Positions 1 to 64,000 of a DNA stretch of 64,000 nt are shown here, in pieces. The notes below the pieces were generated by a model, which ran no database searches, was not told the origin of the DNA, and was given only the letters and a program-made list of their open reading frames with translations. Within the stretch, counting starts at the first letter, position 1. The number at the start of each line of letters is the position of its first letter. The stretch spans positions 3,507 to 67,506 of the forward strand of contig LBYF01000001.1 of the NCBI GenBank assembly GCA_000996025.1. The letters are read 5' to 3'. This DNA comes from Parcubacteria group bacterium GW2011_GWA2_40_14. GTDB taxonomy: Bacteria > Patescibacteriota > Minisyncoccia > Phycocordibacterales > DATDWN01. A program made the position numbers and the translations under genes.

Positions 1-490
1 CTTTTGAGAGTGGTTGGCCTGTATTTTTTGCAAGCATCTTATTTAGAGTCTCACGATTTTTTAGAATGCGTTTTGCGGATATTTCTATATCAGAAGCTTG
101 TCCTTCGGTTCCGCCATGAGGTTGGTGAATCATAACTTCAGCATTTGGCAGGGCAAATCTTTTGCCTTTTGCGCCGGCGGAGAGTATGACTGCTCCCATA
201 GATGCGGCAAGTCCAACACCTACAGTAGAGATATCATTTTTGAGGTGATTCATAGTATCTACTATTGCAAGACCGGCAGTGATTGAACCTCCAGGTGAGT
301 TTACATAGAAAGAAATGTCTTTTTTGGAATCTTCAGACTGGAGGAAAAGCATTTGGGCGATAATAAGGTTTGCCACATGGTCGTCAATAGGACCATCCAG
401 GAAAATAATATTGTCGCGCAAAAGCCGTGAGAAAATATCGTAAGCTCTTTCCCCGAATTGTGATTTTTCTATTACTGTAGGTATAAGCAT
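1..490 (-). CDS. clpP: ATP-dependent Clp protease proteolytic subunit ClpP; 3' end runs off the window
   Basis: The reverse-strand translation starts [24 protein letters not shown] and contains the ClpP Ser-His region ([22 protein letters not shown]). It was not in the ORF track because it has no stop inside the window. Confidence 0.85.
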
Positions 491-572
491 AAATATACGA
501 AATAACGAATTAAAACACGAATGGCTACGAATAATTCGTTGCAATTCGTAGACTCATTTGTTACTTCGTATA
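491..572. repeat. Family-1 palindromic repeat copy (upstream of rsmE)
   Basis: The sequence atacgaaataacgaattaaaacacgaatggctacgaataattcgttgcaattcgtagactcatttgttacttcgtatat is nearly identical to the copy at 8884. Confidence 0.75.
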
Positions 573-619
573 TTATCAGAAAATAAAAAATAGTCAAAAT
601 TGTGTTATATTAGGTAATC

Positions 620-1354
620 ATGAGACTTCATAGATTTTATGTAGACAAACCTATCACCGATGAAACATTTGATGTGAATGACAGAGACTTAATTGCCCAG
701 TGGCGGAGTGTTTTTCGCTACAATGTCGGTAGTCAAGTGGTACTTTTTGATGGTTCGGGGGTAGATTATCTTTGCATGATTACATCACTTCGCAATCTTG
801 GCGCCACTGTTTCTATTATAAAAAAGACCAAGAATGATTTTGTTCCGAGTTGTGAACTGTGGCTGTGTGTTGGAATTATAAAAAAAGATAATTTTGAGCT
901 GGTGGTGGAGAAAGCAACAGAACTTGGGGTGTTACATATCGTTCCAATACTTTGCGACAGAAGCGAGAAAAAAAATATAAATATGGAACGCTTACAAAAA
1001 ATTGCAATTGAGTCTAGCGAGCAGTCCGGCAGGGGAGATGTGCCTGTTATACACGAAATCATTAACCTTTCTATGTTACTAATGTCAAAGAGTCCCTTTG
1101 ACATTATGCCAAAGGAGAAAATAGTATTACAGCTAAATAGCCGATATATCGGTGATTTTCTTGAAAAGCAACCGCTGGAAGCGAGCAGTGGTCGCATGAC
1201 CAAGTTGGCGGTTTTTATTGGTCCGGAAGGTGGATGGAGTGATAACGAACTGAAAGATTTTGCTCTGCACAACATACCCTCTGTCTCTCTTGGCCACCAA
1301 ATCCTCCGCACCGAAACCGCATCCATCGCCGTTTCAAGTTTATTGCTTTTGTAA
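620..1354 (+). CDS. rsmE: 16S rRNA (uracil1498-N3)-methyltransferase RsmE
   Basis: The 244-aa ORF has RsmE family signatures, including the C-terminal SLGxxILRTETA motif. Confidence 0.8.
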   Translation: MRLHRFYVDKPITDETFDVNDRDLIAQWRSVFRYNVGSQVVLFDGSGVDYLCMITSLRNLGATVSIIKKTKNDFVPSCELWLCVGIIKKDNFELVVEKATELGVLHIVPILCDRSEKKNINMERLQKIAIESSEQSGRGDVPVIHEIINLSMLLMSKSPFDIMPKEKIVLQLNSRYIGDFLEKQPLEASSGRMTKLAVFIGPEGGWSDNELKDFALHNIPSVSLGHQILRTETASIAVSSLLLL

Positions 1355-1357
1355 AAA

Positions 1358-1397
1358 TAAATGTGTAAGGGTTCGCCTTACACATTTGGTTTCATTT
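1358..1397 (+). terminator. Rho-independent terminator after rsmE
   Basis: An 11-bp stem (aatgtgtaagg / ccttacacatt) is followed by a T-rich run. Confidence 0.55.
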
Positions 1398-1528
1398 GAG
1401 GAGCCAGTTATTGAATTGTGTTAATAGTAGTTGTGTCACCCAAAAGGCAATTACTGACGGTATCAAACCTATTAGAAATTGTTTTGTAATTCTCATACAA
1501 ATCTCCAGTCTCCTTTCCTATTTGCATT

Positions 1529-2425
1529 TTAACATTTTTCCAGAAATTGGAATACCAACTCGTTAGTCAGAAAAGTCTCCACATACATTCGTACTCGGAA
1601 ACGGTCAGCATCTTTGTGATGGACCAGAATATTTTCCATCTCTTTTTTTACATCCTCCTCTTTTGGCACAATATTTTCTTCTTTTGCTATTGTATTTAAT
1701 ATCACTTGCGATTTGGCTCGTTTGATTGCTGTGTCTTTCCATTCCATACGCAAATCATTTTCAGTTTTCTTTATACGTTTCAAATAGTCCTCAAATGATA
1801 TGCCGGATTTACCAATATCGTCTTTGAACTGGGCCAACATTTTCTCCATCTCGCCTTCCACGATTATTTTTGGCAGGTCAATTGTTGATTCACTCATAAT
1901 TTTTTCCAAAATCCCTATTCGTCTTTTGTCTTTCTCTGTCGTAGCGTCCGCCTTATATGTTTTATTGCTTTCGGTCTCTGTCAGCGAAATACTAGATGCG
2001 ATTTTTTTGTAATCGGTTAGCGAAACCTCCGGCATAAGGGCCGTTTTTATTTTGAATTCCAAAGGATTTCTAGGAGCCATTTTTGTAATAGATATCTCTG
2101 GTCGTCCGATTGCATCCACATGATGTTCTTCTAAAATGTTTGGATACTCTTCGGACAAGGCCATTTCTGCCGCTTCTTCCAAAATTCTCATTTCGCCAAC
2201 TTTTTGTACGAGGATAGCATCCGGAACATTTCCTTTGCGAAAACCAGCTATTTCCACAGATTCTTTCAGTCTATTGAGTGCTTTTTGTCGCATAAGCGAC
2301 ATTTTTTCAACAGTGATTGCGCCTACAATCTCCAGTTCTCTCTCGGGAAGGGAATTAAGCGTTATGTCTTTGTATCCTTTTATCATAATGTTTTCTAGTC
2401 TATATTTTTCGTGGATTTTTTGCAA
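1529..2425 (-). CDS. tig: Trigger factor (short form)
   Basis: The N-terminal ribosome-binding signature GFRKGNVP is present. At 298 aa it is shorter than the canonical trigger factor. Confidence 0.7.
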   Translation of the reverse strand: MQKIHEKYRLENIMIKGYKDITLNSLPERELEIVGAITVEKMSLMRQKALNRLKESVEIAGFRKGNVPDAILVQKVGEMRILEEAAEMALSEEYPNILEEHHVDAIGRPEISITKMAPRNPLEFKIKTALMPEVSLTDYKKIASSISLTETESNKTYKADATTEKDKRRIGILEKIMSESTIDLPKIIVEGEMEKMLAQFKDDIGKSGISFEDYLKRIKKTENDLRMEWKDTAIKRAKSQVILNTIAKEENIVPKEEDVKKEMENILVHHKDADRFRVRMYVETFLTNELVFQFLEKC

Positions 2426-2429
2426 TCTA

Positions 2430-2470
2430 AAAACTTGCTAACACTGGGTGTTAGCAAGTTTTTAGATTTA
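2430..2470. repeat. Family-6 hairpin with conserved ACACTGGGTGT loop; bidirectional terminator between tig and the upstream minus-strand gene
   Basis: The sequence gctaacactgggtgttagc is flanked by A and T runs, and the same loop recurs at 26868-26935. Confidence 0.6.
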
Positions 2471-2505
2471 GAACTGCAAACTTTTTAAATCTTTTGACTT
2501 ATCTC

Positions 2506-2772
2506 TTACTCTGCTTCTGGGCTAAGGTTCGTAGTGTTTGTGCTACTTAAGTCTGCCTCTATTGAGCCCAGGTCATCTGACGAACTCATGCTTTTTATTG
2601 TTGCCGCTTCAGAAATATCTGCTGTCGGCTCACTACCGCCCCCGACTAAATTTTGAGCTGTTTTTGATTCCTCAATTCGCTTGCCCCAGAAATATAGTCC
2701 GCCGAGGATAATCAAAGCGATGATAACGATTGTGCCCACGATAGAGCCGATTGATGATTTGTTTTCTTCCAT
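2506..2772 (-). CDS. Small membrane protein (one TM, Ser/Asp-rich tail)
   Basis: The 88-aa ORF has a hydrophobic segment IVGTIVIIALIILGGLYFW. No family was recognised. Confidence 0.35.
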   Translation of the reverse strand: MEENKSSIGSIVGTIVIIALIILGGLYFWGKRIEESKTAQNLVGGGSEPTADISEAATIKSMSSSDDLGSIEADLSSTNTTNLSPEAE

Positions 2773-2806
2773 GGTGTTTGGTTAATTTTCAATTTTTAAA
2801 CAATTT

Positions 2807-3517
2807 TTAATTTTGTACTTTTGTTTCTGTTTTCACAGTAGTAGAAACTCCTTTCAGACTACCAACTGCTTTTTCTAGAGATTTGCGAGCGCTCCCCAAA
2901 TTTTTCTCAATATCTTTCGCTATTTTAGCCAAAGCGGAGAGAGAGACTTTTGCTTGTGCTCTGGTTGTTGTTGCATTTTCTAGAGCGACTGTCGCCTCTG
3001 CAGTTGTTTTGAGACTGATAAGTAAAACTTTTGCCGCCTCAAGTGATACTTTTGCATCATTAACATATCTTTCAGCAACTAGAATATCTCCTCCGGCATT
3101 TTTTATTTTTTCAATTCTACTCTGAACTCGGACTACAAGCCCTTCTAGTCGTTCAATAGTTGCTTGAAATCTCGCATTCATCTTTTCAAAACGATTTTCC
3201 ACCCTTTCTCTTAATTTCTCTATTCTCTTTTCTTCAATTTTTCCTTTTACCTCCTCTTTTCTCTCTTTTATATCACTTTTTGCCTCTTCTCGCCTATCTT
3301 TTATTTCACCCTTAGCTTCTATTCTTATAGCTTTGACATCCGCTCTTGTTTCTGTTCGAATTTCCTTTTTACCTTCAATTAATGCTTTTAACCTTGGTAA
3401 TAATTTTTGTTTTGTTTCCACCGTTACATTTGTATCCGTATCTGTTTCTGCATACGCAAATCCTGCGCTGGATAAAACAAGCATGGCAATTAATGTTTTT
3501 AGTATTATATGTTTCAT
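2807..3517 (-). CDS. Secreted coiled-coil protein (signal peptide plus K/E-rich heptads)
   Basis: MKHIILKTLIAMLVLSSAGFAYA looks like a signal peptide, and the rest is a charged repetitive coiled-coil-like sequence. Confidence 0.5.
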   Translation of the reverse strand: MKHIILKTLIAMLVLSSAGFAYAETDTDTNVTVETKQKLLPRLKALIEGKKEIRTETRADVKAIRIEAKGEIKDRREEAKSDIKERKEEVKGKIEEKRIEKLRERVENRFEKMNARFQATIERLEGLVVRVQSRIEKIKNAGGDILVAERYVNDAKVSLEAAKVLLISLKTTAEATVALENATTTRAQAKVSLSALAKIAKDIEKNLGSARKSLEKAVGSLKGVSTTVKTETKVQN

Positions 3518-3656
3518 TTGTTTTGTTATTATAATTTATTACCAGAACTTATCTGGCAGTAGCTCCATTATACAGTAAAAAGCCACTGTCTACAATAAGC
3601 AAGGGCTTTCATAACAAAAGAGGACTAAAGCCCTATTTTACTTGATAGTCTAGTTT

Positions 3657-4241
3657 TTACTCAAAATTCTTTAGATAGATATCTTTGTATCTTTGTTTAC
3701 ATTCCTCGATAACCTTGATAGCTTCATCTTTATCAAAAAAACCCTTGGTAATACCTGCACCAGGTTTTTTTAGGTATTTAATGTGTTCCCAGTAATAAGT
3801 GGTTTCTTTTTTGAATTGTTCGCCCAGGTCTTCAACTGACTGGATGTGGTCACTTCTTCGATCATCTGCAAGCACGGCGATTATTTTGTCGTCAACTTCT
3901 CCAGCATCTTCAAACTTCATAACTCCAATGATTCGAGCTTCAACTAAACACCCAGGTACAAGTGGTTCCATAACATTTACAATTTCAACATCAAGAGGAT
4001 CATTATCATAGTCCCAAGTTTGTGGGATTGCTCCGTAAGCAAAAGGGCAAGCAAGAGAGGAGTAACCAACCCGGTCAAGTTTTAACTGTCCTGATTCGGT
4101 TACGGTCTCGTATTTGTTTATAGTACCAGAATTAATCTCAACAATTGCGTTGACTCTATCTGATTGTTCGTCTACAAAAGCCGGTAGGACATGCAACAGA
4201 TTGAGCATGTATTTTGAAGGTTTGTGATTTATGTTTGCCAT
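3657..4241 (-). CDS. ppa: Inorganic pyrophosphatase (family I)
   Basis: The 194-aa ORF carries PPase-like motifs (PLDVEIV, IIAVLADD). Confidence 0.85.
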   Translation of the reverse strand: MANINHKPSKYMLNLLHVLPAFVDEQSDRVNAIVEINSGTINKYETVTESGQLKLDRVGYSSLACPFAYGAIPQTWDYDNDPLDVEIVNVMEPLVPGCLVEARIIGVMKFEDAGEVDDKIIAVLADDRRSDHIQSVEDLGEQFKKETTYYWEHIKYLKKPGAGITKGFFDKDEAIKVIEECKQRYKDIYLKNFE

Positions 4242-4255
4242 ACTGATTGATTATA

Positions 4256-5491
4256 TTATTTTTCTTCCTTAATTTCAACAGGAGTTTCTTCAACCTTCTC
4301 TTCTTTTATTTCACCTCGAGGATTTGTGGACTTTATATCTATTTTCCACCCAGTCAGTTTGGCCGCCAGCCGGACATTTTGTCCACCTTTGCCTATAGCC
4401 AAAGATTGCTGGTCTTCGGAAACAGTGACGCTTGCTTGTTTTTCTGTCTCATTTATTTCTACAGACAATACTTTGGCAGGGGACAGAGCATCTTCTATAA
4501 ATTTCTTAGGGGCTTCCGACCATTCAATAATATCTATTTTTTCTCCACCAAGCTCGGACATGACAGTAGAAACACGAACACCGCGCCCACCGACCATAGA
4601 GCCGACAGGGTCAATATGAGCATCTTTGGACGTCACGGCTATTTTTGTCCGAGAGCCGGCTTCACGGGCAATAGACTTTACAACCACAGTGCCATTGGCA
4701 ATCTCTGGTGTTTCTGTTTCAAAAAGTTTTTCTAAAAATTTTGGATGTGAACGAGAAAGTCGCAAAAACACTCCTTTGCTAGAGTCTTCCACTCGATAGA
4801 GATAGGCCCGGACACGCTCGCCTTGAGCAAATCGCTCTCCCGGAATCTGTTCTTCGTACGGTAATATACCTGGGGCACGACCCATATCTATGAAAATATT
4901 TCCTCGCTCCATTCTTTGTACTGTGCCAGAGACAATTTCACCTTCTTTCTTGCCATACTCACTGACAATATGTATTTTCTCGGCCTCGCGAATTTTCTGC
5001 ATGATAACTTGTTTGGCGGTTTGAGCGGCAATGCGACCATAGTCTCCTTGCGATTCCAGAGGGAAAACCATTTCATCACCCAAGGCAATATCTTTTTTGA
5101 TGCGTCGAGCATCGCTTAACATAATATGATGTTCGGGGTTATAGAGTTCAATTTCGGCATCGGGCGTCCCGGTGCCGATGTTGCCTTCTGCTCCGACGAC
5201 GTCACTTTTGGCCTTTTGGGACTTGCTGCCAAAGGCAGGTTCAACGTCGGCATCGGGACGCTCTGTCATAAAGACAGTATTTTCATCCACCACAATTTTA
5301 ACCTGAAACATTTCAGTTTTTCCGGTATTGAGGTCAAATTTTGCTCGCACAATCTGGCCTTTCTTGCCATATTCTTTTTTGTAGGCAGTTGCCAAAGCAA
5401 GCTCAATGGCTTCTATTATTTTTTCTTTTGGAATCCCGCGCTCTTCTTCAAGTTGGGTTAGCACAGAATTTACTACTTTTAGATCAATCAT
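4256..5491 (-). CDS. nusA: Transcription termination/antitermination factor NusA
   Basis: The N-terminal domain, S1 and KH regions are recognisable (MIDLKVV...QLEEERGIPKE), with a K/E-rich C-terminal tail. Confidence 0.9.
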   Translation of the reverse strand: MIDLKVVNSVLTQLEEERGIPKEKIIEAIELALATAYKKEYGKKGQIVRAKFDLNTGKTEMFQVKIVVDENTVFMTERPDADVEPAFGSKSQKAKSDVVGAEGNIGTGTPDAEIELYNPEHHIMLSDARRIKKDIALGDEMVFPLESQGDYGRIAAQTAKQVIMQKIREAEKIHIVSEYGKKEGEIVSGTVQRMERGNIFIDMGRAPGILPYEEQIPGERFAQGERVRAYLYRVEDSSKGVFLRLSRSHPKFLEKLFETETPEIANGTVVVKSIAREAGSRTKIAVTSKDAHIDPVGSMVGGRGVRVSTVMSELGGEKIDIIEWSEAPKKFIEDALSPAKVLSVEINETEKQASVTVSEDQQSLAIGKGGQNVRLAAKLTGWKIDIKSTNPRGEIKEEKVEETPVEIKEEK

Positions 5492-5500
5492 ACAAATAAG

Positions 5501-5540
5501 TTTATAAAGTTATAAAGTTTGTAAAGTTCATAAAGCTAAT
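5501..5540. repeat. Family-2 repeat (GTAAAGTTATAAAGTT words), partial copy upstream of nusA
   Basis: The sequence gtttataaagttataaagtttgtaaagttcataaagc recurs at 37634, 38802 and 56755. Confidence 0.6.
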
Positions 5541-5624
5541 TTTGATAAAAAGAATGTCCGCTCCCATGAGCGAACTTCAATGCACCTATACTATCATAAG
5601 CTCTATAGTCTTGTCAACAAAACA

Positions 5625-5672
5625 AAAAAAGAAAAACCCACCTAAGTCTTGCAAAGCAAAACTTAGGTGGGT
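5625..5672. terminator. Hairpin terminator between the convergent or divergent ends of nusA and the Clp-type ATPase
   Basis: The stem cccacctaagt...acttaggtggg is preceded by an A-run, which gives a T-run on the minus strand. Confidence 0.55.
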
Positions 5673-5698
5673 CCAATCCCAATGTTCAATCGGAAAGT

Positions 5699-6772
5699 TC
5701 ATAACGACACAGAGGTTCCCATCTCTTTGGAAAAGAGCATTTTGTCTACCGATTTTGCCAGATCAACCTTGATGATGTCGCCCAGGCCAATCTGTCCTGT
5801 GGCAATCAAATTGGAAAGTGGATAGACCAAAAACTTTTCGATCGCTCGCTTCAAATGACGCGCGCCATACTTTAGGTCCGTTCCTTGACGAAGCAGGAAT
5901 TCCTTGGCTTCTCCTGTGCATCTGAAGATGAACTGTTTGCCGGACTGCGACGCCAGGATGCGGTTCTGAACGTCGTTGAGTTCGATGTCCAGGATCTGCC
6001 TGAGGTGTTGTTGATTCAATGTGCGGAACACCACGACCTTATCGAGTCTGTTCATGAACTCCGGCGAAAACTTGCGCTTCGCCACTTCGAGAGCAGTGCG
6101 GTACATCTTCCGGTCGATATCGGCCAGATTGGATTCATCGGTCCGTACACCGGACGTGAATCCGATTCCGCCGGTCAGCATTTCACTCATCTCAACCGCC
6201 CCGAGGTTGGATGTCATGAACACCACGCATCGCGACAAGTCCACCTTGCGGTTGTCGCCTAAGGTGAGCGTGGCTTTATCCAGAATACCCAAGAGAAGCT
6301 GCCACAGCGCGTTATTGGCCTTTTCGATTTCGTCGAAGAGTATGAAACTTAACTTGCAAGTATCGGTCTGGTACTGATCAATTGCCCCCTGCGTCAAAAT
6401 CGGCGGAGTTTCGCGGTGTCCCAGATAGCCCGGAGGCGATCCGATGAGTTTCGCAATCTCATGGCTGTGCTGAAACTCGGCGCAATCGAGCTTGATAAAT
6501 GCCCGGGGGCTACCAAACAGGATTTCCGCGGAAGCTTCGACAACTCTGGTTTTTCCGGAACCGGTCGGTCCCAAAAACAGGAGGTTACCAATGGGACGAT
6601 TGGGCTGTGCCATACCTACCAGATAGACTTGGTACATGTTCACAATTTGACGAACTGCGCGATCCTGACCAATGATTTTGTTCAGCAGACCCTGTTCAAA
6701 GTCCAAGATTTCGTTGCTTTTTCTATCGGGGTTTAACACTACTTCTTCAGACTTTTTCATTACAGGCTTCAT
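5699..6772 (-). CDS. Stand-alone Clp/Hsp100-family AAA+ ATPase, D2 domain only
   Basis: Walker A (GPTGSGKTR), the sensor region and GSPPGYLGH are present, and the sequence aligns with the ClpB/ClpC second nucleotide-binding domain. It is noticeably more GC-rich than its neighbours and has a strong SD (aaaggagagact ATG). Confidence 0.8.
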   Translation of the reverse strand: MKPVMKKSEEVVLNPDRKSNEILDFEQGLLNKIIGQDRAVRQIVNMYQVYLVGMAQPNRPIGNLLFLGPTGSGKTRVVEASAEILFGSPRAFIKLDCAEFQHSHEIAKLIGSPPGYLGHRETPPILTQGAIDQYQTDTCKLSFILFDEIEKANNALWQLLLGILDKATLTLGDNRKVDLSRCVVFMTSNLGAVEMSEMLTGGIGFTSGVRTDESNLADIDRKMYRTALEVAKRKFSPEFMNRLDKVVVFRTLNQQHLRQILDIELNDVQNRILASQSGKQFIFRCTGEAKEFLLRQGTDLKYGARHLKRAIEKFLVYPLSNLIATGQIGLGDIIKVDLAKSVDKMLFSKEMGTSVSL

Positions 6773-6914
6773 AGTCTCTCCTTTGGATTAAAGCAGACAT
6801 TTAGAATTTGAAACACTATCAAAAAACAATCTGATTTACTTATAATATATTTACGAAAAAATATCAAATCAGAGTTTATCTGTTCTTATTCACACAATTT
6901 CGTGCCGGAGGAAG

Positions 6915-7015
6915 AATATTTTGATATACTAGATACGAAGTAACGAATAAGTTAACGAATTGCAACGAATAGAATCCATTCGTAGCCATTCGTGTTTTAA
7001 TTCGTTACTTCGTAT
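6915..7015. repeat. Family-1 palindromic repeat (TACGAA/TTCGTA words); abuts the pilB start codon
   Basis: This copy is the reverse complement of the copies at 491-572 and 8884-8967, and it ends ...cgttacttcgtatATG. Confidence 0.75.
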
Positions 7016-8785
7016 ATGCATATTGAAGAAAAACAATTAAAAGATTTTATTTTGGACTCGGGGCTTGTCTCGCGGGCTGACTTAACTCTGGCTGAAAAAG
7101 AAGGTCTGGAAAAGGGAGTAAGCTTGGGCAAAGTTTTGGTGAGCAAAGGAAAGCTTTCAGAAGATGATTTACGACGGATGCAGGCCTATATTCTGGGTAT
7201 TCCTTTTGTGGACCTCAAGGGCGAGAAATTGCCATTTGAAGTTCTCTCTCTTATTCCGGAGCCGATTGCTCGCAATCACAATATTGTAGCTTTCAAGAAA
7301 ACAGACTCTAGTTTGGAGGTAGCTATGTTAGACACCGAGGATTTGACTGCCATTGATTTTATCAAAAAGAAAGTAGGCCTCCGAATTTTACCTCGCTTGA
7401 CCGATGCCGACTCTGTCAAAAGCGCAATCCTCCAATATCAAAAGTCTCTCAAGGCGGAGTTTGGCGATTTAATTGCCAAGGAGGTTTCGTCACTTGAATT
7501 GAATCCGCTGAAACGAAGTGAAGGCGATGAAAACGAGGTCATAACTACGACAGAAGATTTGAAAAAAATGGCCGATGATGTGCCTGTGGTGCGCATAGTG
7601 GATACATTGCTGAAGCATGCCATTTTGCAAAACGCATCCGACATTCACATAGAGCCGCAGGAGCTGGAACTTCTGGTTCGCTATCGTATTGATGGCTTGC
7701 TTCACGATGCCATGCTCCTGCCGAAAAATGTGGGAGCATCCATTGCCGCTCGTATCAAAGTTTTGGCCATGCTCAAGCTTGATGAAAAGCGTTTGCCACA
7801 GGACGGCAGATTCAAAATTGACATGAATGGCGAGAAAGTTTCTTTTCGTGTTTCCACCTTGCCGACATATTATGGTGAGAAAACAGTTATGCGACTCCTC
7901 CGCGAAAATGTTTCCGGCTTTACACTGGAATCCCTCGGTTTTCATGGTGTGGGACTGGAGCGTATTCACAGAGCCGTCCAATCCACGACCGGCATGATAC
8001 TGGCTACCGGCCCGACTGGTTCTGGAAAAACCACCACTTTGTATACTATTTTGGATATTTTAAATACTGTTGATGTCAATATTTCCACAATTGAAGACCC
8101 AATAGAATATCAGATGAAGCGTATTAACCAAACTCAAGTTCGTCCAGAGATAGGATTAACATTTGCAAACGGATTGCGCACTTTGGTTCGCCAAGACCCG
8201 GATATTATTATGGTCGGTGAAATTCGTGACAATGAAACGGCTAATCTGGCTATAAATGCGTCGCTCACCGGTCATGTCGTTCTCTCAACACTTCATACAA
8301 ACTCTGCCGCCGGAGCCGTCCCTCGCTTGATAGATATGAAAGTGGAACCGTTTCTTATTGTTTCCACTGTTAATGTTATTATTGCCCAGCGTCTTATCCG
8401 AAAACTTGGAGATGGAAAAGAAAAATATTTTTTGACCAAAGCCGAGCTTCTAACTTTGGGCAAGAGAGTTAATTTAGACAAAGTCTTAGCTACTTTGAAG
8501 GAAGAAAAAATTGTAGGTCAAAGCGATGTTTGGGAACAAGTTCCTTTTTGGCGCCTGAAAAAGAATGTTTCATCCGAAGACGGTTTCTCCGGACGCATTG
8601 GCATTCACGAAATATTGAAAGTTTCTTTGCCAATAAAAGATATTATTCTCAAAGACGGCACCTCGGACGCAATCCAAAAACAAGCTGAAAGCGAAGGTAT
8701 GCTGACTATGTTTGAGGACGGCATCTTCAAAGCGGTACAAGGTGTAACCACCATTGAGGAAGTTCTTAGGGTTATCTCGGAATAG
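7016..8785 (+). CDS. pilB: Type IV pilus / type II secretion assembly ATPase PilB/GspE
   Basis: The ORF has an N-terminal GspE-N domain, Walker A GPTGSGKTTT, and Asp and His boxes. Confidence 0.9.
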   Translation: MHIEEKQLKDFILDSGLVSRADLTLAEKEGLEKGVSLGKVLVSKGKLSEDDLRRMQAYILGIPFVDLKGEKLPFEVLSLIPEPIARNHNIVAFKKTDSSLEVAMLDTEDLTAIDFIKKKVGLRILPRLTDADSVKSAILQYQKSLKAEFGDLIAKEVSSLELNPLKRSEGDENEVITTTEDLKKMADDVPVVRIVDTLLKHAILQNASDIHIEPQELELLVRYRIDGLLHDAMLLPKNVGASIAARIKVLAMLKLDEKRLPQDGRFKIDMNGEKVSFRVSTLPTYYGEKTVMRLLRENVSGFTLESLGFHGVGLERIHRAVQSTTGMILATGPTGSGKTTTLYTILDILNTVDVNISTIEDPIEYQMKRINQTQVRPEIGLTFANGLRTLVRQDPDIIMVGEIRDNETANLAINASLTGHVVLSTLHTNSAAGAVPRLIDMKVEPFLIVSTVNVIIAQRLIRKLGDGKEKYFLTKAELLTLGKRVNLDKVLATLKEEKIVGQSDVWEQVPFWRLKKNVSSEDGFSGRIGIHEILKVSLPIKDIILKDGTSDAIQKQAESEGMLTMFEDGIFKAVQGVTTIEEVLRVISE

Positions 8786-8790
8786 ACGAA

Positions 8791-8826
8791 GACTTCCAAA
8801 TCTGGCGCATTTCGTTGTTGGAAAGC
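8791..8826. repeat. Family-5 motif (GACTTCCAAATCTGGCG...GTTGTTGGA) immediately after the pilB stop
   Basis: The same words follow the tuf stop at 31221. Confidence 0.6.
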
Positions 8827-8883
8827 AAAAAATAAATCTTATACACAATTTTTGTGAAAATAAAATAAAATTTTGGTACAATA

Positions 8884-8967
8884 AACATACGAAATAACGA
8901 ATTAAAACACGAATGGCTACGGATTATTCGTTGCAATTCGTAGACCCATTCGTTACTTCGTATATTT
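8884..8967. repeat. Family-1 palindromic repeat; abuts the pilC start codon
   Basis: The copy ends ...cgttacttcgtatatttATG. Confidence 0.75.
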
Positions 8968-10182
8968 ATGTTATTTCATTACAAAGCACTGGATAGTACA
9001 GGGAAAGAGGTTGAGGCAAATCTGGAAGCCAAGGACAGGTTTGCTCTGTATCATGCCGTAAAAAAAGATGGCAATACAGTTATCTTTACAGAGGAAGTCA
9101 AAGCCAAAGGAAGATTTTCCTTGATAAAACTTTTACCATTTTTGGATAATGTTACAGCCCATGACAAAATAATTTTTGCCAGAAATCTTTCCAAAATGAT
9201 TCTGGCCGGTCTGCCCATTACTCGGGCCCTCTCTATTATGGAGAGGCAAGCCCGCGGCGGATTAAAGTCAGTTTTGAAAAATTTGAGTGAATCGGTAGGA
9301 AAAGGCACTACACTTTCCGAATCAATGAAAAATTTTCCAGATGTTTTTTCAACCCTTTTTACTTCAATGGTCCGAGCTGGAGAAGAATCAGGGAATTTGG
9401 CAACTAGCTTGGAGAATGTTGGTATGCAAATGGAGAAAACATACCAGCTTAATCGTAAAATACGCGGAGCAATGCTCTATCCGGCCATTATTCTGCTACT
9501 GATGGTCGCTATAGGTATTCTGATGATGGTTTATATGGTGCCGACATTAACTGCCACATTTATCGGTCTCAATTTAGACCTGCCGGTTTCTACACGCATT
9601 ATCATTTTTGTCAGTAATTTTCTAGCCGGTTATTTTACATTTTTTATTTTGGGAGTTGTGGTGACGACTGTCCTCCTCGTTTTTGCTTTTCGTAGCGACC
9701 AAGGGAAACGACTTTTAGAGGCGTTTCTTCTTCGCCTACCTATTATCGGAGAAATAGTAAAGGAGATTAATTCAGCGCGGACGGCCCGAACATTATCCTC
9801 GCTTCTTTCTTCGGGGGTGGATATTGTCTTGGCAGTCGGAGTGACAAAAGATGTCATACAAAACTCCTATTACAAAAAAGTTTTGGAAGAAGTGCAGATT
9901 AATATTCAAAAAGGAGAGGCCATCTCATCAGTTTTTTCATCTCATATTGATTTATATCCTATTTTTGTCGGGGAAATGGTAAATGTGGGAGAGGAAACGG
10001 GTAAAATAGCCGAAATGCTTAGCAATGTTGCTTTATTTTATGAGGAAGAAGTAGACCAAAAGACAAAAGATATTTCCTCTTTGATTGAACCGTTTTTGAT
10101 GATTTTTATTGGTTTGGCAGTTGGATTTTTCGCCATGGCGGTTATTAGCCCTATCTACTCATTAGGGGACTCCATACAATGA
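8968..10182 (+). CDS. pilC: Type IV pilus inner-membrane platform protein PilC/GspF
   Basis: There are two GspF repeats with TM segments. The stop overlaps the next start (ATGA). Confidence 0.9.
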   Translation: MLFHYKALDSTGKEVEANLEAKDRFALYHAVKKDGNTVIFTEEVKAKGRFSLIKLLPFLDNVTAHDKIIFARNLSKMILAGLPITRALSIMERQARGGLKSVLKNLSESVGKGTTLSESMKNFPDVFSTLFTSMVRAGEESGNLATSLENVGMQMEKTYQLNRKIRGAMLYPAIILLLMVAIGILMMVYMVPTLTATFIGLNLDLPVSTRIIIFVSNFLAGYFTFFILGVVVTTVLLVFAFRSDQGKRLLEAFLLRLPIIGEIVKEINSARTARTLSSLLSSGVDIVLAVGVTKDVIQNSYYKKVLEEVQINIQKGEAISSVFSSHIDLYPIFVGEMVNVGEETGKIAEMLSNVALFYEEEVDQKTKDISSLIEPFLMIFIGLAVGFFAMAVISPIYSLGDSIQ

Positions 10183-10643
10183 AATTAAATTATAAATCTG
10201 GGTTTACAATTTTTGAATTTCTCATAGCCATTTCTATCATGGCTCTTCTTGTGGCCATAGTATTTTCTGGTTTTATAAACTTGAGGAAACATCAGGCCTT
10301 AAAATTGGATACGGAAACTATCGCGGGAATATTACGAGAAGCTAGGAGTGAAACTCTGGCATCCAAAAATGGAACGCGATATGGAGTGCATTTCTCGGCT
10401 ACAAAAGTTACTCTCTTTGCCGGTTCTGTGTACAATCCAAGCGACCCCAATAACAAAGATTTTATGTTGAATGCAAGTGATGCAGTTTTTAACATCACTC
10501 TTGCCGGTGGAGGAAGCGATGTTATCTTTAATCGTTTGACCGGAGAAACATCGCAAAATGGCGTGATTACTCTTTCCTCCCCATCCACAGCACAAATAAA
10601 AACTGTTACAGTATACAAAACAGGAGTAGTTGAAAGTAATTAG
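10179..10643 (+). CDS. Prepilin-type N-terminal cleavage/methylation domain pseudopilin
   Basis: The N-terminus KSGFTIFEFLIAISIMALL is a class III signal (G|FTxxE plus a hydrophobic helix). Confidence 0.7.
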   Translation: MKLNYKSGFTIFEFLIAISIMALLVAIVFSGFINLRKHQALKLDTETIAGILREARSETLASKNGTRYGVHFSATKVTLFAGSVYNPSDPNNKDFMLNASDAVFNITLAGGGSDVIFNRLTGETSQNGVITLSSPSTAQIKTVTVYKTGVVESN

Positions 10644-10669
10644 GGAGTCTATAATACAATTTATATACA

Positions 10670-11158
10670 ATGTGGTCATACAATAAAAAAAACAATCGCG
10701 GTATGGCTCTAATAGAAATAGTCATAGGGGCCTCTATCATATCGGTCGGCATTTTGGCCATTTCTACCGCTTACAATACATATGTACAGCATGCTTTTGC
10801 AAACGAGAAAAATATCCAGGCGGCCTATATTTTGGAGGAGGGATTGGAAGCGGTAACACTCCTGCGTGACAAGGGGTGGAATGCAAATATCAAACTGCTT
10901 TCCACCACAACCACATATTATTTGACCTTGGTCCCGACCTACTGGGCTACCACAACCACACCACAATATATTGATGGAACATTTCTACGAAATATTGCTA
11001 TTACCGATGTAAAGCGCGACCTAAACGACCGTATCGCCACCGCAGGCACATATGACCCAAACACAAAACTAGTCACGGCGACAGTTTCCTATTTCCAAGG
11101 ACACGGCACGACCACGCGCTCCCTTTCAACTTATATAGCTAACATATATAACAACTGA
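10670..11158 (+). CDS. Pseudopilin (prepilin-type N-terminus)
   Basis: The N-terminus reads RGMALIEIVIGASIISVGILAI. Confidence 0.65.
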   Translation: MWSYNKKNNRGMALIEIVIGASIISVGILAISTAYNTYVQHAFANEKNIQAAYILEEGLEAVTLLRDKGWNANIKLLSTTTTYYLTLVPTYWATTTTPQYIDGTFLRNIAITDVKRDLNDRIATAGTYDPNTKLVTATVSYFQGHGTTTRSLSTYIANIYNN

Positions 11159-11160
11159 AC

Positions 11161-11670
11161 ATGAAAGTCCTTACATACAAATCAGGATATTCGCTTGTGG
11201 AAATGCTTATATATGTCTCTATTTTATCGGTCATTTCGTTTTTAATGGTTAGTACGGTGCTCTCTTTTATCGGCTCGTATAGACAGCTTGTGGCCTTGCG
11301 TATCGTGGAGCATTCGGGCATAGATGCTATGGAAAAAATGACTCGTGATATTCGGGCCGGTACGACAATTGATACAGTGAACAGCACATTTGGAACAAAT
11401 CCGGGTGTTTTGACTTTGATTACCACAGCAAACAATGTTTCCACTACCACAAAATTTTATCTTCAAAACGGTATTGTCAAAGTAGACATAAATGGAAGTT
11501 ATTTCGGTCCCATAACTTCCTCCACTGCATCCACAACCAGTATCGTATTTACAAAATTAAACAGCTCTATTTCTAACGCAGTAAAAATTGACATGACTGT
11601 ATCGGCTACAGTTGGCACGACAAGTAGAACGAAAACCTATCACTCCACGGTTATTTTAAAAGGACAATAG
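11161..11670 (+). CDS. Pseudopilin (prepilin-type N-terminus)
   Basis: The N-terminus reads KSGYSLVEMLIYVSILSVISFL. Confidence 0.65.
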   Translation: MKVLTYKSGYSLVEMLIYVSILSVISFLMVSTVLSFIGSYRQLVALRIVEHSGIDAMEKMTRDIRAGTTIDTVNSTFGTNPGVLTLITTANNVSTTTKFYLQNGIVKVDINGSYFGPITSSTASTTSIVFTKLNSSISNAVKIDMTVSATVGTTSRTKTYHSTVILKGQ

Positions 11671-11701
11671 GGAAAAATTTCTAATTTCTAATTTTTAAAT
11701 A

Positions 11702-13000
11702 ATGGAGCAGAAGCAAAAAATGAAATATGATAAGGGAGCGGCTATGTTAATAGCAGTGATTTTATTTTTATTTGTCTCCTCCACAATTGTTCTTGGCATT
11801 ACCGCGCCAATCTTAAAGCAAGCAAGAATTTCTACCGACCTCGTTCGTTCAAAAGAAAGTTATTATTACGCCGAAGGGGCGCTGGAAGATGCTTTTTACA
11901 GAATTAAAAATGGCAAGAGTATTAGTTCTGGAGATACAATAATTACAAACGGCTATACCACTACGATTACTATCACCACGGCATCTGGAGTTAAAACTAT
12001 TCTCGCCGTGTCAAATCGAGATGGCATTATTAGAAAAATGCAATCCCAAGTAGTTGCTGGTGTGGGAGCATCTTTTAATTACGGTGTTCAAGTCGGTCTT
12101 GGAGGTTTTGTTTTGGAAAATAGTTCAACCATAACGGGCAATATTTACTCTGGTGGTCCCATAACTGGTGCTGGAAATACCATAAGTGGCGATGCTGTTT
12201 CCTCCGGTTCCTCTGGACTTATAGATGATGTTCACATCACCAATTCAGCTTACGCTCATACCATACAAGATTCTGATGTAGATGCTAATGCTTATTATGT
12301 AATAAAAACTAACACTACTGTAGGTGGCACTTCTTTTCCAAATAGTCCAGACCAACCTGTTGCCAACCTACCCATTTCCGATGAGCAGATTGCTCTACTA
12401 GAAGCCGACGCGGTAGCCGGGGGAGTCATAAGTTCTCCTTGTCCTTACAAAATTACTTCTACAGTAACTTTGGGTCCAAAGAAAATTACATGTGATTTGG
12501 AGGTCAGTGGTAGCGCAGTTGTCACTCTTGCCGGTTCTGTTTGGGTAACGGGTGATATTGATATAAAAAACAGCGCCTTAATTAAAATATCTTCCAGTTT
12601 TCCGGAAAATACAAGTCCGGCTCTTATAGCTGACAATCCGGCCAACAGGTCTTCAGGCAGTAAGATATCTTTGCAAAACACCGCCACTTTCCAGGGCTCC
12701 GGAGGTTCCGGTAATTCAGACTCTTACATATTTGCCATATCTCAAAACAATAGCGCCGAAACAGGCGGTACAAATGACGCTATTTCTATGAAAAACAGCA
12801 GTGCCGGGGAGGTTGTGTTGTACGCTGGTCATGGACAAATAAGCATAGAGAACAGCGCTACATTAAGGCAAGTTACTGGCTACAAAATTAAAATGAAAAA
12901 CTCGGCCAATCTTATATATGAGGAAGGTCTGGCCGACACGCTTTTCTCTTCAGGACCTTCGGGTGGGTGGAATATTTCCACTTGGCAAGAAGTACAATAA
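11702..13000 (+). CDS. PilX-like large pilus-associated protein (N-terminal TM, Thr/Ser-rich beta-rich body)
   Basis: The N-terminal anchor is AAMLIAVILFLFVSSTIVLG, and the gene sits in the pilin operon. Confidence 0.5.
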   Translation: MEQKQKMKYDKGAAMLIAVILFLFVSSTIVLGITAPILKQARISTDLVRSKESYYYAEGALEDAFYRIKNGKSISSGDTIITNGYTTTITITTASGVKTILAVSNRDGIIRKMQSQVVAGVGASFNYGVQVGLGGFVLENSSTITGNIYSGGPITGAGNTISGDAVSSGSSGLIDDVHITNSAYAHTIQDSDVDANAYYVIKTNTTVGGTSFPNSPDQPVANLPISDEQIALLEADAVAGGVISSPCPYKITSTVTLGPKKITCDLEVSGSAVVTLAGSVWVTGDIDIKNSALIKISSSFPENTSPALIADNPANRSSGSKISLQNTATFQGSGGSGNSDSYIFAISQNNSAETGGTNDAISMKNSSAGEVVLYAGHGQISIENSATLRQVTGYKIKMKNSANLIYEEGLADTLFSSGPSGGWNISTWQEVQ

Positions 13001-13021
13001 TCCCGTGTTACAATAAAACTC

Positions 13022-13780
13022 ATGAGAAAATTCAAAAAACTGATTATTGGAAACTGGAAGATGAACCCGCTTACTCTGGAAGAGGCCAAAGAAATGACCA
13101 CAAGAATAAAACGACTAACAAAATCTCTAAAAAAGACAAAGGTCGTTCTCTGCCCACCCTTCATTTTTCTTTCCGCGCTTCTCTCTAGTAAAAGCAGAGC
13201 AGTCTCCCTCGGCGCGCAGGATGCATTCTACCAATCAGCAGGACCATACACTGGAGAAGTCAGTTCAACTCAACTTTCCGCTTTTGGTGTTGATTATGTA
13301 ATCGTTGGACATTCAGAAAGGCGCTCTCATGGCGAAAGCGACGATATTGTAAACAAAAAAGTTAAAGCGACTGTAGGTGACGGTATGACTGCCGTACTGT
13401 GTGTTGGAGAAAAAGTTCACGACCAGCATGGAGAATATTTCAGTTTGGTAAAACAGCAGATTATTTCCGGGCTGAAAGATATTTCCAAAAAATCACTTGA
13501 TAGGATTGTTATTGCTTACGAGCCGGTCTGGGCTGTTGGCGCGAAAGAGGCCATGCGTCCTGCCGACATTGCTGAAATGGCCATTTTTATAAAGAAAACT
13601 TTGCGAGACGCATACGGTATTTTTGGAGACGATGTCAGAATTTTATATGGCGGAGATGTGACAGTGGGGAATTGTCTGGAAATTACCCTCGATGGTCATG
13701 TTGGAGGACTTCTCATAGGCCGTGAAAGTTTGAAAGTCAAAAATTTTATTGAGATTATAAAGATTATTGACTCAATATGA
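13022..13780 (+). CDS. tpiA: Triosephosphate isomerase
   Basis: The motifs GNWKMN, VGHSERR and AYEPVWAIG are present. The TGA stop overlaps the pgk ATG. Confidence 0.9.
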   Translation: MRKFKKLIIGNWKMNPLTLEEAKEMTTRIKRLTKSLKKTKVVLCPPFIFLSALLSSKSRAVSLGAQDAFYQSAGPYTGEVSSTQLSAFGVDYVIVGHSERRSHGESDDIVNKKVKATVGDGMTAVLCVGEKVHDQHGEYFSLVKQQIISGLKDISKKSLDRIVIAYEPVWAVGAKEAMRPADIAEMAIFIKKTLRDAYGIFGDDVRILYGGDVTVGNCLEITLDGHVGGLLIGRESLKVKNFIEIIKIIDSI

Positions 13781-14943
13781 TTAAATATTTAGATCAGTTA
13801 GAAAAAGATGATCTAAAAGGCAAAAAAGTTTTGCTTCGGCTGGATTTAAATGTGTCTGTTGCAGATGGCAAAGTGGTTGACCAGTTTCGGCTGGAAAAAA
13901 TAATTCCGACAATTGATTTTCTGCGAGAACACGACGCTCAAACTATTATTATTTCTCATGCAGAAAATAAAGAAGGTCAAAATGAAAGTCTTTTAACTGT
14001 ATGGAATTATTTGAAAGGATATTTTCCTGTGGAATTTTGTCCGACATATTTTACGCCGGAGGCAATTGATAAACTTTTGAAAATGCAGGACAAAGACGTA
14101 TTACTTTTTGAAAATGTTAGGAATAACATGGGTGAGAAAGAAAATAATCCAGAATTTGCCAAAAAATTAGCGCAAATGGCAGATATTTACGTAAATGATG
14201 CTTTCGGAGTTTCACATCGTCAGCATGCTTCAATTGTCGGTGTGCCACAATTCCTTCCACATTACGGCGGATTACTTATGCGACAGGAAATAGAGCATCT
14301 CTCACGTATTTTCAACCCACAACATCCGTTTGTTTTTATTTTGGGTGGAGCAAAGTTTGACACTAAACTTCCTCTGATAAAAAAATATCTGGAAAAAGCT
14401 GACCATGTCTTTGTCGGTGGCGCTCTTGCAAACGATATTTTCAAAGCCCGTGGCTATGAAGTCGGCACCTCTCTTGTGTCAAAGGCCGCCTTTGACACTT
14501 CTATTTTAGAAAATCCAAAGCTTGTTTTGCCTATTGATGTGACTGTAGCGAAAGATGATAAGAGTGTTTCATTTAAAAAACCAAATGAGGTAAAAAGTGA
14601 CGAATGTATTGTAGATGCTGGACCAGAAACTATTGAACAATTAAAAAACCTTTGTAATGATGCCCATTCGACAAGCTCAGGGCAGGCAAAAACAGTTGTT
14701 TGGAACGGACCGCTTGGCAATTATGAAAAAGGTTTTGGTGATAAAACGGAAAGTCTGGCAGAAATTATTGTGGAAATGACAAAAAATGACATTGAAACAA
14801 TTATTGGTGGGGGAGACACGCTGGCCTCAATTCATAAACTCGGCTTGAACGATTCTTTCACTTTCATCTCAACCGGTGGTGGGGCAATGCTGGATTTTCT
14901 TGTCAACGAAACCCTCCCCGGTCTTCGTGCTTTAGAAAAATAA
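13777..14943 (+). CDS. pgk: Phosphoglycerate kinase
   Basis: The ORF is 388 aa, with LRLDLNV near the N-terminus and a C-terminal GGGDT / STGGGA hinge. Confidence 0.9.
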   Translation: MIKYLDQLEKDDLKGKKVLLRLDLNVSVADGKVVDQFRLEKIIPTIDFLREHDAQTIIISHAENKEGQNESLLTVWNYLKGYFPVEFCPTYFTPEAIDKLLKMQDKDVLLFENVRNNMGEKENNPEFAKKLAQMADIYVNDAFGVSHRQHASIVGVPQFLPHYGGLLMRQEIEHLSRIFNPQHPFVFILGGAKFDTKLPLIKKYLEKADHVFVGGALANDIFKARGYEVGTSLVSKAAFDTSILENPKLVLPIDVTVAKDDKSVSFKKPNEVKSDECIVDAGPETIEQLKNLCNDAHSTSSGQAKTVVWNGPLGNYEKGFGDKTESLAEIIVEMTKNDIETIIGGGDTLASIHKLGLNDSFTFISTGGGAMLDFLVNETLPGLRALEK

Positions 14944-15042
14944 TTTTGGACTATAGATTGACATATTTTTTGGTTTCGTTACACTTAATAAGTTGAACTG
15001 TTTAACAGTTGAACTTTATAGTAATCATAATACGCATATTTT

Positions 15043-15327
15043 ATGTCTATAGTCACAATCAAAAATAAATATCAAATTGTTATTCCTCAAAGTGTTCGCA
15101 AACAAGTTGGGGTTGTTGTCGGTGACTTTCTGGAAGCTACAGTTGAAAAAGGCAAGATTGTCTTTCAGCCAAAATCCCTAGTTGATCGAGGTATTGCGCA
15201 GAGTTTAAAAGAATTTAAACAAGGACATTCTTTTGGTCCATTTGCCACTGCTAATGAAGTAATAGCGTCGCTTAAAGGTCAATTGAAAAAACGCGCTCTA
15301 GAGAAACATAAAAAAGTTTTGAAATAA
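15043..15327 (+). CDS. AbrB/MazE/SpoVT-type swapped-hairpin DNA-binding protein (orphan antitoxin-like regulator)
   Basis: KNKYQIVIPQSVRKQVGVVVGDFLE is typical of the SpoVT_AbrB domain. No toxin partner is adjacent. Confidence 0.6.
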   Translation: MSIVTIKNKYQIVIPQSVRKQVGVVVGDFLEATVEKGKIVFQPKSLVDRGIAQSLKEFKQGHSFGPFATANEVIASLKGQLKKRALEKHKKVLK

Positions 15328-15354
15328 TGAAAGCAATTTATAAATCCTTATCAT

Positions 15355-15759
15355 CTAAAAACTTTTTATTTTTTCGGCTGTCTGGTTCGCTAAGTTTTTA
15401 TCATAATCATTTGTCCTCCAGTGTGTGTGACCATCCGCTATATGTCGTGGTATGAGATGGAAATGTGTATGAAATACAACTTGGCCAGCAGCCTTTTCTA
15501 TGTTTGTAATGATGTTCATACCTTCAGCATTGACTACTTTTTGAATAATTGGACCAAGTTTTTTGGCTTGGGAAGCGATATAAGCTAGTACATCATCCGG
15601 TGTTTCAAAATAATTTTTATAATGAATTTTTGGGATAAGCACTGTATGCCCGTCATTATTTGGATTGATGCTTAAAAAGGCAAGACATTTATCGTCCTCA
15701 TAAACTTTTTCTGTAGGGATTTCTCCTTTTATTATTTTACAAAAAACGCAATCTTCCAT
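15355..15759 (-). CDS. HIT-family (histidine triad) hydrolase
   Basis: The HTHFHLIP histidine triad and an N-terminal CxxC (CVFCKI) are present. Confidence 0.85.
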   Translation of the reverse strand: MEDCVFCKIIKGEIPTEKVYEDDKCLAFLSINPNNDGHTVLIPKIHYKNYFETPDDVLAYIASQAKKLGPIIQKVVNAEGMNIITNIEKAAGQVVFHTHFHLIPRHIADGHTHWRTNDYDKNLANQTAEKIKSF

Positions 15760-15821
15760 GGGAAAATAATAGCATATCTCAGTTGTTATTCACTATTTCG
15801 GACTGTGGTAGACTGATACCT

Positions 15822-17645
15822 ATGAAAACGTATGCTATTCGTGAAGAGATTCCAAAAGATGTGTACGAGGCTCTAAGAGCGCATGATCCTCTAGTGCGCT
15901 CACTCCTTTACTCTCGCGGTGTCACAGATGGCGCTGCAGCAGATGTTTTTCTCAACCCCAACTATGATACGCATACTCACGATCCATTTTTGCTCCTAAA
16001 TATGGACAAGGTTGTGGAGAGAATTTTGAAAGCAATTGAGAGTAATGAAAAAGTAGCGATTTACAGCGATTATGATTGTGATGGCATACCGGGTGCTGTA
16101 GTTCTACACGATTTTTTAAAAAAAATAGGTTTCACAAATTTTGTAAATTATATACCAATGCGCAATGAAGAGGGTTATGGTCTAAATCACGATGCCATAG
16201 AAAGTTTGATAGCTGATGACGTGAAATTAATCATTACAATAGACTGCGGTATAACTGATTATACACATGCAGAATTTGCCCAGAGTGAAGGGATTGATTT
16301 GATTATCACAGACCACCATATTCCGGGAAAGGAAGTGCCGAAAGCATTTGCGGTGATAAATCCAAAACAAAAAGGATGCAAATATCCAGAGAAAATGATT
16401 TGCGGCTCTGGTGTCATTTTCAAAGTTGTTCAGGCGCTTATGAAAACAATGTCAAGGACTGCCCTTGACATGAATCCAAAGATGTCAAAGGCAGTCCTTG
16501 ACATTCCGCTTGGTTGGGAAAAATGGCTTCTGGATATGGTTGGTCTTGCCACGTTTTCGGACATGGTGCCGCTTGTGGGGGAGAACAGAGTTTTCTCGTA
16601 CTACGGTATGAAAGTTTTGCGTAAAAGTCCGCGAGTTGGGCTTATGAAAATGTTTAAGTCGCTCAAAATAAATCAACAAACGGTGACCGAAGACGATATT
16701 GCTTTTATGATTACACCTCGTATTAACGCCGCATCGCGTATGGGTATTCCACGAGATGCTTTTACATTACTTTCCACAACAGACGAAGTGGAGGCAGGAA
16801 AATATGCTGAACATTTAAATAAAAATAATGATGAGCGCAAAGGTGTAGTAGGAAGTATGGTCAAAGAAATAAAAAAATGGATTGCAAGTAGGGATGAAAT
16901 CCCGCCGAAGCAAAGTATAAATAAAGCTCAGGCGAATGCTACGACTGAGTCAGCTACGACAGCGATGAGGGGAGTGATTGTGCATGGCAATCCGCTTTGG
17001 AAACCGTCACTTCTTGGTTTGGTGGCAAACAGTTTTTCCGATGAACATTCACGTCCAGTATTTTTCTGGGGGCGGGAGGGCAATAAAGAGGGGAGCACGA
17101 TAATAAAAGGTTCGTGTCGTGCTGGTGGAGATACAGACGTTGTTAAGCTTATGGAAAAAGTCAAAGATATCTTAGTTGATTATGGTGGACACACGGGCGC
17201 AGGAGGATTTTCACTTCTTCAGGAAAATATTCATATGCTTGAAGAGAGATTAAACGAAGCTTTTCAGAAGCTAGCTCAGGAAGAAGAAATAATCCTTGAT
17301 ACACTCGTAGATACAAAACTCTCACTTGATGATGTGAACTGGCAGACATATTCGCACATAGAAAAATTCGCCCCATTCGGACTAGCAAATCCAAAACCGT
17401 TGTTTCTTTTTGAAAATATAATTGTTGACGCGGTGAAACAGTTCGGTAAAGATAAAAATCATTTGGAATTGAAATTTAAGAAATCAGACGGAAAAGATGT
17501 CACAGCTATCGCATTTTTCTCCACACAAGAAAAGTTCCCAGTGTCTCTCGACTCTGGAAACGTAATTAACCTCGTGGCAACTCTGGAAAAATCCACATTC
17601 CGCAACTTTCCAGAATTACGTCTGCGAATCGTAGACATTTTTTAG
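15822..17645 (+). CDS. recJ: Single-stranded-DNA-specific exonuclease RecJ
   Basis: DHH motifs (YSDYDCDG, ITDHH) and a DHHA1-like C-terminus are present. I chose the ATG at 15822; the track ORF begins at an upstream TTG (15783). Confidence 0.85.
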   Translation: MKTYAIREEIPKDVYEALRAHDPLVRSLLYSRGVTDGAAADVFLNPNYDTHTHDPFLLLNMDKVVERILKAIESNEKVAIYSDYDCDGIPGAVVLHDFLKKIGFTNFVNYIPMRNEEGYGLNHDAIESLIADDVKLIITIDCGITDYTHAEFAQSEGIDLIITDHHIPGKEVPKAFAVINPKQKGCKYPEKMICGSGVIFKVVQALMKTMSRTALDMNPKMSKAVLDIPLGWEKWLLDMVGLATFSDMVPLVGENRVFSYYGMKVLRKSPRVGLMKMFKSLKINQQTVTEDDIAFMITPRINAASRMGIPRDAFTLLSTTDEVEAGKYAEHLNKNNDERKGVVGSMVKEIKKWIASRDEIPPKQSINKAQANATTESATTAMRGVIVHGNPLWKPSLLGLVANSFSDEHSRPVFFWGREGNKEGSTIIKGSCRAGGDTDVVKLMEKVKDILVDYGGHTGAGGFSLLQENIHMLEERLNEAFQKLAQEEEIILDTLVDTKLSLDDVNWQTYSHIEKFAPFGLANPKPLFLFENIIVDAVKQFGKDKNHLELKFKKSDGKDVTAIAFFSTQEKFPVSLDSGNVINLVATLEKSTFRNFPELRLRIVDIF

Positions 17646-17678
17646 TTAACCCTTGACCACACTAATCTTTCTGATAAT

Positions 17679-17722
17679 ACACATACGTTAACTTCTTGCT
17701 ATAGCAAGAAGTTAACGTATGT
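17679..17722. repeat. Perfect 19-bp-stem palindrome with GCTATAGC centre (family-7-like) after recJ
   Basis: The sequence is cacatacgttaacttcttgctatagcaagaagttaacgtatgtg. Confidence 0.6.
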
Positions 17723-17768
17723 GGGTCTAAGAAGTTATTTATTGTGGATTGCCGTGTATAATGATGAA

Positions 17769-18449
17769 ATGGAAACAGTTATATTTACTGACGGTTCCGC
17801 TCGGGGCAATCCCGGACCGGGAGGTTGGGGAGCTATTGTCTTGACGTCTGACACAGCTATGGAGCTTGGTGGTAGGGAGGGACATACAACAAACAACAGG
17901 ATGGAACTTTTGGCTGTTATTTCTGCGCTGGAAAATGTAGCAACACATGAGGAAATCACCGTTTATACTGATTCAGCCTACATAGTCAACGGTATTACTC
18001 GTTGGGTCAAAGGATGGGCAGAAAATAAATGGAAAACCACTAAGAAAGAAGAAGTTTTAAATAAAGATTTGTGGCAACAGCTTACGCGGGCAACTGAACG
18101 CAGAGTAATTAAGTGGGAATTGGTAAAAGGACATGCGGGAGTAGGGGGAAATGAAAGGTGTGACGCTATCGCCACCGAATTTGCCGACAATAATCCTCTG
18201 GTTCTCTATAATGGTTCGCGTGAACGCTATGGTGTGGATGTTTCTGGTATTCAAACCAAAGAAGCAAAAAAATCAAAATCTAAAAGCAAAACCACAGCCT
18301 ATTCGTATGTAAGCGAAATTAACGGAGAGATTAAAGTCCACAAAACATGGGAAGAATGCAAGGCTCGAGTGCATGGAGTAGCCGCTCGTTTCAAGAAATC
18401 CGTCTCACCCGCAGACGAAGAGGAAATCATTCGTGAGTTCACCGAATAA
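17769..18449 (+). CDS. rnhA: Ribonuclease HI with a C-terminal hybrid-binding (Cauli_VI / RNase H1 N-terminus-like) domain
   Basis: The RNase H core reads TDGSARGNPGPGGWGAIV...YTDSAYIVNG. The C-terminal 50 aa (AYSYVSEINGEIKVHKTWEECKARVHGVAARFKKSVSPADEEEIIREF) match the HBD consensus. Confidence 0.8.
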   Translation: METVIFTDGSARGNPGPGGWGAIVLTSDTAMELGGREGHTTNNRMELLAVISALENVATHEEITVYTDSAYIVNGITRWVKGWAENKWKTTKKEEVLNKDLWQQLTRATERRVIKWELVKGHAGVGGNERCDAIATEFADNNPLVLYNGSRERYGVDVSGIQTKEAKKSKSKSKTTAYSYVSEINGEIKVHKTWEECKARVHGVAARFKKSVSPADEEEIIREFTE

Positions 18450-18523
18450 TTTGCATATGTATTCAAGAAACTCAATTATAATTTTGGCACAGTATATTGT
18501 ACCAAAATAGAAATATTAAACTC

Positions 18524-19999
18524 ATGATTATTTCAAGTATTTTTGGTTTTATTTCAGGTATTGGCGTGGGTTCATTTTTTTATATCAATCTCGGAATTTT
18601 TCTTGCCCTCGGGTTTTTGATAATAATATTTTTTATATATAAAAATTTTGTTCCTGAGGAAAATCGTCGTGTTTTAGTTTTTATTTCCATTTTTCTTCTA
18701 GGAACACTCTGTGGATTAGCTAGAGTAACATTTTCCAATCTTTATACCACATCGCAACTCGGTTCATTTGTAGAACAGAAAATTTCTACGGAGGGTATTA
18801 TCGTCGGTGAGCCGGATGTTAGAGAAAACAATACAAAATTGACCGTGCGTTTGTCGCAAGTTAATTTTTTAAATAGCACTACTTCTGTTTCAGAGAAAAT
18901 ATTGGTAACCACATCTCTGTATCCAGAATTTCATTATGGCGACAAAGTTGCAATAGTTTTAACTTTGAAAGAGCCAAAAAATATAGATTCTGGCGATGGA
19001 CATGTCTTTGATTATAAAGGGTATCTGAAAGTCAGGGGAATTTGGTATACAGCCAGTTTTGTCAAAATAAGCCTTATTTCTAGGGGCCATGGCAGTTTGA
19101 TTAAAACGGGATTATTCAAAATAAAGCACGCATTTACGGCTTCATTAAATAGAGTATTGCCCGAGCCAGAATCCAGTCTCATGGCAGGATTACTTCTCGG
19201 TACAAAACAATCTTTGGGCAAAGATTTACTTCTGGAATTTCAGAAGACGGGTGTGTCACATATAATTGTGCTTTCTGGTTACAATATTGCCATTGTGGCA
19301 ACAAGCATTATGTCTTTTTTGAGTTTCTTGCCGAAAAGTTTTTCTTTCAGTTTTGGAATTGGCAGTATTATTTTGTTTACTATTCTCTCTGGAGGAAGCG
19401 CTTCAGCATGGCGAGCGGCTATTATGGTCATGGCCGCTCTTGTAGCCAAAAGATATAACCGCGATTACAAAGCCAGTCGCGTACTCGGCTTTGCTATCGT
19501 GCTTATGCTTGCTCCCAACCCACTCCTTCTTATTTTTGACCCATCATTTCAACTTTCAGTGTTGGCTACTATCGGAATTATTTTTGTTTCACCTCTTATT
19601 TTCCCATATTTTAAATGGGTAACAAAAAAATGGGAGTTCCGAGAAATTATTTCCACCACCATCGCCACTCAATTAACCGTCCTGCCATTTCTTATTTACA
19701 ATACAGGTCTTTTCTCTCTTGTTTCTCTGCCGGTGAACATTTTAATTCTTGCTACCATACCCACAACAATGTTTCTCGGTTTTATTACCGGTATCGCTGG
19801 TTTAATTTCACTTTATCTATCTTTCATCCCGGCATTTTTTGCTTATATTCTCCTCTGGTATCAGCTCACAGTCGTCCACATTGGAGCTAGCCTACCTTTC
19901 GGCTCAATTCTTCTCGCCACATTTTCTCCACTCGTTTTAATTTTCACCTACTTAATAATTTTCCTATTTTTGTATTTTCTAAAAAAGCAAACTATTTAA
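18524..19999 (+). CDS. comEC: ComEC/Rec2 competence membrane channel protein (N-terminal and transmembrane part only)
   Basis: It is polytopic with a ComEC-like core; no beta-lactamase domain lies in the same ORF. The track ORF begins at a TTG at 18497. Confidence 0.7.
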   Translation: MIISSIFGFISGIGVGSFFYINLGIFLALGFLIIIFFIYKNFVPEENRRVLVFISIFLLGTLCGLARVTFSNLYTTSQLGSFVEQKISTEGIIVGEPDVRENNTKLTVRLSQVNFLNSTTSVSEKILVTTSLYPEFHYGDKVAIVLTLKEPKNIDSGDGHVFDYKGYLKVRGIWYTASFVKISLISRGHGSLIKTGLFKIKHAFTASLNRVLPEPESSLMAGLLLGTKQSLGKDLLLEFQKTGVSHIIVLSGYNIAIVATSIMSFLSFLPKSFSFSFGIGSIILFTILSGGSASAWRAAIMVMAALVAKRYNRDYKASRVLGFAIVLMLAPNPLLLIFDPSFQLSVLATIGIIFVSPLIFPYFKWVTKKWEFREIISTTIATQLTVLPFLIYNTGLFSLVSLPVNILILATIPTTMFLGFITGIAGLISLYLSFIPAFFAYILLWYQLTVVHIGASLPFGSILLATFSPLVLIFTYLIIFLFLYFLKKQTI

Positions 20000-20441
20000 A
20001 GTATTTGCTGAAGTAGTCTTTACAGTACTCAAAACTATATTGAAATCCAGAATGTAATGGTTCTGGTAAGTTATCTATTTTAAACCAACCAAGCTCTTCA
20101 ATTTTATGAGGCTCATTATTTTTTACTTCATCTCAATTTACTTTGATGATAAACGGCATTGCAATCCAGTGAGTTTTTACACCGTTGAACATTCTAAAAA
20201 TATCATGTGCGGGAAGGCGCTCTGAAATCTCTCCTTTGCACCCGTATTCTTCCCGCACTTCTTGGAGAACATTTTCCTCGACTAAAAGATTAAATTCTAG
20301 TTTTCCTCCACCCGGATCCCATTTTCCTTGCTCATCCCTACACTGCAGACCTCTTTTGTGCATGAATAGATTTCCTTCTCCATCGTGGCAATAGAATGGA
20401 GTTGTGATACCAACATAGTCGTATCCAATTTTCATATCCAT
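19992..20441 (-). pseudogene. NUDIX hydrolase interrupted by an in-frame TGA at 20133-20135
   Basis: The upstream part has the Nudix box GGGKLEFNLLVEENVLQEVREEYG. After the TGA the same frame continues for 46 codons with NUDIX-like sequence (DEVKNNEPHKIEELGWFKIDNLPEPLHSGF...) to a TAG at 19992. Confidence 0.55.
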
Positions 20442-20443
20442 AC

Positions 20444-21046
20444 TTATTTTGCTACACTGTTAAAATTCTCCTCAACCTTCTTCCAATTCAGATTTGCAAA
20501 AAAATCTTCAACGTATTGTTTCTTGCCAGATGGTTGGTAGTCGGCGACAAAGGCGTGTTCCCACATATCTAAAGCGAGTATCGGAGTGCATCCAACGAGC
20601 TGGCCGAGCTGATGGTCTTCAATGTAGGCGTTCAGTAGTCTGTGTTCTTTTGTATCTAGGTAGAGCATTGCCCAGCCTACTCCGCGAGTCATGGCGATTG
20701 ACTTGAACCTCGCAAGCCAAGTGTCAAATGAACCCCATAGATAGACAATTGATTTATATAATTCTCCGTCTGGTGAAATGGGAGATGGTCCGTCGGACAG
20801 AGAATCAAAATAAACTTCATGATTTCGCATACCGTCATATTCAAATCCAAACCTTCTCTGTGTTTCGTTGATAATGATAATATATGTATCCGTCTGGCCG
20901 GATTTTGTGAACTCATCGATTTTTTCCAAAGCAAAATTGGTATGTTTGACATATCCCGCATAGAGCTTCAAATGTTCCTCAATTGTCTTGCTCGAAACTC
21001 CTTTTAATTCGGGGATATTAAATTTTTTCTCTTCAAATTGCATCAT
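20444..21046 (-). CDS. sodA: Fe/Mn superoxide dismutase
   Basis: The DMWEHAF motif and the N-terminal helical hairpin H-x-x-H are present. Confidence 0.9.
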   Translation of the reverse strand: MMQFEEKKFNIPELKGVSSKTIEEHLKLYAGYVKHTNFALEKIDEFTKSGQTDTYIIIINETQRRFGFEYDGMRNHEVYFDSLSDGPSPISPDGELYKSIVYLWGSFDTWLARFKSIAMTRGVGWAMLYLDTKEHRLLNAYIEDHQLGQLVGCTPILALDMWEHAFVADYQPSGKKQYVEDFFANLNWKKVEENFNSVAK

Positions 21047-21094
21047 AGTAGTTTTTAAATTTTAAATTAAAAATTTTCCTATATACTATAGCAT

Positions 21095-22006
21095 ATGAGG
21101 CAAATTTTTCTGAATGTTCGGACTTATCTACGATGGTATGCTCTCATTTTTCTAGTATTTTTTAGCGTCATTTTGTGGTTTGCTGTAATCCACGAAGACA
21201 GAAATGGGATTTTGACTTTTGCTGTTCTGGATGTTGGCCAAGGCGATGCCCTTTTTATTGAATCTCCCACGGGTACGCAGGTTTTGGTGGATGGCGGTCC
21301 CGGCAAAACCCTTATGCGAGAAATAACCGCTGTCATGCCATGGTATGACAGACATATAGATATGTTGGTTGTAACCAATCCGGACAAAGACCACTACGAG
21401 GGATTCATACCTCTTACGGGCAAATATTCTATTGATGTAGTGGTTGAACCGGGAACAGTATCGCTAACTTCGGAGTATGCAGTGTTGGAAAAAGAAATTG
21501 CTGTGAAGAAAATAACCAAAATTTTGGCCAGACGAGGACAAATAATAGACCTCGGTGGAGGAGCGTATTTGCAAATCCTTTTTCCTGACCGTGACGTTTC
21601 CGGATTATCCTCAAATAACGGCTCAATTGTTACGCGTTTAGTTTATGGCCATACATCCGTTATCTTACAGGGCGATTCTACTTCAAATATAGAGAATTAT
21701 CTAGTTACACTAGGGGAGGGTAACTTAAAAAGCACCATACTCAAAGCTGGTCACCACGGCTCGCGGACAAGTACATCGGAAGAATATGTTACAGCGGTTT
21801 CACCGCTGTGGACGGTTATTTCTTCTGGGATAAATAATAGTTACGGACATCCGCACAAAGAAACGTTGGACACTTTGAATAAATTAAAAATCCCCACGCT
21901 CGATACTTGTAATAATGGCAGAATCATTTTTGAATCGGATGGCAAAAGTTTTATTCTGAAAAATAAAAATCCTATTCTCGCGATATCTGGATGTGTTAAG
22001 AAATAA
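21095..22006 (+). CDS. Membrane-anchored metallo-beta-lactamase-fold protein resembling the ComEC C-terminal domain
   Basis: There is an N-terminal TM and a LDVGQGDA...H.GSRTS MBL-type motif set, as in the ComEC nuclease domain. Confidence 0.65.
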   Translation: MRQIFLNVRTYLRWYALIFLVFFSVILWFAVIHEDRNGILTFAVLDVGQGDALFIESPTGTQVLVDGGPGKTLMREITAVMPWYDRHIDMLVVTNPDKDHYEGFIPLTGKYSIDVVVEPGTVSLTSEYAVLEKEIAVKKITKILARRGQIIDLGGGAYLQILFPDRDVSGLSSNNGSIVTRLVYGHTSVILQGDSTSNIENYLVTLGEGNLKSTILKAGHHGSRTSTSEEYVTAVSPLWTVISSGINNSYGHPHKETLDTLNKLKIPTLDTCNNGRIIFESDGKSFILKNKNPILAISGCVKK

Positions 22007-22023
22007 AATTTTCATATAATAAA

Positions 22024-22072
22024 ATCATACACGTTCTTTGCGATCGCAAAGAACGTGTATGATTTTATTATG
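22024..22072. terminator. Perfect 22-bp-stem palindrome centred on GCGATCGC between the convergent MBL gene and rpmB
   Basis: The sequence is aaaatcatacacgttctttgcgatcgcaaagaacgtgtatgatttt. Confidence 0.6.
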
Positions 22073-22089
22073 AGTAAAACGTGGGAGTT

Positions 22090-22332
22090 CTAAATAAGGT
22101 CGGCTTTTTTGAGAGTAGCAAAAGCGCCGTTTTTCTGGATGGTTTTGATGCCACGAGCAGAGAGGGTCAGTGTCATTGACTTTTTCAGTTCAGGAATGTA
22201 GATCTTCTTTTTTTGAAGATTTGCGTATTTACGCTTCATTCCCGTGGGGTTGAACTGGGTTGCACGAGTGCGGTTTGAGTATCCACCTTGCAGTTGGGAA
22301 GATTTCCCAGTTATGATACATACTTTAGCCAT
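22090..22332 (-). CDS. rpmB: 50S ribosomal protein L28
   Basis: MAKVCIITGKSSQLQGGYSNRTRATQFNPTGMKRK is typical of L28. The start was moved to the internal ATG. Confidence 0.8.
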   Translation of the reverse strand: MAKVCIITGKSSQLQGGYSNRTRATQFNPTGMKRKYANLQKKKIYIPELKKSMTLTLSARGIKTIQKNGAFATLKKADLI

Positions 22333-22445
22333 AGTGTTTACGACTTCCAAATTTGGCGAACTCCTTGCTAAAATCTGAAAAATTCTCGTCACCGTACATG
22401 AGTACGACTCCTCGCTTTTTTCAGATTTTCACTTCGGATTTCATC
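22333..22445. repeat. Family-5 element forming the rpmB 5' leader (CGCCAAATTTGGAAGTC motif 10 nt upstream of the ATG)
   Basis: It shares a GTCACCGTAC..GTACG hairpin core and CCAAATTTGG terminal words with the copies at 31221 and 43411. Confidence 0.65.
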
Positions 22446-22507
22446 CAAATTATGAAAGTCTTGAATATATAATAATATCCGCGTTATGGTATCATAGAAT
22501 TATAAAT

Positions 22508-23122
22508 ATGCAAATTGATTTTATATTTTCCATTTTGATACTTATTTTTTCTGTCATTGTCCATGAGGTTTCTCACGGGTTTGCGGCATATTTGCAAGGC
22601 GACAATACGGCAAAATTTGCTGGACGATTAACCCTAAATCCCCTCAGTCATTTGGAATGGTTCGGTTCCTTCCTCCTGCCAGTCATGTCCTATTTTCTCG
22701 GAGGGTTTATTATTGGCTGGGCAAAACCGGTGCCGTTTAATCCATACAATTTACGCAACCAAAGATGGGGAGAATCCATTGTAGCTTTTGCTGGACCGGC
22801 TGCAAATATTTGTTTAGCTCTAATCTTCGGATTGCTTATTCGTTTTGGAGTTTTGATTCAGTTTGGTGAAGCTTTTGTCCAAATAGCCGTTATGATTGTT
22901 TTTATAAATCTTATCCTTGCTACATTTAATCTCATTCCCATACCACCACTGGACGGTTCCAAAATCCTTTTTTCTGTTTTGCCAAATAGTTTACTTGAAG
23001 TCCGTTCGTTTCTAGAAAGAAACAGTATATTTATTTTAATTTTCTTTATCTTTTTCCTCTGGCAATTTATTTTGCCTCTCGTATCTCTTGAATTTTCTCT
23101 CATTACTGGATTTGCCTTGTAA
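22508..23122 (+). CDS. Site-2 protease family (M50) zinc metalloprotease
   Basis: HEVSHG (HExxH) lies within a TM helix, and the protein is polytopic. Confidence 0.75.
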   Translation: MQIDFIFSILILIFSVIVHEVSHGFAAYLQGDNTAKFAGRLTLNPLSHLEWFGSFLLPVMSYFLGGFIIGWAKPVPFNPYNLRNQRWGESIVAFAGPAANICLALIFGLLIRFGVLIQFGEAFVQIAVMIVFINLILATFNLIPIPPLDGSKILFSVLPNSLLEVRSFLERNSIFILIFFIFFLWQFILPLVSLEFSLITGFAL

Positions 23123-23180
23123 AATAAAGCTTTTTGGTGGGTTAGAAAAGAAAATAGAAAAATTGCTTGATTTTCAATGT

Positions 23181-23216
23181 CATCTCATACGATATATCGT
23201 ATGAGATGAAGTTTTG
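23181..23216. repeat. Family-7 perfect palindrome (catacgatatatcgtatg)
   Basis: The sequence is tctcatacgatatatcgtatgaga. Confidence 0.55.
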
Positions 23217-23264
23217 CATTTTGTTTGCAATTTTTTTCTATACACCACGAGCTTAAAAGACTTT

Positions 23265-23400
23265 CAGATTTGAGACAAGGTCGCGTATAAAATGCAAAAG
23301 AGAAGCGGAGGCGTACTTAGTGGTACGACGAGCATCACTTTTGCATTTTAGACGATGAGATTGGCCAAATGTGGAAGTCAAAAACCACACGGTTGCAATA
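23265..23400. promoter_or_regulatory. rpsL leader: 12-bp-stem hairpin (aaaatgcaaaag...cttttgcatttt) plus a GATTGGCCAAATGTGGAAGTC family-5 motif
   Basis: The same 14-mer gagattggccaaat occurs in the rplT leader, and related motifs occur in the tuf, rpmB and rpmC leaders. Confidence 0.55.
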
Positions 23401-23429
23401 TTGGTACATATGTATTACCATTGCAACCA

Positions 23430-23843
23430 ATGTCTACGATAAATCAGTTAGTCCGTCACAAGCGAACAAAAGTTAAAGTTAAGCCGCGAGCAGTGGCTCT
23501 TACTCGCGGATTTAACAATCTGACAAACCGTCCGGTTTTTTATCCTGCTCCATTCAAACGAGGGGTTTGCACAAAAGTAACAACAAAGACTCCAAAGAAA
23601 CCAAACTCTGCTATACGAAAGATTGCCCGTGTTCGTCTGACAAACGGCATGGAAGTGACAGCTTATATTCCGGGTATGGGACATACTCTACAAGAGCACT
23701 CTGTGGTTTTGCTTCGAGGCGGAAAGGTGAAAGATGTCGGTGTACGTTATACTATTGTCCGAGGGATGTTAGACGCGACTGGGGTAGAAAAGAGAATGAA
23801 GGGGCGAAGCCGTTACGGTGCCAAGAGACCGAAAGGCAAATAA
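23430..23843 (+). CDS. rpsL: 30S ribosomal protein S12
   Basis: [12 protein letters not shown]...[10 protein letters not shown] is S12-like. The start was moved to the internal ATG. Confidence 0.9.
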
Positions 23844-23936
23844 TCGAGACACGAGTACCGAGATACGAGAAACGAAGAAAATAAATGCATTCATAATCGT
23901 AATTCGGGTCTCGTAACTCTTAACTCTATCAAAAAG
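23844..23936. repeat. Family-3 palindromic repeat (CGTAACTCT words) between rpsL and rpsG
   Basis: The arms are cgagacacgagtaccgagatacgag...cgtaattcgggtctcgtaactcttaactc, and the copy ends 10 nt before the ATG. Confidence 0.7.
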
Positions 23937-24425
23937 ATGAGAAGAAAAGTCATAAACAGAAATATAGTTGGAAAAGATATTGAGTTCAACTCGGAAAAAG
24001 TTGGCAAATTTATTAATTATGTTATGGAAAGGGGTCAGAAAGAAACTGCGCGAAAAATTGTTTACGACGCATTTGAAATAATAAAAGATAAGGCGTTAGC
24101 TACGAAAGAAGCTACGATCGCGGATGCGCTTGAAATTTTTGAAACAGCTTTGAAAAATACGGGACCTTTGACAGAAGTTCGTTCACGAAGAGTTGGTGGG
24201 GCCAACTATCAGATTCCTCGTGAAGTTCGCCCAGAGAGACGAGTTTTCCTTTCCATGAAATGGATTATTGACTCTGCTCGCGATGGCAAGGGCAAGCCAA
24301 TGGCAAAAAAATTGGCAGATGAAATTATTTTAGCAAGTAAAAATGAAGGTAAAGCTGTTAAAAAGAGGGAAGATACGCACAAGATGGCGGAGGCCAATAA
24401 GGCCTTCGCCCATTTTGCATGGTAG
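23937..24425 (+). CDS. rpsG: 30S ribosomal protein S7
   Basis: The 162-aa ORF is typical S7 (GKKETA..VGGANYQIP). Confidence 0.9.
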   Translation: MRRKVINRNIVGKDIEFNSEKVGKFINYVMERGQKETARKIVYDAFEIIKDKALATKEATIADALEIFETALKNTGPLTEVRSRRVGGANYQIPREVRPERRVFLSMKWIIDSARDGKGKPMAKKLADEIILASKNEGKAVKKREDTHKMAEANKAFAHFAW

Positions 24426-24620
24426 TTTTTCTGGTCTTTTTGCCGAATTTCTTTGCTCTCGGTTTTGCCTGCTCCACGCAACGTACTGCTGTACGTTTTG
24501 GTCACAGTCAAAACCTGCGATCTTCGAAATTCAACAAAAATCCTCACAAAAACTTACAACTTTGACCTTTGCGAAAAATCCTCGGACCGAAAATATTCTC
24601 AACATCTGAATTTAACTAGG
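24426..24620. repeat. Degenerate family-5-like element in the rpsG-fusA spacer
   Basis: It contains an acgtac..gtacgt hairpin and a ggtcac word. This is the weakest match in the family. Confidence 0.35.
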
Positions 24621-24715
24621 CAAGACCTAGTCATATATTATAGATTGCTCAAAAAGGTGTTTTAGTATATAGTCTTATCTATTCTTATCCGAGAGGATTT
24701 TTTATTTTATAAACG

Positions 24716-26857
24716 ATGAATAGAGATTACACATTAGATAAAGTCAGAAATTTTGGAATCATAGCCCACATTGATGCGGGTAAAACAACCACATCTGAAC
24801 GCGTTTTATTCTATACAGGGATGACTCACAAAATCGGTGAGGTGCATGAAGGTGAAACGGTTACTGATTGGATGGATCAGGAGCGCGAGCGCGGAATTAC
24901 TATCACGGCTGCGGCCATTACCTGCTTCTGGAATAAAACGGATACAGAGAAAAAACCTGACAGCATGTATCGTTTCAATATTATTGACACTCCTGGTCAC
25001 ATTGATTTTACTGCAGAGGTTAAACGCTCGCTTCGCGTACTTGACGGGGCAGTAGTGGTTTTTGACGGTGTTGCCGGGGTTGAACCACAATCAGAAACTA
25101 ACTGGCGATATGCAGATGACGGAAATGTTCCAAGAATATGTTTTATAAACAAACTTGACCGAACAGGAGCTTCTTTTGAGCGTTCATACGCATCTATTTT
25201 AGACCGATTAAATAAAAATGCCGTACGTATGCAGATTCCGATGGGTTTGGAAGATAAGTTTGAGGGTGTTATTGACCTTTTAAAAATGAAAGCATACTTT
25301 TTTGAAGGAAATATGGGAATAACCATACGAGAGGAAGAAATTCCAGCTGAATTTCTAGAAGAAGCGAAAAAATACAGAGCAGAACTGATAGAGAAAATAG
25401 TGGAGCAGGACGACAAGATGATGGAGGCGTTTCTAGAAGGCAAGGAGCCATCGTTTGAGGATTTGAAAAAAACTTTGCGCAAAGCAACTCTGGCGGTAAA
25501 AATTATTCCTGTTTTTGCCGGTTCTGCACTGAAAAACAAAGGCGTTCAGCTTGTCCTTGACGCAGTGGTGGATTACCTGCCATCTCCTGTTGATATGCTT
25601 CCGGTTTGCGGACTTGACCCAAAAACAGGCGAGGAGATTTTCCGTAAGCCATCAGACGAAGAGCCATTTTCTGCTCTGGCTTTCAAACTCCAAAACGACC
25701 CGTTTGTTGGGCAGCTGACATTTTTCCGTGTCTACTCCGGAACGTTAGAAGCTGGAACATATATATACAACTCAACAACGGGCGAGAAGGAACGCCTTGG
25801 ACGTATTGTTCGCCTCCAGGCAGACAAACGTGAGGAGGTCAAAAAAGTTTTCTCTGGAGAAATCGCTGCGGCAGTGGGATTAAAGAGCGCAAAAACTTCT
25901 CACACTCTCTGCGATGAAGACAAACCGATTATTCTAGACCCAATTAAATTTGTGGACCCTGTCGTCTCTTTGCGTATTGAACCAAAAACAAAAGCTGACC
26001 AAGAAAAAATGGGTATGTCACTCAAAAAACTTGGAGACGAAGACCCCACCTTTGTTATTTCCTCAAACAGCGAAACAGGTGAAAGTATTATTTCCGGAAT
26101 GGGTGAATTGCATTTGGAAATTATGGTGGAACGTTTGAAACGAGAGTTTGGGGTAGAAGTAAATGTCGGCAAACCACAAGTGGCATATAGAGAAACAATT
26201 TTGGGTACTGCAGAAGCGGAACATAAATACATAAAACAAACAGGAGGCAAAGGACAATACGGACACGTCAAACTGACACTGAAGCCTTTGGAGAAAATTG
26301 AAGAAGGAAAAAAGATTCCAAAGAACACACATAGATACGAGGATTTTGAATTTATTGACTCAATAAAGGGAGGGGTTATTCCGCAAGAATTTATTCCGGC
26401 TGTAGAAAAAGGCGTACATGAGGCCATGGACCGGGGAATTGTGGCCGGATACAAAATGGTCAATGTATCCTGCGAGCTTACCTACGGTTCTTATCACGAC
26501 GTGGACTCATCGGAAATTGCATACAAAATTGCCGCTTCGCAGGCATTTCAAGATGCGGCAAAGAGAGCTCGTCCTGTTATCCTTGAGCCGATTATGAAAG
26601 TGGAAGCAATCATGCCGGAACAGTTCATGGGAGACATCACTGGTTCGCTTTCTGGAAAACGAGGTCAGATAGAAGGTATGGATGAACGTGGAATGCTCCG
26701 AGTTATACACGCCAAAGTGCCTCTGTCTGAAATGTTTGGCTATACCACAGACATCCGTTCAATGACCCAAGGTCGCGGTTCAGTCCAAATGGAATTTGAC
26801 CACTATGAGGTGGTGCCACCGAACGTGGCTACAACAATTATAGAATCAAGAAAATAA
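24716..26857 (+). CDS. fusA: Elongation factor G
   Basis: The 713-aa ORF has the G1 motif AHIDAGKTT and all five EF-G domains. Confidence 0.95.
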
Positions 26858-26867
26858 CATAAATTTT

Positions 26868-26935
26868 AAAAACTCTACAGACACTGGGTGTCTGTAGAGT
26901 TTTTTGCTAACACTGGGTGTTAGCAAGTTTTTAAT
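26868..26935 (+). terminator. Tandem pair of family-6 hairpins (both with an ACACTGGGTGT loop) after fusA
   Basis: Each of ctctacagacactgggtgtctgtagag and gctaacactgggtgttagc is followed by a T-run. Confidence 0.65.
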
Positions 26936-26969
26936 TGCGAGTAGTTTCTAAAGGCGATACAATATAAGT

Positions 26970-29528
26970 ATGAAAACTACTCCGGAGTATCCTACTCTCG
27001 CTATTTCATCTGAACTTGATGAAGTTTTAAATTCGAAAACACCTGCGCATTTTGATATTTTGCGTAAGCAAACTGAAACACCTCTGATTAGAGGAGGTGA
27101 AAAAGCTTTTTTGCAAGCAGCCAGAGAAAATCAGCCGACAGATTTACCTATTCCTTCCGATGAGGGAATTGTTCATTTTGAAAATGTAACAGTTTCTTCC
27201 TCTCCAGATAAAAATCGCCCTGAAAAAGTAAAAAATACGGAAGAAAAGAAAGAGGAAAAATTTCTTTTGCCTTCGCAAATATTGTTATCTCTGGATGAGA
27301 TGATAAAGAGTGGTCGCCTATTAAAATTCTTGAGATTTAGTGTGGCCGATGCAACTTCAAGTGACGACGTTGAATATTTTTTATTCATTGCCTGTGAAAA
27401 GGGTGATATTACAGTAGAAGAAAAACGAGAGATGCTCGCTTTTTTGAAATCGGAGACAACAGTTTCCTCCATCAGTGAAAAAGTGAAAAATCCTCCGAAT
27501 GCTGAAGGGGATTTAAAAATAGAAGAAGTGGTTGGAGAGACTTTACCGGAGCAGATAGAGGACACTCTTAGAGAGGCGCGTTCAGAATACGCAACACAAC
27601 TTATTGCTTGGAAAAATGAAATTCGGCAGAAAAAAGGAAAATTTGCAAAAGTTCTAGCAGACCTGGGTGGAGAACGGTCTCTGCCAGACCAAGAAAAGCC
27701 CCAAGAATTGAAAGATGCAGAAGAAGCTTATCTGGTAGCTAAAAAGAAAAAGAGACAAGTAATGTTTAGTCAGAGTGAAACTATGGTTGGAATGGAAGGC
27801 GACTACCAGTTCAATATGGAAATGATAAAAGAAGCCGAGAATGAATACATTTCTCTGCAAAGAAAAATTACAGAGTCACTGCCTCCTTTGGAAAAAGGCA
27901 TTGTCACAAAGGCCTTTGAAAAATGGGCCAAACTTCCTATGCCTGCACGGGTTGCTCTTAGTACGGCATTGCTTACAGGTACTTCTGTTGCTATTGGTTC
28001 TTTGGCACTCGGCGGCGCAGCGGCATATGGCGGATATCGTCTGGCACGCGGACTTGCTGGCGCCAGTGTCTCACAAGGAGTTGGTAAATTGGTAGACGGT
28101 ATATTTAGAAAAGGAAATGAAAGAATGAAGAGTAATATACTAGAGCAATATGGTACCAATATATCAGAAGAAAATTTTGAAAAGAAAGAGAAAGAAATGA
28201 TGCGAGCATTTGAGAAAGAAGAAAACGCTATAAAACGTCAGCGTTTATACAAAGCGACCGCGATGATAACTTCCGGTGGATTTGCAGCAGGAGTGCTTGG
28301 TAAAATTTCTTCTTTACAGAGCGCTGTGAATGCGCCAACTGTCGGAGGAGGAGTTCGTCTGTCGGAAAATATTCCAAAATCTGGGGTAATTGTATCGGAA
28401 CCTACGCCTCCTCCTGTGCCTGGACCCATGCTTGGACCAAAGGTGGTGGCAGAATTGCCGACAACGAAAGTGGAGCTTTCTCCGCGTGGATTTATTCAAG
28501 ATTTTGAAAATCTAAAAGCCAAGCTTGTAGAACAATATGGCGGGACGGATAAAGTGCCTGGGCAATACGAGCATTTTGTCAAAACTCCGGCTGTGAAACT
28601 GGCACAAGAGTTTGGTTTTTACGATGCAGAAAAAAATATGAGTGGAATAGGACTGAAAGGTGAGAGTTTGATACTGGACACAAAAGGCAACCTGGTCTAT
28701 CACCAGCTGGATGGTTCTGACCACATCATGATGGATACAAATACAGGAAGCGTGGAAGAAAAATTCAGTGGGAAAATGTTTACAAAGGATATTTCCGAAG
28801 AAGCAACTGCAGATAACGTTTCAGTTGAAACCAAGCCACAATCTGAAGTTTCTGTTGAACCGGAAGTAGTAGAAAATGCTCCACAGGCAACCGAGGCAGA
28901 AAATGTTCCTGAGATAAGTGAACCTGTTTCAGAGTCTGAAATGCCTGCTGAACCTCACGGAGCTGTTGAAAGCACTCCTATGGAAGCGGAAGCTAGTGTC
29001 TCCGAACCTCAGATTTTAAGGCATTTTCCAAGAAGCTTTGAAGAAACATCCATTAGTACACCTTCTGGAGTAACTCTCCACTATGACATTTCAACTGGCA
29101 AGAGCATTCCTGAATCGCTTCTTCTCAATGAGGTAGAATTTGCCCGTCGCTATAACTCTGGCGGAGCTGAAATATGGAAACTGGATGATAAATTTCAGAA
29201 TGGGAATGAATACAAAAATGTGCGCGCACTTTTAGCCCAATCAACCGAAGACCCAAGATATGTAAAACAGTTGGGCCGAATTGTGATGTCTGTGCCGTTT
29301 GAAGATGGCAAAATCCATATTGTTCAGGGTGTAGGCGGAGGCAATCCGAATGAAGCGACAGTTCTTTTGAATGGCAAAGAAGTTGCTAGAGGCACTCTGA
29401 CCCAAACCGGCCCGAAAATAGAATTAATCAAGGGACTCAAAGGAGGATTGCTTTTCCCTGACACGGCTTACGAGCGAGCATTCAAAAAAGTTTTACCTGT
29501 TATTAAGACATTAAAAATGAGAGAATAA
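26970..29528 (+). CDS. Large hypothetical membrane protein (852 aa; acidic, two Gly/Ala-rich TM helices)
   Basis: The long ORF has no internal stops and TM segments at ARVALSTALLTGTSVAIGSLALGGAAAYGGY and ATAMITSGGFAAGVLG. No family was recognised. It lies between fusA and tuf. Confidence 0.6.
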   Translation: MKTTPEYPTLAISSELDEVLNSKTPAHFDILRKQTETPLIRGGEKAFLQAARENQPTDLPIPSDEGIVHFENVTVSSSPDKNRPEKVKNTEEKKEEKFLLPSQILLSLDEMIKSGRLLKFLRFSVADATSSDDVEYFLFIACEKGDITVEEKREMLAFLKSETTVSSISEKVKNPPNAEGDLKIEEVVGETLPEQIEDTLREARSEYATQLIAWKNEIRQKKGKFAKVLADLGGERSLPDQEKPQELKDAEEAYLVAKKKKRQVMFSQSETMVGMEGDYQFNMEMIKEAENEYISLQRKITESLPPLEKGIVTKAFEKWAKLPMPARVALSTALLTGTSVAIGSLALGGAAAYGGYRLARGLAGASVSQGVGKLVDGIFRKGNERMKSNILEQYGTNISEENFEKKEKEMMRAFEKEENAIKRQRLYKATAMITSGGFAAGVLGKISSLQSAVNAPTVGGGVRLSENIPKSGVIVSEPTPPPVPGPMLGPKVVAELPTTKVELSPRGFIQDFENLKAKLVEQYGGTDKVPGQYEHFVKTPAVKLAQEFGFYDAEKNMSGIGLKGESLILDTKGNLVYHQLDGSDHIMMDTNTGSVEEKFSGKMFTKDISEEATADNVSVETKPQSEVSVEPEVVENAPQATEAENVPEISEPVSESEMPAEPHGAVESTPMEAEASVSEPQILRHFPRSFEETSISTPSGVTLHYDISTGKSIPESLLLNEVEFARRYNSGGAEIWKLDDKFQNGNEYKNVRALLAQSTEDPRYVKQLGRIVMSVPFEDGKIHIVQGVGGGNPNEATVLLNGKEVARGTLTQTGPKIELIKGLKGGLLFPDTAYERAFKKVLPVIKTLKMRE

Positions 29529-29537
29529 ACATATTGT

Positions 29538-29837
29538 ATGAGCAACATTTTATCAAAGGATATAATAAAAGAATGGGGACTTGGTACTTTACCAGAAGCA
29601 AAACAATTGGAGATTGTAGAGCGTATGGGACGTCTCTTGTACCAGGCTTTACTTGTACGAGCTCTGGATATTCTCTCTGAAAAAGAGCAGGTGGAGTTTG
29701 ATTTGCTTTTGGACGAAGATACTACAACACCTCAAGATGTTTTAAAATTTCTGGAGTCAAAAATTCCAACATTTGACATTCTCCTTGCCGAAGAAAAACA
29801 AAAATTGAAAGAAGATTTACTTGTGCCCGTGGCGTAA
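29538..29837 (+). CDS. Hypothetical 99-aa protein, coupled to the preceding ORF by a 9-nt spacer
   Basis: This is an ORF-only call. The sequence is acidic and helical. Confidence 0.4.
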   Translation: MSNILSKDIIKEWGLGTLPEAKQLEIVERMGRLLYQALLVRALDILSEKEQVEFDLLLDEDTTTPQDVLKFLESKIPTFDILLAEEKQKLKEDLLVPVA

Positions 29838-29838
29838 T

Positions 29839-29867
29839 TTGACATTGGAAGTCATTTTGTATAGTAT
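29839..29867 (+). promoter_or_regulatory. Sigma70-type promoter for tuf (TTGACA - 17 nt - TAGTAT)
   Basis: The -35 and -10 hexamers and the spacing are a perfect consensus. Confidence 0.6.
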
Positions 29868-29940
29868 ATTAAACATCGCGTTTTCGTGATTTTTTAATTT
29901 TATAAACAATTTATTAAATAACCACACGCTTTCAGATTTG

Positions 29941-29993
29941 GATGCCGAGCACCAGAAAATTCATTGGTGCTTCGGCGCCAAATGTGGAAGCTC
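29941..29993 (+). promoter_or_regulatory. tuf 5' leader: hairpin (gccgagcacc...ggtgcttcggc) followed by the family-5 motif GCGCCAAATGTGGAAGCTC
   Basis: The motif is complementary to the tuf trailer motif at 31221-31240. Confidence 0.5.
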
Positions 29994-30016
29994 TGTGACT
30001 AACATACAAAAATACA

Positions 30017-31222
30017 ATGGCAGAATCAGCAAAATTTGATAGAAGCAAGCCCCACATCAATGTGGGTACTATTGGTCACGTTGACCACGGCAAGACTACA
30101 TTAACAGCAGCTATTTTGGCTGTGCTTGGAAGAGCTGGCGCGGGATATTCATCCAGACTAAAAGGAGTTGACCAAATCGACTCCGCACCTGAAGAAAAAG
30201 CTCGTGGAATCACCATCGCTTTATCCCACAACGAGTATGAGACACCTGCCCGTCACTATGCTCACGTGGATGCTCCTGGTCACGCCGACTATATTAAAAA
30301 CATGATTACTGGCGCCGCACAGATGGACGGCGCAGTCCTTGTGGTTGCCGCAACAGACGGTGTCATGCCTCAAACACGAGAGCATGTTCTCCTTGCAAAA
30401 CAAGTTGGTGTGCCAAAGATAATCGTATTTCTAAACAAATGCGATATGGTTCCAGACAAAGAGCTTATTGATTTGGTGGAGGAAGAAGTTCGAGAACTTC
30501 TAACAAAACAAGGTTTTGATGGCGCGGGAGCTCCTGTAATCCGAGGTTCAGGATTGAAAGCTCTTGAGTCAAAAGACAATACAGACGAATGGGCAATGAA
30601 AGTTCTGGACTTGGCTAGTGCATTGGACACATATTTCCCAATTCCACAGCGAGATTTGGACAAGCCATTCCTCATGCCAGTTGAAGACATTTTCTCTATT
30701 GAAGGACGAGGTACTGTAGTAACAGGCCGTATTGAAAGAGGCGTTGTTAAAGTTGGCGAGGAAATAGAATGTATTGGATTGAAAGACACACAGAAATATA
30801 CAGTTACTGGTATTGAAATGTTCAACAAGTCTCTTGACCAAGGTCAGGCAGGAGACAACGCTGGAATCTTGCTCCGTGGTGCCAAGAAAGAAGAAATTCA
30901 CCGAGGTCAGGTGCTGTCAAAGCCAAAGTCTGTTACTCCTCACACAGAATTTACAGCAGAGGTTTATATCTTGAAGAAAGAAGAAGGTGGACGACACACA
31001 CCTTTCTTTACTGGTTACAAACCGCAGTTTTACATCCGAACAACAGATGTTACAGGTGACGTTACTCTAAACGAAGGTGTTGAGATGGTCATGCCTGGAG
31101 ATACAGTCACTTTCAAAGTAAAGCTCGTTGCTCCGGTTGCGCTTGAAGACAATACGCGATTTGCTATACGCGAGGGAGGAAAGACTGTTGGCGCTGGGGT
31201 CGTTACCAAGATCATAGCGTAA
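30017..31222 (+). CDS. tuf: Elongation factor Tu
   Basis: The G1 motif [10 protein letters not shown] and the rest of the 401-aa ORF are canonical EF-Tu. Confidence 0.95.
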
Positions 31223-31340
31223 CTTCCAAATTCGGCGTACTGCGTTGTTGGACTTCAAAATTTGATTGTCACCGTACGACGAGTACGGCTCCAATCAAAT
31301 TCCTCGTCCGCCTAGCATCGCATCTAAATTTGAAAGTTAG
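31221..31340. repeat. Family-5 element after tuf (AACTTCCAAATTCGGCG ... GTCACCGTACGACGAGTACGGCTCC ... AAATTTGAAAGTT)
   Basis: It has CCAAAT-type terminal inverted repeats and a central hairpin, and there are about nine related copies. Confidence 0.7.
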
Positions 31341-31374
31341 AGATTACTTACTATTTAGTTTTCAAAAGTTATAA

Positions 31375-31405
31375 TAAAAAACTGCTCATGTGAGCAGTTT
31401 TTTGT
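31375..31405 (+). terminator. Rho-independent terminator downstream of tuf
   Basis: The sequence aaaaactgctcatgtgagcagttttttg has a 9-bp stem and a T-run. Confidence 0.65.
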
Positions 31406-31740
31406 ATTGACTTTTATTTTTCATCTTCTATTTTAAATCCGTCTGCAGGTTGACCTTCTTTTAATGCTCGTACCGCAGCTTCCAAAGCAAGCACACTCAT
31501 TTTATATTGGTCTTCCTTGGCTTTGTTAATTATAGATAGAATTTATTCTCCTAAAGCTTTTTTCTTTTCAATTTCTCCCACTTGTTCTGGTGGCATCTCC
31601 ATACTGGATGTTTCTTCACTCATGATTTTTTGTTATTTAATATGTCATCATTATAGCATGGGAAGTGATTTTGAGTTAATAACTTCACTACGATACCCCA
31701 TCATTTAGAGGCGGGGGTTTGTTTTGCCAAAAATTCATCT

Positions 31741-31805
31741 CTTACGATATCTCGTAATAAATACACCTATCATACGCTATAGCGTATGATAGGTGTATAG
31801 TGAAC
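31741..31805. repeat. Family-7 perfect palindromes (cttacgatatctcgtaa; atacacctatcatacgctatagcgtatgataggtgtat)
   Basis: The second palindrome is nearly identical to the copy at 40262. Confidence 0.6.
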
Positions 31806-31925
31806 TATTCATTTTAGGGTTACTATGTAGTTTTGTTTTTGTCAAAAATTTGCCAAAATTTAATTTAAAACTGATATAATTTAGTAAATGATTAATTTCA
31901 AAAAACTACTGAAAGAGAAAAGGGC

Positions 31926-32291
31926 TTGATATATAAAACTGTCGGAAAAGTTTATCGTCCTATTTTGAAAGAATATGTTACTTTTAATTCTAAAGGTTTT
32001 TATCACTTACGATACGATACTCACGAGAAAGCGAGAAGGGTGAAAGAACAAATATACAAATTTAATTTGCTTCCACTTATTATTCCCGCAATTAAAAACG
32101 CAAAAAATGTGTTTGATTATAAAAAAGAGCAGTATTCCAAACTCCTTGGCAAATATTACGAAATATGGGAACTTCGAGAAACTGTTGGAGGGAAAAACCC
32201 AACTTCGCTATCTGTGATTTTGAGAAGGATCGGGAACGGAAATATTACATTTCTTAGTGTGTATGACAGAAAACCAAAAATGAAAAAATAG
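31926..32291 (+). CDS. Hypothetical protein; the C-terminal half weakly resembles RelE/ParE-fold toxins
   Basis: YEIWELRETVGG...SVILRRIGNGNITFLSVYDRK echoes the RelE pattern (ELR..YRIIY..V.IL.IGHRK). The match is weak. Confidence 0.3.
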   Translation: MIYKTVGKVYRPILKEYVTFNSKGFYHLRYDTHEKARRVKEQIYKFNLLPLIIPAIKNAKNVFDYKKEQYSKLLGKYYEIWELRETVGGKNPTSLSVILRRIGNGNITFLSVYDRKPKMKK

Positions 32292-32435
32292 AAACAAAAA
32301 AGCCATCATGGGGATGGTATTTTTGTGACGTCCACTTTCGGCGTAGAGTAACCTCAAGCCGAATAAAGCTTGCGCTTGATGGACGCTAGAGGCAGTATAT
32401 ATGGAAAGGCATTAAAAGTCAATGAATGAATAAAT

Positions 32436-32464
32436 TTGACCCCATAACTATTCTCTGCTAGTAT
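32436..32464 (+). promoter_or_regulatory. Sigma70-type promoter for the S10 operon (TTGACC - 17 nt - TAGTAT)
   Basis: The hexamer spacing is exact, and the promoter lies 12 nt upstream of rpsJ. Confidence 0.55.
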
Positions 32465-32475
32465 CTTTCTTACAT

Positions 32476-32898
32476 ATGGTAACGAAAGAAGCTCCTACAA
32501 AGAAAGTGGCGGGAAAGACGGCGGTCAAAAAGACTGCGGCTAAAGTTGTTGCCAAACCTAAAGTTGCAAAGGCGCCCGCAAAGCAAGAAACAGTTTCCAA
32601 ACTGCGTATTCGGGTACAGGCCTACGAATACAAGATTCTTGATTTGTCAGTCAAGCAAATCATAGATACGGCTATTCGTTATGATGCTGTAGTGCAAGGA
32701 CCTATTCCTCTTCCGACAAATATAAAAAAATACACTGTCAATCGTTCGGCATTTATTTTTAAAAACGCCCGCGAGCAGTTTGAAATGCGAATTCACAAAC
32801 GACTGATTGATATTTTGAACCCTACTCCAAAGATAATGGAGGCACTGACGAATCTCTCACTTCCGAGTGGTGTAAATATTGATGTAAAAATTATTTAA
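32476..32898 (+). CDS. rpsJ: 30S ribosomal protein S10 with a 40-aa Lys/Ala-rich N-terminal extension
   Basis: The S10 core begins KLRIRVQAYEYKILD. The N-terminus KKVAGKTAVKKTAAKVVAKPKVAKAPAK is histone H1-like. Confidence 0.9.
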   Translation: MVTKEAPTKKVAGKTAVKKTAAKVVAKPKVAKAPAKQETVSKLRIRVQAYEYKILDLSVKQIIDTAIRYDAVVQGPIPLPTNIKKYTVNRSAFIFKNAREQFEMRIHKRLIDILNPTPKIMEALTNLSLPSGVNIDVKII

Positions 32899-33019
32899 CC
32901 GTATGGTTGAATAAAAAGCTGATATCTGCTAATGTATCTCAATCCCATTAGAACTAACGGATTTATAAAATCCTATTTCTAACGGGATAAATCGCCGTTA
33001 CGGCATTTTTATTTTTCTT

Positions 33020-33655
33020 ATGACTAAATTTATATTAGGCACAAAAATAAATATGACCCAAATCTTTGACGAGGCGGGGATTGTTCATCCAGTAACTGCC
33101 ATCAAGGCGGGACCGATGATTGTCACACAGGTTAAGTCTGAAAAAACAGATGGTTATTCTGCCATCCAAGTCGGTTTTGGCGCACGCAAAGCAAAAAATA
33201 TAAATAAACCTTTGAGAGGTCATATTAAAGATAATAATTTTATGTATCTTCGCGAATTTCGTACAGATGATACACAGGGTAACCCTGTGTATACTGTCGG
33301 CGATGCGATTGACATTTCCACTTTTTCTGAAGGTGATAAAGTTACTGTTTCCAGTATTTCAAAAGGCAAAGGTTTTCAAGGTGTTGTAAAGCGACACGGT
33401 TTTAAAGGGGGTCCTCGTTCACACGGACAAAAGCATTCCGAACGCGAGCCGGGCTCTATAGGTGGCGGTGGTCGTGACGGCGGACGTGTGGCAAAAGGAA
33501 AAAGAATGGCAGGTCGTATGGGCGGAGACAGAATCACTTCAAAAGGTTTGACGATAGTTTCTGTCAAACCAGAAACAGGCGAGCTTTTTATTCGTGGAGC
33601 GGTGCCGGGAAGAAGGGGAACATTAATAGAGATAAGAGATACGAGTAAAGAGTAA
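33020..33655 (+). CDS. rplC: 50S ribosomal protein L3
   Basis: MTKFILGTKINMTQIFDEAG begins a typical L3. The last 7 codons are encoded by the family-3 repeat arm. Confidence 0.9.
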   Translation: MTKFILGTKINMTQIFDEAGIVHPVTAIKAGPMIVTQVKSEKTDGYSAIQVGFGARKAKNINKPLRGHIKDNNFMYLREFRTDDTQGNPVYTVGDAIDISTFSEGDKVTVSSISKGKGFQGVVKRHGFKGGPRSHGQKHSEREPGSIGGGGRDGGRVAKGKRMAGRMGGDRITSKGLTIVSVKPETGELFIRGAVPGRRGTLIEIRDTSKE

Positions 33656-33710
33656 CGGATTTGAATTATTCGTAACTCGTATCTCGATACTCGTAACTCT
33701 ATTCAAAATT
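33640..33710. repeat. Family-3 palindromic repeat overlapping the rplC 3' end
   Basis: The arms are agagataagagatacgagtaaagagtaacg / cgtaactcgtatctcgatactcgtaactct, and the copy ends at the rplD ATG. Confidence 0.75.
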
Positions 33711-34427
33711 ATGGAAGGAACAATTTACAACCAAAAAGGAAAGGAATCAGGAAAAATCTCCCTGCCGGAAGCAGTTTTTGGTTTGAAGTGGAATGCCGAC
33801 CTTGTGCATCAGGTTGTTGTTTCTATGGAATCAAGCGCCCGTACACCTGTGGCTCATGCAAAAAACCGTGGGGATGTAAGAGGCGGAGGTAAAAAGCCAT
33901 GGAAGCAAAAAGGCACTGGTCGTGCTCGCCATGGTTCAATCCGTTCTCCCCTCTGGAGACATGGAGGTGTTACGCACGGCCCAACAAATCTGAAAAATTT
34001 TGATAGAAAAATAAACAAGAAAATGAAAGCCAAAGCGCTTTACACAATCCTTTCCAAAAAATTTAAAGATAATCAGGTAGTTTTTGTTGATAAGATTGAA
34101 TTTTCTTCTATAAAAACAAAATTTGCGAAAGAAGTGATGGATTCACTGTTTGATAAAGCTTCAAAAAAGAAAAACAATGCAATTCTTCTTACAATTCCAA
34201 AGAAAGATAAAAACGTGGAAAAAAGTTTCAGTAATTTTGGCAATCTAAAAGTGGATGAAATTCGAAACATTAGTCCGATTGATTTGATGAAATATAAATA
34301 TGTTGCTATCGTTGATCCAGAAAAAGGTCTACCACAAATTTCTAATAAAATCGAGGTAAGAGTAAAGAGTAAAGAGTTACGAAAAATCCAAAATTCAGAT
34401 TCTAAACTCGATACTCATAACTCGTAA
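33711..34427 (+). CDS. rplD: 50S ribosomal protein L4 with a repeat-encoded C-terminal tail
   Basis: The L4 core is followed by 25 aa (VRVKSKELRKIQNSDSKLDTHNS) encoded by a family-3 repeat. Confidence 0.9.
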   Translation: MEGTIYNQKGKESGKISLPEAVFGLKWNADLVHQVVVSMESSARTPVAHAKNRGDVRGGGKKPWKQKGTGRARHGSIRSPLWRHGGVTHGPTNLKNFDRKINKKMKAKALYTILSKKFKDNQVVFVDKIEFSSIKTKFAKEVMDSLFDKASKKKNNAILLTIPKKDKNVEKSFSNFGNLKVDEIRNISPIDLMKYKYVAIVDPEKGLPQISNKIEVRVKSKELRKIQNSDSKLDTHNS

Positions 34428-34438
34428 CTCTACCCAAT
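34355..34438. repeat. Family-3 palindromic repeat overlapping the rplD 3' end
   Basis: The copy reads gagtaaagagtaaagagttacg...cgatactcataactcgtaactct. Confidence 0.7.
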
Positions 34439-34717
34439 ATGAATGATCTGACACATATTTTAATAAGACCGCACATTACCGAGAAAGCAACAATATCGGC
34501 GGAGTCTTCAGTCTATGTTTTTGAAATAGATGCTCGTACCACAAAAGCTATAGTGAAAAAAGCATTTGTAGAAAAATACAAAATCACTCCGCTAAAAATC
34601 AGAACGGTTACTATTCCAGCCAAGCAAGTTTTTGTCCGAGGCAAGAGAGGGACAAAGGCCAGTTACAAAAAGGCCTACATTTATTTAAAGAAAGGAACTA
34701 AGGTAGAAAATTTATAG
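34439..34717 (+). CDS. rplW: 50S ribosomal protein L23
   Basis: The 92-aa ORF reads ...ITEKAT....VFEID. Confidence 0.85.
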   Translation: MNDLTHILIRPHITEKATISAESSVYVFEIDARTTKAIVKKAFVEKYKITPLKIRTVTIPAKQVFVRGKRGTKASYKKAYIYLKKGTKVENL

Positions 34718-34772
34718 GAATAATAAAGCCGCGCTAAAAGGACGGTTGCGCGACATGATTTCGCTAAATCAC

Positions 34773-35615
34773 ATGAAAAGATATAAACCAACAACAAAAT
34801 CCCGCCGACAAATGACAACTATTTCATTTGGGGATTTTGTGACAACAAACGAGCCGGAGAAATCGTTAACGCACGGTTTCCGAAGACAAATGGGACGAAA
34901 CCATCACGGCAAAGTAACAACTCGTCACAAAGGAGGTGGTCACAAAAGACTCTTCCGAGAGATTGATTTTAAATACGACAAAATAAATGTTCCGTACACT
35001 ATAAAAACAGTAGAGTATGACCCAAACCGCTCTGGCTTTATTGGCTTGGCACAGTATAAAGATGGTGAGAAAAGATACGTTCTTCTTCCTCGTGGAGTAA
35101 AAGTGGGCGATATCCTAGTGACTTCGGAGACAGCAGAAGTAAAAGTTGGAAACAGGCTACCTCTCCGTAACATCACTATCGGCACATTTGTTTACAATGT
35201 AGAAGTCAAGCCAAAAGGTGGCGCAAAAATGGCTCGTTCTGCAGGAAACTTTGTGGAGGTCATTGCAAAGGACGCCGGTTATGTGGACATCAAACTTCCT
35301 TCTACTGAAATCCGCAAAGTGTTGGACACAGCATGGGCATCAATTGGAGATGTTTCAAATCAGGAAAACCGACTGGTCAATCTCGGCAAAGCCGGCCGTT
35401 CACGATGGCTTGGCATACGCCCAACTGTTCGTGGTACGGCCATGAACCCAGTTGACCACCCACACGGAGGAGGTGAAGGTCGCCAAGGTCGCGGCCGCAG
35501 ACGAGCAATCTCCATCTACGGTAAGGGAACAGGAAAGGGTCAGAAGTCCCGAACTCCAAAGAAGTACTCCAATAAATTCATCGTCTCACGAAGAAAAGTT
35601 GGAAAAAGAAAGTAA
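34773..35615 (+). CDS. rplB: 50S ribosomal protein L2
   Basis: MKRYKPTTKSRRQMT...GGGHKR...HPHGGGEG are L2 signatures. The start was moved to the internal ATG. Confidence 0.9.
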   Translation: MKRYKPTTKSRRQMTTISFGDFVTTNEPEKSLTHGFRRQMGRNHHGKVTTRHKGGGHKRLFREIDFKYDKINVPYTIKTVEYDPNRSGFIGLAQYKDGEKRYVLLPRGVKVGDILVTSETAEVKVGNRLPLRNITIGTFVYNVEVKPKGGAKMARSAGNFVEVIAKDAGYVDIKLPSTEIRKVLDTAWASIGDVSNQENRLVNLGKAGRSRWLGIRPTVRGTAMNPVDHPHGGGEGRQGRGRRRAISIYGKGTGKGQKSRTPKKYSNKFIVSRRKVGKRK

Positions 35616-35644
35616 AAATGATATAGTTGGTTGAGGAGGGACAC

Positions 35645-35893
35645 ATGAGTCTAGAAGAGAGAGAGAGCTTAGAGACAATCGCCAGTCAATTAGGAAAAGA
35701 ATTGGTCGGAGTTATTCCGGGCGTTTGGGGCACCAGTCTTACTGCAAGGCCTGTAAAAGAGCCAGAGTTAAAGCTTAAAGTGATTTGTACCGAGGAAGCT
35801 AAACAAAAAGTTCTTCAAAAATACGGCGACGATAGTTACCGAGGTCATAAACTTTATTTTCAAATTTCAGAACAAGGTCCTCGATTTGCGTAA
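35645..35893 (+). CDS. Hypothetical 82-aa protein inserted between rplB and rpsS, with a strong SD (GAGGAGGG) and its own terminator
   Basis: This is an ORF call. It has an SD 6 nt upstream of the ATG and is followed by a GC hairpin plus T-run. No family was recognised. Confidence 0.5.
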   Translation: MSLEERESLETIASQLGKELVGVIPGVWGTSLTARPVKEPELKLKVICTEEAKQKVLQKYGDDSYRGHKLYFQISEQGPRFA

Positions 35894-35905
35894 CCATAAT
35901 TTTCT

Positions 35906-35936
35906 CCAGGGCGGTCCAGGCGACCGCCCTTTTTCA
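35906..35936 (+). terminator. Rho-independent terminator (gggcggtc caggc gaccgccc plus a T-run)
   Basis: The GC-rich stem is unusual in this AT-rich context. Confidence 0.7.
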
Positions 35937-35965
35937 TTTGACAATATATAGTATATTATATAGTA
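35937..35965 (+). promoter_or_regulatory. Internal sigma70-type promoter ahead of rpsS (TTGACA - 17 nt - TAGTAT)
   Basis: The hexamers and spacing are a perfect consensus, directly after the terminator. Confidence 0.55.
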
Positions 35966-36055
35966 TGTAGCCCAAGTAAAGAGCCCATTACCTCTTATAC
36001 GATTTGTTTGCGGTAGTCGACAGAATACCACTAACAAAGTGGTTTTTAATTTGTT

Positions 36056-36100
36056 TTTTTATTCGTATCCATTCGTGTTTTAATTCGTTATTTCGTATTT
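36056..36100. repeat. Family-1 repeat half-copy abutting the rpsS ATG
   Basis: The sequence is attcgtatccattcgtgttttaattcgttatttcgtatttATG. Confidence 0.65.
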
Positions 36101-36454
36101 ATGACAAGGTCATCAAAAAAAGGTCCATATGTAGATGAACGAGTTCTCAAGAAAATTGAGGGCAAAAAGCCACTTGAAACAGGGGTTATTAAAACGTGGT
36201 CAAGAGCTTGTGTCATATCACCAGAAATGGTCGGTTTTAATTTTGGTGTTCACAATGGCAGAACTCATCTGGAAGTTCTTGTCTCCGAAGACATGGTCGG
36301 ACACCGTCTGGGTGAATTTTCTCCAACTAAAAAGTTTATAAAACACGGAGGAAAGATGCAGAAAGAGCAAGAGCAGAAAGCAAAGGAAGGCGAGATTGCC
36401 GCCGCACAGTCTGCAAAGGCAGTGACCGCTGAACCAGCAGGAGCAAAAAAATAA
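36101..36454 (+). CDS. rpsS: 30S ribosomal protein S19 with a 24-aa K/Q/A-rich C-terminal extension
   Basis: [13 protein letters not shown]...GHRLGEF is the S19 core. Confidence 0.9.
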
Positions 36455-36465
36455 CCGCGATACAA

Positions 36466-36545
36466 ATATGCGAATACATACGAATAAAACGAATAGAATA
36501 CAAGAAATGGAATTAATTTTCGTATCATTCGCATAAATTCGTATA
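36466..36545. repeat. Degenerate family-1 repeat upstream of rplV
   Basis: The tacgaata / attcgcata words are arranged palindromically. Confidence 0.5.
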
Positions 36546-36563
36546 TTGGTATCGATAAACTAT

Positions 36564-36962
36564 ATGAAAACTGCTCACGCCACACTTTCAAATTTCCGAC
36601 AAGCACCACGCAAAATGCGTATGGTGGCAAATACTGTACGTGGTAAAAGAGTTGTTGATGCCTTGATTAATTTGGAATTTACTGCAAAAAAAGCCTCACT
36701 TCCTATAAAAACTCTTATACAATCTGCCGTGGCAAATGCAAAAGCTATGGACTTGCCTACAGAAAATCTAATAATAAAAACTATCAAAGTAGATTCAGGC
36801 AAAATTTTATACAGGCGAATGCCAGCCGCTCAAGGAAGCGCGCACCCTATACGTAAGAGAACCAGTTCAATCTTTGTTGAACTGGGCGAGAATCGAGAAC
36901 CGAGTACCGAGAAACGAAAAATCAAGAATCCAAAATCGAAACTCGTATCTCGTATCTCTTAA
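36564..36962 (+). CDS. rplV: 50S ribosomal protein L22 with a repeat-encoded C-terminal tail
   Basis: The L22 core is followed by ENREPSTEKRKIKNPKSKLVSRIS, which is encoded by the family-3 repeat. Confidence 0.85.
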   Translation: MKTAHATLSNFRQAPRKMRMVANTVRGKRVVDALINLEFTAKKASLPIKTLIQSAVANAKAMDLPTENLIIKTIKVDSGKILYRRMPAAQGSAHPIRKRTSSIFVELGENREPSTEKRKIKNPKSKLVSRIS

Positions 36963-36973
36963 CTCTACCTACC
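36885..36973. repeat. Family-3 palindromic repeat overlapping the rplV 3' end
   Basis: The copy reads gagaatcgagaaccgagtaccgagaaacg...cgaaactcgtatctcgtatctcttaactct. Confidence 0.7.
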
Positions 36974-37633
36974 ATGACACATACCGTTCATCCATATTCA
37001 CATCGCCTAGGAATCATCCGAGATTGGAAATCTCGCTGGTTTGGCGTAAAAAATAAATACAAGGAATTTTTGAAAAGTGATGTGCTTTTACGGGAGTATT
37101 TGGAGAAAAAACTTCGTGATAACTATGTCAGCAATATAGAAATGGAGCGAGGTGAGAAAGTGTTGCGTATTATTATTGAGACATCTCGTCCAGGTATGAT
37201 TATTGGTCGCTCAGGTGATGGCGCCGTTAAATTAAAAAAGGATATTTCTGCATTTTTGAATAAACATAAACTTTCTCCTCTCGGCGAAGTGAAAGTGGAT
37301 ATAAAAGAAATTAAATCTCCCGAGTCAAACGCCACAATCGTTGCCCAAATGGTTGCCGATGGATTGGAAAAGCGTTTGCCTTTCCGCCGTGTGGTGAAAC
37401 AGATGGTGGAAAAAGTTATGGCAAATCGTGATGTCCTTGGTGTAAAGATAGAATTGTCTGGACGACTCGGTGGCGCTTCAATGGCACGTCAGGAAAAAAT
37501 AAAGAAAGGTCGTATTCCGCTTCAGACTTTCCGCGCCGATGTGGATTTTTGTAAATATAAAACAAGAGTCCCTTATGGGGGTGTTGGTATTAAGGTTTGG
37601 ATATATAAGGGAGAAGTGTTCGCAAAAAAGTAA
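36974..37633 (+). CDS. rpsC: 30S ribosomal protein S3
   Basis: The 219-aa ORF has a KH domain and the S3 C-terminus. Confidence 0.9.
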   Translation: MTHTVHPYSHRLGIIRDWKSRWFGVKNKYKEFLKSDVLLREYLEKKLRDNYVSNIEMERGEKVLRIIIETSRPGMIIGRSGDGAVKLKKDISAFLNKHKLSPLGEVKVDIKEIKSPESNATIVAQMVADGLEKRLPFRRVVKQMVEKVMANRDVLGVKIELSGRLGGASMARQEKIKKGRIPLQTFRADVDFCKYKTRVPYGGVGIKVWIYKGEVFAKK

Positions 37634-37721
37634 AAAGTTTGTAAAGTTATAAAGTTCATAAAGTAAAATCCATAATCCACTTTACAAACTTTAAAAACTT
37701 TCAACTTTATAAACTAAATTT
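37634..37721. repeat. Family-2 palindromic repeat between rpsC and rplP
   Basis: The copy reads aaagtttgtaaagttataaagttcataaagt ... ctttacaaactttaaaaactttcaactttataaact. Confidence 0.75.
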
Positions 37722-38138
37722 ATGTTGTTACCAAAAAAAGTAAAATACAGAAAGTGGCAAACATTTCGAAAGAACGCTAATAAAGTTGGTGTGGCTTCAC
37801 GTGGTACCACTATTTCTTTCGGCTCTCATGCCTTGAAAGCCCTGTCAGGAGCGCGTATTATGTCAAACCAGATTGAAGCTGGCAGAAAAGCCCTATCTCG
37901 CGCAGTTGGTAAGACCGGCAAGATTTGGATCCGCATTTTTCCAGATATGCCCCTGACCAAAAAGCCAGCTGAAGTGAAGCTTGGTAAAGGAAAGGGTGAT
38001 TTGTTTGGCTACTGCGCGCCGGTTAAGCCAGGAAGAATTATTTTTGAAGTTGATGGTGTTACGGATGCAGTTGCCAGAGAAGCTTTGCGAAAAGCTGGAA
38101 CGAAATTACCCCTCAAAACAAAGATAATCTCTCACTAG
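37722..38138 (+). CDS. rplP: 50S ribosomal protein L16
   Basis: [11 protein letters not shown]...GKGKGD is typical of L16. Confidence 0.9.
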
Positions 38139-38320
38139 AACTTCCAAATTATGACCAATGTGATTTTTCACAATTCAACTTCAGATTTTCCTCCTTACAG
38201 GAGCAGTACACCTTTTCGATCTTTTGAGTACAAAAACTCTGAAAAGGTCTTGCGAAGTCATACCCATGACTTCTCACTCGACCTTGGCCAAATTTGAAAG
38301 TTCTAGCCAAATGTGAAATT
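38139..38320. repeat. Family-5 element after rplP with 14-bp terminal inverted repeats (AGAACTTCCAAATT / AATTTGAAAGTTCT); it also supplies the rpmC leader motif GCCAAATGTGAAAT
   Basis: It has a terminal-inverted-repeat structure and shares its internal start AAATTATGACC with the copy at 43411. Confidence 0.7.
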
Positions 38321-38333
38321 TAGTGTATATTAA

Positions 38334-38537
38334 ATGAAATTTATGAAAGAGTTTACAAACAAAAGTAAAAAGGAACTACAGACAATACTTTCAGAAAAAA
38401 GACTAGCTTTGCGCACATTTCGCTTTTCCATAGCGGGTAGCAATATGCGCAATGTGAAAGAAGGTAGCGCACTGAAGAAAGATATTGCTATGGTGTTGAC
38501 TCTTTTGAATGTGAAAGCAAAAGTGAATAACGAATAA
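38334..38537 (+). CDS. rpmC: 50S ribosomal protein L29
   Basis: The helical ORF is 67 aa, begins KSKKELQTIL, and is in the expected operon position. Confidence 0.75.
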   Translation: MKFMKEFTNKSKKELQTILSEKRLALRTFRFSIAGSNMRNVKEGSALKKDIAMVLTLLNVKAKVNNE

Positions 38538-38543
38538 AGAATA

Positions 38544-38801
38544 ATGAATAATGAAAAAATAAAAAATAATACAGTAAAAACTCTCTCGGGAGTAGTAGTG
38601 TCAAATAAGATGACAGACACTGTTGTGGTGGAAGTTGTTCGTTTTGTAAAACATCCAAAGTACGGCAAGTACGTCTCTAAAAGCAAAAAGTTTAAAGCCC
38701 ACGATGTCGGCAATACAAAGCAAATTGGGGATAAGGTTACCATAGAGGAGTGCAGACCAATTTCAAAAGATAAACACTTTAGAATAGTCGAAAGTTCGTA
38801 A
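38544..38801 (+). CDS. rpsQ: 30S ribosomal protein S17
   Basis: [18 protein letters not shown]...HD is the S17 OB fold. Confidence 0.85.
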
Positions 38802-38878
38802 AGTTATAAAGTTCATAAAGCAGACTCAAAACCCACTTTACAAACTTTAAAAACTTTATAACTTTATAAACTAAAATT
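38802..38878. repeat. Family-2 palindromic repeat between rpsQ and rplN
   Basis: The copy reads gaaagttcgtaaagttataaagttcataaagc...ctttacaaactttaaaaactttataactttataaact. Confidence 0.75.
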
Positions 38879-39250
38879 ATGATCCAACCGCAATCAATTG
38901 TCAAAATAGCAGATAACACCGGAGCAAAAATCGGACGCGTGTTCAAAGTGCTCGGAAGTTCCAAAAAGAGATACGCCAGCATAGGCGAGTTGGTGGTTCT
39001 CTCTGTCCAGAAAGCTGAACCTAGAAAAACAACAAAGAAAAAAGATATTTTGTATGCAGTGGTTGTCCGTCAACGAGCGCCTTTTCGAAGAAAGGACGGC
39101 TCATATATTCGTTTTGACGAAAATGCAGTAGTTATAGTGGTCAAAGATAAAAAAGAGCCGGTAGCAGGACGTATTTTCGGTCCTATCCCGCGGGAACTTG
39201 GTGAGATGGGGTATCAAAAGATTATTAGTTTAGCCCCAGAAGTAGTCTAA
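38879..39250 (+). CDS. rplN: 50S ribosomal protein L14
   Basis: MIQPQSIVKIADNTGAK is typical of L14. Confidence 0.9.
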   Translation: MIQPQSIVKIADNTGAKIGRVFKVLGSSKKRYASIGELVVLSVQKAEPRKTTKKKDILYAVVVRQRAPFRRKDGSYIRFDENAVVIVVKDKKEPVAGRIFGPIPRELGEMGYQKIISLAPEVV

Positions 39251-39335
39251 AATTGAGTCAAGAGTAGCGAGATAAGAGTCACGAAGAATGCAAAATCGTA
39301 ACTCGAGTCTCGGAACTCGTAACTCTATCAATATC
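39251..39335. repeat. Family-3 palindromic repeat between rplN and rplX
   Basis: The copy reads gagtagcgagataagagtcacg...cgtaactcgagtctcggaactcgtaactct. It creates a spurious upstream ORF extension of rplX. Confidence 0.7.
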
Positions 39336-39602
39336 ATGAATGTAAAAAAAGATGACAAAGTAATAGTGCTCACCGGTAAAGACAAAGGTAAAACAGGAAC
39401 CGTTGTCAAATCATTTCCAAAAGAAAACAGAGTCATTGTTTCTGGTGTAAATATTTTGAAAGTTCATCAGAAGCCTCGAAAGAGTGGAGAGAAAGGACAG
39501 ATACTAGACAAGACCATGCCGATAGATGTATCCAACGTAAAAAGGGTCGAGGCACGAGGTACGAGAAAAGAGACCCGAAAAATCAAAGGCTCAAAATCGT
39601 AA
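39336..39602 (+). CDS. rplX: 50S ribosomal protein L24 with a repeat-encoded C-terminal tail
   Basis: MNVKKDDKVIVLTGKDKGK is the KOW domain. The track ORF starts 16 codons upstream, inside the repeat. Confidence 0.85.
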   Translation: MNVKKDDKVIVLTGKDKGKTGTVVKSFPKENRVIVSGVNILKVHQKPRKSGEKGQILDKTMPIDVSNVKRVEARGTRKETRKIKGSKS

Positions 39603-39637
39603 CTCTATACTCGTAACTCTTAACTCTATTAAAAACT
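39560..39637. repeat. Family-3 palindromic repeat overlapping the rplX 3' end
   Basis: The copy reads gtacgagaaaagagacccg...cgtaactctatactcgtaactcttaactct. Confidence 0.7.
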
Positions 39638-40234
39638 ATGGAATCAATCAAAGAAAAAACAAAAGAAGCTTTTGATATTATGAAATCGGAGTTTCATTAT
39701 AAAAACATCATGCAAGCCCCAAAAATAGAAAAGGTGGTGATTTCTTGTGGTGTTGGTTCGCAGAAAGACAAAAAGAAACTAGACCTTATAGAAGACCGCC
39801 TCTTAAAAATCACAGGACAGAAACCTGTTCGCAAGGGCGCAAAAATATCAATCGCCGCTTTCAAAGTGCGAGAAGGGGATACTGTCGGTATGCAAATCAC
39901 TTTGCGTGGACAGAGAATGTATGATTTTCTGGACCGATTGGTCAATATTGCACTTCCTCGCACGAAAGATTTTCGAGGAATCTCAGCAAATGCAGTTGAT
40001 GAAATGGGTAACTACACTTTAGGTATAAAAGAAAACACTATTTTCCCAGAGTCGTCCGATGAAGATTTGAAAGATGTTTTCGGTCTTGCCGTTACTATTG
40101 TTACAAATGTTAAAAACAAAGATGAGACAAAAGCTTTTTTGACTCACCTCGGTTTTCCCTTCAAAAAACAATCAGCCGATAAGGCGAAAGCTACGACAGT
40201 CCATGTATCAAAAAGCCGAGCCCCAAAGAAGTAA
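39638..40234 (+). CDS. rplE: 50S ribosomal protein L5
   Basis: The 198-aa ORF has L5 motifs and a basic C-terminal tail. Confidence 0.9.
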   Translation: MESIKEKTKEAFDIMKSEFHYKNIMQAPKIEKVVISCGVGSQKDKKKLDLIEDRLLKITGQKPVRKGAKISIAAFKVREGDTVGMQITLRGQRMYDFLDRLVNIALPRTKDFRGISANAVDEMGNYTLGIKENTIFPESSDEDLKDVFGLAVTIVTNVKNKDETKAFLTHLGFPFKKQSADKAKATTVHVSKSRAPKK

Positions 40235-40261
40235 AATTATTTTCATCTACAATAAATGGAA

Positions 40262-40310
40262 TTTTTTACTCATACACCTATCACACGCTATAGCGTGTGA
40301 TAGGTGTATG
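40262..40310. repeat. Family-7 perfect palindrome (20-bp stem, GCTATAGC centre)
   Basis: The sequence is actcatacacctatcacacgctatagcgtgtgataggtgtatgagt. Confidence 0.7.
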
Positions 40311-40424
40311 AGTTGAACAAGTTTTAATAGGTTTATATATTATTATGTGCTAATATTAATAATAGAAGTTGAGACAGTTTAGTCTCAATATATTTTGTCA
40401 GAAATCACGACTAAAGGAGAAAGT

Positions 40425-40664
40425 ATGAAGTCAAAGAGTTATCTTGGATTTTTGATGTTGTTGGCGTTGATGTTATTTTTGGTTTTGCTTCCGTCCGCAT
40501 TTTCAAGTGTCTATCAAAACACCGGAAACGGGTTGATTCCAGAGTGGACATTTGGAACAAAAACACAAGACCGTGTTGAGACAAACCAAAAGAAGGAGTG
40601 TTTTGAGACGGATGCAAAACAGCCATTCAAGTTTGATGTCTGTTATGTGCCAAACAGACCTTAG
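40425..40664 (+). CDS. Small secreted/membrane protein (signal-anchor) with an SD (AAGGAG)
   Basis: MKSKSYLGFLMLLALMLFLVLLPSAF is a hydrophobic N-terminus. The ORF is inserted between rplE and rpsN. Confidence 0.45.
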   Translation: MKSKSYLGFLMLLALMLFLVLLPSAFSSVYQNTGNGLIPEWTFGTKTQDRVETNQKKECFETDAKQPFKFDVCYVPNRP

Positions 40665-40937
40665 AGAAAGAAAGACGTTCCAGCTTCGACCTTGCCGAAC
40701 TTTTCTCTGCTGTAAAGTCCACGAACTATAAGGAGTTAAAACTTGTATTTGTGGCCACAAGTAGGAGTGGAGATGTAAGTAAAGTTGAATGCACATTCAA
40801 GTTTCAATGAACTGGGCGGGTGGATTTTCAAGGCGGTGAGGAGAGACCTGCCGCCTTTTTGTTTTGTTTGACAATTTGTGTGTATATATGGTAGTTTGTT
40901 TTTAGAATCAGTTCGTCAAAAACAGGGGGGATTATCG

Positions 40938-41912
40938 ATGTCAAAGACTCAACAGCTTGGCAAAAACATGAGTCCAAGCAAAACAAAACTGGGAAAGTTT
41001 TTACGAAAATGTCGTATTAAACTTGGATTAAGGCAAGTTGAAGTAGGCAGACTTTCAATGGTTAAACAATCAGACTACAGTCATTTTGAAACTGGTAGAT
41101 CCAAATATCTCAATCCCAAACAAATCAAAGGTTTAGCCAAAACTCTGAAGTGTCAAGAGGTGGAATTGGAAATTCTTGTTCCACCAAAACCAAAACCAAA
41201 ACAGGAACCTACAACTGAACTCGGCTTACTTATCCGCAACCGAAGGGAAGAGCTTGGGCTGACGATTGAGACTTTTGCCAAAAAGCTCAAAATATCCCTG
41301 GCACAAGCAAAATGTTTGGAAACCCGAATAGCCGAGCGAATGAAGTACAAGTTGTTTGAACCTCTTTTAAGAGTTCTGGAATTAAAACCGTCAGATTTAG
41401 GTAGATTTGTGGGCTGGACTAAAAACGAAAGCCTCACCAGTTTAGGTCAAGTCATCCGTTCACGCCGTAAAGAGCTTGGATTTTCGTTAGCAAGTCTTGG
41501 CCAGAAATTAGGTATCACTCGCGAGCGAGTACGTCAGATTGAGAATAATCGGTCTTCCTTTAGTAATAAAGGGAATAAACTTAAGAAGATAGCTAAAATT
41601 CTCAATCTGAATTTTTCTGAATTGCAAGCATTACAGCCGGCGCGGAGATTCAAAAGAGGCAAGATAGGTACCGACACATTTGGTGGGTTTCTGACTGCTC
41701 GGAGGGTAGAACTTCACCTGACACAATACGAACTTGCTGAACGTGTGGGAATTTCACCAAACACAATCTGTGCCACAGAATTAGGAAAATTTGTGCCTAA
41801 TTCCGATATGTTGGGAAAGATGGCGACGGCTCTTGACTGCGTTATTCCATCTCAACTCATTCTGATTCCTCGTAAGCGCGGTCGTCCTCGGAAGGATTTG
41901 ATTAACTCGTGA
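40938..41912 (+). CDS. Four-repeat XRE-type helix-turn-helix DNA-binding protein with a C-terminal AT-hook (RGRPRK)
   Basis: There are four HTH_XRE-like units (LRQVEVGRLS..., LTIETFAKKL..., FSLASLGQKLGITRERVRQIE..., LTQYELAERVGISPNTIC...), an SD (aggggg), and the ORF sits inside the spc operon. Confidence 0.7.
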   Translation: MSKTQQLGKNMSPSKTKLGKFLRKCRIKLGLRQVEVGRLSMVKQSDYSHFETGRSKYLNPKQIKGLAKTLKCQEVELEILVPPKPKPKQEPTTELGLLIRNRREELGLTIETFAKKLKISLAQAKCLETRIAERMKYKLFEPLLRVLELKPSDLGRFVGWTKNESLTSLGQVIRSRRKELGFSLASLGQKLGITRERVRQIENNRSSFSNKGNKLKKIAKILNLNFSELQALQPARRFKRGKIGTDTFGGFLTARRVELHLTQYELAERVGISPNTICATELGKFVPNSDMLGKMATALDCVIPSQLILIPRKRGRPRKDLINS

Positions 41913-41924
41913 CTGAACTGAATA

Positions 41925-41965
41925 GCCCGTGACCCTCTTTTGGGGTCATGGGCTCATTTATTTTC
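41925..41965 (+). terminator. Rho-independent terminator after the HTH gene (gcccgtgaccc / gggtcatgggc plus a T-run)
   Basis: The GC-rich stem is followed by a T-run. Confidence 0.65.
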
Positions 41966-42030
41966 ATTTGACTTTGTAGATTCTCTTTGCTACTATCTTT
42001 TGAGCTTGCAAAAGCTATTTTTTGTTAGAT

Positions 42031-42216
42031 ATGGCGAAAACATCCGTAAAAGCTAGAGCGGCAAAAGTGCCGAAATTTAAAACACGAGCTACAAATCGTT
42101 GTTTTAAATGCGGACGCGGACATGGATTTATGAGAGACTTCGGTCTATGCAGAATCTGTTTTAGGGAATTAGCAAACGAAGGCAAAATCCCCGGTGTTAA
42201 AAAGTCTAGCTGGTAA
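42031..42216 (+). CDS. rpsZ: 30S ribosomal protein S14, zinc-binding Z-type
   Basis: The 61-aa ORF has CFKCGR...CRICFR (two CxxC pairs). Confidence 0.85.
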
Positions 42217-42345
42217 CCAGAAAAATGTAAACTGTAAAAATCAAAATGGAAAATGACAGATTAAAATTAAAAATGATGAATTCAGAAATTTTGCATTTTA
42301 CATTGTCATTTTGATTTTTGATATTTACATTTTTAATTATATTTT
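42217..42345. repeat. Family-4 AT-rich ~120-bp palindromic repeat (core AGATTAAAATTAAAAATGATGAATTCAGAAATTTTGCATTTT)
   Basis: Three copies share an identical 42-nt core, and each ends at the next start codon. Confidence 0.8.
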
Positions 42346-42732
42346 ATGGACCCAATTGCAGACATGATTGTCCGAATAAAGAATGCATCAGATTCAAAGA
42401 AAAAATCTGTGGTTTTTCCACATTCAAAATTGAAACTGACTATTGCGGACGTTTTGATGAAAGAGGGATTTATAAAATCTTTCAGTAAGAAAGGCAAAAA
42501 ATTGATTAAGTTTATTGAAGTGGAGCTTATTCATACGGATGGCGTCCCAAGAATTCACGGAGTAGAGCGTGTATCAAAATCTTCCAAGAGGATTTATCAA
42601 AAATCTAAAGATATTCGAAAAGTTAAATCTGGAATGGGAGCTCTTGTACTTTCCACACCAAAAGGCATTATGACGGACAAGCAAGCAAGGATAGAAAATG
42701 TCGGTGGAGAAGCTCTCTTCAAAGTGTGGTAA
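42346..42732 (+). CDS. rpsH: 30S ribosomal protein S8
   Basis: MDPIADMIVRIKNA is typical of S8. Confidence 0.9.
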   Translation: MDPIADMIVRIKNASDSKKKSVVFPHSKLKLTIADVLMKEGFIKSFSKKGKKLIKFIEVELIHTDGVPRIHGVERVSKSSKRIYQKSKDIRKVKSGMGALVLSTPKGIMTDKQARIENVGGEALFKVW

Positions 42733-42864
42733 CACTTTGAAGAATGTAAAGTGTAAATATCAAAATGAAAAATTATAGATTAAAATTAAAAATGATGAAT
42801 TCAGAAATTTTGCATTTTACATTGTCATTTTACACTTCGATTTTTTAATTTTACATTTACTACC
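42733..42864. repeat. Family-4 repeat copy
   Basis: It has the same core as the copy at 42217. Confidence 0.8.
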
Positions 42865-43410
42865 ATGTCAAGAATCGGAAAAAAAGTAATAGCAATTCCT
42901 GAAAAGACCGAAGTATCCATAACTTACGGAATTTTCACCGTAAAAGGCCCGTTAGGAACTCTTACAAAAAAATTCAAGCCAGAAATTGAAATCACAATCG
43001 GGGCAAATGAAAAAAGTAGCGAAGTTAGACTTGTGCCAAAGCGTATAACTCTAGAGAACAAAGCTTTGTGGGGGACATACGCTTCTCATATTATGAATAT
43101 GATTTCTGGTGTAACTACCCCATACATTAAGAAATTGATTATTGAAGGTATTGGATACAAATCAGAAGTTAAGGGTGATAAACTTGTTCTTGCTCTCGGC
43201 TTTTCTCATCCTGTTATTGTTCCTATACCGGCGACACTTAAAGTTACTGCCGAGAAAAATATAATCACAGTAACTGGTATAGACAAAGAGGAGGTCGGTG
43301 GATTTGTGGCCAATATTCGCTCTCTCAAAGTACCAGAGCCATATAAAGGAAAAGGAATTAGGTATGAGGGGGAAGTAATCAAACGCAAGCAAGGCAAGAA
43401 AACTGCCTAA
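42865..43410 (+). CDS. rplF: 50S ribosomal protein L6
   Basis: MSRIGKKVIAIPEK is typical of L6. Confidence 0.9.
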   Translation: MSRIGKKVIAIPEKTEVSITYGIFTVKGPLGTLTKKFKPEIEITIGANEKSSEVRLVPKRITLENKALWGTYASHIMNMISGVTTPYIKKLIIEGIGYKSEVKGDKLVLALGFSHPVIVPIPATLKVTAEKNIITVTGIDKEEVGGFVANIRSLKVPEPYKGKGIRYEGEVIKRKQGKKTA

Positions 43411-43535
43411 ACTTTCAAATTATGACCCATCTCATCGTCTAAAATTTGAAAAAGAATCGTCACCTACGCACTCAGGTAGGCTCCAATTCTTTTTCAAATT
43501 TTATACGCGACCTAGGTCAAATTTGAAAGTTTAGG
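43411..43535. repeat. Family-5 element with a perfect 13-bp terminal inverted repeat (AAACTTTCAAATT / AATTTGAAAGTTT) and a central hairpin GTCACCTAC...GTAGGCTCC
   Basis: It has terminal inverted repeats, and its internal hairpin is shared with the copy at 56405. Confidence 0.75.
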
Positions 43536-43539
43536 TATC

Positions 43540-43899
43540 ATGGAAATTATGAAATCATCAAATGTAAAAAAAGAAAAGAGAATACGGAGACATGCCAGGA
43601 TTCGGGCAAAGATTTCTGGCACGGCGGATTTACCACGCTTATCGGTTTTCAAATCAAATAAACATATCTCCGTTCAACTTATTGATGACCAAAATGGACA
43701 AACGCTCGCTTCAGCTCACTCACGCGATGTTAAAGGTAAAACCATGATGGAAAAAGCAGGCGAGGTCGGACAGCTCATTGCCGAAAAAGCAAAAGCAAAA
43801 AAAATCACTGAAGTTGCCTTTGACCGCGGAGGATTTATTTATACAGGAAACATTAAAACACTGGCGGACGGAGCTAGGAAAGGAGGGTTACATTTTTAA
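43540..43899 (+). CDS. rplR: 50S ribosomal protein L18
   Basis: RRHARIRAKISGT...LSVFKSNKHI is typical of L18. Confidence 0.85.
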   Translation: MEIMKSSNVKKEKRIRRHARIRAKISGTADLPRLSVFKSNKHISVQLIDDQNGQTLASAHSRDVKGKTMMEKAGEVGQLIAEKAKAKKITEVAFDRGGFIYTGNIKTLADGARKGGLHF

Positions 43900-43908
43900 T
43901 TTATTATC

Positions 43909-44487
43909 ATGGAACCAGAAATACAAAAAGAAATAATAAACGAAGAAGTCATAGAAACACCTGTTGTAAAGGGTATTATTTCTGTACCTGCTATCCGTGA
44001 ATTCAGAAAGAATTCTCGCAAGCCATCTCCTCGTCGGGAAGGACGTGTCAAAGCGGAGTTTGACCAGAAAATTGTCAGCATCAGACGTGTTACTCGTGTT
44101 GTTACCGGTGGTCGTCGCTTTGCTTTCTCTGTCGGTATAGTTATCGGTGATAGAAAGGGCAGAGTGGGTGTTGGACAAGGAAAGGCCGGAGATACACCTC
44201 TTGCTATAGACAAAGCGGTACGCGATGCAAGAAAAAATATGATTAGAGTGGCTATGACAAAGAACTCCTCCATTTCTCACGAGGTGGATGCCAAGTTCGG
44301 GAGCTCTCGCGTTCTTATCATGCGAGCTCCGGGCAAGGGAATTCTAGCGGGTTCTTCTGTCCGAACAGTTCTGGAATTTGCCGGTGTAAAAGAAGTAAGC
44401 GCAAAGTTGTTTTCTAGGAGCAAAAATAAAGTAAACAATGCCAAAGCGGCCATTAAAGCTTTAGCACAGCTAAAGCCTAAAATGTAA
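43909..44487 (+). CDS. rpsE: 30S ribosomal protein S5
   Basis: The S5 dsRBD and C-terminal domain are present (RRVTRVVTGGRRF). Confidence 0.9.
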   Translation: MEPEIQKEIINEEVIETPVVKGIISVPAIREFRKNSRKPSPRREGRVKAEFDQKIVSIRRVTRVVTGGRRFAFSVGIVIGDRKGRVGVGQGKAGDTPLAIDKAVRDARKNMIRVAMTKNSSISHEVDAKFGSSRVLIMRAPGKGILAGSSVRTVLEFAGVKEVSAKLFSRSKNKVNNAKAAIKALAQLKPKM

Positions 44488-44602
44488 AATTTAAAAATCA
44501 AAATGGAAAATGACAGATTAAAATTAAAAATGATGAATTCAGAAATTTTGCATTTTGTATTGTCATTTTAATTTTTGATATTTACATTTTTAATTTATTA
44601 TC
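44488..44602. repeat. Family-4 repeat copy (in the position where rpmD/L30 would normally sit)
   Basis: It has the same core as the copy at 42217. Confidence 0.8.
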
Positions 44603-45043
44603 ATGCAATCCCATAACTTAAAAAGAAATCACCCGAACAAAAAGTCCCGACAAAAAGGTCGTGGCGGTACTCGTGGCAAGACAGCTGGTCGTGGTACAAA
44701 AGGCCAAAATGCCAGAGCTGGACACAAAAAACGTCCGGAAATTCGCGATTTTATAAAACGAATACCAAAGCTTCGCGGTCGTGGTAAAAATATAAACACA
44801 AGCATCCAAAACAAACCTTCTGTTGTTAATGTTGGAGATTTGAATAAAATGTTTAAGGCGGGAGATATCGTATCACCTCAAACACTTCTAAAAAATGGTA
44901 TGGTTAAGATGTTCGCTGGTGTTCTGCCGAGAGTAAAAATTCTTGCTACTGGAGCTTTGGATAAAATCCTTATAATAAAAGATTGCCAAGTTTCAGCATC
45001 TGCAAAGGTCGCTATAGAAAAAGCAGGTGGGCAGATAGTTTAA
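44603..45043 (+). CDS. rplO: 50S ribosomal protein L15
   Basis: GRGGTRGKTAGRGTKGQ is the L15 glycine/arginine signature. Confidence 0.85.
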   Translation: MQSHNLKRNHPNKKSRQKGRGGTRGKTAGRGTKGQNARAGHKKRPEIRDFIKRIPKLRGRGKNINTSIQNKPSVVNVGDLNKMFKAGDIVSPQTLLKNGMVKMFAGVLPRVKILATGALDKILIIKDCQVSASAKVAIEKAGGQIV

Positions 45044-45070
45044 AGCAAAGCATAACTTACACAACTAATC

Positions 45071-46330
45071 ATGAATAAATTAAAACTAGTTTTACAAGAC
45101 AAAATACTGCGAAAGCGCATACTTTTTACTCTTTCTGCATTGGTTATTTTCCGCATACTGGCCTCTATCCCCGTTCCTGGTGTGGATGGCAGTCGCTTGG
45201 CCCAATTTTTTGCAAGTAATGAATTTTTTGGCTTGCTTAATATTTTCTCTGGAGGCGGACTTTCTCAATTATCCATCGTTATGCTTGGTGTTGGTCCATA
45301 TATCACTGGCTCTATCATCATGCAGCTTTCAACCATCATGTTTCCCAAGCTGAAGGAGATGTATCAAGAAGAAGGCCAAGCTGGTCGCAGAAAATTTGCA
45401 CAGTATGGTCGTATCTTGACTATTCCCCTGGCTCTTATCCAAGGTTTCAGTTTTATTAAAATCCTTCAGAGTCAACAAGTTCTCGGGGAATTGTCCTATT
45501 TTACTCTGGGAGTTGACCTTATTATTATTACGGCTGGTTCAATTCTCCTGATGTGGATTGGAGAACTTATTTCTGAATATGGCGTAGGCAATGGGCTTTC
45601 GCTTATTATATTTGCCGGCATTGTGGCTAGTTTGCCTGCAACCGTCAGTCAGCTCATCTTTGCTTTTGACCCTGCACAGCTTCCACTTTATATTGTGGCT
45701 TTCGTTGCTTCTATTTTGGTTATTATCGGTGTGGTTATTATCACCGAAGCGGAGCGGCCAATACCTGTGACCTATGCCAAGCAAGTTCGCGGTAATAGGG
45801 TCTATGGCGGTACCTCTACCTATCTGCCTTTGCGCATAAATCAAGCTGGGGTTATTCCTATTATATTTGCTTTGTCCATTTTACTTTTTCCTCAAATGAT
45901 TTTGCGCTTTTTGCAGAATTCAAGCTATACATTTCTAAGTAGCATTTCAAGGACTCTCCTAGATGTTTTGGCTAATCAATGGTTCTATGCCATAGCATAT
46001 TTCTTTTTGGTTTTTGTTTTTACTTATTTCTACACGGCTGTTACATTTGACCCTGACCAAATCTCTACAAATCTCCAGAAAAATGGGGCTTTCATTCCTG
46101 GTGTTCGTCCAGGACACTCAACTTCCGAGCACATCTCTCGGATACTCACTCGTTTGACCTTGGTTGGGGCTATTTTCCTCGGTTTTATCGCCGTTCTTCC
46201 CCTCATCATGAGTGGGGTTACGGGCATTACTGCAATTTCCATCGGAGGGACAGCCCTTTTGATTGTTGTGTCGGTGGTTATTGACCTGATTAAAAAAATC
46301 GACGCGCAAGTTTCTATTAGAGAATATTAG
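45071..46330 (+). CDS. secY: Preprotein translocase subunit SecY
   Basis: The 419-aa ORF has 10 TM segments and LNIFSGGGLSQLSI. Confidence 0.9.
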   Translation: MNKLKLVLQDKILRKRILFTLSALVIFRILASIPVPGVDGSRLAQFFASNEFFGLLNIFSGGGLSQLSIVMLGVGPYITGSIIMQLSTIMFPKLKEMYQEEGQAGRRKFAQYGRILTIPLALIQGFSFIKILQSQQVLGELSYFTLGVDLIIITAGSILLMWIGELISEYGVGNGLSLIIFAGIVASLPATVSQLIFAFDPAQLPLYIVAFVASILVIIGVVIITEAERPIPVTYAKQVRGNRVYGGTSTYLPLRINQAGVIPIIFALSILLFPQMILRFLQNSSYTFLSSISRTLLDVLANQWFYAIAYFFLVFVFTYFYTAVTFDPDQISTNLQKNGAFIPGVRPGHSTSEHISRILTRLTLVGAIFLGFIAVLPLIMSGVTGITAISIGGTALLIVVSVVIDLIKKIDAQVSIREY

Positions 46331-46407
46331 TAAAAACCTCGATAAAAGACTTCCATACTGTTGTTTGTTTTTAACTTTTGTAAGAAAATTGCATATGCTA
46401 TAATCTT

Positions 46408-47022
46408 ATGTATATGGACAGAGGAGAAGAATACAAAAAAAGGCTAAAAGACTTTCTAGATTCTGATACTACAGAAGCAAAAATTGCAATGGTGGCTCTT
46501 TGTGTATTTGCTGTAGCCTCCCTCCCCATTCTCGTGGTTGGGGTTGCGGCTATGGGTAATGTGGTGCAGACGTTTCAGATGTTTAAGAGGTCTAAAAAGT
46601 ATTCTAGAATGCAAATTCAAAGCGCGGTTGAAAGTACTAAGCGTCAAAAGCTTATAGAATATGTTACTGACAAAGACGGAAAAACAATAGTAAAAATTAC
46701 AAAGAAAGGTGAAACTAAGTTAAGAACTTTTGACATTGAGCTTATGTGTATTAATACGCCAAAGAAATGGGATGGTAAATGGAGATTGGTCATGTTTGAT
46801 ATTCCTATGCGATTTACAAAAGGCAGAGAAGCTCTGAGATATCATTTGAAAAATTTAGGTTTTCTCCAATTTCAGAAATCCGCATGGATACACCCTTTTC
46901 CTTGTGAAGATGAAATCTTGTTTATTGCCGATTTTTTTGGAATAGGGAAGCACGTGGAAATTTTAACTGTAGAAAATCTCTTAAACGACGAAAAATTAAA
47001 GAAACATTTCCGACTTGATTAG
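46408..47022 (+). CDS. Membrane-anchored PaaX C-terminal-domain-like (Cas2/VapD-fold) protein
   Basis: There is an N-terminal TM. KKWDGKWRLVMFDIPMRFTKGREALRYHLKNLGFLQFQKSAWIHP matches the PaaX_C W-G-W motif region. Confidence 0.5.
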   Translation: MYMDRGEEYKKRLKDFLDSDTTEAKIAMVALCVFAVASLPILVVGVAAMGNVVQTFQMFKRSKKYSRMQIQSAVESTKRQKLIEYVTDKDGKTIVKITKKGETKLRTFDIELMCINTPKKWDGKWRLVMFDIPMRFTKGREALRYHLKNLGFLQFQKSAWIHPFPCEDEILFIADFFGIGKHVEILTVENLLNDEKLKKHFRLD

Positions 47023-47098
47023 TTTTTTTCTTACATAAGATTACAGCATATGCAGAAAAGTTATTAATTATACAAATCATATAAATTGAAACAATGTT

Positions 47099-47845
47099 TT
47101 GCAAGTTGTGGTTTCCGACATTCTTATACAAGACATAAATGACCAGAAAGAGTTTTTCTGCTATACTTATTTAAGTATGTTTATATGGAATCTATTAGTT
47201 AAAAATTTTCCTGAATACTGTGAATCAGTAGCTGGCTTTTGGACGGTTGAACCACTGAACGCACTAACTAACTTCGCGTTTTTTATCGGAGCATATTATT
47301 TATTGAAATATATCCGTGTTAATAATTTAAAAAACCGCTTAAGCATTTTCTTGACAGGATTAATGGTAGTTATGGGATTAGGCAGTCTATTGTGGCATTC
47401 GTATAGATCAGAAATAACGATGTTGCTTGATACCTTGCCGATTTACATTTTCTTTATTTTAGCCCTTTATCTTTTTGTACAGGTTCTTACAAAAAATAAA
47501 AAACTTACCATTGTTATTTTGGCTTTATTAGGATTAATATATTATTTAATTTTTACTTATATTCCTGGTCTAAATATTTTTAGTGGTTCACTAAAGTATA
47601 TTTTTATTCTTATAGTTTTAGTAGCATTAAGTTTTTTTATAAGAAAGAAGTATGGATATGATTATAACTTTTTAACACCACTAGGCATCTTTTTAGTGGC
47701 GATAATGTTAAGGACGATTGATATTTTTATGTGTCCATTTTTCCCATTCGGAACTCATTTTATATGGCATATTTTGATTGCAATAGCTATGTATTTCGGT
47801 TCAACTCTAATTTTGCGTTTAAATGCTAAAATGAATCAAGTCTGA
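47099..47845 (+). CDS. Polytopic membrane protein (7-TM, possibly ceramidase-like hydrolase)
   Basis: This is a hydrophobic ORF with conserved His residues (WHSYRSE, THFIWHIL). The family assignment is uncertain. Confidence 0.35.
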   Translation: MQVVVSDILIQDINDQKEFFCYTYLSMFIWNLLVKNFPEYCESVAGFWTVEPLNALTNFAFFIGAYYLLKYIRVNNLKNRLSIFLTGLMVVMGLGSLLWHSYRSEITMLLDTLPIYIFFILALYLFVQVLTKNKKLTIVILALLGLIYYLIFTYIPGLNIFSGSLKYIFILIVLVALSFFIRKKYGYDYNFLTPLGIFLVAIMLRTIDIFMCPFFPFGTHFIWHILIAIAMYFGSTLILRLNAKMNQV

Positions 47846-47863
47846 TTAACAATTTCAATTCTC

Positions 47864-48184
47864 GTGTTTTTGGTGTATAATAAAGAAATGAAATTAAGTA
47901 TTGAGGAAATAAAAGAAAAAATAACTCCGATTTTGGAGAAGTACGGCGTGACTTACGCCGGTGTTTTCGGTAGTGTGGCGCGCGGTGATGCTCGTCCGGA
48001 CAGTGACGTGGATATTCTCGTTAAAATCCGTAATCCCATTAGCATATTCGTCTTTTTTAAGATGAATGATGAATTGGAAGAAATATTGGGACGAAAGGTG
48101 GATTTAGTGACGGAAAACTCTCTTATTCGTTATTTCAAGCCATATGTGATGCTTGATTTAAAGCCACTCTATGAAGTCAGATAA
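47864..48184 (+). CDS. Nucleotidyltransferase antitoxin MntA (minimal NTase)
   Basis: GVFGSVARGDARPDSDVDILV is the pol-beta-type NTase signature. Confidence 0.8.
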   Translation: MFLVYNKEMKLSIEEIKEKITPILEKYGVTYAGVFGSVARGDARPDSDVDILVKIRNPISIFVFFKMNDELEEILGRKVDLVTENSLIRYFKPYVMLDLKPLYEVR

Positions 48185-48488
48185 AGTATACTGCGAATAT
48201 ATTATCAGTTGTATAGATAAAGTTGGCCGTTTTACTTCTGGAATGAAACGAGAGGATTTTCTTGCAAGTGAGTTAGTGCAAAGTGCAGTAATCTTGCAAC
48301 TCCTTCTTATTGGTGAATTGTCAAAAAATTTATCGTCTGAATTTAAGAAAAGTACTGATTTGCCTTGGACACAAATTTCCGGTTTCCGAAATAGAGCAAT
48401 CCATAATTATTATGAACTTGAGCTGGAATTCGTTTGGTTTGCAGTTCAAAATGATTTGTTTCCTATTAAAGAAGCTGTCTCCAAATAA
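48171..48488 (+). CDS. HepT (DUF86) HEPN-family toxin
   Basis: RNRAIHNY matches the R-x4-H-x-Y HEPN motif. The gene overlaps the NTase gene by 14 nt. Confidence 0.8.
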   Translation: MKSDKVYCEYIISCIDKVGRFTSGMKREDFLASELVQSAVILQLLLIGELSKNLSSEFKKSTDLPWTQISGFRNRAIHNYYELELEFVWFAVQNDLFPIKEAVSK

Positions 48489-48493
48489 AAATC

Positions 48494-49084
48494 ATGTCTC
48501 CTCAAACTTTTATTTTTATCGGCAGGTCCGGGTGTGGTAAAGGAACACAGGCCGAGCTTTTACAAAAACGGGTCAAAGAAAAAGACCAATCGAGTGAGAT
48601 TTTTTATCTTGAAACTGGAGCATATTTCAGAGAGTTTTTAAGGGGAGAAAAATATTCAAATAAATTAGCAAATGAAATATATAAAAAAGGCGAGCGCCAG
48701 CCGGACTTTCTGGCTGTGCATATTTGGTCGCATATTCTTATCGGAGATTTCAAAGGCACAGAGCACGCATTTTTTGACGGTATTTGCCGCTCTCTTCCGG
48801 AAGCCACCACTTTTACCACTGCTTTGGAGTTTTATGGACGCAAAGCCATTGTAATTTATCTGAATGTTTCGCGGGAATGGTCGGAGGAGCGCCTTCTTCT
48901 CCGCGGGCGAGCAGATGACAAGAGTAAGGAAGAAATAAAAAAACGACTTGACTGGTTTGATAAAGATTCGTATCCTGCAGTAGAGTATTTTAATATGCAC
49001 AAACAATATACTCTTTTGGATATAAACGGCGAGCAGAGTATAGAAAAGGTACATGCCGATATTGTAGGGAAGCTGGGATGGTAG
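48494..49084 (+). CDS. adk: Adenylate kinase (short-LID type)
   Basis: The P-loop is GRSGCGKGTQ, the LID is short (RGRADD), and the gene is in the expected operon position. Confidence 0.7.
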   Translation: MSPQTFIFIGRSGCGKGTQAELLQKRVKEKDQSSEIFYLETGAYFREFLRGEKYSNKLANEIYKKGERQPDFLAVHIWSHILIGDFKGTEHAFFDGICRSLPEATTFTTALEFYGRKAIVIYLNVSREWSEERLLLRGRADDKSKEEIKKRLDWFDKDSYPAVEYFNMHKQYTLLDINGEQSIEKVHADIVGKLGW

Positions 49085-49129
49085 CAAAACCCTTGACTTC
49101 TGTATATACTCCGCATATACTGTGTATAT

Positions 49130-49399
49130 ATGACACAAGTAGTTATAAATTTCAAAACGGATGCTAAGCTAAAGAGCGCAGCCAAAGATGTTCTCGATGA
49201 GATGGGTCTGAATTTTTCCATTGCTTTTAACGCCTACATGAAAAAGTTGATTACTGAGAGGAGAATAGAGTTTACCACGCCAGAGATACCCAACGCTCGA
49301 CTCCGGAAAGCAATAAAAGAGGCGGATAAAGAGTATAAGAGCGGTAAGTTAAAGTTTTATACTGATATGCGCGAGATGCGCAAGTCATTAGGTGTATAA
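49130..49399 (+). CDS. RelB/DinJ-family antitoxin
   Basis: The small RHH-like protein immediately precedes a YafQ-like toxin. Confidence 0.6.
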   Translation: MTQVVINFKTDAKLKSAAKDVLDEMGLNFSIAFNAYMKKLITERRIEFTTPEIPNARLRKAIKEADKEYKSGKLKFYTDMREMRKSLGV

Positions 49400-49402
49400 A
49401 CT

Positions 49403-49663
49403 ATGCACATCGCTTTTTCTTCGAGTCTTAATAAAAAGATTAAGAAAATTCCAACAAAAATAGTTGATAAATTTTTTGAGCGATTGGAGATTTTTAAAAA
49501 GGATATATTTAGTCCAATTTTAAACAATCATAAATTGCACGCTGAATACGAAGGGTGTAGCAGTATAAATGTCACAGGTAATTTTCGAGCGATATTTAAG
49601 CATGTCGATGATAATCATGTCGTTTTTTCTGATTTAGATACTCACCCCGAACTCTACGGCTAA
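49403..49663 (+). CDS. YafQ/RelE-family mRNA interferase toxin
   Basis: The C-terminus HKLHAEYEGCSSINVTGNFRAIFKHVDDNHVVFSDLDTHPELYG parallels the YafQ C-terminus. Confidence 0.65.
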   Translation: MHIAFSSSLNKKIKKIPTKIVDKFFERLEIFKKDIFSPILNNHKLHAEYEGCSSINVTGNFRAIFKHVDDNHVVFSDLDTHPELYG

Positions 49664-49679
49664 TTTTTATTTTTGAATT

Positions 49680-50447
49680 ATGATTACAATAAAAAAACCA
49701 GAAGAAATAGAAATTTTGAAAGAAGGCGGGAGACGGCTTGGTATTGTTTTGCGCAAAGTAAGCGAGATTGTCAAACCAGGCATTTCTACACAGGAACTTG
49801 AGGACTTGGCACGCAAACTGATAGAAGATGGTGGTGATACCGCATCATTTCTAAATTACAAACCGCGTGGAGCAAAACGGCCGTTTCCTGCGGCCATATG
49901 TGTGTCCATAAACAACGAAATCGTTCACGGTATTCCCAACGAAAGGCCACGCATAATTCAAGAGGGCGACATTGTTTCTCTTGATTTAGGTATTACACAC
50001 AAAGGTATAATAACAGACAGTGCCGTGTCTGTGGGTGTTGGTAAAATGGCGCCTATTGACCAGAAGCTGATAGACCATTGCAGGGAAGCTTTAGCACTCG
50101 GTATCAAGGCCGCTCGCGGCGGTAATCACATAGGCGATATTGGCTATGCAATAGAGTCGTTTGCCCGCCCTCTGGGCTACGGGCTATCAGAGGGGCTTGC
50201 AGGACATGGGGTTGGTTACAAGGTTCACGAAGACCCATTTGTGCCAAACGAAGGGGAAATCGGTAGAGGCGAGCTTCTGCGTCCAGGTATGGTCCTAGCC
50301 CTTGAGCCGATGCTGACTCTCGGCACAGACAAAATAGTTCTAGACAAAGATGGCTATACATACAAAACCGCCGATGGTACAAACGCCGCCCACTGGGAAC
50401 ATTCTATTGTCATCACGGAAGGAGAGCCGATAATTTTGACAAAATAA
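49680..50447 (+). CDS. map: Methionine aminopeptidase type I
   Basis: The pita-bread metal ligands are in typical context (D..D, H, E, E). Confidence 0.9.
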   Translation: MITIKKPEEIEILKEGGRRLGIVLRKVSEIVKPGISTQELEDLARKLIEDGGDTASFLNYKPRGAKRPFPAAICVSINNEIVHGIPNERPRIIQEGDIVSLDLGITHKGIITDSAVSVGVGKMAPIDQKLIDHCREALALGIKAARGGNHIGDIGYAIESFARPLGYGLSEGLAGHGVGYKVHEDPFVPNEGEIGRGELLRPGMVLALEPMLTLGTDKIVLDKDGYTYKTADGTNAAHWEHSIVITEGEPIILTK

Positions 50448-50503
50448 ATATTTAAACATACAAATAGTTGCTTTTCAGAGAAATATGATTTACTATACGT
50501 TAC

Positions 50504-50692
50504 ATGAACACTATGACTAAAAAAGTAAAAAAACAAAAAAATCTTTTACAGCATATTTTTAACGAAATCCGCTTATTGCGAAGCGAGGTAACTTTATTTA
50601 TGCCTGACGAAAATTTAAATGGGTATGCCCATCCATCAAGAATAAAAAAATCTTTCGAAAGAGCTTTACGTCAATACCCAAGAACAATCTAA
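50504..50692 (+). CDS. Putative antitoxin partner of the downstream RelE/ParE toxin
   Basis: The small basic ORF overlaps the toxin start (TAATG). Confidence 0.35.
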   Translation: MNTMTKKVKKQKNLLQHIFNEIRLLRSEVTLFMPDENLNGYAHPSRIKKSFERALRQYPRTI

Positions 50693-50949
50693 TGTATGTC
50701 ATTAAAACTTCTGATTTTGAAAGAGCATATAAAAGGTTACCTTTTGGCATACAAAAACTTTGTCTTATTCAAGAAGAAAGATTTGCTTTAAGTTCTCGCG
50801 ATCCAAGGTTACATATAAAAAAACTGAAAGATTTTGATGATGCCTTTTCTTTCAGGATTACTAGAAAATATCGGGCATTGTTTTATTTTCAAAATGCAGA
50901 GACTGTGATATGTTTTGATATTGACCATCGTAAAGATGTTTACAAATAG
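50692..50949 (+). CDS. RelE/ParE-family toxin
   Basis: LHIKKLK...FSFRITRKYRALFYF...VICFDIDHRKDVYK matches the RelE/ParE fold pattern. Confidence 0.7.
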   Translation: MYVIKTSDFERAYKRLPFGIQKLCLIQEERFALSSRDPRLHIKKLKDFDDAFSFRITRKYRALFYFQNAETVICFDIDHRKDVYK

Positions 50950-50985
50950 TTGCTTTTTATTACCGTATCGATATACTGATGCTCT

Positions 50986-52056
50986 ATGAAAGTTGATACT
51001 TTGAAGCTGTCCAGAACTAAAGTTGCTGGTCTTACAAAAAAATTTGATTTAAATAACCCCGTATCGCGCAAGCTATATTTTGTGGCTAAGGTGGGTAAAG
51101 AGATAAAGGCTCTGCAAAAATATTTAAAATCGGGCAAGCGTTTTGTGGCATTTCTCATTGGTATAAAAAATTCCGGTAAAGGAACGTATGCAAAATTGTT
51201 TCTGGAAGCAGTAGGTCCTCTCGCCGTCCATATATCTATCGGGGATATTGTGCGCGATGTTCATACGAGCATCGAAACCCCAACTGGCAAGAAAAAATTA
51301 ATCAATTTTTTGAAGAAAAACTATCGCGGATTTCATAGTCCAGAAGAAACTATTAAAGCAATACTCGGACGCAGTCAATCAACTCTCATTACTTCTGAAC
51401 TTATTTTGGCCCTTATCAAATTTGAAATAAGCAAACATCCGAACCAGTCATTATTTATTGACGGTTTCCCTCGCGCTTTTGACCAGATTCCGTACTCACT
51501 CTTTTTGAAAGAGATTATTGGTTATCAAGGAGTGCCAGACGTTTTTGTTTTCTTTAATGTTCCAACCAGTGTGATTGACGAGCGCATTAAGACTCGGGTT
51601 ATTTGTCCTGTTTGCAAAACATCGAGGGGTTTGAAACTTTTGCCAACAACAAAAGTCGGATATGATGCAAAAAATAAAAAGTTTTATCTAGAATGTGACA
51701 ATCTTTCCTGTCCTGGCTCACGAATGATAGCGAAAGAGGGCGACGAGCTTGGTATAGAACCTATCCGTGAACGAATCGAAACTGATTCAAAAATTTCCAA
51801 AGAATTACAAAAAATTCACGGTGTGCCAAAAGTATTTCTGCGCAACGCCATTCCAGTTGTACACGCCAAAAAAATCGTAGATGATTACGAAATTACCCCT
51901 GAATATCAGTACAAACTAGATAAATCAGGTAAGGCGGTTATTGTAGAAGTACCATGGACAGTTAAAGACGACCAGGGAGTAAAATCTTACAGTCTCCTGC
52001 CCTCTGCGGTTGTCATTTCACTTATAAAGCAATTAGCCAATATTCTTACTAAATAA
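50986..52056 (+). CDS. Second adenylate/nucleoside-monophosphate kinase paralog with a zinc-ribbon LID and N- and C-terminal extensions
   Basis: The P-loop is GIKNSGKGT, followed by IDGFPRAFDQ and a LID with CPVC...CDNLSCPG (four Cys). Only the middle ~250 aa of the 356-aa ORF is the kinase core. Confidence 0.65.
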   Translation: MKVDTLKLSRTKVAGLTKKFDLNNPVSRKLYFVAKVGKEIKALQKYLKSGKRFVAFLIGIKNSGKGTYAKLFLEAVGPLAVHISIGDIVRDVHTSIETPTGKKKLINFLKKNYRGFHSPEETIKAILGRSQSTLITSELILALIKFEISKHPNQSLFIDGFPRAFDQIPYSLFLKEIIGYQGVPDVFVFFNVPTSVIDERIKTRVICPVCKTSRGLKLLPTTKVGYDAKNKKFYLECDNLSCPGSRMIAKEGDELGIEPIRERIETDSKISKELQKIHGVPKVFLRNAIPVVHAKKIVDDYEITPEYQYKLDKSGKAVIVEVPWTVKDDQGVKSYSLLPSAVVISLIKQLANILTK

Positions 52057-52589
52057 GCTTTCTCATGACAAAGTCATTAATTATCACTTAGTTCAGGAAG
52101 ACATTCTCTACGACGTTAATTTAGACGGTATATTAGAATAGAAGCTGCTTCGCGCTTTTATTTCACTCACCCTACGTCAGGCTTAAAAGTCAATAGCCCA
52201 ACTTCATCGTGTATTCCTCCAGCTGTGATACAATATAAACAGGGTTACGTATATTTTCTACCTAACCATTTTTTAGGGAGTCCAATATTTTTGTGCCACG
52301 ATGAGTAAAATTTATTATTTTGTTCTGACGAGTACAATTGCGGACACCCACCTACGAGTTTTGTAGGAGAATATTCGTAATCCGATTAAGCTATCCAGTA
52401 TTTTTGCAAAAAGAGCTGGATGTTTTAATTTATCTTATTTTCGGATTTTTTGTAATCCTGAATACACATCATCAAAATTACAAAATCGTTAATAAGTACT
52501 TATTTATAGCCATATATACTTTGTTAATTCATTGAATATATTAACTTAATCAATTTGGATTATAAACAAATTCGTGTTAAAATAGATGT

Positions 52590-52868
52590 ATGAATACACC
52601 CTTAAGTCAGTTTATAAAACAGAGGCCTCATTTGATTTGGTATACCAAAAACTATGACGGTTTGGACGCCGAATCCATCGTTGAAGCTACACTAAACTAT
52701 GGTAATTGGGACGATGTGCAGGAACTTATAAAAATTCTAGGAATGAAAAAAACCGCCCAGATTTTCCGAGAAAAATCCAAACCGGATAAATTTGGCAGAC
52801 AGAATTACGATTCTCGGGTAAAAAATTATTTTCAACTATACTTTGGTAAATATGTCAAACATGCATAA
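52590..52868 (+). CDS. Hypothetical protein, possible cognate partner of the downstream AbiEii-like toxin
   Basis: The ORF overlaps the next gene by 26 nt. No family was recognised. Confidence 0.3.
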   Translation: MNTPLSQFIKQRPHLIWYTKNYDGLDAESIVEATLNYGNWDDVQELIKILGMKKTAQIFREKSKPDKFGRQNYDSRVKNYFQLYFGKYVKHA

Positions 52869-53472
52869 AGAAATTTTTACACAAGAACAGATTAAACTTC
52901 TACCTTTGATTAGGAAATTTTCCAAGGATTTCGGTCTTGTTGGTGGGACAGCCATTGCATTGCATTTAGGTCATAGGCGCTCAATAGACTTTGACATGTT
53001 TTCCAATAAACCGTTCAATAATGTGGCTGTGCGTAGGAAAATAAAAAATACGCACAGTATTCAAAAGGTCTTCAAAGACGAAACAGGACAATACACTTTT
53101 TTTGTTAATGAGGTGCAAATGACTTTTTATCATTTTCCCTATGAGATTGATTATTCGGAAAAATTTGAAGATTATGTCAAAATACCAAATCTGCTCATTC
53201 TCGCTGCGATGAAAGCTTTTGCTCTTGGTGGAAGAAATAAATGGAAGGACTATGTTGATTTATATTTTATTCTCAATAACCGTTTTTCTGTAGATGAAAT
53301 CTCCAAAAAAGCCAAAGAACTTTTCCAGGGAGAATTTAATGAAAAAATTTTTCGAAATCAGCTAGCTTATTTTGACGATATAAATTACAAGGAAACGGTG
53401 GACTTTCTGCCGGATTTTGAAGTGAGCGATGAAACGGTAAAAAAAGCTCTGATTGATTTTAGTATTTCCTGA
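52843..53472 (+). CDS. AbiEii/AbiGii-family nucleotidyltransferase toxin (DUF1814)
   Basis: GLVGGTAIALHLGHRRSIDFDMF is the characteristic DUF1814 motif. Confidence 0.7.
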   Translation: MVNMSNMHKEIFTQEQIKLLPLIRKFSKDFGLVGGTAIALHLGHRRSIDFDMFSNKPFNNVAVRRKIKNTHSIQKVFKDETGQYTFFVNEVQMTFYHFPYEIDYSEKFEDYVKIPNLLILAAMKAFALGGRNKWKDYVDLYFILNNRFSVDEISKKAKELFQGEFNEKIFRNQLAYFDDINYKETVDFLPDFEVSDETVKKALIDFSIS

Positions 53473-53654
53473 CATTGAAAGGGATATGTATAAAAACGAT
53501 TTATTTAAGTTCACAGATTTTACTTTCGAGCCCAAACACATTCAATTTTCCCAAGAAATTTTAAGAGAATCTCGAGTGCCGAACGAGGTATGGGTCATTG
53601 CTTCCCGGAAGTTCGAGTAAAATTGGACGAACTTAAAGCTATTAAAGTCACAGT

Positions 53655-54056
53655 ATGATGTTTCAAACAAAACTTTTTAAACAAGCATTCCTTCTGCTTT
53701 TTGTTGTTGGTATTTTAAATTTGGTTGGAACAGAACTATATTTGTATTGGACACTCTGGTGGTATGACATTATTCTACATTTTCTCTCTGCTGGGGTGGT
53801 TTCTCTAGCTACCATTGTATTCTTTCGCATCTTTCTTGGAAAACGGTTGTCAGGTCAGACATTAATTAAATATGCGGTTTTTTGCGCCCTAGTAGTTGGT
53901 ATTATCTGGGAAATATATGAACTTTATTTTGAGATGACATATCTTTCTGACGGCATGATTTATGTAACAGACACAGTATCAGACCTTATTATGGACATTG
54001 CAGGTGGACTTCTCGGTTCAATATATGCAATTAGATTAGTAAAAAATAATGAGTAA
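53655..54056 (+). CDS. Small 4-TM membrane protein
   Basis: The hydrophobic ORF overlaps the downstream beta-CASP gene by 8 nt. Confidence 0.4.
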   Translation: MMFQTKLFKQAFLLLFVVGILNLVGTELYLYWTLWWYDIILHFLSAGVVSLATIVFFRIFLGKRLSGQTLIKYAVFCALVVGIIWEIYELYFEMTYLSDGMIYVTDTVSDLIMDIAGGLLGSIYAIRLVKNNE

Positions 54057-55422
54057 ATTACAAATAACTTTTTATGGCGGAGTAGGCACTGTTACAGGGG
54101 CAAATTTCTTGCTTGAAAGTAATAACACCAAGATTCTTATTGATTGTGGACTATTACAAGGCACACCCGATGGAGTGGAGGAAAATAGGAAACCATTTCC
54201 ATATGATACAAAATCAATAGATTATCTTTTTATCACCCATGCTCACATGGACCATATAGGCAGAGTGTGCAAGCTAGTCAGAGATGGTTTTAGAGGGACA
54301 ATTTATTCAACACCTGAAACAAGAGAGATTGCTAGTGTCATGATTCTTGATGCATTAAAAATAATGGACCAAAATTATCGCAATCCACAAAACGGAGTTA
54401 GCGAAAGGCCATTATATGAACTAGCTGACTATAACCAAGCGTTTTCTATATGGAAAACCATAGAATATGATACCCAAACTGAAATTAATGAAGAATTTTC
54501 AGTTTATCTGAAAGATGGTGGGCATATTCTGGGCTCTGCCATGTATGAATTTAGTTATAATGGTAAAAAAGTTGTTTTTACGGGCGATTCTGGGAATTCT
54601 CCCTCACCGCTTTTGAAAAATACAGAAAATGTGACTGATGCAGATTATCTAATCATTGACAGTGTTTATGGCGACAGAAATCATGAGCCAAAAGAGGAAA
54701 GAGACCAAAGATTTAAGCAAATTATTTTAGATACGATAGAAAAAAGAGGGGCACTAGTTATTCCAGCATTTTCTGTAGAGCGAACGCAAGTTATTTTGTA
54801 TGAATTAAATAATCTAGTTGAAGAAAAAAAGATCCCATCTGTGCCAGTTTTTCTAGATTCACCTTTGGGTTCAAAAGTGACGAACATTTACGCTAGAAGT
54901 TCAAAAGATTTTAATACTGGAGTGCAGAGAGAAATAAAAGAAGGAGATGATATTTTTAATTTTCCAAAACTGACTATCACTGCGGGTTCAGGGGATTCCA
55001 AACAGATTGTCAGTATTCCAAATCCCAAAATAATCGTGGCGGGTTCAGGAATGTCTTCTGGTGGCAGGGTATTGTGGCACGAGATGCAATACTTGCCAGA
55101 CCCAAAGAACACAGTACTTCTCATGGGCTACCAAGCACTTGGCACATTGGGTAGAAGAATACAGGACAAACCAAAGGAAGTGGAAATACATGGTCAAATC
55201 GTACCCATTCGTGCTCGTATAGAAATGATTTCCGGCTACTCATCGCACAAAGACTCTGATAGCTTGGTGGCTATGGTTGAGCAAACAAAAGCTACGTTGA
55301 AAAAAGTTTTTGTAGTCATGGGCGAACCAAAGTCATCCACATATCTGGCCCAGCGTCTGCGCGATGAGCTTCTCGTGGAAGCTATTTACCCAGAAAAAGG
55401 CAAACCTTATCTATTGGAGTAA
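54049..55422 (+). CDS. Beta-CASP / MBL-fold RNA-metabolising metallo-hydrolase (RNase J/CPSF-like)
   Basis: ITHAHMDHIG (HxHxDH), DSVYGD, and a beta-CASP middle region with an RNA-specificity C-terminus are present. Confidence 0.8.
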   Translation: MSKLQITFYGGVGTVTGANFLLESNNTKILIDCGLLQGTPDGVEENRKPFPYDTKSIDYLFITHAHMDHIGRVCKLVRDGFRGTIYSTPETREIASVMILDALKIMDQNYRNPQNGVSERPLYELADYNQAFSIWKTIEYDTQTEINEEFSVYLKDGGHILGSAMYEFSYNGKKVVFTGDSGNSPSPLLKNTENVTDADYLIIDSVYGDRNHEPKEERDQRFKQIILDTIEKRGALVIPAFSVERTQVILYELNNLVEEKKIPSVPVFLDSPLGSKVTNIYARSSKDFNTGVQREIKEGDDIFNFPKLTITAGSGDSKQIVSIPNPKIIVAGSGMSSGGRVLWHEMQYLPDPKNTVLLMGYQALGTLGRRIQDKPKEVEIHGQIVPIRARIEMISGYSSHKDSDSLVAMVEQTKATLKKVFVVMGEPKSSTYLAQRLRDELLVEAIYPEKGKPYLLE

Positions 55423-55467
55423 ATTGCTAATTGATTTTTAATGACGAAGTGATATACTGGAGGCACT

Positions 55468-55656
55468 ATGAGCAAAGCTGAAAAGGAAATTGTAAAAGTG
55501 GTCAAAAAGACAATTCTCGAATCTATTCATGGGGTTTTTGCCGACCCTGATCAAGGACTGGAACTCAAAGAATCTATAAAAAGACGCCTGAAAAAAGCAT
55601 CGTTATCTCCCAAAGGATTTATTACCCTTCCATCCGCCAGAAGAAAATTTGCTTAA
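55468..55656 (+). CDS. Putative antitoxin for the downstream RelE/ParE toxin
   Basis: The 62-aa ORF has an SD (GGAGG) and sits 5 nt before the toxin gene. Confidence 0.45.
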   Translation: MSKAEKEIVKVVKKTILESIHGVFADPDQGLELKESIKRRLKKASLSPKGFITLPSARRKFA

Positions 55657-55661
55657 TTTAT

Positions 55662-55925
55662 ATGTTGCGCTGGAAAGTAATTTTTTCGCTTGACGCACAA
55701 GATGATTTGGATAATTTGTCTCGCTCAGTGCGGGATAGGGTTTTTGATAAGCTGGGATGGTTTGAAAATAATTTTGACTCAATAACACCTCTCCTTTTAA
55801 CTGGGAAGTTTAACGGTTTCTACAAGTTGCGAGTGGGTGATTGGCGGGTAATGTATCAGATTGATTGGAATAAAAATTATATTATTATTCATGTTATTGA
55901 CCACAGATCAAACATCTACAAGTAA
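55662..55925 (+). CDS. RelE/ParE-family toxin
   Basis: YKLRVGDWRVMYQIDWNKNYIIIHVIDHRSNIYK is the canonical RelE/ParE C-terminus. Confidence 0.75.
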   Translation: MLRWKVIFSLDAQDDLDNLSRSVRDRVFDKLGWFENNFDSITPLLLTGKFNGFYKLRVGDWRVMYQIDWNKNYIIIHVIDHRSNIYK

Positions 55926-56059
55926 CTGTTATGAGGAAACGCTTTAAAAATAAGAGAGAGAGTCATGTGCTTTATGTAAACCCCATAAGCGAGGTTGGGC
56001 AATGCGCTGGAGTTCAAAAGAAGCCGAACTACTTAGAGTTTTTGAAAGAGAGAAGGCTC

Positions 56060-56404
56060 TTACTTTGCGAATTCCAGAATTTTTTTAAATGTATTAGGAT
56101 TTTCAATAACAAGAGTAGCTAGAATTTTGCGGTCTAGGAGGATGCCTTTCTTTTTTAAACCACCCATAAGTTTGCTATATGATGTCCCAAGTTCTTTTGA
56201 GGCGTATGAAATTTTGACATTCCAGAGTTTGCGAGCGTCGCCCTTTTTGTCTCGTCTGTGCGCAAAAGCGTAAGCTCCAGCGTGAAAGATGGCTTCTTGG
56301 GCTTCCCGCTCCTTTGTAGAACGGCCATGTCGATAGCCTTTTGTCTTACGAAGAATGTTTTTACGATTCTTTAATGCATTGACCCCTTTTTTTACTCGTG
56401 TCAT
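56060..56404 (-). CDS. rplT: 50S ribosomal protein L20
   Basis: MTRVKKGVNALKNRKNILRKTKGYRHGRS is typical of L20. Confidence 0.9.
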   Translation of the reverse strand: MTRVKKGVNALKNRKNILRKTKGYRHGRSTKEREAQEAIFHAGAYAFAHRRDKKGDARKLWNVKISYASKELGTSYSKLMGGLKKKGILLDRKILATLVIENPNTFKKILEFAK

Positions 56405-56530
56405 AAATGTTACGATTTACATATTTGGCCAATCTCTGCGTTAAAACTGCAAAAATGCTCGTCACCTACCAACGAGGTAGGCTCCTCAATTTTTGCAATT
56501 TTGCCTTGATATTGTCTCAAATCTGTAAAT
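56405..56530. repeat. Family-5 element forming the rplT 5' leader (minus strand); GAGATTGGCCAAATATG lies 20 nt upstream of the ATG
   Basis: It shares the 14-mer gagattggccaaat with the rpsL leader and the hairpin CGTCACCTAC..GTAGGCTCC with the copy at 43411. Confidence 0.7.
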
Positions 56531-56563
56531 CTCGTTTTCATAATTATTTTTAATTTTTAACTT

Positions 56564-56752
56564 TTAATTTGTAATAAATCTTGCCTTATCTTTGTTACTC
56601 ATCGGGAAATTGACCATGCCTTTTTTGGCAAGTTGAGAACGGCGACTTTCTTTTGCATTGAAATGGTTTTGACCAGTTTTTCTTGCCGAAATTTTTCCAT
56701 TCTTGCTGACTTTTAGTCGTTTTGTAAAACTTTTATTTGTTTTTGTGCTCAT
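56564..56752 (-). CDS. rpmI: 50S ribosomal protein L35
   Basis: The small basic ORF (MSTKTNKSFTKRLKVSKNGK) sits between infC and rplT. Confidence 0.85.
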   Translation of the reverse strand: MSTKTNKSFTKRLKVSKNGKISARKTGQNHFNAKESRRSQLAKKGMVNFPMSNKDKARFITN

Positions 56753-56754
56753 AT

Positions 56755-56844
56755 GTTTAGTTTGTAAAGTTATAAAGTTTGTAAAGTTTCTAAAGTGGAA
56801 TGCATTTGATGTTACTTTATGAACTTTATAACTTTATGAACTTT
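56755..56844. repeat. Family-2 palindromic repeat between infC and rpmI
   Basis: The copy reads tttgtaaagttataaagtttgtaaagtttctaaagt...ctttatgaactttataactttatgaactttc. Confidence 0.75.
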
Positions 56845-57354
56845 CTAACTTCTCTCGATTACTATCGAGAGACCTTTCAAACTTTTCTTGGCGGGATCTG
56901 CCACTTTATATTCTTCGGTAATCAGTTTCAAAACCCTTTCTATGCGTTCCTTTAGAAACTTGATATCCATATATTTGGTTCTACCTGGCAAAAAAAGGTC
57001 TATTTTGATGCGATTTCCTTCCTTGAGCCAGCCACTGGCCTTTTTGGCTTTGAGCTCTAAGTCGTGTTCCCCAGTGCCTACTTTTATTTGAATATTCTTT
57101 ACCTCTACCGTATGTTGCTTGGTTTTTGCTGTTTTAAGCTTTTTGTTTTCAGCGTATTGAAATTTACCATAATCCATGATTTTTGCAACCGGTGGGTTGG
57201 CGTTTGGTGATATTAGAATAAGGTCAAGCCCCGCCTCACGGGCTTTTTCCAAAGCTTCTTTGAAAGAGATAACTCCCAGATTCGTGCCATCATCTAAAAG
57301 CACACGTAACTCTGGAGCTTGGATTTGATTGTTTATTTTTACGAATGTAGACAA
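56845..57354 (-). CDS. infC: Translation initiation factor IF-3
   Basis: IRAPELRVLLDDG..GVISFKEAL and the C-terminal domain are present. The true start codon may be non-canonical. Confidence 0.9.
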   Translation of the reverse strand: MSTFVKINNQIQAPELRVLLDDGTNLGVISFKEALEKAREAGLDLILISPNANPPVAKIMDYGKFQYAENKKLKTAKTKQHTVEVKNIQIKVGTGEHDLELKAKKASGWLKEGNRIKIDLFLPGRTKYMDIKFLKERIERVLKLITEEYKVADPAKKSLKGLSIVIERS

Positions 57355-57514
57355 TATTTTAGAACTGAATGTTCGCGATTTAACTTATAATAAAATATAG
57401 CAATAAGATATCATATTTTTTTTGGGAATGCAAAATTCATACAAGCAGTTGACTTTGGAGAGATATTACTTTAGTTTTATCTATGGATTAGCACATCGAC
57501 ATAAGGAGGCATTC

Positions 57515-58252
57515 ATGGATGCAAAAGAAAAAATTATCCTCGCACTGGATGTTAATTCCAGAGAGGAAGCACTAGAGTTGGTTCGGATATTCAGGAATTT
57601 CGTTTCAATGTTCAAAGTAGGATTGCGGCTTTTTGTGGCTTGCGGGCCAAACCTTGTCAAAGAAATCATCGGGCAAGGGAATAAGGTTTTTCTTGACTTG
57701 AAATTTAATGATACGCCAAAGACAGTAGGAGAGGCGACCAAAGAAGCTTCCATGCTGGGCGTGGAAATGTTCACTGTTCACGCCTCTGCTGGTATTTCTG
57801 CCATGAAGGAGGCAGTTGCCAATAAGGGGAATTCAAAACTGCTGATTACCACGGTTCTGACCTCGCTTTCGGATAACCATCTGAATCCTCGTAATACTAC
57901 GCGTTATATTTTAGGAGAAATAACACAACAGAAGGTCAGGCACTTCTCCGAAGACGCTGTTTATGTTGGGGCAGATGGCATTACCTGTTCACCTCAAGAC
58001 CTCAAAATGCTTGAGTTTCACATGGGACATGAATCCTTTCGGCGGTTACTAAAAGTAACTCCTGGAATTTGCGAAACAAATGATCTGCCAAGTGGTCAAA
58101 AACGCACAATGACAGCAAGAGAAGCTATCTTGGATGGAGCAGATTATCTCGTTCTTAGCCGAGTTATTACAGAAACAAAAGTAGGTAGTCCGATGAACGC
58201 GCTACTTCGCATCACTGCGGAAATTTCTTCCGTCGAAAGGAGAACGAATTGA
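57515..58252 (+). CDS. pyrF: Orotidine 5'-phosphate decarboxylase
   Basis: ILALDV...DLKFNDTPKT is the catalytic Asp-Lys-Asp context. An SD (AAGGAGG) is present and GC is higher than in flanking DNA. Confidence 0.8.
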   Translation: MDAKEKIILALDVNSREEALELVRIFRNFVSMFKVGLRLFVACGPNLVKEIIGQGNKVFLDLKFNDTPKTVGEATKEASMLGVEMFTVHASAGISAMKEAVANKGNSKLLITTVLTSLSDNHLNPRNTTRYILGEITQQKVRHFSEDAVYVGADGITCSPQDLKMLEFHMGHESFRRLLKVTPGICETNDLPSGQKRTMTAREAILDGADYLVLSRVITETKVGSPMNALLRITAEISSVERRTN

Positions 58253-58980
58253 ATATTTTGGAAATGAATCGAGCGAAGCTTATGACCTTGCCTATCTGGA
58301 AAGTGCGGGAGCCGTTCAGTGCCGACGAAATTTTCCACATCGTAGATGTTTTCGGGGCTTCCTGGTCGTATGACTATGAAGCGGCAAAAAGAGGTAAGGT
58401 AGGCTTGCATGCTAAGCTGAAATCCGGCCGACACGCCAATCGAGCCTTTAATTCGCGGGTCTTGTTTCAAGCTCCGAATATCAGACGTATCATGGCTTGC
58501 CAGATTGCCATGCGTTTGTATGGAGTTCTTCCGCAAACCCCTGACTATGTAGCCGGCATTCCCAACGGCGCAACAGACTTGGGTAAAGACCTTGCCTGGA
58601 TATTGAGCGCCAAAGAAGCCGAGATGAAAAAGTGTAATGGGAAGATTCATCTTGTAACGAACATTGGCTTGAGCTCAATTCTTTTTGTGGACGATTTCTT
58701 TTCCGTAGGTACAGGCTTGCGAGAAGCAGTCTTGCAGACTCACCAATCTCAACCGGAGGCAAATATAGTAAACTGCGCTCCATCCATTCTGAATCTGGGA
58801 GAGAAAAACCTTATTGTAGTTGAAGATGTCGGGATTTTTCCAATATTTTCAGTCGCCGATGGAAAAGTTCAAAGTTGGGAAAAATCTAAGTGTGTGCTCT
58901 GCAATGAGTTTGGTTCCAAACCAATAAAGTTCAAAGAGACCGATGAAAACTGGACTCTTCTGACCACATCTCAAAAATAA
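58249..58980 (+). CDS. Phosphoribosyltransferase-family protein (orotate PRTase-like)
   Basis: ILFVDDFFSVGTGL resembles a PRPP-binding motif. It is coupled to pyrF by a TTGA overlap and has an SD (AGGAGA). Confidence 0.55.
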   Translation: MNILEMNRAKLMTLPIWKVREPFSADEIFHIVDVFGASWSYDYEAAKRGKVGLHAKLKSGRHANRAFNSRVLFQAPNIRRIMACQIAMRLYGVLPQTPDYVAGIPNGATDLGKDLAWILSAKEAEMKKCNGKIHLVTNIGLSSILFVDDFFSVGTGLREAVLQTHQSQPEANIVNCAPSILNLGEKNLIVVEDVGIFPIFSVADGKVQSWEKSKCVLCNEFGSKPIKFKETDENWTLLTTSQK

Positions 58981-59094
58981 AGAAAGGAGAAACGGGGCGG
59001 ACTGCATGTTCGCCTCTGTTTATGTTTATGGCATATATACAAAAAGTATGTTATTGTGGAGAGTAAACTATTTAATATTTTTAAAATCAAAAAC

Positions 59095-59691
59095 ATGAAA
59101 ACAGAAAATTCTGTACTGATGAAACAGGCACGAGAAGCACTCTCGGGCAAATGGGGTTTAGCGATTTGGGCATTTTTTCTCTACTTTTTAATTACTTTGA
59201 TCATTCAAAATATTCCAAAAGTTGGGTCATTTATCCCGTTGTTCATCAGTGGACCAATGGCTCTTGGCTTTGCTATTTTTTCTTTGTCTATATCAAGAAA
59301 TCAAAACCCAAAACTTGAACAAATATTTGAGGGTTTTAAAAGATTCGGTACATCACTTGTAGCGTTTATACTGATGAGTTTGTTTACATTATTATGGACG
59401 CTCCTTCTCATAGTTCCGGGCATTATAGCCAGTTTATCGTATTCAATGACATTTTATATTATCGCTGATGACAGTTCTATGGGAGCAATAGAAACCATAA
59501 AAAGAAGCAAAAAAATGATGTACGGTTTCAAATGGAAGTATTTAGAACTACAACTTCGATTTTTAGGTTGGGCTCTCTTGTCTATCCTGACGCTCGGCAT
59601 TGGTCTCCTTTGGCTTGTTCCGTATATGAGTATCAGTAATGCTAAATTCTACGAGGATATAAAAATAGTTAACCTGACACCTGTATTTTAA
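59095..59691 (+). CDS. DUF975-like polytopic membrane protein
   Basis: This is a hydrophobic ORF with a conserved GxW / LLW pattern. Confidence 0.45.
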   Translation: MKTENSVLMKQAREALSGKWGLAIWAFFLYFLITLIIQNIPKVGSFIPLFISGPMALGFAIFSLSISRNQNPKLEQIFEGFKRFGTSLVAFILMSLFTLLWTLLLIVPGIIASLSYSMTFYIIADDSSMGAIETIKRSKKMMYGFKWKYLELQLRFLGWALLSILTLGIGLLWLVPYMSISNAKFYEDIKIVNLTPVF

Positions 59692-59732
59692 TACAGGTGT
59701 TGCAATTGATTGTTGAACTAGATTAATTATAC

Positions 59733-59760
59733 AAAAAGCCTTAAAAATAGGGCTTTTTGT
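59733..59760 (+). terminator. Rho-independent terminator (aaaagcc ttaaaaatag ggctttt)
   Basis: A stem plus T-run is present, and a near-identical copy occurs at 61353-61380. Confidence 0.55.
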
Positions 59761-59908
59761 TAGTTTGTGGACATGGACCCAAATACTTGGAACCAGTTGC
59801 ATGATTATGTACTGGAATGGCACCCGGCTGTAGAGGAAAATTCTCGTCGAGTGGAAGAAAAGTAATCAATAATTGAAATATTAAAAATAATTTGAGACAA
59901 TACAGTCA

Positions 59909-60295
59909 ATGAAAAAAGATTTTGATGATTGGAACAAAAAGAAAAAGAAAATTCATAAAAATGATAATGCTCCATTTTGTCACGAAAGGGAGCTCTGGTG
60001 GGGTGCTCTCGGTGTGAACATAGGTTCTGAACAAGATGGTTCTGGTAAAGAAGATTCTCGTCCAATACTTGTACTGAAAGGTTTGAGTGTCCAAACATGC
60101 GTCGTTATACCTCTTACTACTTCTACAAGTATTCATACACTGCGACCATCAGTCGGAATTGTGGAAGATGAAGAAGCACATGCTTTGATGTCACAAATTA
60201 GAGTCATTGATACAAAACGACTAATCCGCAAAATAGGTTATCTTGATAAAAAGATATTTCAACAGATACGAAAAATCGCCAAAGACATGCTTTAG
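59909..60295 (+). CDS. MazF/PemK-family toxin (no adjacent antitoxin gene recognised)
   Basis: WWGALGVNIGSEQDGSGKEDSRPILVL...VVIPLTTS parallels the MazF/Kid fold motifs. Confidence 0.65.
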   Translation: MKKDFDDWNKKKKKIHKNDNAPFCHERELWWGALGVNIGSEQDGSGKEDSRPILVLKGLSVQTCVVIPLTTSTSIHTLRPSVGIVEDEEAHALMSQIRVIDTKRLIRKIGYLDKKIFQQIRKIAKDML

Positions 60296-60383
60296 CGATT
60301 TTTCTCCCTCTTATTTTTTCTGCCGTTTGCCTCTTACGAGGCGAGGCCGAAGCCACTTGTACTGTAAGTATAGCAAGTCTCTA

Positions 60384-61340
60384 ATGAATGTCAAATTAAA
60401 TATAATAAAACGAATGAAAGAAAATCTACAACTTAATGAAGAAATTGTAAAAATTATTCAAAAATTAAAACTAGAACCAGTTCGAATGTCTTTTGCAGTT
60501 ATAAATTTACATACTCCAGAGCCAGAAATTGCTGGATATCACATGGATGAGTTTATATATCCCGCAAGTATATATAAAGTTTTTGTGGGAGCAGAAATTT
60601 TGCGGAAAGTTTATGAAAAAATATTGAACCTATCGGATATAGTAGAAATCAAATCTCCAAATGATGTTGATAGGGATATTTGCCTTTTTCCTAAAACTAC
60701 TAGCAAAGACCACAGACCACCCTTGAAAGCTGGCGATAAAATGACCATTGATTATCTCCTTGATCTTGTATTCAGTCGAAGTGACAATACTGCTTCTAAT
60801 ACGCTCATAGATATTGCAGGTAGAGAAGATATCAATAGCCATATTATTTTACCAAATGGATGGAAAGGAAGTGAAGTTACTAGAAAATTTCTTGACCGAT
60901 TAAAAGAAGAAAAAGAATATAGAGTTTCGCGTATTACCGTATCAAATGCTCGGTATCTGGCAGAATTTTTTTATAAAATAGAAAAAGGAGAATTAGTTAG
61001 TAAATGGGTCTCAGAGAAATTAAAAGCTTACATGCAAAATTGGAATCGTGAAGGAAGAAGTGGATTAAACCTTCCTGAGTTTGTTAATTACTATAGAAAA
61101 GGCGGATGGCTTGAAATAAATGGATACAAATATAACTTTTTAAGCGCGATAAAAAACGTCACCAAGAAAGGATATGCGGTCAACAAATGGAGTAATGACG
61201 CTGGAGTAGTCACTGGTCAAAATTCACATTATGCTCTGGCACTTTTATCACTTACTAAGTCAGCGTGGCCATGGACAGAGTTTCCTTTGAAATCATTTGC
61301 AAAAGAGATACACATCTTGATGGAAAAATTAGATAGATAA
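60384..61340 (+). CDS. Class A beta-lactamase-related serine hydrolase
   Basis: S-x-x-K (ASIYK), SDN (SRSDN) and a KGG triad-like motif are present. The start was moved to the internal ATG. Confidence 0.6.
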   Translation: MNVKLNIIKRMKENLQLNEEIVKIIQKLKLEPVRMSFAVINLHTPEPEIAGYHMDEFIYPASIYKVFVGAEILRKVYEKILNLSDIVEIKSPNDVDRDICLFPKTTSKDHRPPLKAGDKMTIDYLLDLVFSRSDNTASNTLIDIAGREDINSHIILPNGWKGSEVTRKFLDRLKEEKEYRVSRITVSNARYLAEFFYKIEKGELVSKWVSEKLKAYMQNWNREGRSGLNLPEFVNYYRKGGWLEINGYKYNFLSAIKNVTKKGYAVNKWSNDAGVVTGQNSHYALALLSLTKSAWPWTEFPLKSFAKEIHILMEKLDR

Positions 61341-61352
61341 ATTTTATACAAC

Positions 61353-61380
61353 AAAATAGCCTTATTTTAGGGCTTTTTGT
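61353..61380 (+). terminator. Rho-independent terminator paralogous to the one at 59733
   Basis: The sequence is aaatagccttattttagggctttttgtt. Confidence 0.5.
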
Positions 61381-61919
61381 TGTTGTGGCGCTTCACGAGT
61401 ACATTCAGCATCCTACAAAAATATAGTCGCTTCGCTTGTTATTTTGTGGAAGTGGCGATATCGAAATCGCATGCATACAGAGAATTGAAACGAATCTACA
61501 GCGCGTAGTTTATTTAATGTTTAAATCATATTGCTTGGAACAAACAAAATGCGATACAATCGAGTCTTCTTTATTTCAAAATATTTCCGAGACAAAAAAT
61601 ATTTCTAACCTCAAGTTATGTCAATCAACTCCTCGTACGAGATATGTGAGGAGCGACCGTCTCTTAGGGCTGTTGTTTAGACAGTGGCGTAAGAGAAAGC
61701 GAAGTCGTTTGCTCCATAAAATGGAGAGACGATTGCTTTAGATAAGTTTTTTACACTTAATCTTTCCAAACTGTTTTAGGAGAGCTTGGCGCTCCGCGTT
61801 GCCTGAATCAATGTCATCTATATGTCAAAACCTGTCACTCCCGAAAAATAGTAGTCAATAGCTAGTATTTAGTAGCCAGGTGAAGACAACTACTTTTCGG
61901 GAATTTTTGGTTTATCTTG

Positions 61920-62363
61920 TCAACGATCTTTAAAATCTCTTCCTATCTCTCTTTCCGTATCTCGTTTTTTCAATGTCTCGCGTTTATCAAACTTTTTCTT
62001 ACCTTTTGCAGTGGCAATATCAATCTTCACTTTCGGTCCTTTATTATATACCGAAAGAGGGACAATTGTCAACCTGTTTTTTTGGTCTATGGATACGAGC
62101 TCGGATATCTCTTTTTTTGTAAGCAATAGTTTGCGATTGCGGTAGGGGTCATAATCTTTCGGCGTATTTGCCGGCTGATATGGTGGAACGAACATCCCAA
62201 CTACGTATGCTTCACCACCTCGTATGGTAATATGAGCACCCTCCAATGAGCCCTGACCAGCTTTTAGGGATTTTACTTCAAAACCAAAAAGCTCTATGCC
62301 AGCAACATAGGTATCCAATATCTCGTAATTAAACCTAGCTTTTTTATTGGTTATGAGTGACAT
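61920..62363 (-). CDS. smpB: SsrA-binding protein SmpB
   Basis: ARFNYEILDTYVAGIEL.G.EVKSL is the SmpB signature. Confidence 0.9.
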   Translation of the reverse strand: MSLITNKKARFNYEILDTYVAGIELFGFEVKSLKAGQGSLEGAHITIRGGEAYVVGMFVPPYQPANTPKDYDPYRNRKLLLTKKEISELVSIDQKNRLTIVPLSVYNKGPKVKIDIATAKGKKKFDKRETLKKRDTEREIGRDFKDR

Positions 62364-62433
62364 GCCATAATCCTAACACAAAAACTTTTACTTCACTTTT
62401 ACTTTACTTAAATTCGTGTATACTACGGCTAAT

Positions 62434-64000
62434 ATGAATAGTCCCAATCAAAAGTCATCAGAAAAGACCAAGATAATTATAAAGAAAACAAACAAAGGTG
62501 ACAAAGGGCCAGAAGGTAACTCTATTGTCAGCTACATTGTTTCTGTGCTGATCATGTTTATTGTTTTATCCGCATTGTACTCTTTTGTTTCTGGCAAAAC
62601 TGAGAAGAAAGCGGAAAACATTCCTATTTCAGAGTTGGCGGCGGATATTAAATCTGGCGTCGTAAAAAATATTATCGTCAAAGGAGATGTGCTTCTCGTT
62701 GAGTATACATCCGGCGACGAAAAAACATCCAAGAAAGAAACAGACGTTGCTTTATCGCAAACCCTGGTGAATTATAGTGTGACCAAAGAGCAACTTGCTC
62801 TTATAAGCATAAATATAAAAGAGGAAAGCAGTCTTAGTTACTGGCTCATGAATCTGGCGCCGATTATTTTTCCAATTTTATTTATTTTTGTTTTTATTTG
62901 GTTTATCTCCAGGCAAGTTAAAGGTGCTGGCATACAAGCGTTGACTTTTGGCCAGTCCAAAGCGCGGATGATTGACCCAAACGACAAGAACAGCCGAGTA
63001 ACTTTCAAAGACGTGGCTGGTTGCAAGGAAGCAAAAGAAGAACTGGCAGAAATAGTGGACTTTCTGCGTAATCCAAAAAAGTTTTTAGACATTGGGGCTC
63101 GTATTCCAAAAGGTATTCTACTTATGGGGCCACCGGGTAGTGGAAAAACTCTACTGGCAAGAGCTGTTAGCGGTGAAGCTGGTGTGGCCTTTTTTTCCAT
63201 CTCTGGCTCGGAGTTCGTGGAAATGTTTGTTGGTGTGGGAGCGTCACGAGTCAGAGATTTGTTTCTCTTGGCCAAGAAAAATGCCCCAGCTATTATTTTT
63301 GTAGATGAGATAGATGCTGTTGGGCGAATACGTGGCGCTGGTCTCGGTGGGGGAAACGACGAGCGCGAACAAACATTGAATCAGATTCTAGTTGAGATGG
63401 ATGGTTTTGAGCCGAATGAAAAAGTTATTGTTATGGCTGCAACGAATCGTCCAGACGTTCTGGACCCTGCCCTCCTTCGTCCCGGCAGGTTTGATAGGCG
63501 AGTAACTCTGGACTTACCAGACCGCAAAGACCGTGAAGATATTTTGATTGTTCATAGCAAAGAAAAACCATTTGCAGAAGATGTAAATCTGAAAGTTATA
63601 GCCGAACGTACTCCGGGATTTTCTGGCGCGGATTTGTATTCACTTATGAACGAAGGAGCAATACTTGCCGCTCGTGAAAATCGCACCACGGTTGCTCAAT
63701 ACGACCTTATACGTTCTATTGAAAAAGTTATGCTCGGTCCTGAACGCAAAAGTCACATTCTTTCCAAAAAAGAAAAAGAAATCACTGCCTATCACGAAGC
63801 GGGACACGCAGTTTTGGCATCTCTTTTGCCATATGCCGACCCGGTACACAAGATTTCAATTATTGCTCGTGGTCATGCCGCTGGGTATGTTTTGAAACTT
63901 CCACTAGAAGACAGCAGAATGCAATCAAAAAAAGAATTTCTGGATGATATTGCAGTTTCCCTAGGAGGATATGTTACAGAGAAATTGCTTTTTGATGACT
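62434..64000 (+). CDS. ftsH: ATP-dependent zinc metalloprotease FtsH; 3' end runs off the window
   Basis: Two TM segments, an AAA domain ([16 protein letters not shown]), SRH, and the start of the HEAGHA zinc site are present. It is absent from the ORF track because there is no stop inside the window. Confidence 0.9.

What the first reader, a model, noticed from the sequence alone, without database searches (positions are those of the whole stretch)
53655..55422. Candidate two-gene module: small 4-TM protein translationally coupled to a beta-CASP RNase, flanked by AbiEii and RelE/ParE modules
A 133-aa four-helix membrane protein overlaps by 8 nt a 457-aa beta-CASP/MBL ribonuclease (HxHxDH, RNA-specificity domain). 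The pair sits between an AbiEii abortive-infection-type NTase and a RelE pair. A membrane partner for a normally cytosolic RNA-processing nuclease, in a defence-gene neighbourhood, could represent an uncharacterised membrane-tethered RNase system, possibly phage-responsive, rather than a housekeeping mRNA-decay enzyme.
Basis: inference. Interest (0 to 1): 0.55.

Follow-up and report, generated by a model that had tools for sequence, protein, structure and literature searches.

The report
Conserved membrane-enzyme plus beta-CASP nuclease operon
The two overlapping genes are a real operon, kept together in about 70 species of tiny Parcubacteria, but it sits among housekeeping genes rather than defence genes, and the small "membrane anchor" looks like a lipid-modifying enzyme in its own right, so a membrane-tethered, phage-responsive RNase is not supported.

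Summary
In detail: a 133-aa four-helix membrane ORF (53655-54056) overlaps a 457-aa MBL/beta-CASP/RMMBL nuclease (54049-55422) by 8 nt. The pair is conserved: 69 of 78 testable Parcubacteria species have the small gene directly upstream, usually overlapping or within 12 nt, and no junction exceeds about 170 nt. It always lies in one housekeeping block (SecY-Adk-Map-NDK / L20-L35-IF3). Relatives checked individually lack the AbiE and RelE/ParE cassettes, so these are local insertions, and PADLOC finds nothing. The "anchor" is a minimal Wok/DUF2238 Lipocone (hhalign 98.5 %) with an intact, outward-facing predicted active site. It was lost at least three times while the nuclease stayed, one homolog elsewhere stands alone, and no fusions were seen. 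The nuclease is TTHA0252/CPSF73-like, not RNase J, but its motif C zinc-ligand histidine is always Met or Leu, so RNA specificity is unproven. Best reading: a leaderless, translationally coupled housekeeping operon. A physical membrane-nuclease complex remains possible (about 0.25) but untested. A covariation-supported structured RNA absent from Rfam (window 52241-52431) accompanies the operon.

The parts
53640..53645 (+). -10-like box (TATTAA) ending 9 nt before the start codon of the membrane gene; probable promoter of a leaderless or near-leaderless bicistronic mRNA
   Evidence: Sequence (row WIN_M). A TAnWWT box lies within 23 nt upstream of the first gene in 62/72 paired and 7/10 solo loci against a 14.7 % background, most often ending 6-7 nt before the ATG. 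Inferred; no transcript data.
53655..54056 (+). 133-aa four-helix membrane protein: a minimal Wok/DUF2238-type Lipocone. Conserved D38, H42, W85-E86, E89, S98-D99-G100, D106-T107, S109-D110, D114, G117. N-in/C-in, with the polar cluster at the outer face.
   Evidence: (hhalign 98.5 %, E 1.7e-15 against published Wok sequences).
54049..54056 (+). 8-nt overlap of the two ORFs (ATG of the nuclease lies inside the end of the membrane ORF); site of probable translational coupling
   Evidence: Across 72 loci, 45 overlap (-8 is commonest, 19 loci), 20 have 0-12 nt gaps, and the maximum gap is 156 nt. An SD-like motif lies upstream of the nuclease in only 3/72 loci against a 13.6 % background.
54049..55422 (+). 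457-aa MBL/beta-CASP/RMMBL nuclease of the TTHA0252/CPSF73-like branch. Motifs 1-4, A and B are intact; motif C is Met424 instead of His.
   Evidence: (TTHA0252 E 1e-74; Cas14 2e-65; aCPSF1 8e-55; CPSF73 5e-38).
52241..52431 (+). About 190-nt structured RNA with its own extended -10 (TGATACAAT, 52226-52234) and intrinsic terminator. In other genomes it lies directly upstream of the operon; here the AbiE insertion separates it from the operon.
   Evidence: 94.2 % paired vs 81.6 % shuffled and <=50.7 % slid; 24/34 pairs with compensatory change; z = -5.06. No Rfam match.
52590..53472 (+). AbiEi-like (52590-52868, weak DUF6922) plus AbiEii (52843-53472) cassette. This is a strain-specific insertion between the RNA gene and the operon and is not part of the module.
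   Evidence: No such cassette in the gene tables of relatives examined.
55468..55925 (+). Small antitoxin-like ORF plus ParE/RelE toxin. This is a strain-specific insertion between the nuclease and rplT (L20) and is not part of the module.
   Evidence: In relatives the median CASP-to-L20 gap is 80 nt.

Best explanation
This is a vertically inherited, two-gene housekeeping operon of a large Parcubacteria (Paceibacteria-type) clade, not a defence system. A promoter whose -10 box ends a few bases before the start codon produces a leaderless mRNA. The first cistron encodes a minimal four-helix Wok/DUF2238 'Lipocone'. By homology and conserved residues it is a membrane enzyme acting on phosphate-containing lipid head groups at the outer leaflet. 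The second cistron has no Shine-Dalgarno sequence and overlaps the first, so it is probably translated by termination-reinitiation coupling. It encodes a cytoplasmic two-metal beta-CASP nuclease of the TTHA0252/CPSF73 branch. That enzyme is most likely a 5'-to-3' exo/endonuclease on single-stranded RNA, although the Met or Leu at the motif C zinc-ligand position leaves its metal site and its RNA-versus-DNA preference open. The two proteins are co-expressed, but probably have separate biochemical jobs and do not form an obligate complex. Shown: gene structure, conservation, synteny, family assignments, motif states, and the absence of a defence context in relatives. Inferred: leaderless transcription, translational coupling, both enzymatic activities, and the absence of an obligate complex.
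For: Pair conserved in 69/78 testable species and in every family representative looked up inside the block. Tight junction and no SD. A -10 box immediately upstream of the first gene, also where the nuclease is alone. One constant housekeeping context, SecY-Adk-Map-NDK / L20-L35-IF3. No TA genes in the relatives whose gene tables were read, and TA cassettes scattered through the window's block. No PADLOC match. Nuclease distances track IF3 (partial r 0.71) and L20 (0.37). Small protein is Wok/DUF2238: hhalign 98.5 %, with all invariant Wok residues aligned to invariant residues here, and these match the His/Glu/Asp active-site pattern and outer-leaflet orientation described in PMC12419801; topology. 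Against an obligate complex: at least 3 separate losses of the small gene with the nuclease retained, standalone homolog P0188, no fusions in the top 150 of 3527 representatives, and short, variable cytoplasmic segments with the N-terminal LFK motif absent in distant paired members. Nuclease family. TTHA0252 is a non-essential 5'-3' exoRNase affecting global mRNA levels (PMC4229858).
Against: The junction is never broken (0/71 above about 170 nt), while NDK-MEM has >500-nt insertions in 11/67 loci and CASP-L20 in 15/59, with 4 further loci lacking L20. That fits functional coupling as well as mere operon mechanics. The small protein's best co-evolving partner among five genes is the nuclease (partial r 0.27, permutation p 0.001). 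Translational coupling is often, though not always, used for stoichiometric partners. No transcript, localisation or interaction data exist, and complex prediction was not possible. Neither enzymatic activity has been demonstrated for this family.
Confidence: 0.55

Rival explanations
1. Membrane-tethered nuclease. The small protein recruits the co-translated beta-CASP to the inner face of the membrane, giving these bacteria a membrane-localised RNA-decay enzyme analogous to RNase Y or RNase E.
For: Unbroken, mostly overlapping junction in about 70 species while both flanks accept insertions. Translation of the nuclease from an mRNA whose first product is inserted into the membrane would deliver it there (inference). 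Modest specific co-variation (partial r 0.27). N-terminal L7-F8-K9 motif conserved on the cytoplasmic side in the closer relatives. Precedents for membrane-localised RNases: RNase Y (PMC11313650, PMC4608709) and the H. pylori RNase J degradosome (PMC7492731), from the abstracts.
Against: The small protein keeps a full enzyme-like active site facing outward, which a tether would not need. Its cytoplasmic segments are about 8-14 residues and variable, and the LFK motif is absent in distant paired members. At least 3 losses occurred with the nuclease retained in place. There is a standalone homolog and no fusion proteins. The junction statistics are equally explained by there being no intergenic space in which to insert.
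Confidence: 0.25
2. RNA-centred unit. The structured RNA next to the operon is functionally tied to the nuclease, as a substrate, regulator or scaffold, and the membrane protein is an accessory passenger.
For: The RNA accompanies the slot in 71 loci, including five without the membrane gene (L071, L080, L081, L083, L085), always on the same strand directly upstream. Covariation shows it is a real structured RNA.
Against: It has its own promoter and terminator, and the operon has its own -10 box, so no cis-regulatory link is required. In the window a 1.2-kb insertion separates them. Linkage may simply reflect the frozen synteny of the whole block. No functional clue comes from Rfam.
Confidence: 0.1
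3. Nucleic-acid salvage. The nuclease (possibly DNA-active, given the hydrophobic motif C) degrades scavenged nucleic acid to 5'-NMPs that feed the neighbouring Adk and NDK in these auxotrophic bacteria, with the membrane protein acting in uptake or envelope remodelling.
For: Motif C is Met or Leu, as hydrophobic as the Val of DNA-type SNM1/Artemis. Adk and NDK lie immediately upstream.
Against: Adk belongs to the universal spc-operon tail, so its adjacency is uninformative (own knowledge). The overall sequence, RMMBL domain and nearest relatives are RNA enzymes. A Val-to-His swap in SNM1A did not change selectivity, so motif C is not diagnostic (PMC7458816). The window genome has lost NDK at this site but keeps the pair.
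Confidence: 0.07
4. Phage-responsive defence system, as the reader proposed on the basis of the AbiEii and RelE neighbours.
For: Only the local neighbourhood in this one genome, plus weak PADLOC hits of the MBL core to LmuA and Avs1a (E 3e-7 to 3e-5, about 60 residues).
Against: The neighbours are absent from the relatives whose gene tables were read. The position in a core-gene block is fixed in about 80 species, whereas defence islands are variable. Nuclease distances track IF3 and L20. There is no PADLOC model for the small protein.
Confidence: 0.03

Closest known systems
TTHA0252 of Thermus thermophilus (bacterial CPSF73-like beta-CASP RNase; PDB 2DKF)
   Same: Best solved relative (E 1e-74 over residues 6-427). 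Same MBL + beta-CASP + RMMBL architecture and similar length, with no extra domains. Motifs 1-4, A and B are conserved.
   Different: Motif C His is replaced by Met or Leu in the whole Parcubacteria family. Here the gene is translationally coupled to an upstream membrane-protein gene. I did not examine the gene neighbourhood of TTHA0252.
Cas14, the beta-CASP effector nuclease of type VII CRISPR-Cas
   Same: Highest NCBIfam score (401 bits, model positions 2-435) and second-best PDB group (E 2e-65). Same nuclease core.
   Different: The score is half the 800-bit cutoff. The C-terminal third of Cas14 (model 436-612) is absent. Cas14 has VHGE at motif C. No cas genes were seen among the ORFs listed around the pair; no dedicated CRISPR-repeat search was run.
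Wok/DUF2238 family of the Lipocone superfamily (PMC12419801)
   Same: Profile-profile probability 98.5 %, E 1.7e-15 over 116 columns. D..H in H2, WExxE in H3, and DTxxD...G in H4 all align. [quoted passage not shown]
   Different: It lacks the family's N-terminal 2-TM extension and cytoplasmic tail (133 aa against about 170-230 aa). Published Wok contexts are cardiolipin and isoprenoid-lipid genes. No beta-CASP, RMMBL or CPSF context appears in the paper's text or its 37 supplementary files; the only 'CPSF' hits there are CpsF glycosyltransferases and a chance string inside a protein sequence.
Membrane-localised RNA-decay nucleases (RNase Y via an N-terminal TM helix; RNase E via an amphipathic helix; H. 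pylori RNase J degradosome)
   Same: If the rival explanation holds, the outcome would be the same: a main RNase held at the membrane (PMC11313650, PMC4608709, PMC7492731).
   Different: Those enzymes carry their own membrane-binding element or localise by other means. None is known to use a separate Lipocone-type partner, and no homology exists to RNase Y or E. The RNase J model scores 20 bits against a cutoff of 400.

Membership tests
beta-CASP nucleases (MBL superfamily) | MBL motifs 1-4 (D; HxHxDH; H; D) | tested here: met
   D32, H64-x-H66-x-D68-H69, H159 and D180 are invariant in 83-84 of 84 sequences. Pfam Lactamase_B and Beta-Casp are above cutoff.
beta-CASP nucleases (MBL superfamily) | beta-CASP motifs A (D/E) and B (H) | tested here: met
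   D/E204 and E244 are conserved; H400 is invariant.
RNA-type beta-CASP (CPSF73 / RNase J / TTHA0252 type) | Motif C histidine (zinc ligand; Val in DNA-type SNM1/Artemis) | tested here: not met
   Position 424 is Met in 72 and Leu in 11 of 83 sequences, never His. It aligns to the H of VHGE in Cas14 and INTS11. Definition from PMC3095777 and PMC7458816.
RNA-type beta-CASP (CPSF73 / RNase J / TTHA0252 type) | C-terminal RMMBL (RNA-metabolising MBL) domain | tested here: met
   PF07521 at 44.5 bits, cutoff 21.6, residues 385-448.
RNase J | Match to the RNase J family model (TIGR00649 / RnjA) | tested here: not met
   19.9 bits against cutoff 400, and 19.4 against 820, over the N-terminal ~90 residues only.
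Archaeal aCPSF1/FttA | N-terminal KH domains plus the beta-CASP core; TIGR03675 cutoff | tested here: not met
   288 bits against cutoff 580. The match starts at model position 175, so the KH region is absent.
Cas14 (type VII CRISPR) | Full-length match to NF045584, including the C-terminal domain | tested here: not met
   401 bits against cutoff 800, covering model positions 2-435 of 612 only.
Wok/DUF2238 Lipocone | Four-helix core with His (H2), Glu (H3), Asp (H4), an acidic residue at the end of H3, and a Gly cap | tested here: met
   H42, E86, E89, D106/D110 and G117 are invariant in A2 and A4 and align to Wok D89/H93/E134/E137/D154/D158/G165. Criteria from PMC12419801.
Wok/DUF2238 Lipocone | N-terminal 2-TM extension and H3-H4 'handle' (structural synapomorphies of Wok) | tested here: not met
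   The model has only four long helices and no N-terminal extension. The H3-H4 linker (residues 92-99) is present but low-confidence, so the handle is inconclusive.
Wok/DUF2238 Lipocone | Pfam PF09997 gathering threshold | tested here: inconclusive
   The local Pfam copy (PF09997.14) gives no hit for the window protein and 17.7 bits against cutoff 26.4 for P0009. The databases' precomputed annotation (PF09997.15) lists the domain for every homolog without a weak or faint mark.
Known anti-phage defence systems (PADLOC-DB 2.0) | Match of either protein to a defence-system model | tested here: not met
   No family for the small protein. For the nuclease there are only about 60-residue MBL-core hits (LmuA 3e-7, Avs1a 3e-5).
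Physical two-protein complex (membrane-tethered nuclease) | Direct interaction or interface | not testable with these tools

The most novel reading that the evidence does not exclude
A three-part unit specific to Parcubacteria assembles at the cytoplasmic membrane into a previously unknown nucleic-acid-processing machine. Its parts are a structured ~190-nt RNA absent from Rfam, an outward-facing minimal Lipocone enzyme, and a beta-CASP nuclease that has replaced its motif C zinc ligand with Met or Leu. The machine would link envelope lipid chemistry to RNA (or scavenged DNA) degradation in these reduced, host-dependent cells.
Probability: 0.12. Interest if true: 0.75.

Novelty: new variant of a known kind. 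Interest (0 to 1): 0.4.

Why it matters
Candidate-phyla-radiation bacteria have tiny genomes, and little is known about how they degrade RNA. This work defines a clade-wide operon that couples a CPSF73-like nuclease carrying an unusual metal-site substitution to a member of the recently defined Lipocone superfamily. That gene context is not reported in the Lipocone paper or its supplements, and a search for papers combining beta-CASP and Parcubacteria found none. If the two proteins do interact, it would be a new way of placing a nuclease at the membrane. If they do not, it is a clear example of how toxin-antitoxin cassettes that insert into intergenic gaps of a core-gene block can make a housekeeping operon look like a defence island. 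The neighbouring covariation-supported RNA is a new candidate RNA family worth describing in its own right.

Tried and rejected
- Defence reading: rejected after the PADLOC scan and the neighbourhood comparison.
- RNase J or aCPSF1 identity: rejected on model scores.
- Passive-anchor reading of the small protein: weakened by the Lipocone assignment.
- Generic sigma-70 and terminator scan: at background level, 17 found against 14.3 expected.
- Rfam at gathering and permissive thresholds: no family for the RNA element. The only hits there were sub-threshold snoRNA C/D-box matches, probably caused by a GAUGAG...CUGA motif.
- Mirror-tree partial correlations: too unspecific to decide on interaction.
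- The N-terminal LFK motif as a universal docking site: dropped because distant paired members lack it.
- The 100-aa P0184: a truncated gene call; the real ORF is 141 aa.
Full report
OBSERVATION. The ORF list confirms a 133-aa ORF at 53655-54056 and a 457-aa ORF at 54049-55422 on the + strand, overlapping by 8 nt. The larger protein carries Lactamase_B, Beta-Casp and RMMBL domains. The flanking AbiEii (52843-53472) and ParE/RelE (55662-55925) assignments also hold. The window is essentially identical to Parcubacteria group bacterium GW2011_GWF2_39_8b: the small protein is 100 % identical to P0001.

IS THE PAIR CONSERVED? Yes. Homologs of the small protein at 40-54 % identity all lie directly upstream of a 456-477-aa beta-CASP gene. 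A scan of one genome per species with a beta-CASP alignment returned 80 loci, all Patescibacteria, at 53-76 % identity. A profile of the small protein finds a same-strand homolog immediately upstream in 69 of 78 testable loci.

The junction is tight. Of 72 loci, 45 overlap (-8 nt is the commonest, in 19 loci), 20 have gaps of 0-12 nt, and the largest gap is 156 nt. By contrast, insertions over 500 nt occur in 11 of 67 NDK-to-MEM junctions and in 15 of 59 CASP-to-L20 junctions, and four further loci have lost L20. No MEM-to-CASP junction out of 71 exceeds about 170 nt.

The small-protein family is large: 3527 representatives at E <= 1e-3 and 1032 at E <= 1e-10. All of the top 150 are 82-206 aa, so no fusion to a nuclease is seen. 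Representatives near rank 130-150 are again paired, as are P0184 and P0172, which sit next to shorter 431-433-aa nucleases.

CONTEXT: HOUSEKEEPING, NOT DEFENCE. Marker-gene mapping shows the pair in the same block, S5-L15-SecY-Adk-Map-NDK-[pair], followed on the opposite strand by L20-L35-IF3, in nearly all ~80 species. The nine relatives whose gene tables were read carry no TA or AbiE genes there.

In the window, small cassettes occupy most gaps of this block:
- RelB plus a HigB/YafQ-like toxin at 49130-49663.
- An unclassified pair at 50504-50949.
- AbiEi/AbiEii at 52590-53472.
- A ParE/RelE pair at 55468-55925.
- A MazF/PemK toxin at 59909-60295.

The MEM-CASP junction has no such insert. 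PADLOC finds nothing for the small protein and only ~60-residue MBL-core similarities for the nuclease. Nuclease distances co-vary strongly with IF3 (partial r 0.71) and L20 (0.37), as expected for a vertically inherited core gene. The defence reading therefore rests on neighbours that are local insertions.

WHAT THE SMALL PROTEIN IS. Its alignment shows invariant polar residues: D38, H42, W85-E86, E89, S98-D99-G100, D106-T107 and S109-D110. The AlphaFold2 model is confident (pLDDT 88.5) and has four long helices. Loop charges across 70 homologs average 2.3-2.7 K+R in the N-terminus, loop 2 and C-terminus, against 0.06-0.34 in loops 1 and 3. That gives N-in/C-in, with the polar cluster at the outer face.

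The databases' precomputed annotation is PF09997 (DUF2238). My local Pfam scan is below threshold.

The Lipocone paper (PMC12419801) defines a superfamily of four-helix domains. Its inferred ancestral active site is His (H2), Glu (H3), Asp (H4), an acidic residue at the end of H3 and a capping Gly. The site faces the outer leaflet and is predicted to act on phosphate-containing lipid head groups. The paper's Wok family is partly covered by DUF2238.

I aligned 15 published Wok sequences from its supplement and compared profiles. hhalign gives 98.5 % probability and E 1.7e-15 over 116 columns, and every invariant Wok residue aligns to an invariant residue here. The window protein lacks Wok's N-terminal 2-TM extension and C-terminal tail, so I call it a minimal Wok-type Lipocone.

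The paper and its 37 supplementary files never mention a beta-CASP, RMMBL or CPSF73 context. The only 'CPSF' strings there are CpsF glycosyltransferases and a chance match inside a protein sequence. PDB fold searches were uninformative.

WHAT THE NUCLEASE IS. The best solved relative is Thermus TTHA0252 (E 1e-74), followed by Cas14 (2e-65), archaeal aCPSF1 (8e-55 and weaker) and CPSF73/INTS11 (about 1e-37). NCBIfam scores are 401 bits for Cas14 (cutoff 800), 288 for aCPSF1 (cutoff 580) and 20 for RNase J (cutoff 400). It therefore belongs to the CPSF73-like branch, in the bacterial TTHA0252-like group, and is not RNase J. TTHA0252 is a non-essential 5'-3' exoRNase that affects global mRNA levels (PMC4229858).

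Motifs 1-4, A and B are invariant in 84 sequences. The motif C position, which is VHGE in Cas14 and INTS11, is Met in 72 and Leu in 11, and never His. The motif C histidine is a zinc ligand in CPSF73. DNA-type SNM1/Artemis enzymes carry Val there and bind the second metal weakly. A Val-to-His swap in SNM1A did not change selectivity (PMC7458816, PMC3095777). The label 'RNase' is therefore probable but not secure.

OPERON ANATOMY. A TAnWWT box lies within 23 nt of the first gene in 62 of 72 paired loci and 7 of 10 solo loci, against a 14.7 % background. It most often ends 6-7 nt before the ATG, which points to a leaderless mRNA. SD-like motifs precede the nuclease in 3 of 72 loci and the small gene in 6 of 72, against a 13.6 % background. 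With the overlap, this makes termination-reinitiation coupling the likely way the nuclease is translated. This is an inference; there are no transcript data.

DOES THE NUCLEASE NEED THE SMALL PROTEIN?
- On a beta-CASP neighbour-joining tree, absence of the small gene occurs in at least three separate places: a clade of six, the L081/L083 pair, and L071 nested among carriers. In each case the nuclease stays in place with the promoter-like box directly in front.
- The one family member found outside the block, P0188, stands alone between IleRS and ArgRS.
- Cytoplasmic segments are short and variable, and the N-terminal LFK motif is absent in distant paired members.
- A mirror-tree test gives a modest MEM-CASP partial correlation (0.27, p 0.001). 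This is the highest for MEM but well below CASP-IF3.

CONCLUSION. The pair is a conserved, co-expressed housekeeping operon. An obligate membrane-nuclease complex is possible but not favoured; I put it at about 0.25. All observed pairings trace to one genomic slot, so conservation of adjacency is not independent of the strong synteny of the whole block. The unbroken junction is also explained by there being no intergenic space in which to insert.

SIDE FINDING. Between NDK and the operon, most loci carry a conserved element with its own extended -10 and terminator. In the window it lies at about 52241-52431, upstream of the AbiE insertion. On a 40-sequence alignment, a six-helix nested structure has 94.2 % of cells paired, against 81.6 % in shuffles and at most 50.7 % when partners are slid. 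24 of 34 pairs show compensatory change, and the covariation score is 0.434 against 0.211, reached by 0 of 500 shuffles. The window copy folds with z = -5.06. No Rfam family matches it. It is also present in five loci that lack the small gene, so it is linked to the slot or the nuclease rather than to the membrane protein.

Noticed in passing
window 52241-52431 (+); e.g. L001 about 4760-4960: A structured RNA of about 190 nt with its own extended -10 (TGATACAAT at 52226-52234) and intrinsic terminator, conserved in 71 Parcubacteria loci directly upstream of the operon. Six helices are supported by covariation (24/34 pairs compensatory; 0/500 shuffles reach the score). There is no Rfam match. 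It contains a GAUGAG...CUGA(C)GAG motif resembling a C/D-box or K-turn.
   Followed up: partly
window 52058-52141 (+) and 50986-52056 (+): A remnant of the NDK C-terminus (LSHDKVINYHLVQEDILYDVNLDGILE*) lies directly after a 356-aa adenylate-kinase-like ORF. NDK, present at this position in nearly all relatives, has been disrupted or replaced in this genome.
   Followed up: partly
window 49130-49663, 50504-50949, 52590-53472, 55468-55925, 59909-60295: Five small toxin-antitoxin-type cassettes or toxins within 11 kb: RelB + HigB/YafQ-like, an unclassified pair, AbiEi/AbiEii, an antitoxin-like ORF + ParE/RelE, and a MazF/PemK toxin. Four of them sit in intergenic gaps of the conserved core-gene block. 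The relatives whose gene tables were examined lack them.
   Followed up: partly
window 55318-55320 (codon 424 of the beta-CASP): The motif C zinc-ligand His of CPSF73-type enzymes is Met here, and Met (72) or Leu (11) in all 83 relatives with a residue at that position. This family-wide active-site substitution did not come up in any paper I searched or read.
   Followed up: yes
L013, L018, L022-L024, L026, L030, L038, L042, L045, L046, L050, L051 (about 100-150 nt upstream of the membrane gene): In these loci the terminator hairpin of the structured RNA is expanded by a shared insert of about 100 nt (…CTCAAATCTGGCG…CCAGATTTGGGATTTTTAATT). It may be a small mobile or repeat element.
   Followed up: no
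window 61444-61842 (-): A tmRNA gene (Rfam RF00023, 76.9 bits). tmRNA also lies downstream of the block in L010, L012, L020 and L034, which extends the conserved synteny.
   Followed up: no
loci L001-L088 (NDK genes): NDK pairwise distances correlate poorly with those of every other gene in the block (Mantel r 0.13-0.23, against 0.54-0.86 among the others). This suggests saturation, replacement or horizontal exchange of NDK.
   Followed up: no
L094 4878-5303: The public gene call for P0184 (100 aa) is truncated. The full ORF is 141 aa and includes the first transmembrane helix.
   Followed up: yes
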